Numbered from the stretch's first letter, positions 1-64,000 are shown. The stretch is DNA of 64,000 nucleotides from Trichodelitschia bisporula (GCA_010356995.1 ML996688.1:930001-994000); one strand, 5' to 3'. Numbers and translations are program-made. The notes: generated by a model not told the origin, from the letters alone.

Positions 1-1456
1 GGATGAAACTTGTTCAGATGAATGACGTCTCCAGTTAGCATCGCAGTCGTTACTGCCCCGATCGACCACATGTCCACAGCCTTGGAATACCCTTGGTCAG
101 ATCCGGCGGCCTTATTTATGCCATGTATCTCGCTAGAGAAAGTTTAGCGATCAGCTTATTCTTGACATAAGGTTTGTCGACTTACGGCGCAGCGTAGCCG
201 TGTGTTCCAACGAGAGAGAACATCCGATGGGACGCAGCATGACCCACGGTTCCTGCAGAGGCTCGGGAGTTGGCAAGATGCCGAGCATTGCCAAAGTCAG
301 TGATAACAATCCGAGCACCATCCACAAGGGAAGTCATGAGAATGTTATCAGGCTTCAAGTCACGATGCACGATGTCATGTGCATGCAGATATTCCACGGC
401 CTTGAGAATTTGTCGGACGAAGACTGCAGCTTGAGGGTCAGAAAGCCTCCCTCCCTTGGATTGGATGAAGGAAAAGAGATCACCACCTGTGATTAGCTCC
501 TGGAATATGAAGATTGATTTTGGGCTCCAGAACACCTTCTCTAAGTGAATTATGTTCGGATGGCTGAGGTCCTGGAGTACCTCAAACTCCCGGAATGCGC
601 GGTGAGTATGAACGGGGTCGGTCCGGAAATTTTGTGCGTTGTGAGCCTTGGAGACCAGGATCTGTGGGCTGTTGGCCGACTTAGATTGGAGTCCGCGGGA
701 AGCTTCCAGTTCATTGCGAGGTAAGGCTATGTCGACAATTTTGCAAGCCAGCTGCCGATTCGTCTTGACATGGTAGGCAGCAAACACACTTCCTTGACCA
801 CCGGCTCCAAGCTGCTGGTTAGTGATGACGTACCGGTCTCTGAAGAGCTGCTCAACAGTCAGCAGAGGTTGAAGTGACTGGAGTCTGGTTCACTTGTGCT
901 TGCAGCTTATGGTCTGCGCTGAGTTGCGAGGACTTCTCTGAGCTGGCATACTGAAAACAGAGCATAAGGTATGGACTAATACGCAGCTCGTCGTTTTGCT
1001 CCAGAAGGACGCTTCCTTGCTTTCGACTGAGGCGCGTTTCAGCAACATTACCAGCTTTGCTGAGAAAGGTGCCATTGGTAGAGAGATCTTGGACGTAAAC
1101 CAATGGCGGTATGGTGCTCTCCGGATCCTCTTCGAACAGGATGCAGTGGACACGGAGATGCTTATTCGAAAGGGTACGGTCGGCAGCGTGGAATTTACTG
1201 AACACTTAAGCGATGTGACTAGCCACGCGATTAACAGGACTCTACCAGGCAGGGCTTCTGCCAATGAAGAAGTTGTCATTAGTGTAAATTGGGATGCGAT
1301 CTTCAGTAGCTTGTAGCACAAGTCAGCCTCGAGCACTGGGACTGAATTGAGCAACTCACTCTTGAATGGTTGTCCTGGTGTAGTGAACCGAATATCACTG
1401 CAGTAAACATCGAAAAATGCCACTGGTCTATTGCTGCTGCTTCCACACGCCATCAT
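1..1456 (-). CDS. MEK1: FHA-domain Ser/Thr kinase, Mek1-like (Rad53/Chk2 family); multi-exon, 3' end runs off the window
   Basis: FHA segment SNKHLRVHC...VYVQDLSTNGTFL (ORF 852-1205). Kinase motifs LGAGGQG, LACK, HPNII, HRDLKPDN, DFG, GTHGYAAP|E across introns (GTAAGT donor at 185). Probable ATG at 1456. Confidence 0.8.
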
Positions 1457-1852
1457 TGACCTGGTAATGGGCTCACGATATGCACGAGCTGTTTCGGTGT
1501 TTCGGGATGCTGCAACTGGAGTTATATTTGAACTGGTGATGACGCTGCCCAGAACCCAGCCTTTGGGCTCCACACAAACACGGAAAATCAAGTCTCCGGA
1601 GGCCCGAGCTCCACATCCTTGGCATCGCTTAGCGAGGGGCCTCCCCTCACCCACCTACAAAATGGGAGCTACACCTGCTCCTCTTCTCAACATCGCATCA
1701 CTTTCATTTTCGAAGACAAGATGTAAGTATCTTCCACTGCAACCCTTCCTTCTAGCAATTGTCATAGACAATTCTCTCTACCTTCTGCCGTTCACTATTC
1801 ATTATCTGAGCACCAACACTGACAACCTCGACAGCTCTCTGACTTTTCGAAA

Positions 1853-1980
1853 ATGAGAGCGAAGTGGCGCAAGAAGCGCGTTCGTCGGCTTAAGCGTAAG
1901 AGAAGAAAGACTCGCGCTCGCAGGTACGATCATCGCATGTGGAGCTCAAGTTCATTACTCATTCTTTGAACAGCAAGTAA
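1853..1980 (+). CDS. RPL41: Ribosomal protein L41 (eL41/eS32), 25 aa; exons 1853-1923 and 1974-1980
   Basis: Spliced translation is MRAKWRKKRVRRLKRKRRKTRARSK*. GTACG...CAG intron at 1924-1973. Too short for the ORF track. Confidence 0.97.
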
Positions 1981-2623
1981 ACGTCTCCCTCCTTGACGCC
2001 TCAATTTTCCGGCAATCAACAATCACTTCCAACATCCCAGGCAAGCGCAACCTTTTCGGCAACATGATATGAACACGCCTTTGTTTGCTTTGTGGTTGCA
2101 TCGTGGATGATGGACAACGTTTGACGGGATGTGGGGTTTCGGAGGATCGTTCATGGTAGACGGCTCTAACACCGGCGGAAAGCCTTTGGGTCTGTCTTGC
2201 ACGTTCGGGATCTCAAAGAAAATCCAAGAAAGATCATCGTGCGCTGCCTTTTCCCAGTGACATCATTTACGATGTGCCTCATAAGCGATCATGCGACTGT
2301 ACCCCACATCCGATCGCCTATATTTGTGGGCCACTTTCCGGCCGTTGCGCTATGACGTCAAAGTATCCACTGCACCGCGGATGTGGCATGGCCTCGATTA
2401 CATACGAAAGGCCTAGGCCTAAGTGACAGTCTCTATCATATCGCGCAAAGCCATTCCAGCTGTATTGCCTTTTGGATGGGACTTCCAACTGTTTCCTCTT
2501 GCCTGAATTTTCATAAAATTGCGCGCATGAAATCTCCAGTATCCAACGCCACCCATACCTCACTGAGTTGTCTCGTTGATTTCTCATCCTTTCTTAATTA
2601 TCCCGCTATGGATAACGTTCCAT

Positions 2624-3152
2624 TTAATTGCCTACTTTACGTCAGTTCCTCATTTTCAAAGCACAAAAGGCAATACAACGCACCGTAGTAGCCCTGGTTT
2701 GCACCACCCTGTGGCTGATTACCATGGGCTGGCTGGCTGTTGTTGCCATAGGGGGATTGGGTATCGGGTCCCGGCTGGTGATACGGAGTCTGGTTGCTGT
2801 CCGCCTTGCCGTAACCTTGGTTGGTGTTGGCCTCCAGCGGCACCGCCTGATTCTTCTTCGCCTGGCGCTTCTTGATGATGATGAAGGCAATGATGGCGAT
2901 GACAAGGATAACGATCACGATGATGACGATGGCAGCGATGACACCGGACGAGATCTTCTTCTTCTTCTTCTTGACCGTCTTGGCGGCTTTAGTCGCGGCA
3001 CTGGTGGCAGAAGTGGCTTTCGTGCTGCTGGAGGTTTTGGTGGCCTTCGTCACGGCCTTCGTAGTGGCTGTGCTGCTGGTAACGGCAAGCACTGACGAAA
3101 AGAGCGAAAGAACGGTCACCAAAAAGAACGCGAGCGGCGCTTTGATACCCAT
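2624..3152 (-). CDS. Small type-I membrane protein: signal peptide, Ser/Thr-rich stalk, one TM helix, Q/G/Y/P-rich tail; exons 3152-2684 and 2631-2624
   Basis: Signal MGIKAPLAFFLVTVLSLFSSVLA; TM GVIAAIVIIVIVILVIAIIAFIII followed by KKRQAKK. A GTGCGT..CTGAC..TAG intron at 2683-2632 gives the ending GYYGN*. Confidence 0.8.
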
Positions 3153-5005
3153 GATGGATGATGTGGGCCAAGAAATGGTTCAAAAGTTGTTGAGAGGAGA
3201 AATAAGGATTCTTGAAGAACAGGGACGAAGATATGCGGCTGCGGTGGTCTAAATATCTCGCCCGTCGCTTTCGTGCATATCTCCACCACACCCAGCGCCC
3301 ACGAAAACCTCCCAGTCGCCCTGGAAATACGCCATGAACGCAGGGTTAGCCGTTTGCAAGTTTCGTGTGCGATCCCTTTGTACCAATTACCGACGGAGGA
3401 ATCAGCCACTTTGTTCAGCTCGTTGGCTTTCATCCTCTGGATTCCTGCTGCGCTAGTGGAAAACTTGCAACATGTTGTGCGATGGTGCCGCGGTTGCCAA
3501 GGGCCTATTGCCAGCAAAGAGGCGGCGGCGTTGCAGCTTTCCTGCTTGGAGTCTAGACGGTTATCTCGACGTTGGCCAAGCTATACCGTAGGGGCCCACA
3601 GCAGGAGTTCGTCGAGTCGAAGCTGGTGTTGACCGGAAAGTCGACATTATTTCGTATTCGTCAGGATGTGCGAATGAGGGGCGACGGATACATCCGAAGC
3701 GGCGCGAGAGCACGCTTCAGGGGGGTGATCTCGCCAGTTAGGGGTCAGATGAGGTCCGGTTAAGGCTGGCATTAATCCCAAATCAGTAAAGCGGGACAGC
3801 ACTTAATCTCCCCTCGCAGCATATCTGAGAATGTGAAGATCAAATCTGACGTCTCCGATTGCTAAAATCGAAAGACAGAAGAACGCTCGACAATGATTTC
3901 TGCTCGATGACCTTGTTTTTGTGCTGGAGTTGAATTGAAGCTAGCCAGAACTTGGCATCATTAGTTCCGACTGGTGGAAAAGGCCGATTCCAGCCATTCA
4001 ATTGCACGCGATGTTATCGTTGAGCTGCAGCGACCCGGTCGACGGAACACCGCCACTACCCGTCTGCGGCCTGCTGCGCCACGCATCAAGAATCTGGCCC
4101 CCGTAATGAGGCGCAGCATGCAGACCGTGTTGGCAAGGTGAACGACTACCGGTACATGCTTCTATGATAGGCAACTTGTTCTGCTTTGGCATGAGCGGTC
4201 CGTATAACTAGCCATTGCATCATATGCCCAGCTTCCACTGTAGCATTCACAGCCACAGTGGCTGCATATGAGTGACTGGGTCACTAATCAGTCCTGTTAG
4301 GACGGGCGCCTGGGACCAGGTAGGCGAAATGCATAGAGTTGGCAGACCAGAGTGTTTCGTGTCCATCACGAAGCGGTTCCTTCTCTCGAGTTCACATGCA
4401 GTGAAGAACCCATCGAGACCTAGAAACCATCCTCACTGTTTCAAAGGTCAAGCAATGCTTGCATCATTGGTTCTCTTCTATGGTGCCCGTGTCGATGTTT
4501 CCTGATAGCGACGATAACACCTTCTGCGAGTTAGTCGATTACTGGATCGAAGCTAGACTATGAGGGCAGAGCACTGGCTAGTTTGGAGGAAGGTTGGATA
4601 AGTAAATTGCAGTCGAGAGCCCGAATGCAAGACTGAGGTCATTTATGATGCAGCGCAAGGTCGAATGGCCGATCCGCATTAGATAGATGCGGCCTGGTTA
4701 CCAAGATACTGGAGAATAAGTCCCATGCAATGGAACATCGGTGGAGAAGTCTTCATGGAATTAGCTTCTATATGGAGGCAAAGTGAAGGTGAACGTATAC
4801 AGTACTGCCGGTGTTGCCCTGTGTACCTGGCCAATGCGGGGAAGCTTGTCGAGTGTACGAGCCAAGTGGGTCGTTCCTACCCCTGATCACCTGCGATGCT
4901 TGGCTCCCAATCAACAACAATCCCAGCGCGTGAGTCCTCACCAACAGACTGCCTCGACAAACGCCGTTCGCTCATTGCTTGTTCTTCCTAGGCCACCCCT
5001 TTCAC

Positions 5006-5011
5006 TATAAA
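5006..5011 (+). promoter_or_regulatory. Putative TATA box of the GH3 gene
   Basis: TATAAA about 40 bp upstream of the ATG. Confidence 0.4.
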
Positions 5012-5048
5012 TCTCTGTCCCATCCACCTAATGCTTAAACACTAGTTG

Positions 5049-7991
5049 ATGTACGCCATGACCATCCGCAAAGCGCAGGGCGAAGTCCCCGTTGACCAGA
5101 CCCTTCTCGATCCTAGCTCCGCAGAACGTTCCGACGACGACGATGACGCCTACGACGATGCCGACCTTTCAGACGCAGGCCAATACCGTGATGCCGAATC
5201 AGAGCCTTTGACTGGGGAAGGTGAAGGCGACGGGCGGAGAAAGGATGGCCGTCGGAACCCTGAGGTTGGCGGCGTCCCACCCCGCAGCAAGTCATGGGCG
5301 AGGCGTTGGCTCATTCCCACCAAGTTCGGTTGTGGTCTGATCCTGCTATTCTTCGCGACTGTCACCCTCCTTCTCATAGCTGGCGGCATGTGGGGCCTCA
5401 AGATGTCTCCGCTCGACGGACAGAGCCCACCTTGGTACCCGAGCCCTCGGGGCGGCACAGAGAAGACGTGGGCGAAGAGTTACAAGAAAGCTCATGCTTT
5501 GGTGCGGCAGATGACACTGGTTGAGAAGGTTAATGTCACGACAGGTGTCGGTTGGTCAATGGGCATGTGCGTCGGAAATACGGGTCCGGTAGAGCGACTT
5601 GGTTTCCCGAGCCTGTGCCTTCAGGATGGTCCGCTGGGGATACGATTTGCGGACAACATCACGGCTTTCCCCGCAGGTGTCACCGTTGGTGCGACGTGGA
5701 ACCGTGAACTCATGTACCTCCGCGGCAAGGCCCACGCGAACGAGGCGAGACGCAAGGGCGTCAACGTCATCCTCGGACCCGTCGTCGGACCATTGGGTCG
5801 AACTCCGCTTGGTGGGCGGAACTGGGAAGGCTTCGGCTCGGACCCAGTCCTCCAGGCTGTTGCAGCGGCAGAGACAATCCGCGGTATCCAATCTGAGGGC
5901 GTGATCGCAACCATCAAGCATTTCGTCGGCAACGAACAAGAACACTTCAGGCAGAGTTGGGAATGGGGCCGACCTAACGCCATCTCGTCCAACATTGACG
6001 ACCGGACGCTGCACGAACTTTATGTTTGGCCATTTGCCGAAAGTGTGCGTGCCGGCGTTGGCAGCCTCATGTGTTCGTATAACCAGGTCAACAACTCGTA
6101 CGCTTGCCAAAACAGCAAACTACTGAATGGTATACTCAAAGATGAGCTTGGATTTCAAGGCTTTGTGCAGTCAGACTGGTTGGCCCAGCGTGGCGGGGTG
6201 GCCAGCGCGCTTGCCGGTCTGGATATGAACATGCCAGGCGACGGGCTGCGGTGGTCCGATGGAAAGTCTCTCTGGGGCGGTGAACTCACCAAGGCAGTTC
6301 TCAATGGCTCTGTGACTGTTGAGCGCTTGGACGACATGGTTACCCGAATCGTTGCGACTTGGTATCAACTTGAGCAGGACGACACCACGAAATGGCCGGA
6401 ACTGGAAGAAGGACCAAACTTTTCGTCGTGGACTGACGAACAGATGGGATTGCTGCACCCTGGTAGCGACGACAAGACTATTGGCGTGGTTAACAAGTTT
6501 GTCGATGTGCAGAGCGAAGGCACGACCAAGCATGGAGATCTCGTGCGCAAAATCGGTGCCGAGGGTACCGTCTTGGTCAAGAACAGCGATGACTTCCTTC
6601 CCCTGGACCGGAAAGGACCCGGCAACATCGGCCACCCGTACCGAGTTGGAATCTTTGGTGACGACTCTCGCAACAATCCCAAGGGCATCAATTCATGCAA
6701 AGATCGGGCTTGCAGCGGGGGCACGCTGGCCATGGGCTGGGGCTCAGGTGCGGTCGAATACCCTTACCTGATCGCTCCACTCGACGCTCTAAAGGAGGCT
6801 TTTGACCAAGACACAGTCACTATTACGTCCTTCCCGCGCAACAAACTCTCGGTGAAAGAGGAGAAGGCCATGCGAGAGCAGGATCTCTGCCTCGTTTTTC
6901 TCAGCTCTAATGCTGGCGAGGGGTACGTCGGAGTTGGTGATCTGAGGGGAGACCGCAACGATCTGCAGCCTCAGAACATGGGGGCTTCTCTCGTCAAGAG
7001 TGTGGTTAAGAAATGCGGTAATGGCAAGGGTGATGTTGTGGTGGTTATTCACTCCGTTGGCCCTGTCCTGGTTGAAGACTACGCGGATATCCCTAACGTC
7101 AAGGCTATCCTTTTTGCAAATCTACCGGGCCAAGAGTCTGGTAACTCGCTAGTCGACGTCCTCTTCGGCGAAGTCAATCCCAGTGGGAGACTCCCTTACA
7201 CAATTGGCAAGAGCGTGAAAGACTATGGGCCAGCGGCCAAAATCATCACGGCGACTAAGCAAATCGTCCCGCAGCAGAACTTCTCCGAAGGCCTGCTCAT
7301 CGACTACCGCCACTTTGATTACTACAACATCACTCCTCGCTATGAGTTCGGCTTCGGCCTGTCGTACACCAAGTTCCAACTCTCCAGCCCAGTGCTCGAA
7401 TACAAAGACATCCCAAAGCGCCCACTTCCGTACCCGCGCTCAGGTGTCCTTCCTCCTCCGCGCTATGATACCACCATTCCCGACCCCAGCACCGCCCTTT
7501 TCCCCGCAGGCTTCAGGAAGCTGAGAAAGTATGTTTACCCATACATCAGCAGCATCAAGGACATTTCGCAGGGCAAGCCCCAGTATCCCCCAGGCTTCGA
7601 TGTGGCCCACCCATCGCCTCTCTCACCGGCTGGCGGTGGTCCTGGTGGCAACCCGGATCTCTTCAACGCCGTCGCCGAAGTCAAGGTCATACTGAGCAAT
7701 CTCGGCCCCCGGGACGGCTCCAGCGTCGTTCAACTCTATGTTTCCCTCCCTCGCAACTATGTCGATGAAGAAACCGGCGAGAAGATCGACTTTCCCGTAC
7801 GTGTGTTGCGGAACTGGCAAAAAATTGAAGTGAAGAAAGACGGACGCCAGGAAGTTGCGATGCAGGTGACGCGCAAGGACATGAGTTACTGGAGCACGAC
7901 GCGACAGAACTGGGTCATGCCGACGAAGCAGGGGATTAAGATAGAGATCGGCTTCTCAAGTCGGGATATTCGGGAAACACTGATGTATTAG
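5049..7991 (+). CDS. bglE: GH3 beta-glucosidase with type-II membrane anchor (BglE-like), intronless
   Basis: GH3 motifs LCLQDGPLGIR, GGRNWEGF, KHFVGNEQE, FVQSDW (nucleophile Asp), NAGEGY, PRYEFGFGLSYT. Acidic N-terminus followed by one TM segment. Confidence 0.88.
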   Translation: MYAMTIRKAQGEVPVDQTLLDPSSAERSDDDDDAYDDADLSDAGQYRDAESEPLTGEGEGDGRRKDGRRNPEVGGVPPRSKSWARRWLIPTKFGCGLILLFFATVTLLLIAGGMWGLKMSPLDGQSPPWYPSPRGGTEKTWAKSYKKAHALVRQMTLVEKVNVTTGVGWSMGMCVGNTGPVERLGFPSLCLQDGPLGIRFADNITAFPAGVTVGATWNRELMYLRGKAHANEARRKGVNVILGPVVGPLGRTPLGGRNWEGFGSDPVLQAVAAAETIRGIQSEGVIATIKHFVGNEQEHFRQSWEWGRPNAISSNIDDRTLHELYVWPFAESVRAGVGSLMCSYNQVNNSYACQNSKLLNGILKDELGFQGFVQSDWLAQRGGVASALAGLDMNMPGDGLRWSDGKSLWGGELTKAVLNGSVTVERLDDMVTRIVATWYQLEQDDTTKWPELEEGPNFSSWTDEQMGLLHPGSDDKTIGVVNKFVDVQSEGTTKHGDLVRKIGAEGTVLVKNSDDFLPLDRKGPGNIGHPYRVGIFGDDSRNNPKGINSCKDRACSGGTLAMGWGSGAVEYPYLIAPLDALKEAFDQDTVTITSFPRNKLSVKEEKAMREQDLCLVFLSSNAGEGYVGVGDLRGDRNDLQPQNMGASLVKSVVKKCGNGKGDVVVVIHSVGPVLVEDYADIPNVKAILFANLPGQESGNSLVDVLFGEVNPSGRLPYTIGKSVKDYGPAAKIITATKQIVPQQNFSEGLLIDYRHFDYYNITPRYEFGFGLSYTKFQLSSPVLEYKDIPKRPLPYPRSGVLPPPRYDTTIPDPSTALFPAGFRKLRKYVYPYISSIKDISQGKPQYPPGFDVAHPSPLSPAGGGPGGNPDLFNAVAEVKVILSNLGPRDGSSVVQLYVSLPRNYVDEETGEKIDFPVRVLRNWQKIEVKKDGRQEVAMQVTRKDMSYWSTTRQNWVMPTKQGIKIEIGFSSRDIRETLMY

Positions 7992-8649
7992 CGTGCGGCT
8001 GCTTGATTTGTGTTCCACTGTTGGCGTTCAGCGATTGCATCTTATGGGCGTATAGACTGGGAGTGCGACGGGATGGTTATGGTGTTATGCCGCTTAATAC
8101 GTAAATGCCCTCCGCTTCTGCCTCCGGAATTATGAGACGAGCAAGCTTTTGTCCTGTGCTCAAGCCTTTGCCTATGTTTTGATCCAGCCATTCGAGCCAG
8201 CTGACGTTGCACAGCGCTGCATAGGATTTCCGAGGCGCTTAGCAACAAGTGGCCTCGATCTCCTGGTCGAGACTTGTCAGGCGCTTGCAGTGCCCAGTAT
8301 AGGGCGAGCCTCAAACACGCGTCGCGTCGCATCGGTCCTCAAACACCAGCCAAGCACGGTCCGTAGCCTTAGGACGAACGGATGTCGCGCACCTTGAGCC
8401 TCAACTCCAACGCTGATACTATACATCGTACTTGGCTGCTTAGCTCGTTGCTTCTTTTTTTTAGCATGGACGAATTCGATCGATGGAAGACGTCAAAAGT
8501 TGCCTGTTCCCGCCCGAGTGTTGTACTTCCGCTCTGTAGACCAGCGGGCCCGGTCTGAACGTTCATCCCCTTGTGGATTCGGCTTATTGCATTCGCTCTC
8601 TGAAAATACCTGGGAGGATTAAAATTCCGGCGTTGACCGTCTTTTTATC

Positions 8650-9742
8650 ATGTTTACCCGTGCTGTCGTGAGCACTGTGCTGCTCTTCGCATCCCTCATC
8701 AACGCCGCGCCGCAACGAACGCAGGCGAAGCAGACTTCTCAGCAGGGAGCAGCCCAAGTTCCCCAGGTACCATTTCTATGAATCCATTGGTAGTCCTGCT
8801 AACAGCCCAGGGCATCTCCCGCCTTGCCGATGGCTCTACCATGCTCGATGCCACAGTCACCGTCAAGTACACTCCCCACCCTCTTCTTCACAATCCACCC
8901 ACTAACCCCATTACAGCGGTCTTCCCCTTCGCTACCGTGTCGCAGGCCCCGCCTCAATGTTCAAAACCGCCTCCCGCGTACAAGGCGCTTCCGCCGCGGC
9001 GAACGCAACAGGGTCAATGGGACTGAACGTCCTCCTGCACGGCGACGGCGGACAATCCTTCTTCGCCTTCCCCAACGCCCCTACACAAGCTAACCTCATG
9101 GGCGTCGCCGTCCTCGCACCAAACGCCAACCTCTTCTGGGGAGGCGGCTCAGGGCTACAGCGCACGAACGGGGCGGCCCACTCCGCGGCCGTAGCAGCCC
9201 TTGTGAAGAACGAGCTGCCGAAGGTACTCGCCTTCGACCCTGGAAACGTGTGGTTCACGGGCGTGAGCGGGGGCGCGCTCATGCTCAGCGGCTTCTTCGT
9301 CCCGGCGCAGATGGCCAAGTTCCCGAATGCGGGCGTGCTGCTCGCGTGCGGGGCGATGCCGCCGCAGGTCCCCTTCGTCGATTCTGCGAACGTGGTCGCG
9401 AATACGCGGATACATTTCCAGAGCACGGTGAATGAGCTGCAGAGCTTGCAGGGGTCGATTCCGGCGGCGGTGGCGGCGTATGAGCGGGTTGCGACGCAGG
9501 CGGGGCTGGGGGCGGAAGAGATTGCGGCGCGGATGACGGTGGATAATAGTCCTGTGGGCGGGCATTGTGCGTTTGATGGGCGGGGCTTTGGGAGTGGGGT
9601 TAAGCTTGTGGCGGATAGCTTTTCGGATATCATGCAGCCGGGTGGGAATGGGCAGTTGCCTGGTGTGGGGGATGTGAGGAGGACGGTGGTGGGGAATGAG
9701 AAGTTGGTGTTTGGGGCGCAGAGGAGGCAGAGGGCTGCTTAG
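8650..9742 (+). CDS. Secreted alpha/beta-hydrolase-like protein; exons 8650-8766, 8811-8866, 8917-9742
   Basis: Signal peptide MFTRAVVSTVLLFASLINA. Two in-frame introns with CTAAC branch points. Motifs LLHGDGG, G-V-S-G-G nucleophile elbow and C-terminal GGHC. Confidence 0.8.
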
Positions 9743-10728
9743 AGCAATGATATGCTCATTGTAATTTCGGAAGGACACAATTGAGCCTTTCAAGGCTTCG
9801 GCAACTGTTTGCTCTTCTACTGCAGATCTTCCCTTCGCAGTTATGTTGATTGATAATAAGGCTTATGCTCAGCCTTGCCCCAAGCCCAAGTTAGCGTGGT
9901 TAGCTCCGGCTGATATACTATGGTAGACCCAAGGCAGGAGCATTGTTATGTCAGGAAGGAGCATACTTATCTGAGGAAGGGACATGCGTAATGTACTCAT
10001 GACGGGAAGAAGGGGTATAGGAGGATACTTGGCATCAACAGTGTATTATAGTCTGAGCATATCCAACTCTCTTCTCTTCTCCTCTTTGTCTGTTATCAAC
10101 TCTTCATTTCACAACGTAGCCTTTGGCACATGTCAAGCCTATGCTTCCATTACCAGTACCCTCCTACACTCCATGGCACAAGCCTCCATCTTTGGTTCAT
10201 TGTGTACACAAATGGTCAAGCGTGCCAGCAGCCCTCCACGCTTCGAATGACATCATCTACTCTATACAGCTCACAACTGAGGTTGTACCACAACAGTGCG
10301 CGCTGCGGGGACTGCTGCAGCTGAACCCCAGACATCTACAATTATATGATCGGCAGATGATAGCTGTCTTTTGGTTGAAAGCGGCACTTGTATGCACCTG
10401 CAGACCGCAATGGAAGTTAAGGCAACCCCCATACCCTTGCTCATGGCAGAGCTGCAGGATCGATCGCCTACTTACAAACATCTTGTGCTCCCTGCCCCTC
10501 TCTCCTCCTCAACACCGCCCCTTACCATCTCAGACCTCAAGCTCGCGCTGTGCCCGCCAACACCCCACCAACATCCCACTAACCGCCGCAGCGCCATCGT
10601 GAAACCCACCCCGCAGCCGCACCATCGCATCACCACGCCGTCTACGCCCGCACATTAGCGCCTTACCGACTCTCAACGTAACGATCCCAAATCCTTGATA
10701 CGCTTCCTTTCACCACCTTTCTCAGCAA

Positions 10729-11145
10729 ATGTCCTCAGAAAGGCTCGACAAGCTCCAAGAAGTCCTCCGCGAAGCCCAGCTCATCCTGGCGGACGTCAAC
10801 GACGCGATGACCTCGAAAAAAGGCATAACCCGGGACAAGTTTGTCGACCTAGTAGACGAAATGCAAACTACCCTCACCGACATCTGCGAAGACTTCAATG
10901 ACTTGAAACCCCCAGCAGTAGCAATCGACAGAGGAAAATGGCGCGCCGAGATCTTCGCCTTCCTCAGCATAACCGTCGACCAGTGCCGTGCCGTCAGCAA
11001 GGCCCTGAAAAAGGGCCTCGAGGGCTTTACCTGTATGGATGGAGGGTGTGTAATTGTGGCATATGGCGAGCTTGAGAAAGCATTCTGGAAGCTGGATGAA
11101 GAAGTCGGGAAGCATGCACAAGAGCGGGCGGCAAAGGAGCTTTGA
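10729..11145 (+). CDS. Hypothetical helical protein; may be one exon of a larger gene spanning about 10400-11650
   Basis: 138-aa ORF with amphipathic, protein-like composition. No recognised domain. Confidence 0.4.
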   Translation: MSSERLDKLQEVLREAQLILADVNDAMTSKKGITRDKFVDLVDEMQTTLTDICEDFNDLKPPAVAIDRGKWRAEIFAFLSITVDQCRAVSKALKKGLEGFTCMDGGCVIVAYGELEKAFWKLDEEVGKHAQERAAKEL

Positions 11146-12459
11146 GTGGCGGGGCCCCTCCCGCTCATCTAAGCAGCCAACACCCCCCCGTGTAGCAAGT
11201 CCATCGGTGCCACCGAGCGCGAGCGCACGCGTTTCACCGTGAGACGCGCGAGCTGGCAGTGTCGCACCTGTCGAGCGCAATCTCCCGGCAACCAGGCGCG
11301 CTTGAAGAGAAGGCCATGGTGCGGTGGGTAGCTGCTTGATGATTTCTGGATGAGGAAGTGGGGAGGAGGGAGTTTGTGTGCTTTGTGCGTTTGTGCGAGG
11401 CCTTTGTGGTTCTTGTACGTGGTGGATGGGAGGGGACTGAGGAGGGTATTCCAGGTTCGCGGTTGCGCGGGACACGCGGCTAGGCGGTGCGGTATGCTTT
11501 GGGGGGTTGAGGCCGAGGAGGGAGACTGGTTCCTCTCGCCGTGTGACTGCTGGAAGGAGGTTGAGGTAGCGAGGACGACGCAGGAAAGCGTAAACAGGAA
11601 GGCAGAGCCTATTCCCGTTTCTCTGACCCATTCAAACGTCGCCTAACACTCGCTTCCACCCGCACAGCCTTGTCCCTACAACCGCCCGCCCGTGCCCGTG
11701 CCCCAGCCTTACGTCCGAACAGTAAACACACTCCTGTCGCGCAACCATGCATGACATCTCATCTTGCATTGCGTGGACGCGCGTTCTCCGATTGATAACC
11801 TGTTCCCTATGAAGCCAATCAAACCCCCCAGTCTATATCCACGGCATGAGCAAGATATCACGCCCGCGATCGTCCAGCCCAAGAAGCCTAGCCTAGCCTT
11901 GCCGCATCGCAATGAACACTCCCAGCGCCATCCCCTCGCTTCGAATCAGCGCCAGCCCAAGTCCCTCACCTCGTAGGGTTCGCACTTCCTAGTCAACCAA
12001 TGTTGGTAACATAGCTCAATCGAAAGCGGCGGACTCTGGTCTCACGATCTCGGGTTCAAACCCTCAGGTGGTCAAGATGGCTCGGAAATCTCCTTTTGAT
12101 GTTTTCTATCACTACGGAGTGTCCCACTTTTCTGGCCCAGGTATGCAGAGCCGGAACGCATCGCCATTCCCATCTCGAATCCAGCGAGATAGTTGCTCTT
12201 CCACCAGCCCTACGCAGTGAAGCAAGAAGCCAGCCCAGCGCGCGCCGCCTTCCCCACATCCACCCCCAAACATCTAGACCATGCACGTTGTTCGCCGAAC
12301 CGGAATATCAAATCCATAACCCATAACGGCATGAACCCATCCGATTTTCTGCCCATCGCCACCATCTTCGAAACGCCTTAACCAGAAAAAGCCAGAAATC
12401 CTAACAACCCAAAAAAACCACGCCAATAACGACAGTGAGCGCAAACCCGCCAAAAGAAT

Positions 12460-13824
12460 CTACCGACACCGCCCCCCAATGCAATACCCGTCATGCCTAG
12501 GACACTTATCCTCCGTCAACAGCGCCGTAATCGCGGTAGCCGGTCTACTCCCTCCACTCGGCCCGGGACTCGCGCTCCACCCCCTCACCAGCCGCGGGAG
12601 CGTATCCCGCCCATACACGCCCTGCCCAAGCTCCCTCCCCCCCTCAAACGCCGGGAACGGCTCATGATCCGCCCTCACCGCCTGCGCCGCGCCCCCGGGA
12701 TGCGGACTATCCTCCGGCGTCGGCGGGTGCACTCCGCGCTCCGGGCTCCCGTATATGCCGGCCTGGCTCGGCGGCGGCGGGTACGCGTAGGTGCGCTCGT
12801 AGGAGGGCGGCCAGAAGGACGCGTCGTGCGGGTAGGCCTGCTTGGCTTGGGCCGGGGGGGGGGGGTCATGCCGGGTGCGCTCGGCGCGGCGGGCGGGGCC
12901 CTGGCGCCATGTATCCTCTAGCTTGGCGGGGTCGACGTCGGCGCCGTATTCCGCAGCAATGGCGCCCCAGAAGCCGGTGCGGTGCTGGTCGTAGATGGCG
13001 CGGAGGCGGTCGGTGTCGACGGGGGACTTGGCGGGCGCGGAAGCCGAGGCGCCGTTAACGGGGGGGAGGTGCGGCCCTGTGTTCGGCTGGGGCGGGGCTT
13101 CCGGGGTGGGCGCGAGGGAGCCGATGGAGAGGTGGTATGGGTTTGTGGAGATGCGAAGGCCGGTGGTGGGGTGGTGGAAGGAGCGCGGGGGGGAGGCGTC
13201 GGGGGTGAGGGGGCGGGGTTTGGGGAGGAGGAGTTTGTGGGGATGGCGGTGGGGGGTGGGGCCGTGCGGGGGGTAGGGGAGGTGGGAGGGGGGGGAGGAT
13301 CCGGGGATGAAGGGCGGGAGGAGGTGATTTGCGTGGGGGGTTGAGTAGTCGTCGTGGAGCAGGGCGGGGCCGCAGGGGAGCTGGTATTGGTGCTGTGGAG
13401 AGTGGCGCGAGGAACCGGATCCCGTGGACGAGGCGGTTGAGGAGGAGGAGGAGGTCGAGGAGGTGCGCTTGCGCCGATGGCTGCCGTGCGAGAGCTGGTG
13501 ATAGTGCAGACGGCACGCCAGTTCCGTCTTGTTCAGGTGGGCTGCGATATGCTTGTAGGGCATCTTCTGCAAGCGGGTTTGGAGCAGGTAGGTTTCCTGG
13601 GTTTTCGGGATATGTCAGCGGGGGTCTGATATTGAGCGGTCATTTCCCTTCAAATTTTACCCGCTCCAGGGCAATCAATATAAACAGATTTTCGCACAGG
13701 AACATACCTCTTCCTCAGACCAGGACCTATTCCCGCCGGTGGGTGCCGTTTTACGAGCTTTCGTAGCCATGGGTCGACCAATCTCCGAAATTGACGCCAT
13801 GGTCGAGGGTAACCGGTGCTGCAT
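12460..13824 (-). CDS. Myb/SANT-like transcription factor (Myb-A); exons 13824-13708 and 13596-12460; alternative in-frame ATG at 13800
   Basis: Repeat RSWSEEE|ETYLLQTRLQKMPYKHIAAHLNKTELACRLHY followed by RRKR. Degenerate second repeat DRLRAIYDQHRTGFWGAIAAEYG. GTATG..CTGAC..CAG intron. Confidence 0.88.
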
Positions 13825-16800
13825 GACGGCGTGCGGATCGCTCGAAGGGACGTGAGGGAAAGTATGCTATGTTGGAGGTATTCAATGTGACACGGAAGGT
13901 TCTATCCGGTCGCCAAAGGACGACGTCGATGAGAGTCTAGAAAGACGGTGCGGGCGTTGTAATGGTGATTAAAAAACCTGAGGGAGTACGAAAACGGTGT
14001 CTTGTCCAGCAAACCTCCGAAAAGGGAAAGAACGTAAAGCAGCCCAACCAGTGGGAGACGAAAGAAAGTAAGAGCTGCTGGAAGAAAAGCACGCCGGGTA
14101 CCTATGGGGCGGAATAGTGATATCAGTTCGATGGATAGGAAAACATCTCGGAAGGGTGGGGGGCGAGGGGCTAATGGGTGGATATAAGATAGATCTGAGG
14201 GACACGGGAAGCCAAGATGGCAGCAGGTACGGGAGCATTGCGATTGGGGGGTTCCATGTGCCATGGGCGAGGGGTTGAGGATGGTGTGTGCGCAGCTGCC
14301 AGTGGGCGTGGCGCGATTTGAGGTTAGGAACGTTTTCAAACTGCGTTCCGCAGCCAGGAGATGCGGCACAAGTGAAGTGGACCAAACACAGCACAGTCGA
14401 GCCAGGGAACAGTGGGTTCGCAGGCCGTTGCTGGGCCGCTGGCACGACAGCCGTCGCGGGCGCGGGCTGGGCGTGGGAGCATGAATTTGGGCGGTGTTGT
14501 GAGGAGAGGCGGCGACGTTTCTCAAACTCGCGTCGGAAAACGAGATGAAGTAGGAGGTGGTTGATTCACGGAGGCGTCCGCCCGCAGCATGTCCAGCGAA
14601 AGTCGGGACGCACTGTAAGTGGCGAGACCCATGGGGAGCCTCACGCCTGTCACAGCCTGGGCCGCATGGTACCTGGACTCTAGGCGGGGTGAGCGAAGGG
14701 TAAGCGTGGGAATTCTAGTCCCAAGGACTCGGAGAAGCATCCGCAGCCGGCGTCTATCGCATCCTATGGCAATCCCGAGCGGTGTCGCAAAGGCGGGATG
14801 AGAGAGACGGGGTGCCGAAGGGCGGGGGGTGGTCAGGAATACGGTCAACAAACATCTTGATGCCGTAGACTCAGGGGGAGCCAATCGAGGAATTATCAAC
14901 AGGGAAGCTTTCCGGCAAGTTTTGGAGCCGGAGCAGATGGCGCACGCAGGGCTGTGGTGGTGCAAACTGCGAACCGTCAAGCCGCAGCCGGCGCGAAGAG
15001 AAAACAAACGTCGAGCGAATCAACACTTCTCCAACACATCGGCTGTCAGATAGAATAGATGTGATGTTGACGCGGGGAAGGGGACGGGAGCGTGTTAGGC
15101 GCCAACAAGCCTTCTCTTACAAAGGGCCGTTTGATCGCGTTTCAAGCCGTCGCATCAGCCTCTGCCGTTGGCTCTTGGCGGCGCCGAAACAGGCCATAGG
15201 GGGCATGGCCAGAGAGACGTCCACACTCTGCAGGTACATGAACATTTTTAAGCCGTTGAAGTTTGAAAAGGGGGGGGGGGGGGTGGCATGCAGCATGCAG
15301 CAGTGTGGAGAAGGAGGGAAGAAAGGGAGGGTGGCGGGGAGAGAGAGCGAAAGTTCAAAGACCCGTCTCTCGGCCCTCCCACTTTCACAAACTTCCGTAT
15401 ACTTCGGGAGAATGGGAGTACAAAGCAAAGCAAGGCCGGCAAGGCCAAAGCACGAGGTCAACCAGCGCCGGCCAGCTTAACCAGGGTGGGGGATCCTGGT
15501 ATCCTCAGCGCAAGCCATGTCGCTGCACAGAGCCCAGCAGAGTGCGGAATAATATGCGGGGCCGTTCATGCGGACAAGAGACAAAAATGTTCAGCGTGAC
15601 TATCTCAAGTGCTGTCCGATGGTCGAAGGATTTGATGAGGAATGGTCAGGATGCGAGAAAGTCCATATTGCTATACTTCTGGATGTCGATGATTGATACG
15701 CTCGGAGCGAGGCGTGAAACTAAACCTTGCGAAAAGGACGTCGCATGAATGGCAAATGGAGTCATCGTCTACCGTCGGCCATCATCTCTCCAGAGTAATT
15801 AGCATGGTAGCATAACTCTGTTCTTCCTTTTACCCAGCCATCTTCGTCTGGTTCCCATGGCTGTTGGTCACTGGTCACTTCCCTTACCCATGGCCTCATC
15901 CTCCCCCTCACCCCCGCAGCGCATCCATGTACAGCTCGTATGCATGCGGGGAGGAATGCTGCACTCGGCGCAGTACGCAACGCGCTGCAGTGCTGTAGGC
16001 ACGCGCAGCTGCTGTCGACATGGCTTAGAAGCTTTAGCAACCTCTTAGAAAATGCATCACAGCCACGGAAGGCTGTCGTCTCTTGTTCTCGAGTGGGATA
16101 TGACATCGGAAACCTGATCGATAGCTATGGTTACTGTCCCCGGCAGTGTCGGAATCAAACGGGCCGCTGAGAAACAAGACCTTGACTTTCGACTTCGCAT
16201 AGGTTTTCGATGGCGTACAAACAAGAAGTTGAGAGCATAGCAGGGGAGCTTTGCACTCACATCGAGCTAATATATCTTGACGCAGATGCTCTCTGCACAT
16301 GAGCAAGCCTCATATTGCTCAAGGTACGTACCCGACATGGTTCAGTACCCGGCTATTCGAATTCCATTTGGATGAACCATGAATCACCTTCCCCCCAGGA
16401 GTGGATGGACCGGCGACCGAGAGGCGAAGCGACTCGATCCAACTCCACGGCGATCTGTGCGGGAGGCAGCCACTCGGTAGCGGGTTCACCCGGGACATCG
16501 CATTGGTTCGGGGACCACAAGCCGGCAGTTGTGTACGTAGTGTGTACACCCTTGGATATCGCCAAAGCTCTTCCAATGATGAGCCGGGGGGTAGAAGTCG
16601 CATGTGTGCACAAGCGCCGGCTTGGCTGCACGAAGCCACCAGCCGTGGCGCTGGGGCGGGAACGGGAAAGGACCAGTTCGAGCGGGGGGGGGGGAGGTGT
16701 TGAGAAAGGCTGCGTACATGCAGTGGATTGAGCTGATAAAGGAGCAACTATCGTGAAATTTTTACCAATAGCAAAGAGGCGGAGCGGAGCGCGAATGCGT

Positions 16801-19022
16801 GGAGGAGGTTGGGGGGAGGTTGAAGAAGATGGAGGGGAAGGCAGGAGTGGGGTATTGGATGGAGGGGCCAAAATCTGGGGAAGCTACGGGTACATAGCTT
16901 ACATAAGTCTGGCACGGCCTGTTACCTCATGTCGTCATCCCTTCATCCACTACCGTACCTACAGCGCCACCGCGCCTATCGGCTGTGCGTGCGATGATTA
17001 GCACGGAGTGTCACTGAAGTACTACGTACTCTTTCTGCACACGCTCTGTTGTAGCAAGAGGCTCATGGCGAGGGAGAAAAGAAGGGAAAGGCGACGAAGA
17101 TGGGACGAGAGAGAGGAACACAGAGAGGGAGAGAGAGCGCGCTGTGTGCATGCTGTGCGTGGGTAGAACATACTCCGGTACTCCCGTGCTGCCTTTTCCA
17201 CACATCCATTTCTCACGGCTGTCGCGCCTCTTTCGCTTGTTGCCCTGTCATATGCCGCCAAAATCAGAAGAGTCAAAAAGAAAAGCAAAAAAGGAAAGAA
17301 GGGGAAAAATGACGAGTATGACAGCTTGAATACCGATCGTGAACCAGGATTGTCCTCGTTGGACGACTTTCGGCCACAGATTGAAGCTTATCCAGCCGAA
17401 ATTCCTCCGCGCGCAAGTACCTATCCGTTCACTTGGGGGCACGGAGTGACAAAGTTCGGCGCGCGTAGCAGCTACGGACCCGAGCTCCTTCATCTGCCCC
17501 GCCGTGGTCGAGCCGTCGACGTACACTCCATTTCTCTCTTCTCCTCGGACCACCTCCCTCCATACAGCTCGTCCTATTAATACCGCTTTGCGAGGAAATG
17601 CGGAGGGATTGAATTGCTACCGGGATAGCGAGTACTCATGTGGCCCGTCCAAGGTCCTTGTATTGTACTCGGTACTGCAATCCCAAATCCCACAAACCCC
17701 GCGCCTTGGGTTCGGAGGGACGCGCGATGAATGGACGGGCTTGGTGGGGCAAGATCCTCGTACCGTAGCGCAGCGACTGGTCTATTCGCTTCCAAAAAAG
17801 ACTCGAAGCGACGGATGGTGGCAGCAGTGCGCGAGAGACTTCTCTAGTGTGCAGAATTACGGCTTGCGAATCGGTGTTCGAGGAGAGATGGAGAGTACGG
17901 ATGTACTACTGCAAAGGTTTGGATGCAGCCTGGAACTGTTGAGCAGGGAAGAGCGGGGGAGGGGGGGGGCTGGACGAGCCATCGAGCCTTTTGACCCGGC
18001 GCGGAGAAAGATGCATGAAGGCGCCGTGTGGTGGGCGTCGAGCAAAGGCAGTGATTGGATTGAGGGTGGATAGAACTTAGACAAGCCTGAACGGCCACAA
18101 ATCAGACGAAAGACTGTTGCGTGGAGGGAATGGAATGGGAGAATAGGATGATAGTGATGATGGAGTGTGGAAATGGGGTGGTGGTTGTGGAGGTGGAGAC
18201 GACGATAGTAGTGCATCCATACGCGGAGTTGTCCCCATGGGCACTGTCAGCCATGGCCGATATTCCACTCCACCCCTCCTTTCCTCACCACTACCACCCC
18301 TCCTTTTCAATCCTCATCTTCATCCTCCCCCCCCAGTCCGTATCTTCCCCCCTCCATACCCAGGATAGCCTCTTGCTCTCCCCCCAATCAACGTTCACGA
18401 GCCTTACCTAGCTACCTCCACCATACAGTACTCTTTTTGATCTCTGAACCTCGTCCGATTTCCTTCCCTCTACCTCCCCTACCTAACCCCCTCCATCCTC
18501 TCCTCCCACATCCTCCCCCAGCTGCATCCCTCCACCCGACCCCACCTTTCTCGTCTCACACAGAAAACTCCATTACCCCCGGCGCCTTGTCGTTATACAC
18601 GCACTAGCCTATTAGCTCTACCGGGTCTGAACGTACCTCTACATCTCTCAGCAGTGCTACCTTCATACCATCTTCCAACTCCCCCTCCCGCACCCCCCAC
18701 CTCTCGTCTGGATAACCCCGCCCCGCCCACCTCCTCCCTTCCATCTCTCTCTCTCTTCCGCGGCCTTTGATTCGAGCCCCACGACGTGCATATTGTGATT
18801 CCAGGCAGCTTGCCGTGATTCTGCTCCCTGCTTCTGCTGCTACTCGTTACCACCGGTGCTGCTGCCGCTTGCGTCCACGGCTGTTGCTCTACGTCCGGCA
18901 CTCCCTTAGCTCTATCCTGGAGCTGAGCTCTGACCAGCAACCTTCGGTTCACTTCCTCTACGTCTCTTATACCTGTTATACACACCTGTTTGGTCCAACT
19001 TCTCACCCTGTTCGCTTGTTCT

Positions 19023-19065
19023 TCGCCTGTCTCGCCTGTCTCGCCTGTCTCGCCTGTCTCGCCTG
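19023..19065. repeat. 9-bp tandem repeat (TCGCCTGTC), about 4.5 copies
   Basis: Direct reading; lies in the leader region upstream of Myb-B. Confidence 0.85.
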
Positions 19066-19784
19066 CATCTCCACCTTACACCCCTCCTCCAACCCGCCCC
19101 CTCTCCCTCGCCATACCCTACGCTCCAACCACCATCTGCACCCCTCCACCTCTCCCCGCCCTCCTTCGCGTACTGTTTCCGTACGTACATCTACCTTTGA
19201 CGTCCGCGGGCCATGCCGCCATTGACTTGACGTCTCCCCCCACCTACCAGCCACATTGCTTCGACCGGGAACACATATCGCCGTACATTCCTACTTGAGC
19301 ATCGACATTCAAGCTAGTACAGCCTGCTTCTTAGCTCACAGCCTTTCCACCTCCGCCGATCCCGTCACTCCACATTTTCAACCCCGTATACGCAATCGAC
19401 AATGAAAGCAAGCCCTCTTTGGCGACTGCACTGACGAAGAACGACAAACACCTTAGCGAAAGACAGAACGAAGAAGTGGAAGAAGGAGAGACAAGAGTCG
19501 ATCTTACCCTTTTCAACAACTCCACAATCCCGCAACTCGTCCCTCTCTCCCTCCTTCCCTTCCCCTCCCCCGTCCCTTCCATCTCGTCCCTTTCCGCAAC
19601 GAGTAGCCGCGAACCGCCCCACCACATCCTAGGCCGTGCGCTCCTTCCCGTTTCTGCACGCCATCGACTCGACATCTCGACTGTTCCTTCCTCCACTTCT
19701 TCTCTTCTCTCGTCTCTCGTCTCTATTCTCTCTCTCTATTCTCTCTCTCTGTTCTCTCTCTCTCTTCTCCCATTCCCCCGAACC

Positions 19785-20947
19785 ATGCCGTAAGACTTCC
19801 ATCTCAACCTCTGCAACAACCTCATAGCCATACCCCGTACCGGTACATCTTTTCTCTATATACTCACACATTTGACATGGTCCCGTCACCATCTTATATC
19901 ATATATCACCTTGTCGTGCCATATTTTCTCTTGGCTCCATAAGGTTGTGGTTGCTCCCAGCACCTCTCTCAACTCTCACCATTCTTGGACGAAAGAAACA
20001 GCCGAAGCAAGGCTAACCTCACCCTCATGCCTCGGAACAGGAACACAGCCGCTGCTTCCAAGCGCACAATAAAACCTTCACCTGCAGCGACCGCTCCACC
20101 TCCTGCAAACCAACACATTAACTTCGACGTCAGCGGCATGTCGGCCGGGACTGAGGCTGTACCGCAACAGCCATCTGTCGGCTTCGTAACGGCCGTGCCA
20201 GCGCAACCAGCTCCTCCGGCCGCAGTGGCGCCCGCTGCGGTTCAGGCACCGAACCCGCGTAAACGCCGGGCGTCAGCGAATACCGGCCCGAGTCCTATAG
20301 CACCTGCACCTGCCGTTGCAGAGGCATCAACGGCGGCGGCGCAGACGGAGATGGCACCACCGGCGAAGAAAGGGAGGACGAATACACCCTGGACGCCGCA
20401 AGAGGAGCAGAGGCTAAAAGTAATGCGAGACCAGGGGAAGAGCTGGAGTGAGATCGCAAAGGTGGGTTTCTGCGGCGGTTAGACATGTCGAGAGAAGAAG
20501 GTGCGTTGCGATGCGAGAATGAAACTGACAAACCATTTGTAGACCTTTCCCTTGCGGACGGAGGGCAGCGTGAAGAAGCACTGGTACAAGGTAAGCGTTT
20601 TCGACTTGGTTCAATGTGGCGAGCTGACGTTCCTAGGATATGCATTACGCAGAGTTTGCAGAAGACGAGGTTGTTAACCCATTCTCTTGCTCTCTTCCCC
20701 GTCTCTGGGCGGACCAATCAAATATGAGCAATGTTTTTCTGACGATGATGAGAATTCTCAGAGCGCGGCACTTCTGGCTGCCATCAAGGAGTACGAGTCG
20801 AACAAATGGAAGGTGATTGGTCAGAAAGTCGGCAAGCCGGCCAAGGTGAGCCTCGGTGTTGACTATCAATGAGCAATCGCTAATGAAGGTGAAAACCTGT
20901 AGGCTTGTGAGCAATACGCAAAGGAGCACTTCGGGGGAAAGATGTGA
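19785..20947 (+). CDS. Two-repeat Myb transcription factor (Myb-B); exons 19785-19789, 20041-20461, 20543-20590, 20637-20669, 20762-20845, 20903-20947
   Basis: Spliced product contains NTPWTPQEEQRLKVMRDQGKSWSEIAK|TFPLRTEGSVKKHWYK|DMHYAEFAEDE|SAALLAAIKEYESNKWKVIGQKVGKPAK|ACEQYAKEHF. All introns are GT-AG and keep the frame. Confidence 0.9.
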
Positions 20948-23900
20948 CACTTACAGCGCATCTGATCGCTTCCCAGATCTTCGTCGTTCGGCCTTTTTAC
21001 TAGCGTCACTGTTTTACGCTTTTCGTCCCATTTTCGAGATACCAGCTTCCCAGTTTGTTGGAGCATTGCATGCCGGCCAGGATATCTTCGGAAGGCGGGC
21101 GAAGCCTTTTTCTCTTCATTTCTTGCTACTTCCCGGTGCTAAACCTTCTCTGCTCTCTATTCTCCGATGAAATCTAATGACTGACGATGGCGGGATCTGG
21201 GTCGAATCTGCGCTTTTGCTGCGGGGAAGCGGGAAAGCAACTATGCGTTAGTTTGCCTCCCACCTCTTCTTCCTTTTCATTTTGCTCTCTCGAGATCCGG
21301 GAATCGAGGAGCTGGGTTCTATTCATCTGGCATAGTAACGGTTTTGTTTTTCTTTCTCCATTCTCCTCCCGCGGGATATCGGGTTCTTTCATGGGAATGG
21401 GATAAGCGCGCGGCGGCGGCAGCGAAGGCGTAGTGCGGGAAGGAAAGAGGGTATATCACGGGCAAGCCGCTTTGTTCTCTGTTCCCCGCCATCCTCGTCC
21501 ACGTCCCAATTCTGACTCTGACTTAACAACCCTCCCTTACGCTTTCCTTACGCGTGCCCGGCCTTGCGCCCGCCGTCGGGAATTGCCACTTGAGCACAAG
21601 CGCTCGCGGCGGCACCCCGACATACCAGCTCGCCTTTGCTAGACCGATGCGGGTAGACACTTCATGCTAGCCTACGTTAATCAGCGTCCCGCGCGCCCTA
21701 CCCGCGAGACGGGTACCTACTGCAGTCGCAATACGGATACCAAGAGTAGAGGAGAGTGGGAACATGAAGGTCAATAATCCCCATCCCCACGGCATCCCCG
21801 AGACCCAATTCCCGATTCTAGCCACAACTTACCACACATATCCCCCGGCGAGCCCGCAGCCTTACGCATAACCACCGTGCGGCCCGTCGCGCATGCCGCT
21901 ACAGACACACACACAACACGGTCGGCGCGGCGCGCGCTTGCGCACAGCACGACGAGCACGACCACAGCACAAGGCGCAGATCCGGGCTGCGCCGATCGGG
22001 CAGCAAACGGGGACGCAGCAGATTTGCAGCGCGTGCTACGTCTCTAGCCTGAGAGGGCAGGACGGTAGGCGATGCTTACACACGGCGCGCTGGGCGGCCG
22101 CGAACGGGTTCAGAGCCGTTTCGGCCGCACCGCTTGCGCGCAAGATGAGGCCTGCTGTGCGATGGCGCTGCCGGTGTGGTGGTGCTACGACCGTTTGTTT
22201 TAGAAGGGAGGGGTGGTGGTACACGATTAGCGGGTGGGTGCTCGGCCTTACGAGCGACGGGTTGCGGGCTGTTGGGCGGTAGGTCGTCTGGATGTTGGAC
22301 GGATGGGGAGTAGCGCTTGTCTTTGCTGGGCGGGAAGGAGTTCGAGGGCCGTACCCGGCTAGTATGCCGTGGAGAGGTCGAGGCTGTACTCTGCGGATTG
22401 GAAGGGTGGGTATACGTACAGGGACGAGGTGTCGAGCCGGGGTCTCGAGGCATGGTGGGGTTAGATCGCGAGGAGGATCGCGCGTTGAGCCATCGACCGC
22501 CTTTTTTGCGGGTCGGCGGCGCGGGGTGAGCGGGTGACTAGGAAGCGATGTTGGAAAGTTGCGGCGGGCGGTGCGGGGTGCGCAGAGCAGATGGCGGTGG
22601 CAGGTAGAGAGTTGGATATTAGCCATGCCGTCAGACAGATTGGGGGGTGAGGAGTGAGTCCGGGTGGTGGATTTCCTGGCTTCTGCGTCACCGTGGTCAA
22701 TTTCAGCGAGCGGGGTGGTGTCTTGGTACTGGTGTTGGTCTCCGGGATTGCTTTTCGTAAAGTTGCTGGCCTGGCCTGGCCTTTCCTAGCCTTGCCGTCC
22801 GGTTTGATGGGCGCCCACGGGGAGAGGGACCTGTGCATGTACATGGACTTGCAAATTTGCATGACGGTACGGTGCGCGATACGGCGCGGTAGGGTTGATG
22901 GCTGCTGCCTGACAGTCAATATGAAGTGAGTCAGGCAAATATGCAGCCTCGTTTCTCTCTCATGGCGCAGTCCCGCACAGAGCTTTGCGGTCTTATGATG
23001 ACCGGGACTGAGAGAGGGCTTCAGCGGACGAGAGAAAGGATTCGGGGCTAAACTGCAAAGCGTGACTCGGGCCGGTTCTGTGTGCGTTTATAGTAGAGTC
23101 GTGCTAATGCAAAGAAGGAACATTGCTCGCAGTGCGCCCGCGCAGCATGCGCCCAGGCAGCAAAGCCAACTGGCCCGTGGGCCAGGAAACCTTTCCCAGC
23201 GAGAGTACGTACCCGGCAAGGCTGTGGGCGGTGGATAAGGCTCGCAGCGAGCTAGCGAGTCAGTTGGGATGGGGGGGAGAGTGAGTTGGTTGGAGGCTGT
23301 CTCCGCACGTCAAATTAATGTCCTGCAGTAGCATCCGGGTCGGACATGACTCTCCTGGACGGAAGGACGCCGGCTAAGGCGATATCACGTCAGTCGAATG
23401 CCGCATTTTGACTTTTAGCGGTTGAGCGAGCGGAAGTGGCGCTCGTGGTGGGGGTGGAGGGGAGGGGATAAATGGGTGTGGAAGACAAGGATTGCCGGCG
23501 GTGTGTGAAAGTCGAAACGGACGACGCATGACGGCATGTATGTACGTACGTACAGTGTGCTAGCGTTGTTCAAGAAAGACGTGTACGGGAGCTAAGGCGC
23601 GATAGAATCACTCGCAGGATCGGCGCATGGTGGCTGAGGGGGAAACGATGAGATGGTGTGCGATTGGGGGGGGGGGAGGGATGGGATTGCAGGATGGAGG
23701 GGGGAAGGACAGACGAGACGAAGGGTATCGGTGTGTACTCCGTATACGTGGCGCATTAGAACTAGTATGTGATGGTGTGGCAGAAAAGGTACTTGGGCGA
23801 TGTACCTCTCCCAAGCAAAGGCTGAGTAGTAGCGGTGATGATGGTTGAGCGTTGAGGTTTGAGGTTGTGGTGATGAAGTGAAGTGAAGAGAACAAAGTGG

Positions 23901-24044
23901 CCAAAGCCAAAAAGATGCCACGTTGCCTGGGGCATTCATTGACGACGATGGACCCACAATCTGCGGCAGGAAGTCCTCCGACCTCCGACTCTACTTGAGA
24001 CGCTTTGGACAGGCCTTGACGACGACACGTCTTCTCAGCTTCTC

Positions 24045-24045
<1 letters not shown>

Positions 24046-24093
<48 letters not shown>
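24046..24093. repeat. (CT)n microsatellite
   Basis: About 18 perfect TC units plus an imperfect extension. Confidence 0.95.
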
Positions 24094-26204
24094 ACTCTCC
24101 CCTCGCTTCATCGTCATTGTAACCTCTTCTCTCTATCGCCTACATCCGCCACCACCACCATCATCGTCATCGTCAAGAGATCACCGTAGTTCAAAGGAAC
24201 AAGCCAGGGATTTTCTAGCGATCTCCCGCAGCTGGACCAGACAATCCCCACCACATCATCGTTTCCGACTCGTATCTCGCATCTCGCCCTACGGTGGCTT
24301 GATCGATCTACCCCGGTCTTCCCCCATGGCTAACGTCCCTCGTCTCCAAAACCCTCAACACCTCACATATAGCCGGGGCGGTCTCCGCTATACATGTTCA
24401 GTGTCCCGCACTTGAAACACCGCCCGCTTGGACCTTTCCCTCATTCCACGGCTAAGTACAGTTACTGGTCACCGACAGTGCTCCTTAGTCCCAACAACCT
24501 TTCCCCAGTCCCCCGCGTCTGCATGCTGCATATCCCTGAAGAGAGCAAGCGAAAGCAAGCGAGCGAATCCTTCCGCGAACTCCCCCACCTCCCCTTGCAC
24601 TCGTCGCTCTCTCTTGTGCCTTTGCTGCTTTCTGCTTTCCGCTTGCATGGTTGCCCCATAAGTCTTGCAGCAAAAACACGGCTGAGTGCCTTCTCGTCAG
24701 TTTCCTCTTCCGGTCGGCAGCACTCTCCCATCGCTGTGCTCCCCGATATCCACGCGCCTGGGTTTTACGCCACGCTTCTTTTCTTCATCCTTCTCCTCGC
24801 CATCTCTTCGGCGATTCCGCAAATGCTCGCACACAGACTCTTTTTTTTTGCCCTGCTATAGTAGCACGTACAGACCCCAGACCCAAAAACCTCACCCCCC
24901 ACCCCCTGCCAAACTTTGGCCAGCGAACACCGCCTAACCCCGGTGCTGCTCCCCTCCTTTTGGGCCGGCCAAACCCCAAGCTTTCCTTTCCAGGTTTTCC
25001 GCTGTATATTGCTCGACGGCCGGGGACCATGTTGCGCATCGCATATCGTCGCAAACTCAACAGCCCGCTATGCTGTGTGCGGGCCTGCTGCTGGTCAGCG
25101 CCAGGCTGGCGCAGGAGGTTAGCCAAGCCTCTCAGCCATGCAATTCTTGTCGCAGCTTGAAGATCGTTCCGTGCACGTTCTAGAAAGCAGCAGGGCTGCC
25201 TGCACTTGCACACCTTCCGTACTTCCGCCATCTTGCCGGCCTTGCTGCAAGATACAATTCATGCGCCATTGGAACCGGCGGCTGCAGAGTTCCCGTCCCA
25301 ATCCATCGATACAGCCTCCTCCCGAACGCCCTTTGGGCTCTCCATCACCAGGCGCGCGGCGCTGGCGCGAGGCTGCCAAATGAGCTACCCCCCCTCCCCA
25401 ATATCCCCGCCCTAAGCAAACCGTTCCATCCCTCCACCTCCAAAACGAACACCCCACGAACTGTCCTTAACTATTCACTGTAAGATGCTAGCTCAACACA
25501 AGCACCTACGCACCGGCACATTCACGGCCAATGCCCCAAGATTGCAGTGCCGGTGTGTGCCATTCCGGCAATGGACCACCGCATTATGCCCGCAACAGAA
25601 TCTGTCTCTCCCGCTGCCCGACCCAGCCGAACGTCCCCCCCCCCCTTCTCCTCCCTCCCAATCCACCCACCACCCCTCCCCACCTCCCTTCAGGAACATA
25701 TGCCGTCTCGTGGGAGAATAGATGCCTCGTTGCCCACTTCACGGGCGCCTGGGCTTCTTGTGTGTCCGTGTGCCGACTGCTGCGCCTGCCTTGCACTTGC
25801 TTCGCACACCTCTGATATGGAAGGGTGTGATCCGAGCTCCTCTTAATGCTGCTCTGCGAATCGCAGAACCCATCCCCAAGGGTTATAATGCGCACGCGCA
25901 CCCGGCTCTTAGTGATGAGGATCTTTTTGCTCCACACCCCTCCCTCGCCCCCATCCCCAACCCTATATCCGTTTCCAGATAACCCTCGAACCCCGGACTT
26001 GCTAAGCTTTCCGCCCTCTGTCTATGGCGCCTCGCTTCGGGTTACTTCCGCCGAAGCCATAATTCTGAACGTGCGCGATACACATCTCTGCTCCATTCTC
26101 GGCGTCGACTTTACACCCTGGGCTCTATCTTTCTGGCTCTGGTCTCACCGGGCGACGTGCCAGAGCCAATCTAGCTCTGGCAGTCTCCATGCATATTCGC
26201 AACG

Positions 26205-27599
26205 CTGGCTCGATCATATCGAGACTTCGCCCTCGACTATGGAATACAAGAACACCACTCGGGAGAAGGCGACTCTACCGTTGGCGCGACCGCAGGGCAT
26301 CACCATCATCAGACCGCGAGCGTGGACCCGCAGCATCATCAAAATCTGCTTCAGCAGTACGGCTTAGCCGCAGCCACAGCGGTAGCTGCCGGGGGGCATC
26401 AGCATCAACATCAGCAGAATCCGTTTCTGCAGGTCTCTTCGCCGCTCCAGACGCTTCAGCAACAACATGGGGTGCAGCATCATCAGCACCTGGTACGAGT
26501 CTCAAGCGTAGTCGAATCTGCCAATCCGGCGACCACTCCTATCCACGCGCCCCAAATGCTGCGTCACCAGCAGCAGATGTCCCATCACCACCACGCCCCC
26601 GCCTATGCCACCGGTCCCTCAGTAGCCGGCTCTTCTGCCCACTCCCACCACTCCCACCTCGACTACGCCCCACCGCCATCGCGGAAGCGCTCCCGCCCCG
26701 GAGACGACCTCCAACTCGACCTCCAAGGCCTCTCGGGCCTCACAGATGTCGGCCATACGTCATCGGATTCGCTTGTCGAGCTCACCCCGCATGGCCGCCA
26801 CGCACAATCCCAGCACTCCCATCACCAGCCTCAGCACTCCCACTCCCACTCTCATTCTCATTCGCACTCCCATCAGCACCATCAGATCCCTACGCCCCTC
26901 TACCAGCAGGTCCCGGGTCCGGGACAGAATATCCCACCTCCGCTCCCTACGCCGCCACAGCACCATCACCACCGCCTGCCGAACCAACCGCCCCCGAACA
27001 AAATGCGCCGCCTGGGAGGGGGCTATGGCGATTCCTCTCCCACGGCGCCGCATCACCACCACGGCCCGCCGAGCGTGGTAGGGCAAGAAGGGATGCCCGC
27101 GCCCGCACCGCGACCACGGGGCCCAAAGCTCAAATTTACGCCGGAGGACGACCAGCTACTGGTGGACTTGAAGGAGAAGAAAAACCTGACGTGGAAGCAA
27201 ATTGCCGACTTCTTCCCGGGACGAAGCTCGGGGACCCTCCAAGTGCGATACTGTACCAAGCTTAAGGCGAAGACAACGGTTTGGACGGACGAAATGGTAC
27301 GTTTTTGTGTTCTGCGCGTGTTTGGTGTGAGGCGCCCGCAAGGCTAACCACGTGAATAGGTCCTCAAGCTGCGCAATGCAATGCGAGAGTATGAAAATGA
27401 CAGGTGGCGCATCATATCAACGAAAGTGGGGAGCGGGTTCTCGCCGACAGCGTGTAAGGAGAAGGCCAGCGAGATTGCGGCGGTGGATGCGGGGGAGACA
27501 GTGGACGATCCCGCGACCGCGGACGAGAGCAGTTTCGATCAGGCGCAAACCGAGCAGCCGGGTTCGGCATCGACGGATCATGGTCCGGGTTTTCAATGA
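26205..27599 (+). CDS. Two-repeat Myb transcription factor with His/Gln-rich N-terminus (Myb-C); start codon uncertain; intron 27297-27359
   Basis: PRPRGPKLKFTPEDDQLLVDLKEKKNLTWKQIADFFPGRSSGTLQVRYCTKLKAKTTVWTDEM|VLKLRNAMREYENDRWRIISTKVG. The frame is open from 26175 but the first in-frame ATG is at 26556. Confidence 0.88.
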
Positions 27600-28361
27600 C
27601 AATTAGCCCCTCTTTTCAGCCTGCAGGCTGTACGATAGAGGAGGGGCGTATATTCGTGTGGCTGGGCCACATGGGGAGGTATTGATACGAACTGTGAGGT
27701 CTATCCGAGTTTCTTAGGTGAGGGGTGCGGGTGGTGTTTTCGATACGATCTTTTACCCACTTTATGGTATTGTTTAGCTGTAGATCTTTGCATCATTTTT
27801 CTTCCACGTTGGCAGAGGGGAAGGGCATCACTCGGCGTCGGTAGATGTAGGCAAAGAGGGGGGATGTACGGCGTTTACACACGGACGATACGGCGGAACA
27901 CGATACACTCGCTTTCATGGTCATGGAATCACGGCTCATTTGCGCATACTACAGAAACGGAGAGGAACCATTGTCTTCAGGTGGTGGTAGGGACCTAGGC
28001 GCTCCAGGCACGAAAGAACAAAAGAGAAGACACGGCGCGGTCGGTGGTAACTCGTTTTACAGGATCTTAGATGATTTTCATCGTTTGCTGGCAGATTTTC
28101 TCCTGCAGAGATACCCTTTTACTCTTTGTTTCGTCTCGGTCGCTATATGGGGATAGGGGAGTCGAGGGGCCATCAGGATCGAGACCACACACTCGCTGCT
28201 GCTGGTTTGGGTACATCCGCACTTCTTTGCTTGTTGTCTATTTGGAGGGAACAGGACGTATAGGGAGATAGGGCTAGCAACGCGTTTCTTTCATCGTTCA
28301 CCTGATTTCAAATGCACCCCCGCATCAGCTCTCCCCCGCGTCTCGCTCCTCGCCAAGTTGC

Positions 28362-29204
28362 TCAGAACCTAACCCTCACCCCCGTGCTCATATAGACATC
28401 AATGCAGAAAAAAGCCCGCGAATATAGAGCGTTATGCGCGAGCGTTCCGCACGGCACGTGCGCCCGCCACCCCCGCATGGCCATGTTGTTGCATCTATAC
28501 GGGCGTCTTTGTAAGCCCCTGCGCCGCCCCAGTGCTGCCGCGGCGCCGATCCTTAGGTATAGGGAGCGGGGCGTGGTGATAAAGCCCTGCGGCGGGGTGG
28601 CTCTGCGGGGGGTGGGGAAGGAGGGGGGCGCGGGCGATGGACGGCGCGAGCACTGGAAAGGCGAGGCGAGGCGAGAAAGGGCGGGCTCTATATCTCCAAC
28701 GGGGGCCTGCGGATAAGTCTGCACAGAGGAGGGGCCGGTTGGCGCCAGGGCTTTGCTGTTAAGTCCGCGCACGGCGCCGGGGGCAACGGGCGGCGGGCCT
28801 GCGGCTGACTCGTGAGGCTGGGCTGGCTCGGCGGTGTGGCGGGCCTGGTCCTGGGCTATAGCGGCGGTGGGGAGACGGCGGGCGGCGTTGCGTCCGGGTG
28901 GGGCGGCTTGGGGGGCGGGGATGGGGTGGGTTGAGTTCGGGAGGAGGCCGGGCTGGGGAGGGGTGGGCCGAGTGCAGAGCTTGGTGAGGAGAAGATAAGT
29001 GGGCGCTGGGTGGTGGCGAGGCGTTGGGCTGGGAGGGGGGAAGGGGTTGAGGCTAGACGGGTGGAAGGCGGGGGGTATATGTTCGTTGATATAGATCGGT
29101 GGTGGCGTGTGAGTGGCTGCTGGGCGGCGGGCTGGACTGTAAGTGTTTAGTTGGCTAGCCTCAGACGCTTGAGAGGAATTGGAGGGATTGGTTGAGATGA
29201 TCAC
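28362..29204 (-). CDS. Possible Pro-rich hypothetical protein (doubtful)
   Basis: 280-codon open frame with a non-ATG start, low complexity and no domain. Sense strand is C-rich, as at gene 5' ends in this genome. Confidence 0.2.
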   Translation of the reverse strand: MIISTNPSNSSQASEASQLNTYSPARRPAATHTPPPIYINEHIPPAFHPSSLNPFPPPSPTPRHHPAPTYLLLTKLCTRPTPPQPGLLPNSTHPIPAPQAAPPGRNAARRLPTAAIAQDQARHTAEPAQPHESAAGPPPVAPGAVRGLNSKALAPTGPSSVQTYPQAPVGDIEPALSRLASPFQCSRRPSPAPPSFPTPRRATPPQGFITTPRSLYLRIGAAAALGRRRGLQRRPYRCNNMAMRGWRAHVPCGTLAHNALYSRAFFCIDVYMSTGVRVRF

Positions 29205-30476
29205 AGAGCTGGTGGACTTGCGGGTGGGGGGCTGGTTGGTGAGCTTCTTGTTCTGTGGTGGGAGGTGGGGGTTTGGATGTAGACGAAGGGTGATCGCGTC
29301 ATTGGGCGCCTGCGGAAGCTAACGCGGCTTTGACGGCGAGCAAGATTGGACACCTGCGATGCTCTACTGGCTCAGACTCATATTTGGGTGAGCCAAGTTT
29401 TGTCGAGGCTTGCAGAGATTCGGCGTGCCTGGAAAGCCAGTATGGGATGGGATATCCGGCTTTGATCAAGGCGGAAATGGAAAGACCTTACGAGCTATCA
29501 AGAGAATAAATTGACTCCGGTACATGGAGCAAGTTTCGGATATACTTCCGGAAGTAGACGGTATCGGGAAGGCAGTCATGGTCGGCTCATGTGGCCGCAT
29601 CCCGCGCTTTCCGGCCCGACTCCAATACTGGAAACCGGGGACACAGTCGGCACTTGGTGTGCTTTATGACCTTGCCGCTTTCATACTCTCTACACTCCCC
29701 AAAAAAGAGGGAAGGTCAGGAAGGTCAGGAAGGTTATTTGATATCTCTGGCAAAGTTTTTCGAGATGCCCGGTTTCCGCTTTCAGTTTTGTTGGCCATAA
29801 ACTTGATGCCTATGCGTCATGGCCTGTTCCGTGTGCTAGTGCCAAAATCCAAACGGAGTCTATTGATATTATACTGTTTATCAGCTTCTGGAAGACAACT
29901 GGACAAGGATTCGAGTTGGAGCTTCCGCTTCTCATTCCTGTTTGGATGGTGGAAGGTCATCTGCGGTAGCATGAGGCGGCGGGCTTTTGATACGGTCTGA
30001 GATACTTTTTGGTTGGATGCAATCTTACCCCATCAAAAGATTTGTTCAATATTTTGCTTGTGAACTCAAAGCAGGCGAAGAAAAAATAGTTGCAGCATCA
30101 CAAATGCCGCGTCGGAGATGGTTGAGGTGGCTGTGGTTGAGATAAGGCTGGAGGTCATCACCAGAAAAAGTCGTGGCCGTACCTGCCTATGGCTCAAGGG
30201 CCATCCTAAAATATTGTAACGGCCCTGGGGGCCGTTTTTGCAAGTGGAAGCGGTAGTAACTTTCTTCAGTGGCACTTGGTCGGTGCGCCTTGCATAGAAC
30301 AAGCCACTGGAGAAGCGGCTGCAACTTTTTAGCGTGGCTCGTGGGTCTTGGTGTCGGTAGCGGCAAATGGTTAACCCGCTCCAGGCCGCACACCAGATTT
30401 CGCAAAGAGATTCCCCCACCAATTCATCTCCGCCTCGACAAGATATCCACGACACCTCACACACAAATACGCCAAA

Positions 30477-31112
30477 ATGTCTTCAAAGCGGGGGTATGTG
30501 CTGCCAGCGGTGGAATTGCCGCCTCCGTATTTTTCTGGACAGCGAAGTTAACGAATTCACAGTCGTGGTTCCTCCGGGAACAAGCTCAAGATGACGCTCG
30601 GTCTTCCTGTGTACGCAACCCCCCCGCTCTCCTCGCGATACTCGAAATACGTTCCTTCGATGCTCGAAACTCTTGAGAAGGATTCCTTTGGCTAACATGT
30701 GCACAGCGGTGCCGTCATGAATTGCTGCGACAACTCGGGTGCTCGCAACCTGTACATCATCTCCGTCAAGGGCATTGGCGCGCGCCTGAACCGTCTCCCC
30801 GCTGCCGGCGTTGGCGACATGGTCATGGCGACCGTCAAGAAGGGCAAGCCTGAGCTCCGCAAGAAGGTCATGCCGGCGGTGGTCGTGCGCCAGAGCAAGC
30901 CGTGGCGTCGGGCGGACGGCATCTACCTCTACTTCGAGGACAATGCTGGTGTTATCGTCAACCCCAAGGGCGAGATGAAGGGCTCGGCCATCACTGGGCC
31001 GGTTGGCAAGGAGGCTGCTGAGCTGTGGCCGGTACGTTTTGTCCACTTGGAGTGGAAGATTGAGGCTAACTCCCGCTAGCGTATTGCCAGCAACTCCGGT
31101 GTGGTGATGTGA
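30477..31112 (+). CDS. RPL23: 60S ribosomal protein L23 (uL14); exons 30477-30493, 30563-30610, 30707-31031, 31080-31112
   Basis: [37 protein letters not shown]...[11 protein letters not shown]...[25 protein letters not shown]...[12 protein letters not shown]. Confidence 0.98.
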
Positions 31113-31628
31113 AATGGTTTCTTGCATGTTTTCTGCTGGGTTCAACGGTGCATCTGGACGGGTGTATATCCTCTGCGACGTAGACTTCGGCGCATATAGC
31201 GCGGTCGTGGAATGAAAACAGTTGAAGGACAATGAATCACGAATTGTGCGAGGGCAATTCGACTGTTGAATGTGCACAGTGGGCATGCTCAGTCTGTCAA
31301 TATCCGAAGGCATAGTACGCGACATCCACCAATGTCGGTCGTGTCGTTTGATTACTAGACCATGTTTATCTCGGCAGACAAGGCTCTAGCTCGACTAGTC
31401 GGTGACGTATCGCTCATCAGTTCAACCTCTTCTATAGTGTATACGACTCTGTCCATCGCCGGGTCTGGAGGGTCTTGTCTGCTGAATGATATATGCAGGG
31501 CCGACTTCTCTCGATGCCAGATGTCCACAGAGCTTCCAATGGTGTTCAGTCTGCTTATTTACAGCAAAAAACCCCCGATTGTTCCGGCACTTGAGCCCGG
31601 TCATCGGGGGCCCAAACAGCCCAAGTTG

Positions 31629-32721
31629 TTATTCTATGCTCGGCCAGCCGCCCTCGAAAGAGAGCTTGTTCCACCCGAACGACTTCCGCCCATCCTCCGC
31701 GTTCGGGTTGATTTTTCTGTCCACTTGCGGCCCGTCAGTACGCCATTGCCTCCGTATACATGATCTGAGAACTCACCATAGTGGTAGTAAAGCACCGGTC
31801 CATGCTTAGGATCGTTGAACACACCCTGCCCACCAGCCGCATACACATTCCCATGACTTTGCAGTACAACCGTCCCCCCACCCTTCGTACACGACTTCCC
31901 GCTCTTATCCACATACGTCCCCGTGGCGCTATCCGCTCGACACACCTTGATCTTATACTCATCCCCCGGCTTCACATTCTTCAAGTTACAACAACTCCCA
32001 TGACTGAAAAACACATAATACTTCCCGGCATGCGGGAAGATATACCCGCCCTCCACCGGGTTGCCCTTGACCACCGTGTCTCTCACTATATTCCGCACGT
32101 CCCCGCCCCCGCGCTTCGTCGGGCTGCTCATGTCTACGACTTGCAACCCGTCCCAGAAGGACCCGAATGTGAGGAAGAGTTTGCTGCCCGCGGCGACTAG
32201 GTTCCCGTCGATGGCGTTGTAGTTCCCGCCCTTGTTGGCGCCTGTGGAGACGCCCGTGCTGCCGTGATCGGTCCAGTCGCCTGCGTTCATGGACTTAGAG
32301 CTTGCGACGCCGATGACGCTGTCTTTGGCGCCGAAGGTGCTGACGCTGTAGTAGCAGTAGTATGTGTCGCCGACTTTTTGCACGTCGGGTGCCTGGCGCA
32401 CACATTACATTAGCCACCAATCCTCATGTTCGGAGCGGACCCACGCACCCACGGATCCCCGGCATTCTTGTGTGACACGTTTGCCCGCCCCTTCAGTACG
32501 CTCCCGGCCCGTTTCCAGGGCCCGCTGATGGAGGGCGCGGTGTGGATGCTGATGCCGTCGTGCGATGCGAAGCGGAAATATGTCCCGTCGGAGGTGCGCT
32601 GGATGAGTGCTGGGTCGTGGACCAGGCTCGTGCAGGCGCCGCTGCAGGGGCCTGGGTTCGCAGCTGCGCTCACCAGCAGCACGGAGTGCAGCAAGGAGAG
32701 GAGGAGGGCAAGGAGACGCAT
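31629..32721 (-). CDS. Secreted GH43 endo-1,5-alpha-L-arabinanase; exons 32721-32449, 32392-31777, 31723-31629
   Basis: Signal peptide; ANPGPCSG; HDP (general base); W|APDV; NAIDGN; GSFW; VEGGY (general acid); GGQG; FGWN..GWP. Confidence 0.93.
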
Positions 32722-33468
32722 TTTTGCGGGGAGGAGGGCCGCTGGATGTGAGGTGGAGGTTCGGCCATCGTGGAGATTTTTTGTAAGGGTGAGGTTAATG
32801 AACAGATCGGCCAGGGCACGCGGGATAATATCCAGAGACCAATATAGATGGCTTTGGGGTACTGTGGGGAGCGAGTAGATGCTGGTCGGTTGGGTCACGG
32901 GGGTGCAATTTGTCTCTGACTGCCTTATATGGCAATGTACCTAATAAGCGGGGTCACTGCCGATTCGACGAACGCTGATGTAGAGACACTGATCGGAAGG
33001 TCGGAAATCGGGATTGAGAGCTTCTTTTCAGCTTTGGAAGAGTTTTGAGCAGATCTGTAACTGGAAAGTGAGCATAATCAGTTACCAAAGCTGGTATTAC
33101 CAAACGGAGGAAGGCTGCTAGCTGAAACACGATTGAGAAAATCTGACAGCCGTCAGGCTGAGCGTTTCTGTATATATCTCAGCACTTGGCAGGCCCATAG
33201 CTTAGTGGCTCTCCACTAATTCTTTCTGGCAAGATAGCAGCCAAGGTACACTTGACGTCCAGCGCGGAAGGCAGAGGGCTTGAACACACAATTTAGTTAC
33301 GTCAGTGGGCCCAGGGTACCAGCTTGTCTTGACAAGCCCTCATGATTCTTGAGACAACTTGACTACAGAAAAAGAGCTTTTATAGGTATGCGGAAGAGAG
33401 TATTATCGCTTTCGTTCATAGGTGCGGACCAAGGGTATTCGCAAAACCAAGAGCAACACCTGCGTCCC

Positions 33469-35192
33469 TCAAATGTGCGCGGTACTATGGCCACTCGGTC
33501 CCTCGGACGCATCTGAAACCATGTTAGCCCGTGGCACCGAATCCGAGGGGATTTGCTTACAGTCGACCGTAACAAAGGCCCGATCGACCTCTCCCAGCCC
33601 TTCCAAGCAGTACTGGAGGGTCTCCGCAATGTCATGTGCCTGGATCAGTGGGTGGTAGGGGGGCAGCAGAATATCAACTTCAACCCAGACTCCGTCGCCG
33701 GCGTGGTAAGCCTTGATGCTTTTAAAGCCTGTGACGACCGGCGCAAACCGGTATACGAGGAAGTGGATTTTGCGTAGGAGTCGCAGGTCTACTGCTAATC
33801 CACTGAGACGGGTAACGTTGTCGAATGCTGTGCCTCCCCAGTCCCAAATGATGAACAACGAAAGCAGAAGCGCACCAAGAGGATCAAGCCACCAAATGTC
33901 AAGTTTAAGGCCAATGGCGGGAAAAGCAAGAGAGAAGGTGTTGAAGAAGACGTCGGTCTTGCAATCTGTGAGTATTAGTTATACGGCACGCGATAAGATC
34001 GTAGGATATGACCTTGAGCTAGCGCTTGGACTTGAGTTGTCTTTATTGGCATGCAGGCAAACCAAATGATGCCTTTGACGACAATGGTGCTGGCCATGCC
34101 GAAAATGCCAACCTTTGACAAGGCTGCGGTCACGTGCTTACCCGAGGGCAGCAGAGTCTGAACTGACTCCTGCAAAATCTGCGCGAAGGACACAATCATG
34201 ATCTAACGCACTAGTTAGAACCAGATTTCACCAGATCGGCAAGTACTTACGACGGAGAAGACCAGGATTCCTAGTGGTTCCAGTCGGCGTCGACCGACCT
34301 GTGAAATATTCTAGTCAGAGTCCAAAGCTAGTTATGCGTGAACCATACCGGAAAGCGTCGCTGCAGATAAGATATGCGCCATTCAGCTAGTTTATTTGTA
34401 GTCCATATGATGATAGTGCAAAGCAAATCCAAGGCGGAATCGACCATCGATGCGATGAGCGAAAGAGATGACGAGTAGAACACGGCCCCGACCTTGACTG
34501 CCAGGAGGAGAATGTTGGCGACGACGTTGATCTGAAGGGAAATATAAGCATTTCGGGATCTTCATGTCATTTAAGAGTGTATGCCCACATTGATGGCCCA
34601 ACGGGCACGGTGTTTCGCCTTTCGGCGACTCTTCCGCTCGACTTCTGGCAGAAATGCCTCTACGTCTTCCCCAAGGTTTTGCAAAGCACCAGGCCTTTCT
34701 GAATGACGGTAAGCCTATATAGCTTAGGGGGATGGGAAGAGTTACCAGCAACACCGTCATGATCTTGATCTGGGTCGAAGCTCTCGAATATGTCGTCTGC
34801 TACTGATGTGACTATCGTGTCGACCTCAAGCCAATCATCAAGAGTTTCGTTTTGAGCCTCGTAGAACTGGCGAATCTTCTTGTCTTTGATTGCCTTGATC
34901 TGAGACCATGAGGATTAGAGAGGCATATGTGATGGGTAGATTGAAGTACCTCGGTGGGATGTTTGCGAAACCTTTCGAACTGAGTCCGCTCCACATCCTC
35001 GAGAAGCCGCGACTTCAGCTCCTCACGCCGCTCATCCTCCTGAGCTCGGTCGGCTTCATCTGTGAACCGTGAGGTCCGCGGTCGCGGCTCCGGGGTCTTG
35101 GTTGGTTTCGTCGGGCCCGGTAGGTAGTCGCCATTACCATCAACGTAACCACCGCTGATGCGAGGGTCGGTTAACGTGCGTTTCCCAACCAT
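33469..35192 (-). CDS. Cation diffusion facilitator, probably Mn-CDF type; multi-exon
   Basis: ASMVDSALD (TM2 DxxxD), FPVGRRRLEPLGILVFS, QDCKTD (TM5 DxxxD), AYHAGD, HDIAETLQ, RAFVTVD|YASEGPSGH. Confidence 0.88.
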
Positions 35193-35438
35193 TGAGTATG
35201 AAAGAAAGCGAAAGGCAGGATGTGGAAGTTGAGGACAAGCTGTGCAGGAGCTAAGAGGAGCAGGTAGATCTAGAAAAATGTGGCTGTCGACGCCGAGAAA
35301 CCAGAAAGCTTGTTTCCATTGCAAAAAGGCTATGGATCTTGACTAACAGGAAAGAGACGCGCCAGATCGTGTGGTTGTTGTGACCTGCATGCGACGGGGA
35401 GCCGGACAGGAAGCCAGGAACGCGTTGTGCGACCCACT

Positions 35439-35446
35439 TGACGTCA
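35439..35446. promoter_or_regulatory. CRE/ATF palindrome TGACGTCA in the divergent CDF-TIM50 promoter
   Basis: Perfect 8-bp bZIP consensus between two divergent start codons. Function untested. Confidence 0.35.
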
Positions 35447-35638
35447 TATCTGACAGAATGTAGGGAAGGCGACGAGGCGACGAGGCTATTGATGTTTGAG
35501 GCATCAATTTAGCGGCGGACGGATCGGAAAAACGTCATGTCCCTCGCGCATTCTCATACTATCGCTCTCCACTTGCTTGTCTGGGAACTTTTCTGGACTT
35601 AAGGTGAAAGCTTGCGCTCTAGTCATGTTGGCTAGTTA

Positions 35639-37442
35639 ATGCAACGCTTTACCCCATTCTACACCATGATGTTATCCCGAGCTGCTGCGCGGACCTTCCC
35701 CGCGCGGATTGCGCTCGCTCGTCCCACTCCCGCACCGCAATCCTTCGCCGCGCAATGGGCTAGGCAAAAGACCACCGCCCCCCCCAAGAAGCCATTGACG
35801 AACAAGAATACCTCAAGCACCGCTTCCCGCTCGACTACGCTGCCTAGCAAGTCTTCGCGAAGCGCCGCAGCTGCCGCCAACCCCACTTCCGGCAAATACA
35901 AGGCCACACAGGCCCAATCGACGGCTCGGAGCTCAGCAGAGTTCAATGCCAAAGCCTCCCCGCGGAAGAACACTGCACCTGAGGAACAGCCAGGTCCTGG
36001 AGCCTCTAGCCTGAAAGGTGGAGCGGGAGAGAGCTCGAATGTGGAGTTTGAAGGCGCAAAGTCGGCCGAGACGAATGCCACCACACCCAATGCTCGAACC
36101 CCTCTTCCCGATCTTCGGCAAGGCATACCCTCAACTTTTGAGCAAGAGTTCCTGAACAAAGATGGAGGCGCAGGCGGCAAGGCGCACCACAACATCACCG
36201 AGAGTGACCGTGATCCGGATGAGCCGACCGGTACCCCCCAGCGGGAGGAGGGCGACCTTCCTCGATCCGCCTACAAGACATCCATTGACAGGCGGAGAGA
36301 GCGGATGGCGACCATTATGTACATCGTGTTTGCGGGCTTTGGCGTCACCGGTGCTGTCTACCTGGGACGCGACTGGGATGATGAGGAAGAGGAGCGGGCG
36401 CATCCTGATACTCCATCCGGCTGGGGCGTGGGGCTCTTCTACGACCGGATCAAGGCCCGGGTTGCGACCTCATTGGGCTACTATACTGAGCCGACATTCC
36501 CCAAGCTTCTTCCTGAAATGACACCGCCGCCGCCATATACGCTTGTCCTGAGCTTGGAGGACTTGCTGGTCCACAGCGAGTGGGACCGCGAGCACGGATG
36601 GCGGACAGCGAAGCGACCTGGGCTGGACTACTTCCTGCGCTATCTGAGCCAGTACTACGAGCTCGTCCTCTTCACAAGCCTGCCGATGGGTTACGCTGAC
36701 ACGATCATTCGGAAGATGGACCCTTATCACATCATCATGTTCCCCCTCTTCCGCGAAGCTACCCGCTATGAGAAGGGAGAGTACGTTAAGGTGAGTAGTT
36801 CAAACCTACCTCATCGCACGCAACTAACTGAATCGAAAGGACCTGTCATTCCTCAACCGACCTCTCAGCCGCACCATCCTGATCGATACAAAGGCAGTCC
36901 ATGCCAAGCATCAGCCTGAGAACGCGATTATACTTGAGCCATGGAAGGGGGCGCCTGGTGACCGCGAACTGGTCTCCCTCATTCCCTTCCTTGAACACGT
37001 CGCAACCATGGGCATCGATGATGTCCGGGAGGCCATCAAGTCCTTTGAAGGCAAGCACATTCCGACGGAGTTTGCCAGGAGAGAGGCCATCGCTCGTGAG
37101 GAGTTCAACAAGCAGTTCGCTGCGGAGAAGGCAAAGAAGCCCAGGAAGTCCGGACTGGGTTTCGTTCAGAGCGCACTGGGTCTCAAGAACCAGGGCGGCC
37201 TTGCGCTTGACGATGGCCGACCTATTTCTGAGGGTCTCGCCGAGGGTAAGATGTACTCGGACTTGATTCGGGAGCAGGGTATGAAGCGCTATCAGGCGCT
37301 GGAGAAGGAGATTCGCGAGAATGGCCATAAGTGGCTCAAGGAGGAGGCTGAGATGGAGAAAAAGATGCAGGAAGAGCAACTGAAGAGCATGAAGAGCGGG
37401 GTGAAGAGCTTCTGGGGAGTGGGAGGAGACGAGAAGAAGTAG
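35639..37442 (+). CDS. TIM50: Mitochondrial import inner membrane translocase subunit Tim50; intron 36791-36839; start may be 35666
   Basis: Arg/Ala-rich presequence, one TM, and an FCP1-like domain YTLVLSLEDLLVHSEW..GWRTAKRPG..YYELVLFTS..YVK|DLSFLNR. Confidence 0.95.
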
Positions 37443-37897
37443 ATTCACGTGTGTGTGTAAAGACGACCATTCCTCTCTTGATTCTTGTGCATTGTCTGCG
37501 GCGGCGGAGGCAAAAAACAGCGGCCTTGTCAAACTAGCTAGTAATGGATCCAGTGTATCATAAGTCTCCACGATCTTGAGCTTCTCGCCGTCCCATGAAG
37601 TCGCAACGGCCTGCCCGTTGTGGTTAGCCGATGTTAGCCGCGATAACGGGGGACCTGTGGGGAGGCGGGAAGCTCACTCCCTTGCCGAGCTCCGAACTCC
37701 CCTCCACCCAATGACCCCACAGTTTGGACAGCTCGACATGCGGAGATGCCCTGCAGGTCGGACACGCGCCTACCTCATACCCCTAGCGGCGTGTCAGCGC
37801 ATGTTCCCTATCGCCATGCATTGGCCTATAAAGTAGAACCGTTCCCCATTGTCGGTGCTGCACTACCGTACCTTGTGCTTCCTCCCCGCCCGACACG

Positions 37898-39848
37898 ATG
37901 CCTTACCCTCTCGACTACTTCACGCACAGGCGGGACGTGTAAGTGCCCCATCAGCTACCAGCCGAAAGCATGCCATTGAATCCATCTAGAAAACGGAAAC
38001 AGGACGAGCGAGCTGCGCGCATAGCTTCACTTCCTCAGGCTTATCTCGCTCCCGTAACTCAGACCGACCGAGAGATTCTGCAGTGGCCAATTGCCAAGCT
38101 CGTCAGCAATGTGCACAAGCAGGTCCTCAAGCCGGTGGATATCCTGAGGACGTATGGGAAGGTTGCAATCAAAGCGCAAGAGAATACGAATTGCCTGACG
38201 GAAATCCTTTTCCTGGAGGCGGAGCGCTGGATCGAGAATGGGGAGATTAATCTCAAGGGACCGCTTGCGGGCATTCCGGTCTCGCTCAAGGATTCGATTG
38301 CGGTGGGCGGGTTCGATGTGAGCGTTGGCTATTCGAGCAATACTGGCAAGCCGTATCCTGTCGATGGGTCACTTGTACGACTGCTCAAGGAAGCTGGTAA
38401 GTGCCCGCGAATCTTGAGAACGCAGTTCATCTTGAGGACGCAGTTCATAACTGATATACCAGGCGCCATACCCTTCGTCAAGACCAACCTTCCAATAACA
38501 CTCCTCTCCTTCGAATCCACAAATGATGTACGCCTACCACTCCCCCCTCTCCCATCCCATTAACCCCTCCTAGGTCTGGGGCCGCACTACTAACCCGCAC
38601 AACCCCGCCTATAGCCCGGGCGGAAGCACAGGCGGCGAATCCGCCCTCCTCGCCTTCGGCGGCAGCCGCATCGGCATCGGCTCCGACGTCGCAGGCTCCG
38701 TACGCGTGCCGGCCCATTTCTCAGGTTGCTACTCACTGCGCTGCTCGACGGGTCGGTGGCCCAAAATGGGCGTGAATACGAGTATGCCCGGCCAGGAGGG
38801 CATACCTAGCGTGTTCAGCCCGATGGCGCGGACTCTCGATGATTTGACCTATTTCACGCGCGAGTTTGTTAGGATGAGGCCCTGGAGGTATGATCATACG
38901 GTGCATCCGCTTGAGTGGAGGGATGGGAGTGAGGAGGAGTGGAGGGGGAAGAAGGTGCTTAGGGTGGGTGTGTTGCGTGATGATGGTGTGTAGCCCGTCC
39001 CCACGTACTCCTTTCATTAACAGCCTAGGTGTTGTCACACCCGCCCCGGCATGCGCCCGCGCCTTGGAGCAAGTCGCGTCAGCTCTGCGCGCCGAAGGGC
39101 ATACGGTCGTAGACATCGATCCACCCTCACCATATGAGGCCCTCCTCCTCGCCTCGCAACTCCTCAACGCCGACGGCTGCCTAACCTTCCGCTCCTTCTT
39201 CCGCTTTGGCGAAACCAACGACCCTGGCGCCGCGCAGATGGAATTCTACATGCACCTCCCGCGGCCTATCAAGTATCTACATTACCTATGGGTTAAGTAC
39301 GTGAGAGGCGATGCGTTGTGGGCGGGTCTGCTGCGGGACTGGCATCCGAAGTCCGCGGCGGAGAATTGGAAACTGGTGGCGAGGAGAGAGGCGTATAAGG
39401 CGCGTTGGCATGATTATTGGAATGATCAGGGGCTGGATGTCGTTATTACGCCGCCGAATGCGACGCCTGCGGTGCCGCATGGGGGGATGAGGGATGCGGT
39501 GTCTAGCTGCGGGTATACGTTTTTGTTCAACCTGGTATGTTGGTTGGCTGTGGGGGTTTGGTGCAAGGCTAACGCTGGTAGTTGGATTATCCCGCTGGTA
39601 TTCTTCCGGTTACGCATGTCGACAGCAAGCTGGATCAGTTGCCGCCGGGGTTTAACTTCAAGAATCTGAATGGCGTGGCGAGGGGGGCGTATAAGTACTA
39701 TGATGCGAATAAGATGGCGGGACTGCCGGTTGGAGTGCAGGTTGTTGGGCCGAGATTGCAGGAGGAACGGGTGCTGGCTGTTATGGGAAGGATTGAGGAT
39801 GCCCTTGAGAAGCATGGAGGGAAGTACGATCTGCTGGAGGTGGAGTGA
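37898..39848 (+). CDS. Amidase-signature family enzyme (acetamidase/FAAH-like); multi-exon
   Basis: GPLAGIPVSLKD (catalytic Lys), GGSTGGE, GIGSDVAGSVRVPA, GLPVGVQVVG. TATAAA at 37827. Confidence 0.93.
38410..38448. repeat. 18-bp tandem duplication inside an amidase intron
   Basis: CTTGAGAACGCAGTTCAT followed by CTTGAGGACGCAGTTCAT. Confidence 0.8.
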
Positions 39849-40383
39849 TTATGGAATCGAGCGTACTGTAGGTATGAGCTAAACTGGCATCAAGTCTACC
39901 GTTCATGGACTTACGCGTACTGTAGTGCCATCGCAATGGCTTCTTATCATCCTAGTTAAAGCCAGGAAGTAGACGAGTAATCGCGACTTGCTGGGAACAG
40001 CGATCCGTTCTGCTCCTGTTATTATATCGCTGTTCGAAGCATATATCCGTCACCTTAGGATCCCGTACCCGACCTGGAAACCATGATATGCTGCACTGCT
40101 TAGGAAGTCTCAAACTGAGATGAGTTGTTGCTGTATGAACTTTCCTGATCGTTCAGAGACAGGCTACAATACATTAACTAGACAAGATCTCAATCCTGAT
40201 CCAGGGTAAAAGCATTGACCGGGACGCCGTGCTGACCGTAAAGCAGAGAAAAGACAACATCGCCCACAGGCCGTCTATAGCCGTAATCCGCCATCATAAC
40301 CGCCGTCTCAAATGGCCACATGCCCCCGTCGAGTCCATTACAACAACCTTGCTCCGACCAATCTTGGCTGCATATGTTGGGAA

Positions 40384-41274
40384 CTAAGCAAGCGTCTGCG
40401 TACGCCTGTGCTTGAGTTTAGCAGCATTGTCGACCGCAACCGCAGAAACACTATTCCCCGCCGCCCTCTCCATGAAGTTCGCAAACGAATCCTGCCTCAC
40501 AACCCTCCGCTCCCTCTCCTCCTTGATCCCCGTCTTAACAAGCCGACTCTCCGACGCCAGCAACACCTTCTTAACATCAACCCCCTTCCGAATAGCCTCA
40601 TCAATCGTCGCGCTAAGCACCTGCTCCTCGTCGATCGGCGCTACAAACGGCCGGATGCACTCGTCGATATACTCGGTCAGCCGCGCCATGCCGAGTAGAT
40701 CTTCAACGCCCCGGTTGACCTTGTACCGGTACGCGCCGCTCGCGTCGCCCACCTCCGTGCACCCGCGGTCGATGTACGCCATAACGCGCGCCTTCTTGGC
40801 CTTGCGCTTCGCGACCTCGATCGGCGCCTTATCCTCCTCCTTGCGCGCCCACAGCTCCACGCTCACCCACTCCTTGCCATACGTAGCAGGTACATCCCCA
40901 AAGGCATCAAGCGCCTCCTCATCCTCAGCACTCAGGCTATACACAATCCCAAACACCCGATCGGTGTCGTCGCGGAGATCGCCGTTCGACAGCGGGCCCA
41001 GCCAGGAGGTCGTCTGCGGCGAGTATGGCGCCGGCGGCGACTCGACGATGTTGGCGTACCCCCTGGCGCAGATCTGGAACTGGAAGTGGCGGAGGCGGGC
41101 CACGCCGATTATTTGGGCGCTCGGGCAGCGCTGGGTGATTTGCTTGGACCACAGGTTTGTGGCGTAGGCGAAGTAGAGGGTGCGGTCGGCGTGGGTGGGG
41201 GAGGGGGTGAGGGAGGAGGCGGGCGTTGCCGGGGCCTGCGGGATGGTGATGTAGGGGAGGCCGGTGAATGCCAT
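40384..41274 (-). CDS. Gamma-glutamylcyclotransferase/AIG2-like fold protein
   Basis: LYFAYATNL..QITQRCP, RGYANIV, VFGIVYSLS..DEEALD, YID. Confidence 0.8.
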   Translation of the reverse strand: MAFTGLPYITIPQAPATPASSLTPSPTHADRTLYFAYATNLWSKQITQRCPSAQIIGVARLRHFQFQICARGYANIVESPPAPYSPQTTSWLGPLSNGDLRDDTDRVFGIVYSLSAEDEEALDAFGDVPATYGKEWVSVELWARKEEDKAPIEVAKRKAKKARVMAYIDRGCTEVGDASGAYRYKVNRGVEDLLGMARLTEYIDECIRPFVAPIDEEQVLSATIDEAIRKGVDVKKVLLASESRLVKTGIKEERERRVVRQDSFANFMERAAGNSVSAVAVDNAAKLKHRRTQTLA

Positions 41275-42205
41275 CTTGGTGGTTTGGTATGGGAATCTAG
41301 CAAGGGAGAAGTCAGAGGATGCTGCAGAAGCTTCATGGGGGTTTGCGGTACCGAATATGATGTAGTACAGTAGTATGGAATGTTGTTTATCTTAAACTTA
41401 CAAAGACCGCTTGCAGGTTTCGATGGTGTTGTGAAAGTGAGAGAGAGTTGGAGTGGGAGAGGTTGTTGCGGAGAGGTTGCTGTTGGAAAAAGGAGGAGGA
41501 CGTCGAGGTGGGTACGGGTAAATGTGAATGCTCAGCGAGTTTTGTGAGCTCGCGCCCCCGATTGGCAGGCATTCACCGCGCGCAGCCACTCTCTGTCATA
41601 GTTGGCCCGTCCGGCGGCCATCAGCCCTATACTAGCGCGCTAAGCCCCCGGTGTCGTGCAAAAGAGCTGTGGCGCAGTACAACATGCGGCAAGGAGCTCA
41701 CCGCTTCCGTGCTTTTTATAGGACCAAGCAACTTTTTGTCCCATGGGAAAGGGGCCTCCTGTCTCCTGTCTTCCGTGATATTGTTTACTGACACTCTGAT
41801 GCGACATGAACGCGTGACGATTTCCGAAAACTCTGGTGGTACGGGACCTTTCCTCGAGAGGCCGCACGTTCGCGGAGCTGTTTGCTACAGCTACGTGTCT
41901 GTTGGTGCTTCGTTGAGGCTGCCAAGCCAGCCTTGTCCGTGACAGGAGAGTTGTTGGGCTATATTACCTGATGCATTAACCCACGCTGGTCCACTTCATG
42001 TGCTGTGATGATAGTGTGCATGGTCGAGTCAGGGGTATCTGGGGTAGCACTGGTTTCGGTATGCGGGGACGGCCGATGAGCCTCACCAGTCAAGATCATC
42101 AGGCCGGTCCTTCACTATGCGAAAAAATAGCCAGTTGACGCTCCATCAGGACTTCTTGCATTGCGAGTATCTACGTATCTCAGCAAGGCGTTTCCCAGAA
42201 GGCGT

Positions 42206-42692
42206 CTACGACTGCCGCAGCGCCTGCGCGTTCTTCGTCATCAGTGCCCTCAACTCATCCACCTTCCCCTTCTCAGCAGGCGGGAGGGGAATATCCGCCA
42301 AATTCACAATCTCGCGAATCTCGATCCCACTCCCGGGCGTATGCAACGGGTGGTTCTTCACAATATCAACCACCTCATCAAGACTATCCGCATTGAGCAC
42401 GCTGTACGCCCCGACAGAGCGCTGCTCGAACGGCCCCTTCTGCACGGTTGTGTTGCCAGACTCGTCGGTGAGGACGCGCGCTCCTTTGGCGGTTGGGTAG
42501 AGGGCTTCGCCCCAGATGAGTTTGCCGGATTCGGCGAGCTTTTTGCTGTACGTTTGCATGGCTTCGACCTTGCGGGGTTAGTGAGGGTGGATGATGGGGG
42601 AGGGAGGGGTCGTGACGTACCCGATCCGCAGGAGGGTGCTGGCCCGCCTCGGACTCCTTGGTGTTGCCGACGAGGATCATGAAAAGAGGCAT
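42206..42692 (-). CDS. YCII-related (DGPF-type) small protein; exons 42692-42621 and 42568-42206
   Basis: MPLFMILV..ESEAG..|VEAMQTYSKKLAESGKLIWGEALYPTAKGARV..VQKGPF..VGAYSVLNADSLDEVV..IEIREI. TATAAAA at 42777-42771. Confidence 0.85.
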
Positions 42693-44034
42693 GGTGATGG
42701 TTGATGGAAGTCTGGTTTGTGATGGTGTGTCTGGATGTGGATGGCAATGATGGCGCGGAGACTCAGCGGCTTTTATATCAGCGTCCCGCCATATTATTCC
42801 CTCACTGATGCCGACCACAGGCCCGGGGCACTCTATCCGATAAAGTCAGGGGTTTCATAGTGCTGATCAGAGACTGGCTTCCGCACCATCGAAAGTTTGC
42901 AGTTACGGAACGACTGGATACAGATAGCATCCAGCAACTCTCCGGGAACCCCATGGAGCAACCTGGGCTTGCAACCTGGCCTGAAGCTCCCATTCGCAAT
43001 TGACCGGGGAAGCAACGTTCCAAGCATCTCTCCTGTGATCTACCGAAAGCCCAACGGTCCGCCGCTCCCGGATGCCCACCATCAGTTCCTCCTCCGAATT
43101 CTGTCCATGACCCGGCATTCCGAGATTGCGCACCCTTCCCTCCACAAAGTCCCAAGGTAAGATATGAAACCAGAGCCTAGAATCCGGAACTCTAACAGCG
43201 GCCTAGGCTGCCACACGGAGCTCGGCTGTCGTTCTATGGCGACTCCACGAAGATCAATATATCAGGCCCTATATCAAGCTTTGATAATGTGGGGTAGCGA
43301 GGATCTCCCGCCCGGCTGCATGGTAACCCGCATCCGGGGATGTTTCAGCGCCCTTGCATATGATGACGCGGAGGCACGTTTCGCGGTGCGCTTGAGCCGC
43401 ATATAACGATCTGTAAGGATGTATCTTGAACAACTGAATCCGGAGTTCGACTTCGGCCCCGATGATCTGCTTTAACTGCAAGCATGCTCACCATCGGTGT
43501 TTGGTTTCACTTCCCCGCGGTTCGGCCAAGGCTTAATATACGTCAACAATCTCGGATCTGTCAGTCCCGACATCAACCAATAGTGGCTGTAAATATTGCG
43601 GCACTTGGGTACGTGGGGGTAAACAGACTCAGACAGCAGGAACAGTTCGTCGCAGTTGAGGCCATATCCGTACGTACCATTCGATACAATGACGAGGTCC
43701 GCCGAGTTTAGATGATATCCCAAACACTGTCGACGCCAAATTCTCTTCCAGAGCTGAGAGCAGTCAACCTCTCGGCTGTTGCAAGAACATCGATAACATC
43801 GCAAGCCGATCCCTCGACCGTCGGCCTCAAAATGCTCCGCCTCCGCATCCCGTTGATTGCAGCCGCGACGAGCCCAATTCCCTCTGGAACGCCAGCAATC
43901 TGCCAGATACCCCAGATTGATCGCCGGTCATGCATATGGTGCGTTCGGCGCACGGAAGCCAAGTCTTCCCGACCCATACATAATCCTCGCCCGGATAACC
44001 GTCCCTCCGCATTTATGCTAATGCAGATCCTCCC

Positions 44035-46913
44035 TCAGTCATCAACAACATTCCGATTAAAAAACTTCCACATCTTTCTCCCCACTTCCCTCCCCATAAT
44101 CCGGCACAAAGCCTCCTCCTCCATATTCGCCAGCTCCTGGATGTTTTCCACCTCGGCTGTGATGGCGTAGAGATTCTTGTCCGTTATCCCGGGCACCACG
44201 CGCAGCATGTCCATGGGCGTCTGACTGACGGCCCCGGACTCAGCGTCCTCGCCCTCTTCCAGCCCGATTTGCACCGCCTTCACTGGATCCGGCTCTTCCT
44301 GGAGCTTCTTCAACTCCTCAAAGATCTCCGCCGTCTGATACGGCGAGCTCGACCAAATGATCCGCAAGCGCGGGAAGGCGATCGTGAGCATAACGAGCTT
44401 GCCCTGCAAATCCGGCGCCGCCATCGTTGCCGCCGCCGCGGAGGACAGATCCGCGAATGGCTCCAGGGTGAAGCTCTTGTTCTGGTCGAATTCGATGAGC
44501 AGCATGGGGTTTTCGTAGTGCTGAGACATTTGCTCGGCTTGGTTGAAGAGCCGGCCGTTGGCAAAGGAGCCGATGAGATCGCTGACGGATTTCCGCTCGA
44601 TGCAGATTTTGGGCGTCAGGATGTAGTCGCCGACTGTGAGCATGCAGGGGAGGATTTCCATGCCGCGGCCGTGTAGAAGTGATGGAAGCGAGGACGAGAA
44701 CTCGCGGACGTCGACGACGACACGGGGCTGGACGGTTGTAGCGGCGATTCGTCCACCGCCGGCTATGCGCGTGTTGATCGTTCGCAAAAATGTCTCCTCG
44801 GGATTTAAGTTTGCCGTGTCGATGGTCATGGCCATGTTCTGGGACGTTAGACCTTGCTCAATGCCAAAGAGTTAACTTACACCACGTTCCCGGATAAGCT
44901 TGGTAAAAGCGTCCTTCTCCCGCCGACTGCTGCCCAAATACCGCTGCTCCTCGACCGAACCGCTATAGTACATAAAGTATACACGGACGCTGCGATCGGT
45001 ATGACAGCTGCGGTATACCTCAACGCGCCGAATGAAGGCAAGGTCCGGCTCATACAAGATGATATATCGGGGCTTGATCTCCTCCAGCAGGTGGTCATCC
45101 ATATCGCCGTCGAACGGGTGAACAACCACCAGATCCTTCATGTCGTAGAGTTCGTAGTAGTCTTCCATTCCTTCCAATGGGTCAATGCCAATCTCTGCCC
45201 TCTCTTGGGCTTCGACTTCAGTAACCTCGAGATTTGAGAGGAGTGCAGCAATATGCGCGTCCTTGTCTCCAGCAACATGAACGCTGTTGAGCTCGGGCCG
45301 ACTTGGACCTGAGGCAGCGGCAGCAGAGCCCCGGACCCTTCGTCTTTTGCTGGGAGGAGCTCGGCCTCTCGATGCAGGACCACCGCGTGCCTCCGTGGCC
45401 TGCATAGCTTTTTGTATCTCCGAGTCGAGCGAAGCGCTCACCTTGGTAAAGCTCCGTTTCCAGGTAAGATAGTTGCGAAGCCGGCGCCTCATCATAAAAG
45501 CGGCAGACGGCTCGTCGTCTTTCAGCTCCTCGTTCGCATTTTCAGGCCGCTTGTGCATCGACTGAAGGTACTCGCGGATTTGACTACATGCCGCCTGGTC
45601 ACCGCACATGACTAGAATAGCGTCGCTGGAGTCGTCCAACTTGGTTGGGTGAAAATACATGTCCTGCTCGATCTCTTCAATGATTTTAGCTAGGATCTCC
45701 CACTTCGGCTGCTCCTCTAGTACTGGCTCGATCTTTTCGGAAAGCTTCCCGGTGTACACGCGGCGTCTTGCCGCTTCGAACATCGTTTCTGCGGCATCTA
45801 ACAAGAGCCATGGCGATGGATTCTGGCGGATTTTGCCCGGAGGCGGCTGAGCTGCGGCGACGATAGTGTCCAGATATTGGTTGAATTTGACGGCATCGTA
45901 TGTCAAAACAGCACTATACTCGTCAGCCAGCTCCCAAGCGAAGGAAGACATACAATAGAAGCTGTCGGAGCTCCCCCAAGTCTCTGACAATCTGTTTCGT
46001 CCGAGGGCTCGTCCGATGCCAGACCGGATCGAGCTGCCTCATGACTATGGCCTGGAAGTTCCTGTGCAGTGCATTGTCCAGATTCCAGTCATCCATCTCG
46101 AGACCAGAATTTCCCTTCTTCAGCTCGCTAATACTCGCTTCAATGCATTCCATGATGGCGTTTTGGATGGACCGCATGCTGTCCGTCATGTCGACTTCCA
46201 GCTCAATAACCTCGACCTTCTTCTTCCCGTACAGCGAATTCGCCACTTCCACATGAAAACGCGGGTAGAGTGACGGCTTCCGCAGAAACAGATTCCGCAT
46301 CATAGTCGCAAGCGGAGAAATGCCATACGTGAAGCTCTCCGGGACGTCCGAAAAGGCCTTGAGGAAGCCATCCTTATTCTTCTGCCTGTAAACCCGGAGA
46401 ATGAACGCCTCCAGCGCCGTCGCCACGACCTTTTCAGCATGCAGCACCACAATCCCAGACACAATAGCAGGGTCCAGCCACTCGGATAAAAAATCCACGA
46501 TCAAGATCCGCGACGTAATGCTGAAGATTCCACTATTCGCATACATCTTGGCGCGGGCCGCGATCGTCACGGCTTCGTTACTGACGATAGTAAGACCGCG
46601 ACACTTCGGCGCCCGACTGATAGTAGCGTGCTCGGCGAGCGACTCTCCGATCCACTCATTCTCGCGGTCATCGGCGCCGATGATCAGGATGAGATTGTTC
46701 CCAGCAGCATCGCACGAGTGGAGGAAATTCGTCACGATGCGCAGCAGGCCCAGCCCCCGCGCCATGATCAGGAGTTCATCCTCGCTGCGGAGTTCGCGGA
46801 AGATCTCCTGTTGGAATTCCTGGATGGTCGTGAGTGGACGCGCGAAGTGAGGCTGCGGGGCGAAATACCAAGGGCAAGGAGAGCTTCACTGGCGGCAGCT
46901 CCTCTGCAGACAT
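44035..46913 (-). CDS. RAD1: DNA repair endonuclease XPF (Rad1/Rad16/MEI-9); four exons
   Basis: LSLPL|EFQQEIF..DELLIMARGLG, SITSRILIVD, YYSGSVEEQRY, VVVDVREF.SSLP, VGDYIL, ERKSVSD nuclease motif, C-terminal HhH. Confidence 0.95.
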
Positions 46914-46983
46914 CAAGTTGAGCGGTTCAAGAAATTTTCTCAGCAGAGTACGCTTCTAATGACGATGAAGAAGAGGCAAAGAC

Positions 46984-46989
46984 ACGCGT
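46984..46989. promoter_or_regulatory. MCB-like element ACGCGT upstream of XPF
   Basis: ACGCGT about 70 bp before the ATG, with ACGCGA nearby at about 47023. MCB boxes are typical of fungal DNA repair/replication promoters. Confidence 0.35.
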
Positions 46990-47382
46990 TTGCCCCGCTG
47001 GAGGTTATCGGTCACGATATAAACGCGATGTCACGCTTCGGGAGGCCGAGCGGCCCAGCCGAAATCCGTGGGTGGCTGCAAGGGTGCCTGGCAGCGCTCT
47101 TGGCTGAGGCTAGTACGATGCTTCAAAAGCTACGTCACTCAGGGATTCATCACAGCATTCGAATCCAAGCTTTAAACAATAGTAGGTCTACCCTATGTGC
47201 AGATGCCTACTGAGTACTCCATTTATGCTGCCTTTCCCGATCCCCAGCTCCAAGCCAAGCAAACCCAGCAGATCCCCTCGCAATGTTGGTATCTGACCAA
47301 CGCCTAGCTCTTGAACTCCATTTTTGTTGCCCGAATCCGACTCTGCAGTCCCGCGTTTATGCATCCGTCAAAGCAAAAAAAA

Positions 47383-49134
47383 CTAACCCCGCGAGAGCAA
47401 CGGTGTATCATCGTTGTCCTCTTCTTCCTCTCCGTCTGCGTCCTCCTCGTCTTCGCTCCCCTCATCCCCATCCGCCTCCAGCGCAGGGCTTCTGATACCA
47501 AAACTGAGCAGTAACCCGATCAAAGAAATGATTGCGAAGAGGCCAAAGGCAAGGGCCTCACCCTTGTGCTTGAATTTCGTCGAAGCGGAAAAGAGACCAC
47601 CAGACATAAACGGGCCTACTGCCCGCCCAGCAGCTGACAATGTTTGTGCTAGACCGTTTAGGGTGCCGAGGACAGAGTGGTTCGGCGCGGAGTTTGTTAT
47701 CTGGAAGGGTTAACAGCCTGACGAACATTCACCGCTGTTACATACCAAGAGAAGTGCGGAAGTCAGTCCTCCAACCGCAGCAACTGCCTTGATGATCAAG
47801 ATGCCCCCCATCTCTATCCACAGCCAAATTTTGCCCTGGCCAAAGCCGGATTTATCCTTGTATCCAACCCAAGGCATGAGCAGGAACGATACAACAAAGA
47901 GCCCGAGACTCAGACGGTAGGTATTCTTATTACCTATCGCGTCTCGGATCCTGCCATATATCCCGATCTGAAAGAAAATTGTGAGAACGCCGGAAAAGGC
48001 CAGAGACAGGCCGATTTCCTCTGTCGAGAGTCCTCGGCCAGTGGGAGGCTTTGCCTCGCCGAAAATGGGAAAGAGAGCATTGTACGCAACGTTGGAGAGT
48101 TGGAAGATCAAGAAGGTGACGAGAATGAGGATGGTGTCTCGAGTGAAGACGTCCTTGCCTTTGAGACTGACAACGTTCTGAACAAGAAGTGAAGGGCTTT
48201 CGTCAGGCGCTCCGTCGGTCCGCTGGTCCGTATGGCTCTTCCGCCGCCGCAAGTATGTAGGCCGGTAGCTGGAGCCTGTAAATTGCCACATCCATGCAAA
48301 GAGGCTCTTGATGCGGTGACGGAGCGGCGGCAGCTCTTTCGCTTCCTCCAAACTTTCCTGAAGGAAGAAGCATGCCAGGACGAAATCGATGGCGAGAACA
48401 ACGGCAGAGAAGAGATTGGCAATAAGGTACGGGAACGGATTCGGCTCTCCTTTCTTGAAGGGATTCTCCTTGAATACCAGCAGCCCACCGACGGCCGGGC
48501 CGGTGATGCCGCCAATTCCGTATATAACTGGGAGGTATGTGAAGGCGCGCGACTGATTGCTGCGGTCCGTAATTTCCCCCAGGCACGTGGATATGACGCC
48601 TTGGTTGCCGTTGACAAGTCCCATCGCGATCTGGACCACGATCGCCTGCCAAAACGTCCGGCAAAATCCAAAGGCGACGAAGCAGGCTGCCGTGAGAACA
48701 GTGCCCGTCAGTATGACTGGCTTCCTTCCAATTCTGTCTGAGAGCCAACCCCAGAAGAAGTTTGTCGTGAACTGCGCGAGCGCAAAGCCGGAGGCGATCA
48801 GGCCGACATAGAGGCCGACCTCGGATTCTTTGACTCCTGGGAAGCTCGAGGTCATGTCTGGAAGGTAAGGGCTGATGGAGTTCAACGCCGTCTGTTCAGC
48901 CAGAGCAATCACTGCCAGCATTATGAGCTGCCTTTTCGGCAGTGGAGACTCTTGTTGGACATGATGGCCACTCGAACTGGAACCATCATAGCTGCCTGAT
49001 CCACCGCGGCGAGATAAGGATGCAGGGGAAGGTGGGTGTCCACGAGAAGTCGGTGGCTTCGTAGGGAACGTCTGGTAGTGAAGAGTCGATGACTGTCGTC
49101 GAGGTTCAAAGGCAGGCTTCTTGGAAGCCATCAT
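47383..49134 (-). CDS. Major facilitator superfamily transporter; intron 47745-47701
   Basis: MFS motif A (WGWLSDRIGRK), about 12 hydrophobic segments, LGTLNGLAQTLSAAGRAVGP. Confidence 0.92.
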
Positions 49135-49904
49135 GGCAAGGGAGAGGGTGGAGCAGTGACGAATGCGGGGAAGCTCTGGCGCAGGCACCGAGAAAGCCCC
49201 CTCACGCAGGCTGAAGAGTGGGGGTTGCTTGAGGACGATGCAATGTCATGAGAAGAAAAATATATATACGAGAGGAGAATGTACGGCGGTTCCAGGAAGA
49301 AAGAGCGAGTGTCTTGTGTTGTCTTGACACAGAAAGAGGGTAGAGTTCGCGACGTGGGAGGTGATTGGGGAGGGTTGTTGCAGGGCGTGGAGAATGTTAG
49401 CGTCACAAGTTCAAGGGCTTATCAAAAAAGTCGTAGCGCCTGACGTCGGCAACGTCCGCGGAGTGGGCGTCATGACTTTTTTCGACAGCCCTCCACGCCC
49501 TCATCTGCCAGGGCAGACAAGGATTGCGTCAAATGGTGGATTTTGAAGGCCTCAGACCTCTTCGCTTGGCAGGCCATACTTCCCACCTCCCTCAAAGGGC
49601 TAGAGCCTTAAAAGGTCTGGCCATTCAGATCTGCAGCATTACGCAGTTGTCAAAAACTCCGTCTCGCTTTCCTCCGCTCAACCTCTTACTTTGCCATCCG
49701 AGTCTATGGTAAAATGATCTCACCAGAACTTTTTATGGGCGAAGCTGCCAGGCAGCCACAAGCTTATCGCCTCACGGATGCTGACAAAGTGGTCATAGGT
49801 CATCAGACCACGACGAACGCTACCATATTTACGATACCCTGGTGATCAAGACCATGCCCAGGTTTCCTGGTAACCCCCCTATCCAAACACCTCTACGTAG
49901 TAGA

Positions 49905-51455
49905 CTAGATCGTCGTGGCAGCTGGAACCGCCCCCAGCCTAAGCGGCGCACCGTCCTCGACGTTTTCCGCCGCACCACCCACATTCCCGCTCTTCGACAC
50001 TCCAGCGTGGTTCCGATTCCACTCCCGTACTGCCAAAATCATTCCGTCCATCGTGTTCGTGAAAGGCTTGTACGCAATTCCTCCCTCCTCAACTGGCTTC
50101 CGTGCGGCGTCATCTATCGCGATAGTGTTCGAACATGCGGTAAGCACGGGCGGCTGAATCATCATTATGTCACCTGAAGGTTCCGGTACCAATGCGTTCA
50201 GAGGACCAAAGTACGTCCATAGCAGATGGTACATCTCGACAAGGTGCCCCAAGATTACCATCGGCAAAGCGGGGATGAAATTTGCCTTGAACCCTGTCAC
50301 GGAATGCAGGGAAAGCAACCGGTACAGGTCTCTAAAAGCAATGGGCTTGCCGTTGTCGTGAACATTGAAAGTTTTGCCGTTGACCTTACGGAACTTCGGC
50401 GAGAGAAGCGCAGCTTCGAACTGCAAGTGTGCCAGCGCGACATTGTCGGCAGAAACCCAAGTCGCGATGTTATTGGGGACCCAGCTGTACACATTAGCCT
50501 CTACCGCAGATTCAACGGGCATACGAACGTTGGGATCTCGCATCGCCTAAGATACTCGCCAAGCGACATATCGTTTTTGCCTGCATAGATCGCATTTCCA
50601 GGGCGTATCAACCCAGTCCTGAAATCATCCGTTGCAGCGTTCATGATGATCCTCTCTCCTGCAGCTTTGGTGACGGCGTAATTCGAAAAGAATTCCCAAT
50701 GGCTTCTCAGAGGCTTGTATGCGTCGCTTTCATCGTATACTTGTCCAATGTACTTGGGATATTTTGCCCAAAGTGGCATCCACCATTCAACCCCGCGGAT
50801 CGCTAACGAGGCCGAGGACGTAGCTACCACTATATCGGCGCCGACGGCTTTGGCCGCATTGATAACGTGTGTCGAGCCATGCGTGTTTACACCCGCAGAG
50901 CGTGGGAGATGCACCGGCCAACGTTCCCACGGGCGTATGACAGCGGCAACGTGAATGACAGTGGTGGGAAGATCGGGGACCCCTTTCGGCCAGGGTGCGC
51001 TGAAAGCTTTGGTGGTTGCATCTTGCTTGCTGATGTCGACTTGCACATAAGGGACACCTGTGGCTACGGAATTGGAACGCGGGGGCGCGAAGTCGACGTT
51101 GCGGATAGTGTCAGCGGGCTGGCCACGGAGCAGAAGCTGCTTAATGACATGGCTGCCGACAGATCCTACGCGCGCGTCAGTCACTGCGGCTCTACCGGAG
51201 GATAGAGTGTAGCTTCGTACCTGAGCCTCCAACCACGATGTACCGTCTCTCCTGCTTGGGCGGAAGATGCTTCGCGAGGTCCGGGGGGTTCTTGTCGATG
51301 CACTTATAGGCCTCGAGGAGTTCTTCATCCGTCCATCGGTGTGGTGAAAGCTTCAGGATTTCCTCTGGGATAGTGGAAAGCGCAGTGTGGAGACGCCAGA
51401 GGTACAGTGCAAGAGCCAGACCCGCGACTGCCCCTGCCCCAGTAAGAAGATCCAT
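49905..51455 (-). CDS. 3-beta-hydroxysteroid dehydrogenase/isomerase-family extended SDR with N-terminal anchor; introns 51220-51166 and 50528-50485
   Basis: IVVGGSG|SVG Rossmann motif, VIHVAA, TSSAS, catalytic YAVTK, IRPGN. Confidence 0.87.
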
Positions 51456-52326
51456 AACGTAGGACGGGTTCTTCCGCGTAGATCTGGGACTAACGGCGAC
51501 TAGCCTATGGCATGTTAACAACACCGCACAAAAAAATGGTACTTGAATACGAACGAAATGAAGATACTCCAGAGTAAGGCCGGTCTCGCAGAATAAGTAC
51601 AACAAGATGAATGAGGCCAGATGGCGGAGGGGCTGGTAGTTCGAAGCGACCAGCGGCTGGCGGCTCAGGCCCCCAGCAAAAACGCGCTTAGGCGTCCCAC
51701 TCCCGCCCCCCTAGATCGGTAGCTTCATCACGGAATCCTCGTCATCAAAGCTCTCTCTAATTGGTCAAGTCTATTTCCCTTTTGAGACAGCAAAATCGCA
51801 AGCTTTCCTAAATTGACATTCATGTGTGTGGGCTCTACGGGTAATCCGTAAAGGATGAGAGTCTCGACGGCCGCAGGCCCGATCAAAGCGTTAGCATTTA
51901 CCGACATCTCCCCACAAGTTCTTTCTTCCAACCATATATACCGATATTAAGAAGCAGGTTCGAGCTGGTCGTTCCCTGTCAGGGCATTGTGCTCCGACTA
52001 CATTGCAGCCACGCCCCCAAAGGTTAAAGGACAGTTCCCCCAGGACAAGGGGTCCCGTCCAATACCCAAAACCGAAAGCTGACGACTGTCAAATGAGAAA
52101 CGACGCGGGGGAGGCGTTTCTTGCGTCTTGACCTGTCGTTCCGTCGGGTTTCGGCACGCTTCATACGCAGTATGGTATCAAGGTCTGTATAAACCGTTGC
52201 ATTTTCTCGTGGTCCGTGGTCAAGTACTACGAATACAATATCGAAGTTGGTAAGGTTATGCACTGTGCCCCACTACCACCATACTACCATCCATCCTCGC
52301 AGCGGTGATCACTTGATTGTCAAGGT

Positions 52327-52963
52327 CTACTCGTCGTCCTCCTCATCTACGCACCCTTAGCATAGCCAGAAATCCCAGGGAATCACATACCACGGGCGCC
52401 CTTGGGGAAGCCTCCGAAGCCCTTAGGGGGGCCCTTGGGAGCCGAGGGGGCAGCGCCCTTAGGAGCCGGGGCAGGAGCACCAGGAGCCGCGGGGGCGGCA
52501 GGGGCACCGGGAGCCTGGCCCTTGGGGAAAGCACCACCGAAGCCGCCCTTGGGGAAGCCACCGAACTGACCAGCTTCACCCTTAGGGAACTGGGGACGGT
52601 CGCCCTTGGGGAAGCCGCCGAAGCCGCCGAAGCCCTTGGGGGCATCACCCTTGGGGGCGGCGGGAGGAGCACCCTTGGGAGCAGCAGGAGGAGCGCCCTT
52701 GGGGGTGTAGGGAGCAACGGTGGGAGGAACGCCCTTGGGAAGACCACCCTTGGGGAAGCCACCCTTGGGGAAGCCACCCTTGGGGGAGCCGCCTGTGATG
52801 TCAGCAAAAGTAAGGCAAACGAGGAAAGGCACGCACCGAAATCGGGGGCAACGGCCGGAGAGTCATCCTCATCGTCATCGAGGAAACCCCACTGGCGCTT
52901 CTCCATCATCGCCGGAGAGGCAAACGCCATAGCGGCGAGGCTGAGCCATACGAAGGTACGCAT
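52327..52963 (-). CDS. Secreted Pro-Lys-Gly repeat protein, 182 aa; exons 52963-52837, 52792-52391, 52346-52327
   Basis: Signal peptide MRTFVWLSLAAMAFA, EKR dibasic site, DDDEDD, 16 PKG units, C-terminal DEEDDE*. Two canonical introns join three frames. TATAAA at 53074-53069. Confidence 0.85.
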
Positions 52964-55242
52964 TTTGGTTAAGCGAATGACTGATTTGTAAAGACCGTTG
53001 AGTGGAAAGAAGAAATATTTGACTGATAGCTGGATGGACTTCAGCTTGTACGGGAGATAAATGTGTGCTTTATACACATTCGGATTCATCCCTCTGCCCA
53101 CTATCCGCGGCCCGGATGGATGCTGTCAGCGAGGGCGGAACTGGCAAATCACCCCATCCCAGCCCCGGGCCACGGGGGGCGTACAGTTGTGGAGGTCCCG
53201 AGAATGGACAGCCTAAGGGGTTAGTCGATCCTCGCAGGCATTCGCCACGCTCGTGTTAAGGTCCACTGTCTGTATTGATGTTGTGATCGCTTTGGCGGGG
53301 TTGTGGCCAATAGCCGGCGCCGCCAATTGACATGGTAACGTGCCGGGAAAGCGAGATTTGGCTTCTGACCTTTGAGCACCCGGAGCTAACTTAAAATAAC
53401 AAGATAGCACGAGCTTGCGTGATGAAGAAGCACTTCTTGGACTCTCAATTGCCCTAGTAGTCAGCTGGGGGGGTTCCAGAAACATTTTTCCTAGCGGCTG
53501 TCGAGCAACCTTTGCAATTCCAGGTCTCTACCCCACGCCTCTAGGCGCGATAGCAGGCGCGCGTTGCAAGTTGATAGGGCTGTTGCCGAGGTGTGTCGTA
53601 CGTCCAGCAGTTTCATCCAGAATGTCGGATGACGCGGGGGGTGCCCTGGCCAGCAACCCAGGAATCCGGTGTTCTGACAGCCTGGTCCAGAATTCTGTTG
53701 GACAGTAACACCATCTGCGAAGGCAAGCAGGTACGCGTCCTGCTGTTGAGCGGGGGTTGTTGGGATCTGGAGGGCATTGGGCTGTTGCAGTACATTGCGT
53801 CAACATAAGCTCGGCTGCGTTTATGGAGAGTGCGAATCACGAGGCACAGCAACTAACCAAGTGCTGGCAGTTAGCTCATGTATGCTGGGCCCGTCGGGGA
53901 TGCCTTAGCCCTGTGCTCTTAGGGCATTTGCTTCAGACTCCGATTCGGCTCGCGTCAAGGTGCTACTTCCAGTGTATAGTCGCCACTCCCGCTCCTGTGT
54001 GATATGCTGGTAACAGTGTAAAAGCAGGTTCGAACATTCAGCATTCACCGCGGGCGTTTTTCTGAGCACGGAAGAGGAATCTCAATGGCTAGTCCGGCCT
54101 ATGTGTCGAGTTAGCAACTCCATATTTCGCATGGAAGCACATTCAGAGACGCATTCGCCATAATCTTGGTTATCGCGCTTACTTTCGACAGTATCCTTAC
54201 TGATGGGCCCTCAGCCGGGCGATCTCCGGGATGAGGTGGAGGACAAGCTACAATATATTTGATGAATCCGGCGCTTTGCAACACTGGCGACATGCCATTC
54301 GCAATTCCGTCAATCGAGGTGCCCATTCGCCATACACTCCATGCACTTTCTCATGGCATCTCGGCGTTGATAGTGGCGACTACATTAACCATTAAGATGA
54401 TGGCCCCATTCACAGAGCCAGGCCATGAGGCATGGTGAGAGGCAAGGGAAGCCGATCACGTCAGGGCAAGGGAAAGTGACAGCGAGATTGGCATCAGCGA
54501 TCAGAATAGATGAAATCAGAGGATTGTCTGTTGTTCTTGCAAAACGTTGGTGGTCGTGAAAGAGTGTCGTCACGGTGGAACGATCATCCTGACCGTCTCA
54601 GCCGAAGCCACTGTTGTTCTGTTGTGCCACACCCAGCCACTTTCACGATTTAACTCGCTCCTTCCTCCCTAGTTCTTCGATGACGTGGTGAGCCAAATGG
54701 CCTCTCGCCCGTATTCAATCCGACTTCCGACATGGCATCCCGGAGCAGAGAACTTCATGTTTCTCTGTCCTCCAAACACACACCCATGCGTCGATCGGCT
54801 CCCGAATACCTTCTCTGCTCCCAACGGCGATCATCATGCCCGTGATGCTCCGGAAGGACCGGACGCAATCTCCGGATTCTGAGGCTCGGGACGAGCATGA
54901 ATGAGCGCGGTTGCCGCACCATGCACCGATTTTATAGGGCCGCTCTGCTTGAGTAAATGAATAATGTCTTCGCTCTCAATGACCCCGCACCAAACTGACC
55001 CCACGCAGGTGTCTAACTCCAACCAACGAAGTCCAAGGTCGAACCAAGCTTTGCCCGTGCTGTGAGGCGTCGCCTAGGTCCAGCTCCATAAATACCATAG
55101 CCGCGTTTGGAGCATACTGTACTGCGATGTCGCTCACACACGCTAGCAAGCCATTCGACTAGCCTTCTGTTTCTTCCGAAGCTATCGAGTTTGCCTTTGT
55201 TATCGTAAGACCGTTCTCCGTCGAATGTGTATCTTCTAGGAA

Positions 55243-55270
55243 CGACAGCGGGGGCCGACAGCGGGGGCCG
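55243..55270. repeat. 13-bp tandem duplication (GACAGCGGGGGCC) x2
   Basis: Direct reading in intergenic DNA. Confidence 0.75.
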
Positions 55271-56063
55271 AAACTCAGACGCACCTTTACCGAGATGTCA
55301 AGGTGCCGAAGTTGCTGGGGCATCTAAGCCTTGAGGCTCCTGCTCAACAACGTTTGCGTAGATTGAATTTCAGGCCCATGGCATCATTGCGATCAGAGCT
55401 GGGCATATGAGCATCTTGACGGAGCAATTGGTGGAACGGATTCCGCCCCAGATCGAATGCTCCATGAGTGAATGTTCCGGAATAACAGCCAGGCATGTGC
55501 AAAAGATCTGAATCTGCTGGCAAACACCTAGCTCAGCCCACATGGGCTTTTCTCGGGAGGCTTTTCGACGATATCCGGGAACCTGGGGCATAATTCACAT
55601 GCGCTCCGAACTCAAGGGCGCTAGAAGTTCTAGGATAATGCTGGAAATAGCTTTGGCATCCCGATAACATGCTTTCCCTGCGCCTTCACAAGCGAGTCCG
55701 TGACTCGGGAAACTCCAGTGGCTTTGTGTTGGTGGGCAACAGCCGGTTGCGGTTGCGGCTGCGCCTTTACAAGGCGCTTCCGTCCGTGACCCCATTTTCA
55801 GACCTAGTTCTAATTCCCTCACGGCTTCAATTTTCACAATTCCGATCTAGCCAGCTGACCGCTAAGTCAGTTTCACGCATAGGTTACCTTGGAACTGGTA
55901 CGCCATGAATACTTACCCTCATCTTCATAACTGCGTTCTATCCGAAGCGAGCTCAACATTTGTGTTGCTTTTAGTATCATTTTGGAACAAGGTCCTCATT
56001 GTAAGCTACTCACGTCAAGGACTCCGATTTCCCCTGTAGCTCGAAGAACCTGCTAACTTCTCC

Positions 56064-57511
56064 CTAGTAATTAGCTTCTGCAAGCTGTCAGCACATTGCA
56101 CGTCATCGATGAGAGTGTCTGGCTTACGGTCGTTCCAATAAGTGGTGTCATGCAGAACCTCCTGCCCTGCGACCTCTTCTTCCACCTCCCACCCGAATTT
56201 CATACGGAGATACTGAATCAACGCACTCCCTAACTTCACGTGCCCCACATCCGTATAGTGCCACTGCGGTCCGATGTCGTTGTGCGTCATCAACCCACTC
56301 GTGTTGAAGTAGTGGACGTATCCCTCCTTTTCAAAGGTCTTATACACGCCCCAAATCTCGTCCACCCACGATCCTCCCTGTCGCCATCGATATCCATCAT
56401 TCCAATACCCGCTCCAGAGGGAGACGAGAACAATCTGCGCCTTGGGCCAGACGGTATGGATTCCCTGCACCAGTTCCTTGTATGCGCTCACATACCGCTC
56501 GGCAGTGACATTGTTCGCCGTGTTGTTATCGTTGGTCCCGATGTGAATGAGGACCACATCCGCAGCCGGATGGCGGGTGAAGTCCCATTTCTCCTCCCCA
56601 AGGCTGTTTCCCCGCCACGACGTGTCCCGCGTTTGGAACCATTGATGTGCCTGGCCTCGTGGGTTGCCCCAGCACGGCGCGTCAACGAGACACACGCCTG
56701 GATATGCGGTGATGCTGGATTCGACACCGAGTCCGCGGGACACTTGCCACGCCCAGGAGGAGAGCGCCTCGTAGCTCGCGTACTGGCCGGCGGTGAGCGA
56801 GTCGCCGATGACTTCGAGAGTGCGTCCAAAGGTGGGCGCGCGGTGAAGGTGGGCGCCGGGGCTGAGATGGATGGCTTGGAGTTGGATGCCGTAGGCCCAG
56901 TTTGAGACGTAGAGCTCGAAGGTCTGGATCGTGGTGTTTGAGGGGTTGATGGGGGCGCCCAGAACATGCGGATGCCATGGTTGGAGTGCAGGGACGGGGG
57001 ATGGGAGAGGGTAAAATTGGTGCGTGCTGCTTGACGAGATATTGGTGAAGGTCCAGTCCTGACCGTTTACCCGGAAGCCGACGAGGACGTTGGGCGAGGT
57101 CTGCGGGCCGAAGGAGAGGGCAAGCTAATCGGTAAGCAGGTGGGTACCAGCATCAGGTAAGTGACCGTGCCTTGGATCCTGTAAAGCGGAACTTGATGCC
57201 AGGAGCGCTGGAGAGGTTGAGTATGACTTTTGGCACAAAGTTGATATACTTACGACCACCCTAAGAGCCAGATATCAGTCAGGTCGGACGGGGCTTCAAG
57301 TCATGAACGTACACGAGATGTATTGACTATCCCATCGCCCCTTGTACGAGATCTCGCTCGAATTGGGCGGGAATGTTAACCAATTACTGCTTTGGGAAGC
57401 GGAAGCGATTTTAGTATCCGGGAAGACAACACGACGCTCTTGTCCATTCTGAATGATTGACGAGGAAACGAGAGTGAGGACCGACAAAATACAGGCCAAA
57501 ATGAGTGACAT
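56064..57511 (-). CDS. Secreted SGNH/GDSL esterase, CE2-like; exons 57511-57313, 57260-57254, 57207-57171, 57124-56128, 56077-56064
   Basis: Signal peptide; SYKGRWD..SWWSAPGIKF; FELYVSNWAYGIQ; IGDSLTAG (block I); IGTND (block III); PQWHYT. Confidence 0.87.
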
Positions 57512-59253
57512 GGCTACAGCCTCGAGCAATGCAGCGCTTCCGGATAGCTACCGCCGACGAAAGATCTATCCAAAGGGGAATTGGCCATGATGACCTATTA
57601 TTTAACCTACCTGACAACACGAAGCTTTCTGCTTGAAGGTGCAATAACTCCCGGAGGAAATAAATCCCAGATTAAGTTGGTCCAGCGTTCCTCTAGCCGT
57701 CGCACAATAGGTTTAGCCAAAGCTCGGGGCTCCCGGAGAACAAAGAGGAGGAGGCTTTGCGGAGACAAAAGCCTCACCTCCCACGACGACCACACGATCG
57801 GCTTTAACCCGTTCCGCATCCCAGATCCACCTGGAACGGGAGTCGCAAAGCCATCCCCCTATGGGACGTGGTGCCGTTCTGACAGAAGAAGCAAACAAGC
57901 CAGGCATCAACGGTGCCGCGGGAGCTACCGTAATACTACAGTACTTTACTCCCATCCCTTGCTAGCTTCCCCTCGGGGAGGGGGGGGCTTTAAACAGCTG
58001 ACTTTCATATGCGAGGCAGCACATCGGGAGAATCACCAGGCGGCGCCCAATCAGCGCCAGACATACCCCTCCTCGGCCTCGTGCCGACGGGGTAGCATCT
58101 TGCAAGTTGCAAGGGGCCGGGTGAGGGGATAGATAGCACGCAGACAAGGTGTTGTAACACGCTGCTACAACTTAGTCTACTTTCTCCGTTCACAGGTCAT
58201 CCGCGGCGTCAATGGCTCCGGAACGGGTCGGGGGATGGAGTGAGAGGTCGGGAGTGCCGGTCTTTGGGTGTTAGCGAGGGGGTTGATGCGAGTGGCTAGA
58301 GTTGGTTGGATGTGGGGACAATGCGGGTGAGGTAAATAGAAGAGGTGCGGGCACCAAAGAGGCGGTGGGACAAGAAGCATCTCAGCGTAATGGGGCCAGA
58401 GATTCGACGGCGGGCCGACCAATGTGCGACGATGAATTTTGCTTTCTCACGTTACTGACGCCCGTTCTCCGCGCGCGCGCGCCCCTTCTCGCTGGCTGGA
58501 GTTGCAAGAGCCTCTGCAGTTGGGATGTGTGCGCACGCTTGCAGCGACGTGCAGCCGCCCTGTGAGAGTTGCTGGATGTCGATGATGCTTTTGCCCAGGG
58601 GGTTACGGCAAAATGTCTCTCGATAATATGGTTAACGATGCTGAGCCGCGGGACAGTGTTGTAGTGAAAAGAGGCGCGATGACCGGTAGCCGCACATGTT
58701 TGCGAGGAGTGCGACGAATAAATTGCAGTTGCATCTATTGTTGCTCGAGTTCGGCCAGTGTTTAAGCTCGTCTTATTATTTTCTTTGATTTTCTCTCCGC
58801 TCGGATTCGCTTGTTCGACGTCGTGGGGAGAGAGAGATCGAAGACAGGGCCAGTTACAAGGGAGAGTGAGAGTTCGTGGGATGTGTGGATGTGTGTGGGA
58901 ACTGCTCTCTTTACTTTTTTCCACCTTTCCAACCGCCTCCACCACCACCACACTCCACCATCCGATCCCTCAGCTCGCCAGTTATTCCTCCCTCGAACCC
59001 GTCCAAAAGCAACGTTACGCCCATCCCGCCTCTCCCTCTTATGACGCTCTGATCCGGGGCTTCGAAGAGTCGGAGAGCGGCCGCTTCCATCACGCTCCTC
59101 GGCCACCCCCATCGTCACCCTCACACAACAAAACCACCACCACCGCGCCCTCCTCACCCCACTCCAACACGCGAACAAACAATTACAATGCCCGCCCGCC
59201 TAGGACCATGGTCACAACCCCCCATCGCCCACCGCACACTACTCCCCCAGTAA

Positions 59254-59820
59254 ATGGCCGCCTCGTCGCCGCCCCACTCCATCCCGGACACCCAGCTCGG
59301 TCTCTCGGCCGGCGAACTCCAGCTCCTGCGCTACCACCAGCACGTTGCGCTCGGCGCCGGCGGCAGCCAGCACGCGCGCACCCAGAGCTCGCATTCCTAC
59401 GCTGGGTCCAGCAGTCACACTGCCAGCGCTGCCAGCAGCGGGGCGGGACGCCTGCTGCTCGATGCTGGCAGTTTAAGTGCGTTGGCTGCGCATTTTGATC
59501 GCTTGATGGCGAGTATACAGCAGAGGTGGATGGCGGTATGTGCTTGCCTTTTCTTGTTGCTGAGGTATCACTGGTGGTGGCTCAATTGGTGTAAGGAGGC
59601 TGATGGGTTACAGCTCTACCAGGAGACGCAGACGGCGACGCAGTCACAATATGATCGCGCGGGGAATTTGATTCAGCAGGCCGATGCGCAGATTGCGCGC
59701 TTTCACGAGGTGCTTAGGCAAATCGATGAGTTGCAGACGGAGTTTGCGAAGGTGCAGAGGATTGGAGAGATTGTTAAGGGGTTCAGGGCGCGTGTTGAGG
59801 CGCTCGATCGGCATTTTTGA
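59254..59820 (+). CDS. CNL1: Probable BLOC-1 subunit Cnl1 (coiled coil); intron 59536-59613
   Basis: IPDTQLGLS..ELQLLRYHQ, GRLLLDAGSL..HFDRL, LRQIDELQTEFAKV..I..IVK.FRARVE. Assigned from recall of Pezizomycotina Cnl1 sequences. Confidence 0.72.
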   Translation: MAASSPPHSIPDTQLGLSAGELQLLRYHQHVALGAGGSQHARTQSSHSYAGSSSHTASAASSGAGRLLLDAGSLSALAAHFDRLMASIQQRWMAVCACLFLLLRYHWWWLNWCKEADGLQLYQETQTATQSQYDRAGNLIQQADAQIARFHEVLRQIDELQTEFAKVQRIGEIVKGFRARVEALDRHF

Positions 59821-61461
59821 GGACACACATATGGTGCCGATGGTAAATAAGAAAGAGGAGGAGCAACGGCGGGTCCTGGTGACTCCGCTGGGATAAACTA
59901 CACTTCACGACGCGGGCGGTACTCTGGACTATCGCATCGCTTTGTTCGATGAACACATTTTTTTGGATTCGTCTGGCTTTTACACGGATGTCCTCGCGGA
60001 CGAGCGCTACTTTGGCTTTTCTTTTCTATCGGGACAGACTTACACGGATATGCCTCGCGGCATGGGGAACATTGGAAGCGTTTATGGGATGGAAAGACTG
60101 ATCCACAGCCTCGCGGCTATCTCACCGGAGCTTCTTCTTTTTTGGACATATACCCCCTACCATCTGGATTACTGTTTTCATTTCTGCCTGTCCTCTTTTA
60201 CAACTCGCACTTGGTTTCCTGCCCCCCGATGGCTCGTGCCACGGGGACTATCGATCTGTACGTTGTAATCCCCTCGCGCGGTGCCTCGCTCGCGATCCTT
60301 CACTGCGTTGCAAGCGCAGCCTAAAAGTCGTTTAGCTATAGCACTTTCTTCCCCCTCCCCGTTCCACCGGGGCCGGGGCCTTTGTATGTACGCACGCGCT
60401 CAGCATAATCTAGTCTTCGGGACCGGCACGCTGGTTCTCGAGTCCCGATCCCCGCGGTGGAGCCATTGCGTGCCTTGCGTTCGCGTGAATGTGTGGCTCG
60501 GGCTCTTGGTGGGGAGATTTTTCTTGGGGACTTGTGCTACGCTCAGTATGACGCATGATGCTGACTAGGGATGGGGTTGGGGTAGGCTGGATGAGAGATG
60601 GTGAGCTTGTGTGAGGTGGTTGACGTAAGATTAGTGAGTGGATGGCCGGGGGTGATATTCCGAAGGTAAGCAGGGGAAGAGCGTGTGGGTGCGATCGGGG
60701 GTTCGCTGGGGTGAGCGGCTTTTGGGGTTGATGTCGATGGGGTGGGTCTAGGTGCTTGATCCCACCGCAGATAAGGAGCCCCGGCTATCGCTCTTTGTCG
60801 AACTCTGGGCTAGATATCACGCCTCCACCTGGGTTTAGCCGACCTTCCTAATCGGTGAGGAGGTGGCGCCTCTTTCATCTGGTCAGATGAACCATTTGAA
60901 TATCCAGCTTAACGTGAGATGAACCGGTCTTCACTCCATAGTGCCTAGACTGTCGTTCGCACCCGGTATGCAGGCCTCACAAGGCCGATCGACGGACAAG
61001 GCTGGAACGGACGACCAATCACCCGCGCCAGCGCACCAGGAAGCAAGCAAGCATGTTTCCAACGATGGATTCAACGATATATTCTTCGTTGTAGTCTCCG
61101 GCCACCAAAGGCCAGAGCAGAGTTCGCCCAAGATACGCGGCTGAAGGAGGCGAGACGGCCTATCTCCATCTACGAAACACTCCGCCGCCCCGCTGTGCCG
61201 CCCTCATAACCCGCTCGAGCAGCCGCTCGCATTCCCAGTCCCCCCAGTCGTGATACACCCCCCCCCCCCCCACCTCCCCGGAAAGACGTTAAGTAGATTA
61301 CAAGAAAAGACTCCCCGCGCTCAATCGAGGGCGTCAAAAATCCAAGATCCAAAGAAAATGTTCCCAAAAAAAAAGGTGGTATCATCTATCATCACTCCCC
61401 ACATCCCGGCGCAACAAGGCATATACAAAAAGCCCCCCCCCCCCTTCCGTTGCGGTCGCAC

Positions 61462-64000
61462 TCACAGCGCGTAGTTCTCAGTATGCAGGAAAATCTCCTC
61501 CATACCATTCTCTCCTCTCAAAACCTTAGCCTGCAACTCCGCCACCGTCCTGCTCACCGCGACTCTCATCCCCGGCGGGCCGCACACGTACACACACGTC
61601 CGCTTCCCGAAACTGTGACTCATGTCCCGCAGCATGTACGGCAGGTCCGGGCGGCCGTACTCGGTGGACCACCCATCCGCCGCTCTTGCCGCGGCGGGCA
61701 AAAAAGCGAACCGCATTAGGCTTTTCTGGAACTCCGTTGGTGTGCTGGGGAACCCGAAATCGAATGTGCTGTTGCGGTTTTCGTCGGATGAGGCTTCGAC
61801 CGAGGCGACAACGCTCTCGTCCAGCGCACCCGTGTTCCCAGCTGCCACGGCGGTCGCGATATCGCGGCCTAGGTGCCGCCCGCCGGGTGGGGGCGTGTCC
61901 AGGCCTACATCTTCCAGGTCCTCGCCCGTGAGTTTGCGCTGCGTGTCCCGGATATGCGCCTCCGGCAGCGGCGCCACAACATCCGCATTCTCATCCCGGA
62001 GCTGCTTCTCCAAATCCGTATCCCCGGCGGCTTCTTCCCTTATCAGGGCGCTAGCCCTCTTACTCGCATAACTCGCCCTCTTCTCCGCGACACCCTGGAA
62101 CGCATCATTTACCCTATCGCGGAAATAGGATTGCAGGTGAGCTTGTGCTTGGGTTGTGGGGCCGGTCATACGGTGCGTCGTCCCCGCGCGCGCAGTAGGC
62201 TTGGGCAGGCGCTTCGCCGCCGTGATGAAGAACTGGCAGCGCACGGATTCAGGGGGTGCGCACTCGCGGCATATGCGCAGCTCTTCTTTGAACCATTCTA
62301 GGGTCTCGGGACGCTTGAGCGCCCATATGACCTGCACGTCGCGGGTCACGGCCTTGGCGTCGCGCATTCGCTTAATCAGGTCGAGGAGTTGTGATACAAG
62401 CGCTGTGACGCCGCTCCCGCCGGCGATCAGGATGACTTTGTCGAAGGACTCGAGCCGGCGGCGCATGCCGCCGTACGGCCCATCTAGGAAGGCGCGGTAG
62501 GTTTGCCATGGCCCCCGATCTAATGCGAGATCGAGGACCTTTTTGGTGAAGCCGCCGAAGGGGCGGAAGACGAGGATCATGTCCCTGTAGCCTTCGCCGT
62601 ATTCGCTGGGAAAGTCTTCGGAGCACAGTGAGGCGATGGTGAAGGGGTGGTTTTGGAAGACGGCGATGCCGGGCATGCGGATGTAGACGTATTGGCCCGG
62701 ACGCCATTTTACCTGCGTCGGGACGGTGATTTTAACGGCGTTTTCGGGGAGGACGGTGATTGCGGATTCGTCGCCGACGAGCCAGGAGAGGCGGAAGGGG
62801 TTGGTCCAATTTAGGAAGAAGAGGCGTGCGCAGTAGGAGGTTAGCCAGATGGCGAGGGTGGCGAAGAGGTAGTGCCAGGAGGTCAGGTAGTTGTGGCAGT
62901 GCCAGAAGAGCATGCCGAGATACACGATGGAGGCGGGGACGTGCAAGATGAGGAAGAGTTCGTAGGCGAGGCGCCGGAATACGGGGAGGGAATGGACGCA
63001 GAGGAAGATGAGGGGGACGAGGGCCGCAATACCTAGACTGGTCAGCAAGAAAAACCCTTACTTGCTCGTCAAGCACTTACCGGTTCCGTAAACGTAAAAA
63101 TGCTGGTTCTGAAACAGGGCGTTGAACGTCGCCTTCCCATCATGGTCCCACACCGGCGTCACATAGAACGGAATCGTATGGATCAGGCTCAAAATAAGGC
63201 AAATATAGGCCCCCCAGCGGTGCAACACATTGAGTCGCTCATGCCCGATTCCCGTCAGCAGCGACACGATATTCGCCTTCATCGCCATAGCCACGATCCA
63301 CGGCATCATCGCCACAGCCAGCATGCCGGCGCGGATGGCCAGCGGCGGCGCACCGTAGGCGATGGAGTCGTAGTACCACGGCTGGGGCACGAAGGTGTAC
63401 AGGAGGGAGAAGGCGAGGCCGGCGAAGACGATGACGCAGACGCTGAGGGAGGGGAAGCCGATGGGTGTCCATTTTTTGCGGAGGCGGATGTCAGGGATGG
63501 GGCGGTAGAAGATGAAGCGGAAGAGGGCGACGAGTTTGTTCACGGGCTTGAAGCCGACGGACATGAAGTCAGGCGCGAATTTCTCTTCTTTTTGCGAGGG
63601 GAGCGGGCCGTGCGGTGGGAAAAACTTGTTCGTTGACTTGTCGGTTGGAAACGCTGTTAACTCGTAGTCGTTGATCGGCGAGGACGTCTGCGACGATTTC
63701 CGGATCTCCTCTTCGTGGATGGCCGCCCGTATGCGATCGGTAAAAGCATGGTAGGCGTGCAGCACCGACGTGACGACCAGCAGAATGATGGCGAAATACA
63801 CCCATCCCAACGCATATTTCCCGCTCTTTCCCCACGGATCCTGCTTCGACGCAGCCACCAGTCCGGGCGCACTGCTCGCATTGACGGGGATGTAGACGCG
63901 CTCGACGAGCGTATGGAGTGCGAAATCCAGTCCTCGATGTACCGGCTGCCAGGCGTGGTCCAGTTGTTGGAATGCCTCCTCTGCTCGCCTCTTCACGATT
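61462..64000 (-). CDS. Ferric/cupric reductase (FRE family); intron 63080-63033; 5' end probably outside the window
   Basis: Heme-binding His segments LNVLHRW..LIH and LHV..WH; PGQY; HPFT (FAD); DGPYGG; IAGGSG; VCGP; HTENY. Confidence 0.93.

What the first reader, a model, noticed from the sequence alone, without database searches (positions are those of the whole stretch)
12460..27599. Triad of related Myb/SANT transcription factors in a 15-kb, otherwise gene-free domain
Seen: three Myb genes (12460-13824 minus, 19785-20947 plus, about 26205-27599 plus) with no credible gene between them. Spacers are about 6.0 and 5.3 kb, whereas most other spacers in the window are about 0.4-2 kb. Myb-B and Myb-C share an atypical second repeat (L..A(I/M).EYE...W..I..KVG...AC), and Myb-A has a degenerate version. 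Inference: an ancient tandem-derived cluster of developmental regulators held together by shared cis-regulatory DNA. Individual fungal Myb factors are known to control sporulation and fruiting bodies, but I am not aware of the triad being described as a unit.
Basis: partly seen in the sequence, partly recalled or inferred. Interest (0 to 1): 0.78.

Follow-up and report, generated by a model that had tools for sequence, protein, structure and literature searches.

The report
Conserved trio of fungal Myb genes
Three real Myb-type regulator genes lie side by side in 18 kb of a Dothideomycete genome; the same neighbourhood recurs in several related fungi, and the long gaps between the genes are transcribed leaders and non-coding RNAs, as is usual around fungal master regulators.

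Summary
The window is from Trichodelitschia bisporula (100% match of gene A). All three Myb genes are real. RNA contigs confirm 6 of 6 introns, and all three pass Pfam thresholds. B starts at 20027, not 19785. C has no in-frame ATG before 26556.

Only B and C are demonstrable relatives (hhalign 97.9%, E 6e-13, both repeats). A is a separate Myb-like family (1.4% and 6.8%).

The A-B-C order has consecutive locus tags in Verruconis. In Kalmusia, Plenodomus and Bogoriella, A and C are two tags apart. In non-redundant metagenome contigs around B, 8 of 12 informative loci hold A divergently, 4 of 10 hold C, and 2 of 8 hold both. Other genes replace A or C elsewhere.

The spacers hold no conserved or catalogued ORF, but they are transcribed and contain two spliced minus-strand RNAs. 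Their sense-strand polypyrimidine tracts fit the published class of regulators with large upstream regions.

I found no evidence for shared long-range regulation. The Fusarium genes MYT1, MYT2 and MYT3 are probably not orthologues, so the trio's function is untested.

Side finding: C's conserved N-terminal region lacks an in-frame AUG.

The parts
12460..13824 (-). Gene A: 417-aa Myb-like protein. Exons 13824-13708 and 13596-12460.
   Evidence: My model has the same length as NCBI EJ06DRAFT_568417, and its second exon matches that protein at 100%. The intron is skipped in RNA contigs. PF13921 scores 28.7 bits against a cut-off of 22.9.
13825..15084 (-). Transcribed 5' leader of A, at least 1.26 kb long, with 12 upstream ATGs.
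   Evidence: An RNA contig joins 13289-13595 to 13707-15084.
14027..14090 (-). Conserved non-coding block in A's leader, about 230 nt upstream of the ATG. Its 13-nt core starts at 14055.
   Evidence: blastn gives 78-85% identity over 62-72 nt to 6 loci whose A proteins, where tested, are only about 40-50% identical. The core, with at most 2 mismatches, sits upstream of A in L002, L005, L008, L012, L020, L021, L044 and L052.
15701..18297 (-). Upstream minus-strand transcribed region with a 237-nt GT..AG intron (16024-16260). It is either a distal leader of A or a separate non-coding RNA.
   Evidence: Joint 16023 to 16261 and contigs 15701-16834 and 16973-18297. Splice-site sequence. No long ORF from here is in the protein collection.
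19036..23299 (+). Transcribed unit holding gene B. It includes a roughly 1-kb leader and 2.35 kb beyond the stop codon.
   Evidence: A 3988-nt RNA contig covers this span; its start at 19036 is computed from the record positions.
20027..20947 (+). Gene B coding sequence: 214 aa in 5 exons (20027-20461, 20543-20590, 20637-20669, 20762-20845, 20903-20947). A two-repeat Myb.
   Evidence: All four introns are skipped in both runs. PF00249 scores 62.3 bits in two stretches. Repeat 1 matches c-Myb R3 at E 1.1e-13. The NCBI model has only 106 aa.
21671..21719 (-). A 49-nt minus-strand intron, marking a spliced RNA that runs convergent or antisense to B's 3' region.
   Evidence: CT..AC joint in run X2. 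GT..AG ends with a branch-site-like sequence.
24041..24099 (.). (TC)n microsatellite at the point where strand polarity of the B-C spacer switches. A second (TC)n lies at 19696-19769, upstream of B.
   Evidence: Tandem Repeats Finder. Strand-specific tract counts.
25658..28368 (+). Transcribed unit of gene C.
   Evidence: A 2648-nt RNA contig covers 25658-27295 and 27359-28368.
26175..27599 (+). Gene C reading frame: exon 26175-27296 and exon 27360-27599. The first in-frame ATG is at 26556. A two-repeat Myb.
   Evidence: PF13921 scores 48.2 bits. Homologues cover 100% of the 374-aa exon translation. The intron is confirmed.
26157..26210 (+). Conserved start region of C. It holds a stem 26160-26166 / 26174-26180, an in-frame TAG at 26172-26174, an out-of-frame ATG at 26189-26191, and an invariant CTG at 26205-26207 in an A..CTG G context.
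   Evidence: Codon alignment of 5 independent lineages. The ATG sits at offset 17 in 5 of 5 lineages. The predicted hairpin has z -3.5.

Best explanation
Three genuine, Pezizomycotina-restricted Myb-type DNA-binding regulators sit in an old linkage group.

B and C are ancient paralogues with the same two-repeat domain and very probably arose by local duplication. A belongs to a different Myb-like family. It has one N-terminal repeat and a second helical block about 160 residues later, and it is paired head-to-head with B.

The long 'empty' spacers are each gene's own regulatory flank rather than shared territory. A has a transcribed leader of at least 1.3 kb and possibly 4.5 kb. B has a leader of about 1 kb. 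C has a leader of at least 0.5 kb. There are also spliced non-coding RNAs on the minus strand. All flanks are marked by polypyrimidine tracts on the sense strand of the gene they precede. This is the architecture published for high-level fungal regulators with large conserved upstream regions.

The linkage dates at least to the common ancestor of several Dothideomycete orders and probably earlier. It has survived where nothing broke it and has decayed elsewhere.

Shown here: the gene structures, Myb membership, the B-C relationship, recurrent adjacency, transcription of the spacers, and the tract polarity. Inferred: the duplication origin, the regulator role, which transcript belongs to which gene, and passive rather than obligatory retention.
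For: Gene models and introns. Pfam membership of all three.

B versus C: BLASTP 32% identity over 91 residues, E 5e-10; hhalign 97.9%, E 6e-13 over 95 columns spanning both repeats. B's third intron and C's only intron are both phase 0 and fall at the boundary between the repeats.

Adjacency in named genomes: PV09_00456/00457/00458; N0V90_004826 and 004828; NX059_010483 and 010481; M1820_009826 and 009824; TID19651 and TID19650; KAF2144036 and KAF2144037.

Metagenome loci: A lies divergent to B in 8 of 12 non-redundant loci with at least 7 kb upstream. C is present in 4 of 10 with at least 7 kb downstream. A-B spacers are 2.5-6.2 kb in 9 loci.

None of the other genes in the 64-kb window occurs in any of the 80 loci, so the block is conserved while its surroundings are not.

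Spacers: no conserved ORF, none of the 10 spacer ORFs looked up is in the protein collection, no Rfam family or tRNA, and RNA contigs with two minus-strand introns.

Tract polarity: 54 of 119 CT-rich windows and 46 of 124 AG-rich windows lie in kb bins 13-19 and 23-25 (10 of 64 bins, about 16% of the window), each on the sense strand upstream of A, B or C. This matches Noble and Andrianopoulos 2013 (abstract and sections 13 and 17 read).
Against: A's kinship to B and C is not supported by profiles (probabilities 1.4% and 6.8%), and A matches no solved Myb structure by sequence.

B's first repeat matches vertebrate c-Myb about as strongly (E 1.1e-13) as B matches C. Without a full fungal Myb set I could not show that B and C are each other's closest relatives.

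The full trio occurs in only 2 of 8 loci with 7 kb on both sides.

NCBI numbering implies one annotated protein between A and B that I could not see.

The published TACRGAGTA motif is not enriched. There is 1 exact copy, and 25 of 100 shuffles do as well.

The RNA runs are unstranded contigs from one sample, so transcript ends, strands and levels are not established.

No member of any of the three families has a reported phenotype in what I read.
Confidence: 0.6

Rival explanations
1. The trio is a fungal genomic regulatory block: shared long-range elements or the spacer RNAs co-ordinate all three genes, and selection on that shared landscape keeps them together.
For: Adjacency persists across several Dothideomycete orders while all other window genes are rearranged. 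The head-to-head A-B pair is kept in 8 of 12 informative loci, always with a large spacer of 2.5-6.2 kb. Conserved non-coding blocks exist. Spliced non-coding RNAs run through both spacers.
Against: The conserved blocks lie within about 0.65 kb of A and in C's leader. None was found deep in the spacers between distant loci. Other genes sit 2-3 kb from B in many lineages: GH16 in 7 loci, a permease-like gene in 3, DUF498 (or a homologue of it) in 3. C is absent within 9.5 kb in 6 of 10 loci and A in 4 of 12. In one lineage C is inverted 7.3 kb away with other genes between. The tract polarity divides each spacer into gene-specific halves.
Confidence: 0.2
2. The spacers are not gene-free. They hold lineage-specific or small protein-coding genes that ORF-based and homology-based checks miss.
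For: NCBI accessions skip one number between A (KAF2404439) and B (KAF2404441). The spacers are transcribed and spliced. A 104-aa ORF spans the 16024-16260 splice junction. In relatives, a 642-aa ORF lies in the A-B spacer of L038 and a 360-aa ORF in that of L020.
Against: The 10 spacer ORFs looked up are not in a 15-billion-protein collection that does contain A and B of this genome. None is conserved in 80 related loci. Their composition is the Pro/Arg/Ser/Ala-rich kind typical of non-coding frames in GC-rich DNA. The two ORFs in relatives match no Pfam family. Verruconis has no locus tag between the three genes.
Confidence: 0.12
3. The adjacency is a coincidence of unrelated Myb-domain genes and has no evolutionary meaning.
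For: A is not demonstrably related to B or C. Fungal genomes carry about 20 Myb-like genes.
Against: The same neighbours recur in at least six named genomes and many metagenome contigs. B and C share both repeats. Rough chance expectation is about 1e-4 (inference).
Confidence: 0.03

Closest known systems
Fungal regulators with large, conserved upstream intergenic regions (Noble and Andrianopoulos 2013, Genome Biol Evol 5:1336, PMC3730340; abstract and sections 13 and 17 read)
   Same: These are sequence-specific DNA-binding genes flanked by multi-kb upstream regions whose size is kept in orthologues (2.5-6.2 kb). They have gene-proximal polypyrimidine tracts on the sense strand and long leaders with many upstream ATGs.
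   Different: That paper treats single genes, not a conserved trio. Its TACRGAGTA motif is not enriched here. It reports less stable gene order upstream of such genes, whereas the A-B pair here is unusually stable.
Animal genomic regulatory blocks such as the Iroquois (Irx) triplets in gene deserts (recalled, not read here)
   Same: Three transcription-factor genes, two of them paralogues, lie in a gene-poor domain with conserved linkage.
   Different: No distal conserved non-coding elements were found, the scale is 18 kb rather than megabases, and the linkage is lost in several lineages.
Canonical R2R3 Myb DNA-binding domain (c-Myb, PDB 1h88/1mse)
   Same: B's first repeat aligns to c-Myb R3 at E 1.1e-13. 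C matches c-Myb at E 9.8e-5.
   Different: The second repeat of B and C lacks the usual tryptophan pattern and ends in a conserved Ala-Cys. The domain sits at the C-terminus behind long disordered regions. A matches no solved chain at E up to 1.
Fusarium graminearum MYT1, MYT2 and MYT3 (PMC3184970, PMC3359310, PMC3983115; passages and primer tables read)
   Same: They are Pezizomycotina-conserved Myb regulators. MYT1 also has a very large upstream region; the REMI insertion lies 1.6 kb upstream of MYT1 and 7.6 kb upstream of the neighbouring gene.
   Different: They are probably not orthologues. MYT3 has 2304 aa. The N-termini of MYT1 and MYT2, and the C-terminus of MYT1, read from cloning primers, match none of the 368 family proteins I held. 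This is an indirect test.
Non-AUG initiation of N-terminally extended fungal transcription factors (Neurospora cpc-1, Podospora IDI-4; Ivanov et al. 2017, PMC5487733, passages read)
   Same: C has a conserved in-frame N-terminal region without an AUG and an invariant CUG in a strong context.
   Different: This is not shown experimentally. It is a Myb protein rather than a bZIP. It has a conserved upstream in-frame stop, a conserved stem and a conserved out-of-frame AUG 14 nt before the CUG, none of which came up in the passages I read.

Membership tests
Myb/SANT DNA-binding domain (Pfam PF00249, PF13921) | The whole-protein score reaches Pfam's gathering cut-off | tested here: met
   A: PF13921 28.7 bits against 22.9. 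B: PF00249 62.3 against 24.4. C: PF13921 48.2 (window exon) and 53.8 (Verruconis orthologue) against 22.9.
Myb/SANT DNA-binding domain (Pfam PF00249, PF13921) | Two adjacent repeats (R2R3-like) in B and C | tested here: met
   PF00249 matches two stretches in P0250, P0361 and P0027. The B-C alignment spans both repeats.
Myb/SANT DNA-binding domain (Pfam PF00249, PF13921) | A's second conserved block (residues about 231-270) is a Myb-like three-helix repeat | tested here: inconclusive
   The block is invariant at 15 positions across 28 sequences. It is modelled with pLDDT 92-95 as helices 234-256, 262-270 and 274-279. hhalign to C's repeat 2 gives only E 0.037 and probability 1.4%. The best fold match is a designed engrailed homeodomain variant with Z 4.3, rmsd 4.9 and 49 residues aligned.
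Tandem-duplicated paralogue cluster | Members are demonstrably homologous beyond the generic domain | tested here: inconclusive
   B-C: probability 97.9%, E 6e-13. A-C 1.4% and A-B 6.8%. No complete fungal Myb set was available to test whether B and C are sister families.
Tandem-duplicated paralogue cluster | Shared intron position | tested here: inconclusive
   B's intron 3 (after ...AEDE) and C's intron (after ...TDEM) are both phase 0. They coincide if the alignment gap is placed at the intron; otherwise they are one codon apart.
Large-upstream-region regulator class (Noble and Andrianopoulos 2013) | Large upstream region maintained in orthologues | tested here: met
   A-B spacers are 2.5-6.2 kb in 9 non-redundant loci. 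B-C spacers are 1.8-7.3 kb in 5.
Large-upstream-region regulator class (Noble and Andrianopoulos 2013) | Gene-proximal polypyrimidine tracts on the sense strand | tested here: met
   34 CT-rich windows in kb 18-19 (upstream of B), 20 in kb 24-25 (upstream of C), and 36 AG-rich windows in kb 13-17 (upstream of minus-strand A), from totals of 119 and 124.
Large-upstream-region regulator class (Noble and Andrianopoulos 2013) | Enrichment of the TACRGAGTA motif | tested here: not met
   One exact copy (23736-23744); 25 of 100 shuffles have at least one. With one mismatch there are 15 copies against 11.2 expected.
Genomic regulatory block (shared long-range regulation) | Conserved non-coding elements distributed through the spacers | tested here: not met
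   Between distant loci only the block near A and C's leader are conserved. No close relatives were available for finer footprinting.
Genomic regulatory block (shared long-range regulation) | Linkage resists insertion and break-up | tested here: not met
   The trio is intact in 2 of 8 loci with 7 kb on both sides. GH16, permease-like and DUF498 genes lie next to B in other lineages.
Fusarium MYT1 / MYT2 / MYT3 | Orthology to A, B or C | tested here: not met
   MYT3 has 2304 aa. The terminal peptides of MYT1 and the N-terminal peptide of MYT2, translated from published primers, are absent from 368 family members. This is indirect; the full sequences were not compared.

The most novel reading that the evidence does not exclude
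The trio is a compact fungal counterpart of an animal regulatory block. Under this reading, a head-to-head A-B control region and spacer-spanning spliced non-coding RNAs (one running towards A, one antisense to B) couple the expression of three Myb regulators. C would be further switched between a long and a short isoform by non-AUG initiation, governed by a conserved leader hairpin, an upstream in-frame stop and an out-of-frame decoy AUG.
Probability: 0.15. Interest if true: 0.7.

Novelty: new member of a known kind. Interest (0 to 1): 0.4.

Why it matters
All three families are conserved across filamentous ascomycetes, yet none has a reported function in what I read. Their architecture (multi-kb transcribed flanks, many upstream ATGs, conserved leader elements) is the signature that in Aspergillus marks the main developmental and metabolic regulators. 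This makes them good candidates for functional study.

The recurrent A-B-C neighbourhood, inside genomes whose gene order is otherwise scrambled, is a clean test case. It can show whether fungi keep regulator genes together for regulatory reasons or only by inertia.

The missing AUG in C also explains why public gene models of this family disagree at the N-terminus, and why B and C are truncated or missing in this genome's annotation.

Tried and rejected
1. Whole-genome search: no genome is held for this window.

2. My recalled lead that Fusarium MYT1 (FGSG_00318) and MYT3 (FGSG_00324) are members of this trio is rejected. MYT3 is a 2304-aa protein. MYT1 and MYT2 terminal peptides from primer tables match no family member. 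The Magnaporthe MYB list shows no adjacent loci.

3. Earlier notes of this scan: nothing at this place or with this sequence. The word search returned only other Myb-like clusters of a different family.

4. RNA evidence: no listed holder is on record as RNA. The two runs are labelled as a guess. I treated them as RNA because their contigs skip canonical introns. Depths are per contig and cannot rank genes.

5. TACRGAGTA motif: not enriched.

6. Rfam at E up to 0.1, tRNA scan: nothing in 11000-29500.

7. Exact look-up of 10 spacer ORFs to identify KAF2404440: none found. Junction-spanning models could not be looked up.

8. Fold search with the model of A: best Z 4.3, inconclusive.

9. Protein Atlas: A's and B's nearest clusters are Ascomycota Myb-like clusters, probably largely their own families. 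B's best structural neighbour is a 372-aa Ascomycota Myb cluster (TM 0.51), which may be family C but could not be checked.

10. Hairpin covariation in C's leader: the one lineage with changes (L020) weakens the stem rather than compensating, so the structure rests on energy alone.

11. Pfam on ORFs inside relatives' spacers: no family.

12. The representative-library search and the complex prediction were not used. The first returns no names and would be filled by orthologues. The second was not used because I make no binding claim.

Full report
**Identity and gene models**

The 378-aa translation of 12460-13596 (minus strand) matches NCBI protein EJ06DRAFT_568417 of Trichodelitschia bisporula at 100%. 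The window is therefore from this Dothideomycete. Joining 13824-13708 to 13596-12460 gives a 417-aa protein, the same length as the NCBI protein.

Two public runs, labelled only as a guess at RNA, behave as RNA because their contigs skip canonical introns. They confirm all 6 introns I had modelled:
- A: 13597-13707
- B: 20462-20542, 20591-20636, 20670-20761, 20846-20902
- C: 27297-27359

B's coding sequence is 20027-20947 (214 aa). The NCBI model of B has only 106 aa. No 100% match to C appeared among proteins of 205-655 aa.

**Are they Myb genes, and are they related?**

All three pass Pfam gathering scores:

| Gene | Family | Score (bits) | Cut-off |
|---|---|---|---|
| A | PF13921 | 28.7 | 22.9 |
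| B | PF00249 | 62.3 (two stretches) | 24.4 |
| C | PF13921 | 48.2-53.8 | 22.9 |

BLASTP gives 32% identity over 91 residues, E 5e-10. Family profiles give hhalign probability 97.9%, E 6e-13 over 95 columns. B's intron 3 and C's only intron are both phase 0 and lie at the repeat boundary. They coincide if the alignment gap is put there.

A is different. Its profile scores 1.4% against C and 6.8% against B, and it matches no solved chain at E up to 1. By contrast, B's repeat 1 matches c-Myb R3 at E 1.1e-13, and C matches c-Myb at E 9.8e-5.

A does have a second, strongly conserved helical block about 160 residues after the first repeat. It is modelled at pLDDT 92-95. The fold search was inconclusive: best Z 4.3, to a designed homeodomain variant.

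The 'triad of related Mybs' is therefore a B-C pair plus a third Myb-like gene of another family. I could not test B and C against a complete fungal Myb set.

**Conserved linkage in named genomes**

Locus tags and accession numbers show the following:

| Species | Evidence |
|---|---|
| Verruconis gallopava | A, B, C = PV09_00456, 00457, 00458 |
| Kalmusia | A and C = N0V90_004826 and 004828 |
| Plenodomus lindquistii | NX059_010483 and 010481 |
| Bogoriella | M1820_009826 and 009824 |
| Venturia nashicola | A and B = TID19651 and TID19650 |
| Aplosporella | B and C = KAF2144036 and KAF2144037 |

In several further species two of the three proteins are listed with the same longest-contig length, which suggests a shared scaffold.

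**Conserved linkage in metagenome contigs**

A scan of metagenome contigs with a B alignment kept 80 loci out of 268 confirmed relatives. After setting aside 4 near-duplicates:
- A lies on the opposite strand upstream of B in 8 of 12 loci with at least 7 kb upstream, plus one shorter locus.
- C lies downstream in 4 of 10 loci with at least 7 kb downstream, plus three shorter loci. It is inverted and 7.3 kb away in one.
- Of 8 loci with 7 kb on both sides, 2 hold both A and C, 3 hold A only, 2 hold C only, and 1 holds neither.

The two complete loci look Glonium-like (B 94% identical to Glonium stellatum) and Eurotiomycete-like. Where A or C is missing, other genes take the place:
- GH16 then GH76 downstream of B in 7 loci
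- a permease-like gene in 3 loci
- DUF498 (or a homologue of it) upstream in 3 loci

None of the other genes in the 64-kb window was found in any of the 80 loci. The block is therefore conserved while its surroundings are not.

In Aspergillus nidulans, AN4527 (188 aa, two C-terminal repeats) and AN4524 lie three loci apart. A nucleoside-transporter-type gene, AN4526, lies between them. This resembles the Eurotiomycete-like contig. The orthology is inferred, not tested.

**The spacers**

The spacers are 6.2 kb and about 5.2 kb. I found no evidence of conserved coding sequence:
- No Pfam family passed its cut-off in the long ORFs.
- Only a weak tblastx hit pair to related loci, in A's leader.
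- No coding-type conservation among the spacers of 14 loci. Hits between the closest loci fall in all frames and on both strands.
- No exact match in the protein collection for the 10 spacer ORFs looked up.
- No Rfam family or tRNA.

The spacers are not silent, however. RNA contigs cover 29 of 30 bins in run X1:
- A's contig runs upstream to 15084.
- Further contigs cover 15701-16834 and 16973-18297. The former carries a 237-nt minus-strand intron.
- B's contig spans about 19036-23299.
- Run X2 shows a 49-nt minus-strand intron at 21671-21719 with good splice and branch signals.
- Contigs also cover 24107-25374 and 25658-28368.

NCBI numbering leaves one unseen protein between A and B, perhaps a model on one of these RNAs.

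Base composition divides the spacers by gene. Tracts that are polypyrimidine on the minus strand fill kb 13-17, upstream of A. Plus-strand tracts fill kb 18-19 (upstream of B) and kb 24-25 (upstream of C). A minus-sense patch lies at kb 23. (TC)n repeats sit at 19.7 and 24.05 kb.

This is the pattern Noble and Andrianopoulos (2013) describe for regulators with large conserved upstream regions. Their TACRGAGTA motif is not enriched here.

**Conserved non-coding elements**

A block at 14027-14090, about 230 nt upstream of A's ATG, is 78-85% identical over 62-72 nt to six loci whose A proteins, where tested, are only about 40-50% identical. Its 13-nt core recurs upstream of A in eight loci. A second 37-nt block lies about 500 nt upstream. 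No conserved block was found deep in either spacer between distant loci. No close relatives were available for finer footprinting.

**C's start region**

The frame that carries the Myb domain is conserved as protein from 26175 onwards. Homologues cover 100% of the exon translation. The same motif appears in Sordariomycete proteins. Third-codon positions vary synonymously.

The frame opens directly after an in-frame TAG and has no ATG for 127 codons. In 5 independent lineages:
- the TAG is conserved
- a 7-bp stem flanks the TAG
- an out-of-frame ATG sits exactly 17 nt after the TAG
- a CTG follows in an A..CTG G context

Two lineages have an in-frame ATG at the start of the conserved region instead: L020, 4 codons before the CTG, and L068. 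The hairpin is predicted at -31.2 kcal/mol for the 81-nt stretch, z -3.5, but it has no compensatory changes.

The simplest reading is non-AUG initiation of a long isoform, as known for Neurospora cpc-1 and proposed for Podospora IDI-4. An unrecognised upstream exon is the alternative. The RNA contig is continuous here.

**Function**

I found no experimental function for any of the three families. Fusarium MYT1, MYT2 and MYT3 are probably other Myb proteins. A null mutant of AN4527 was made in Aspergillus nidulans, and the passages I read describe a phenotype only for another of the five mutants. Searches for the trio as a described unit found nothing. Supplements of the Aspergillus papers were not read.

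**Verdict**

The old linkage is real but decays in some lineages. The duplication origin holds for B and C only. The large spacers are best read as each gene's own transcribed regulatory flank. Shared regulation remains an open minority possibility.

Noticed in passing
window 26157-26210 (and L005, L012, L020, L021, L026, L044): C's conserved N-terminal region has no in-frame ATG until 26556. In 5 independent lineages a conserved in-frame TAG, a 7-bp stem, an out-of-frame ATG at a fixed offset of 17 nt and an invariant CTG in a strong context mark its start. Two lineages carry an in-frame ATG at the start of the conserved region instead. This suggests non-AUG initiation or an unseen upstream exon.
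   Followed up: partly
window 14027-14090 and 14305-14341, minus strand: Two short non-coding blocks in A's 5' leader are 78-86% identical to loci whose A proteins, where tested, are only about 40-50% identical. The 13-nt core of the first block is a near-palindrome.
   Followed up: partly
window 15701-18297 and 21671-21719, minus strand: Spliced minus-strand RNAs without conserved ORFs run through both spacers. One is upstream of and co-oriented with A. The other is convergent or antisense to B's 3' region.
   Followed up: partly
window 20948-23299: The RNA contig that holds B's spliced coding exons continues 2.35 kb past the stop codon. This is either a very long 3' UTR or an assembly merged with the antisense RNA.
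   Followed up: no
B's leader has 4 upstream ATGs, A's has 12 and C's has 10.
   Followed up: yes
window 20027-20947 and 26175-27599: The public annotation of this genome seems poor here. B is modelled as 106 aa instead of 214, and no 100% match to C was found among proteins of 205-655 aa.
   Followed up: partly
L007, L016, L025, L028, L032, L045, L063 (2.3-3 kb downstream of B): In one unnamed lineage, B's downstream neighbour is a conserved GH16 gene. In four of these loci (L016, L032, L045, L063) a GH76 gene follows, so a different microsynteny replaces C there.
   Followed up: partly
window 26835: One RNA contig of run X1 begins matching here after 255 letters that lie nowhere in 11000-29500. 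The break is inside the His/Gln-rich repeat region of C, so it may be a misassembly or a related locus.
   Followed up: no
L038 4815-6743 (minus) and L020 8210-9292 (plus): Long ORFs (642 and 360 aa) without Pfam matches lie inside the A-B spacers of two relatives, so the spacer is not ORF-free in every lineage.
   Followed up: partly
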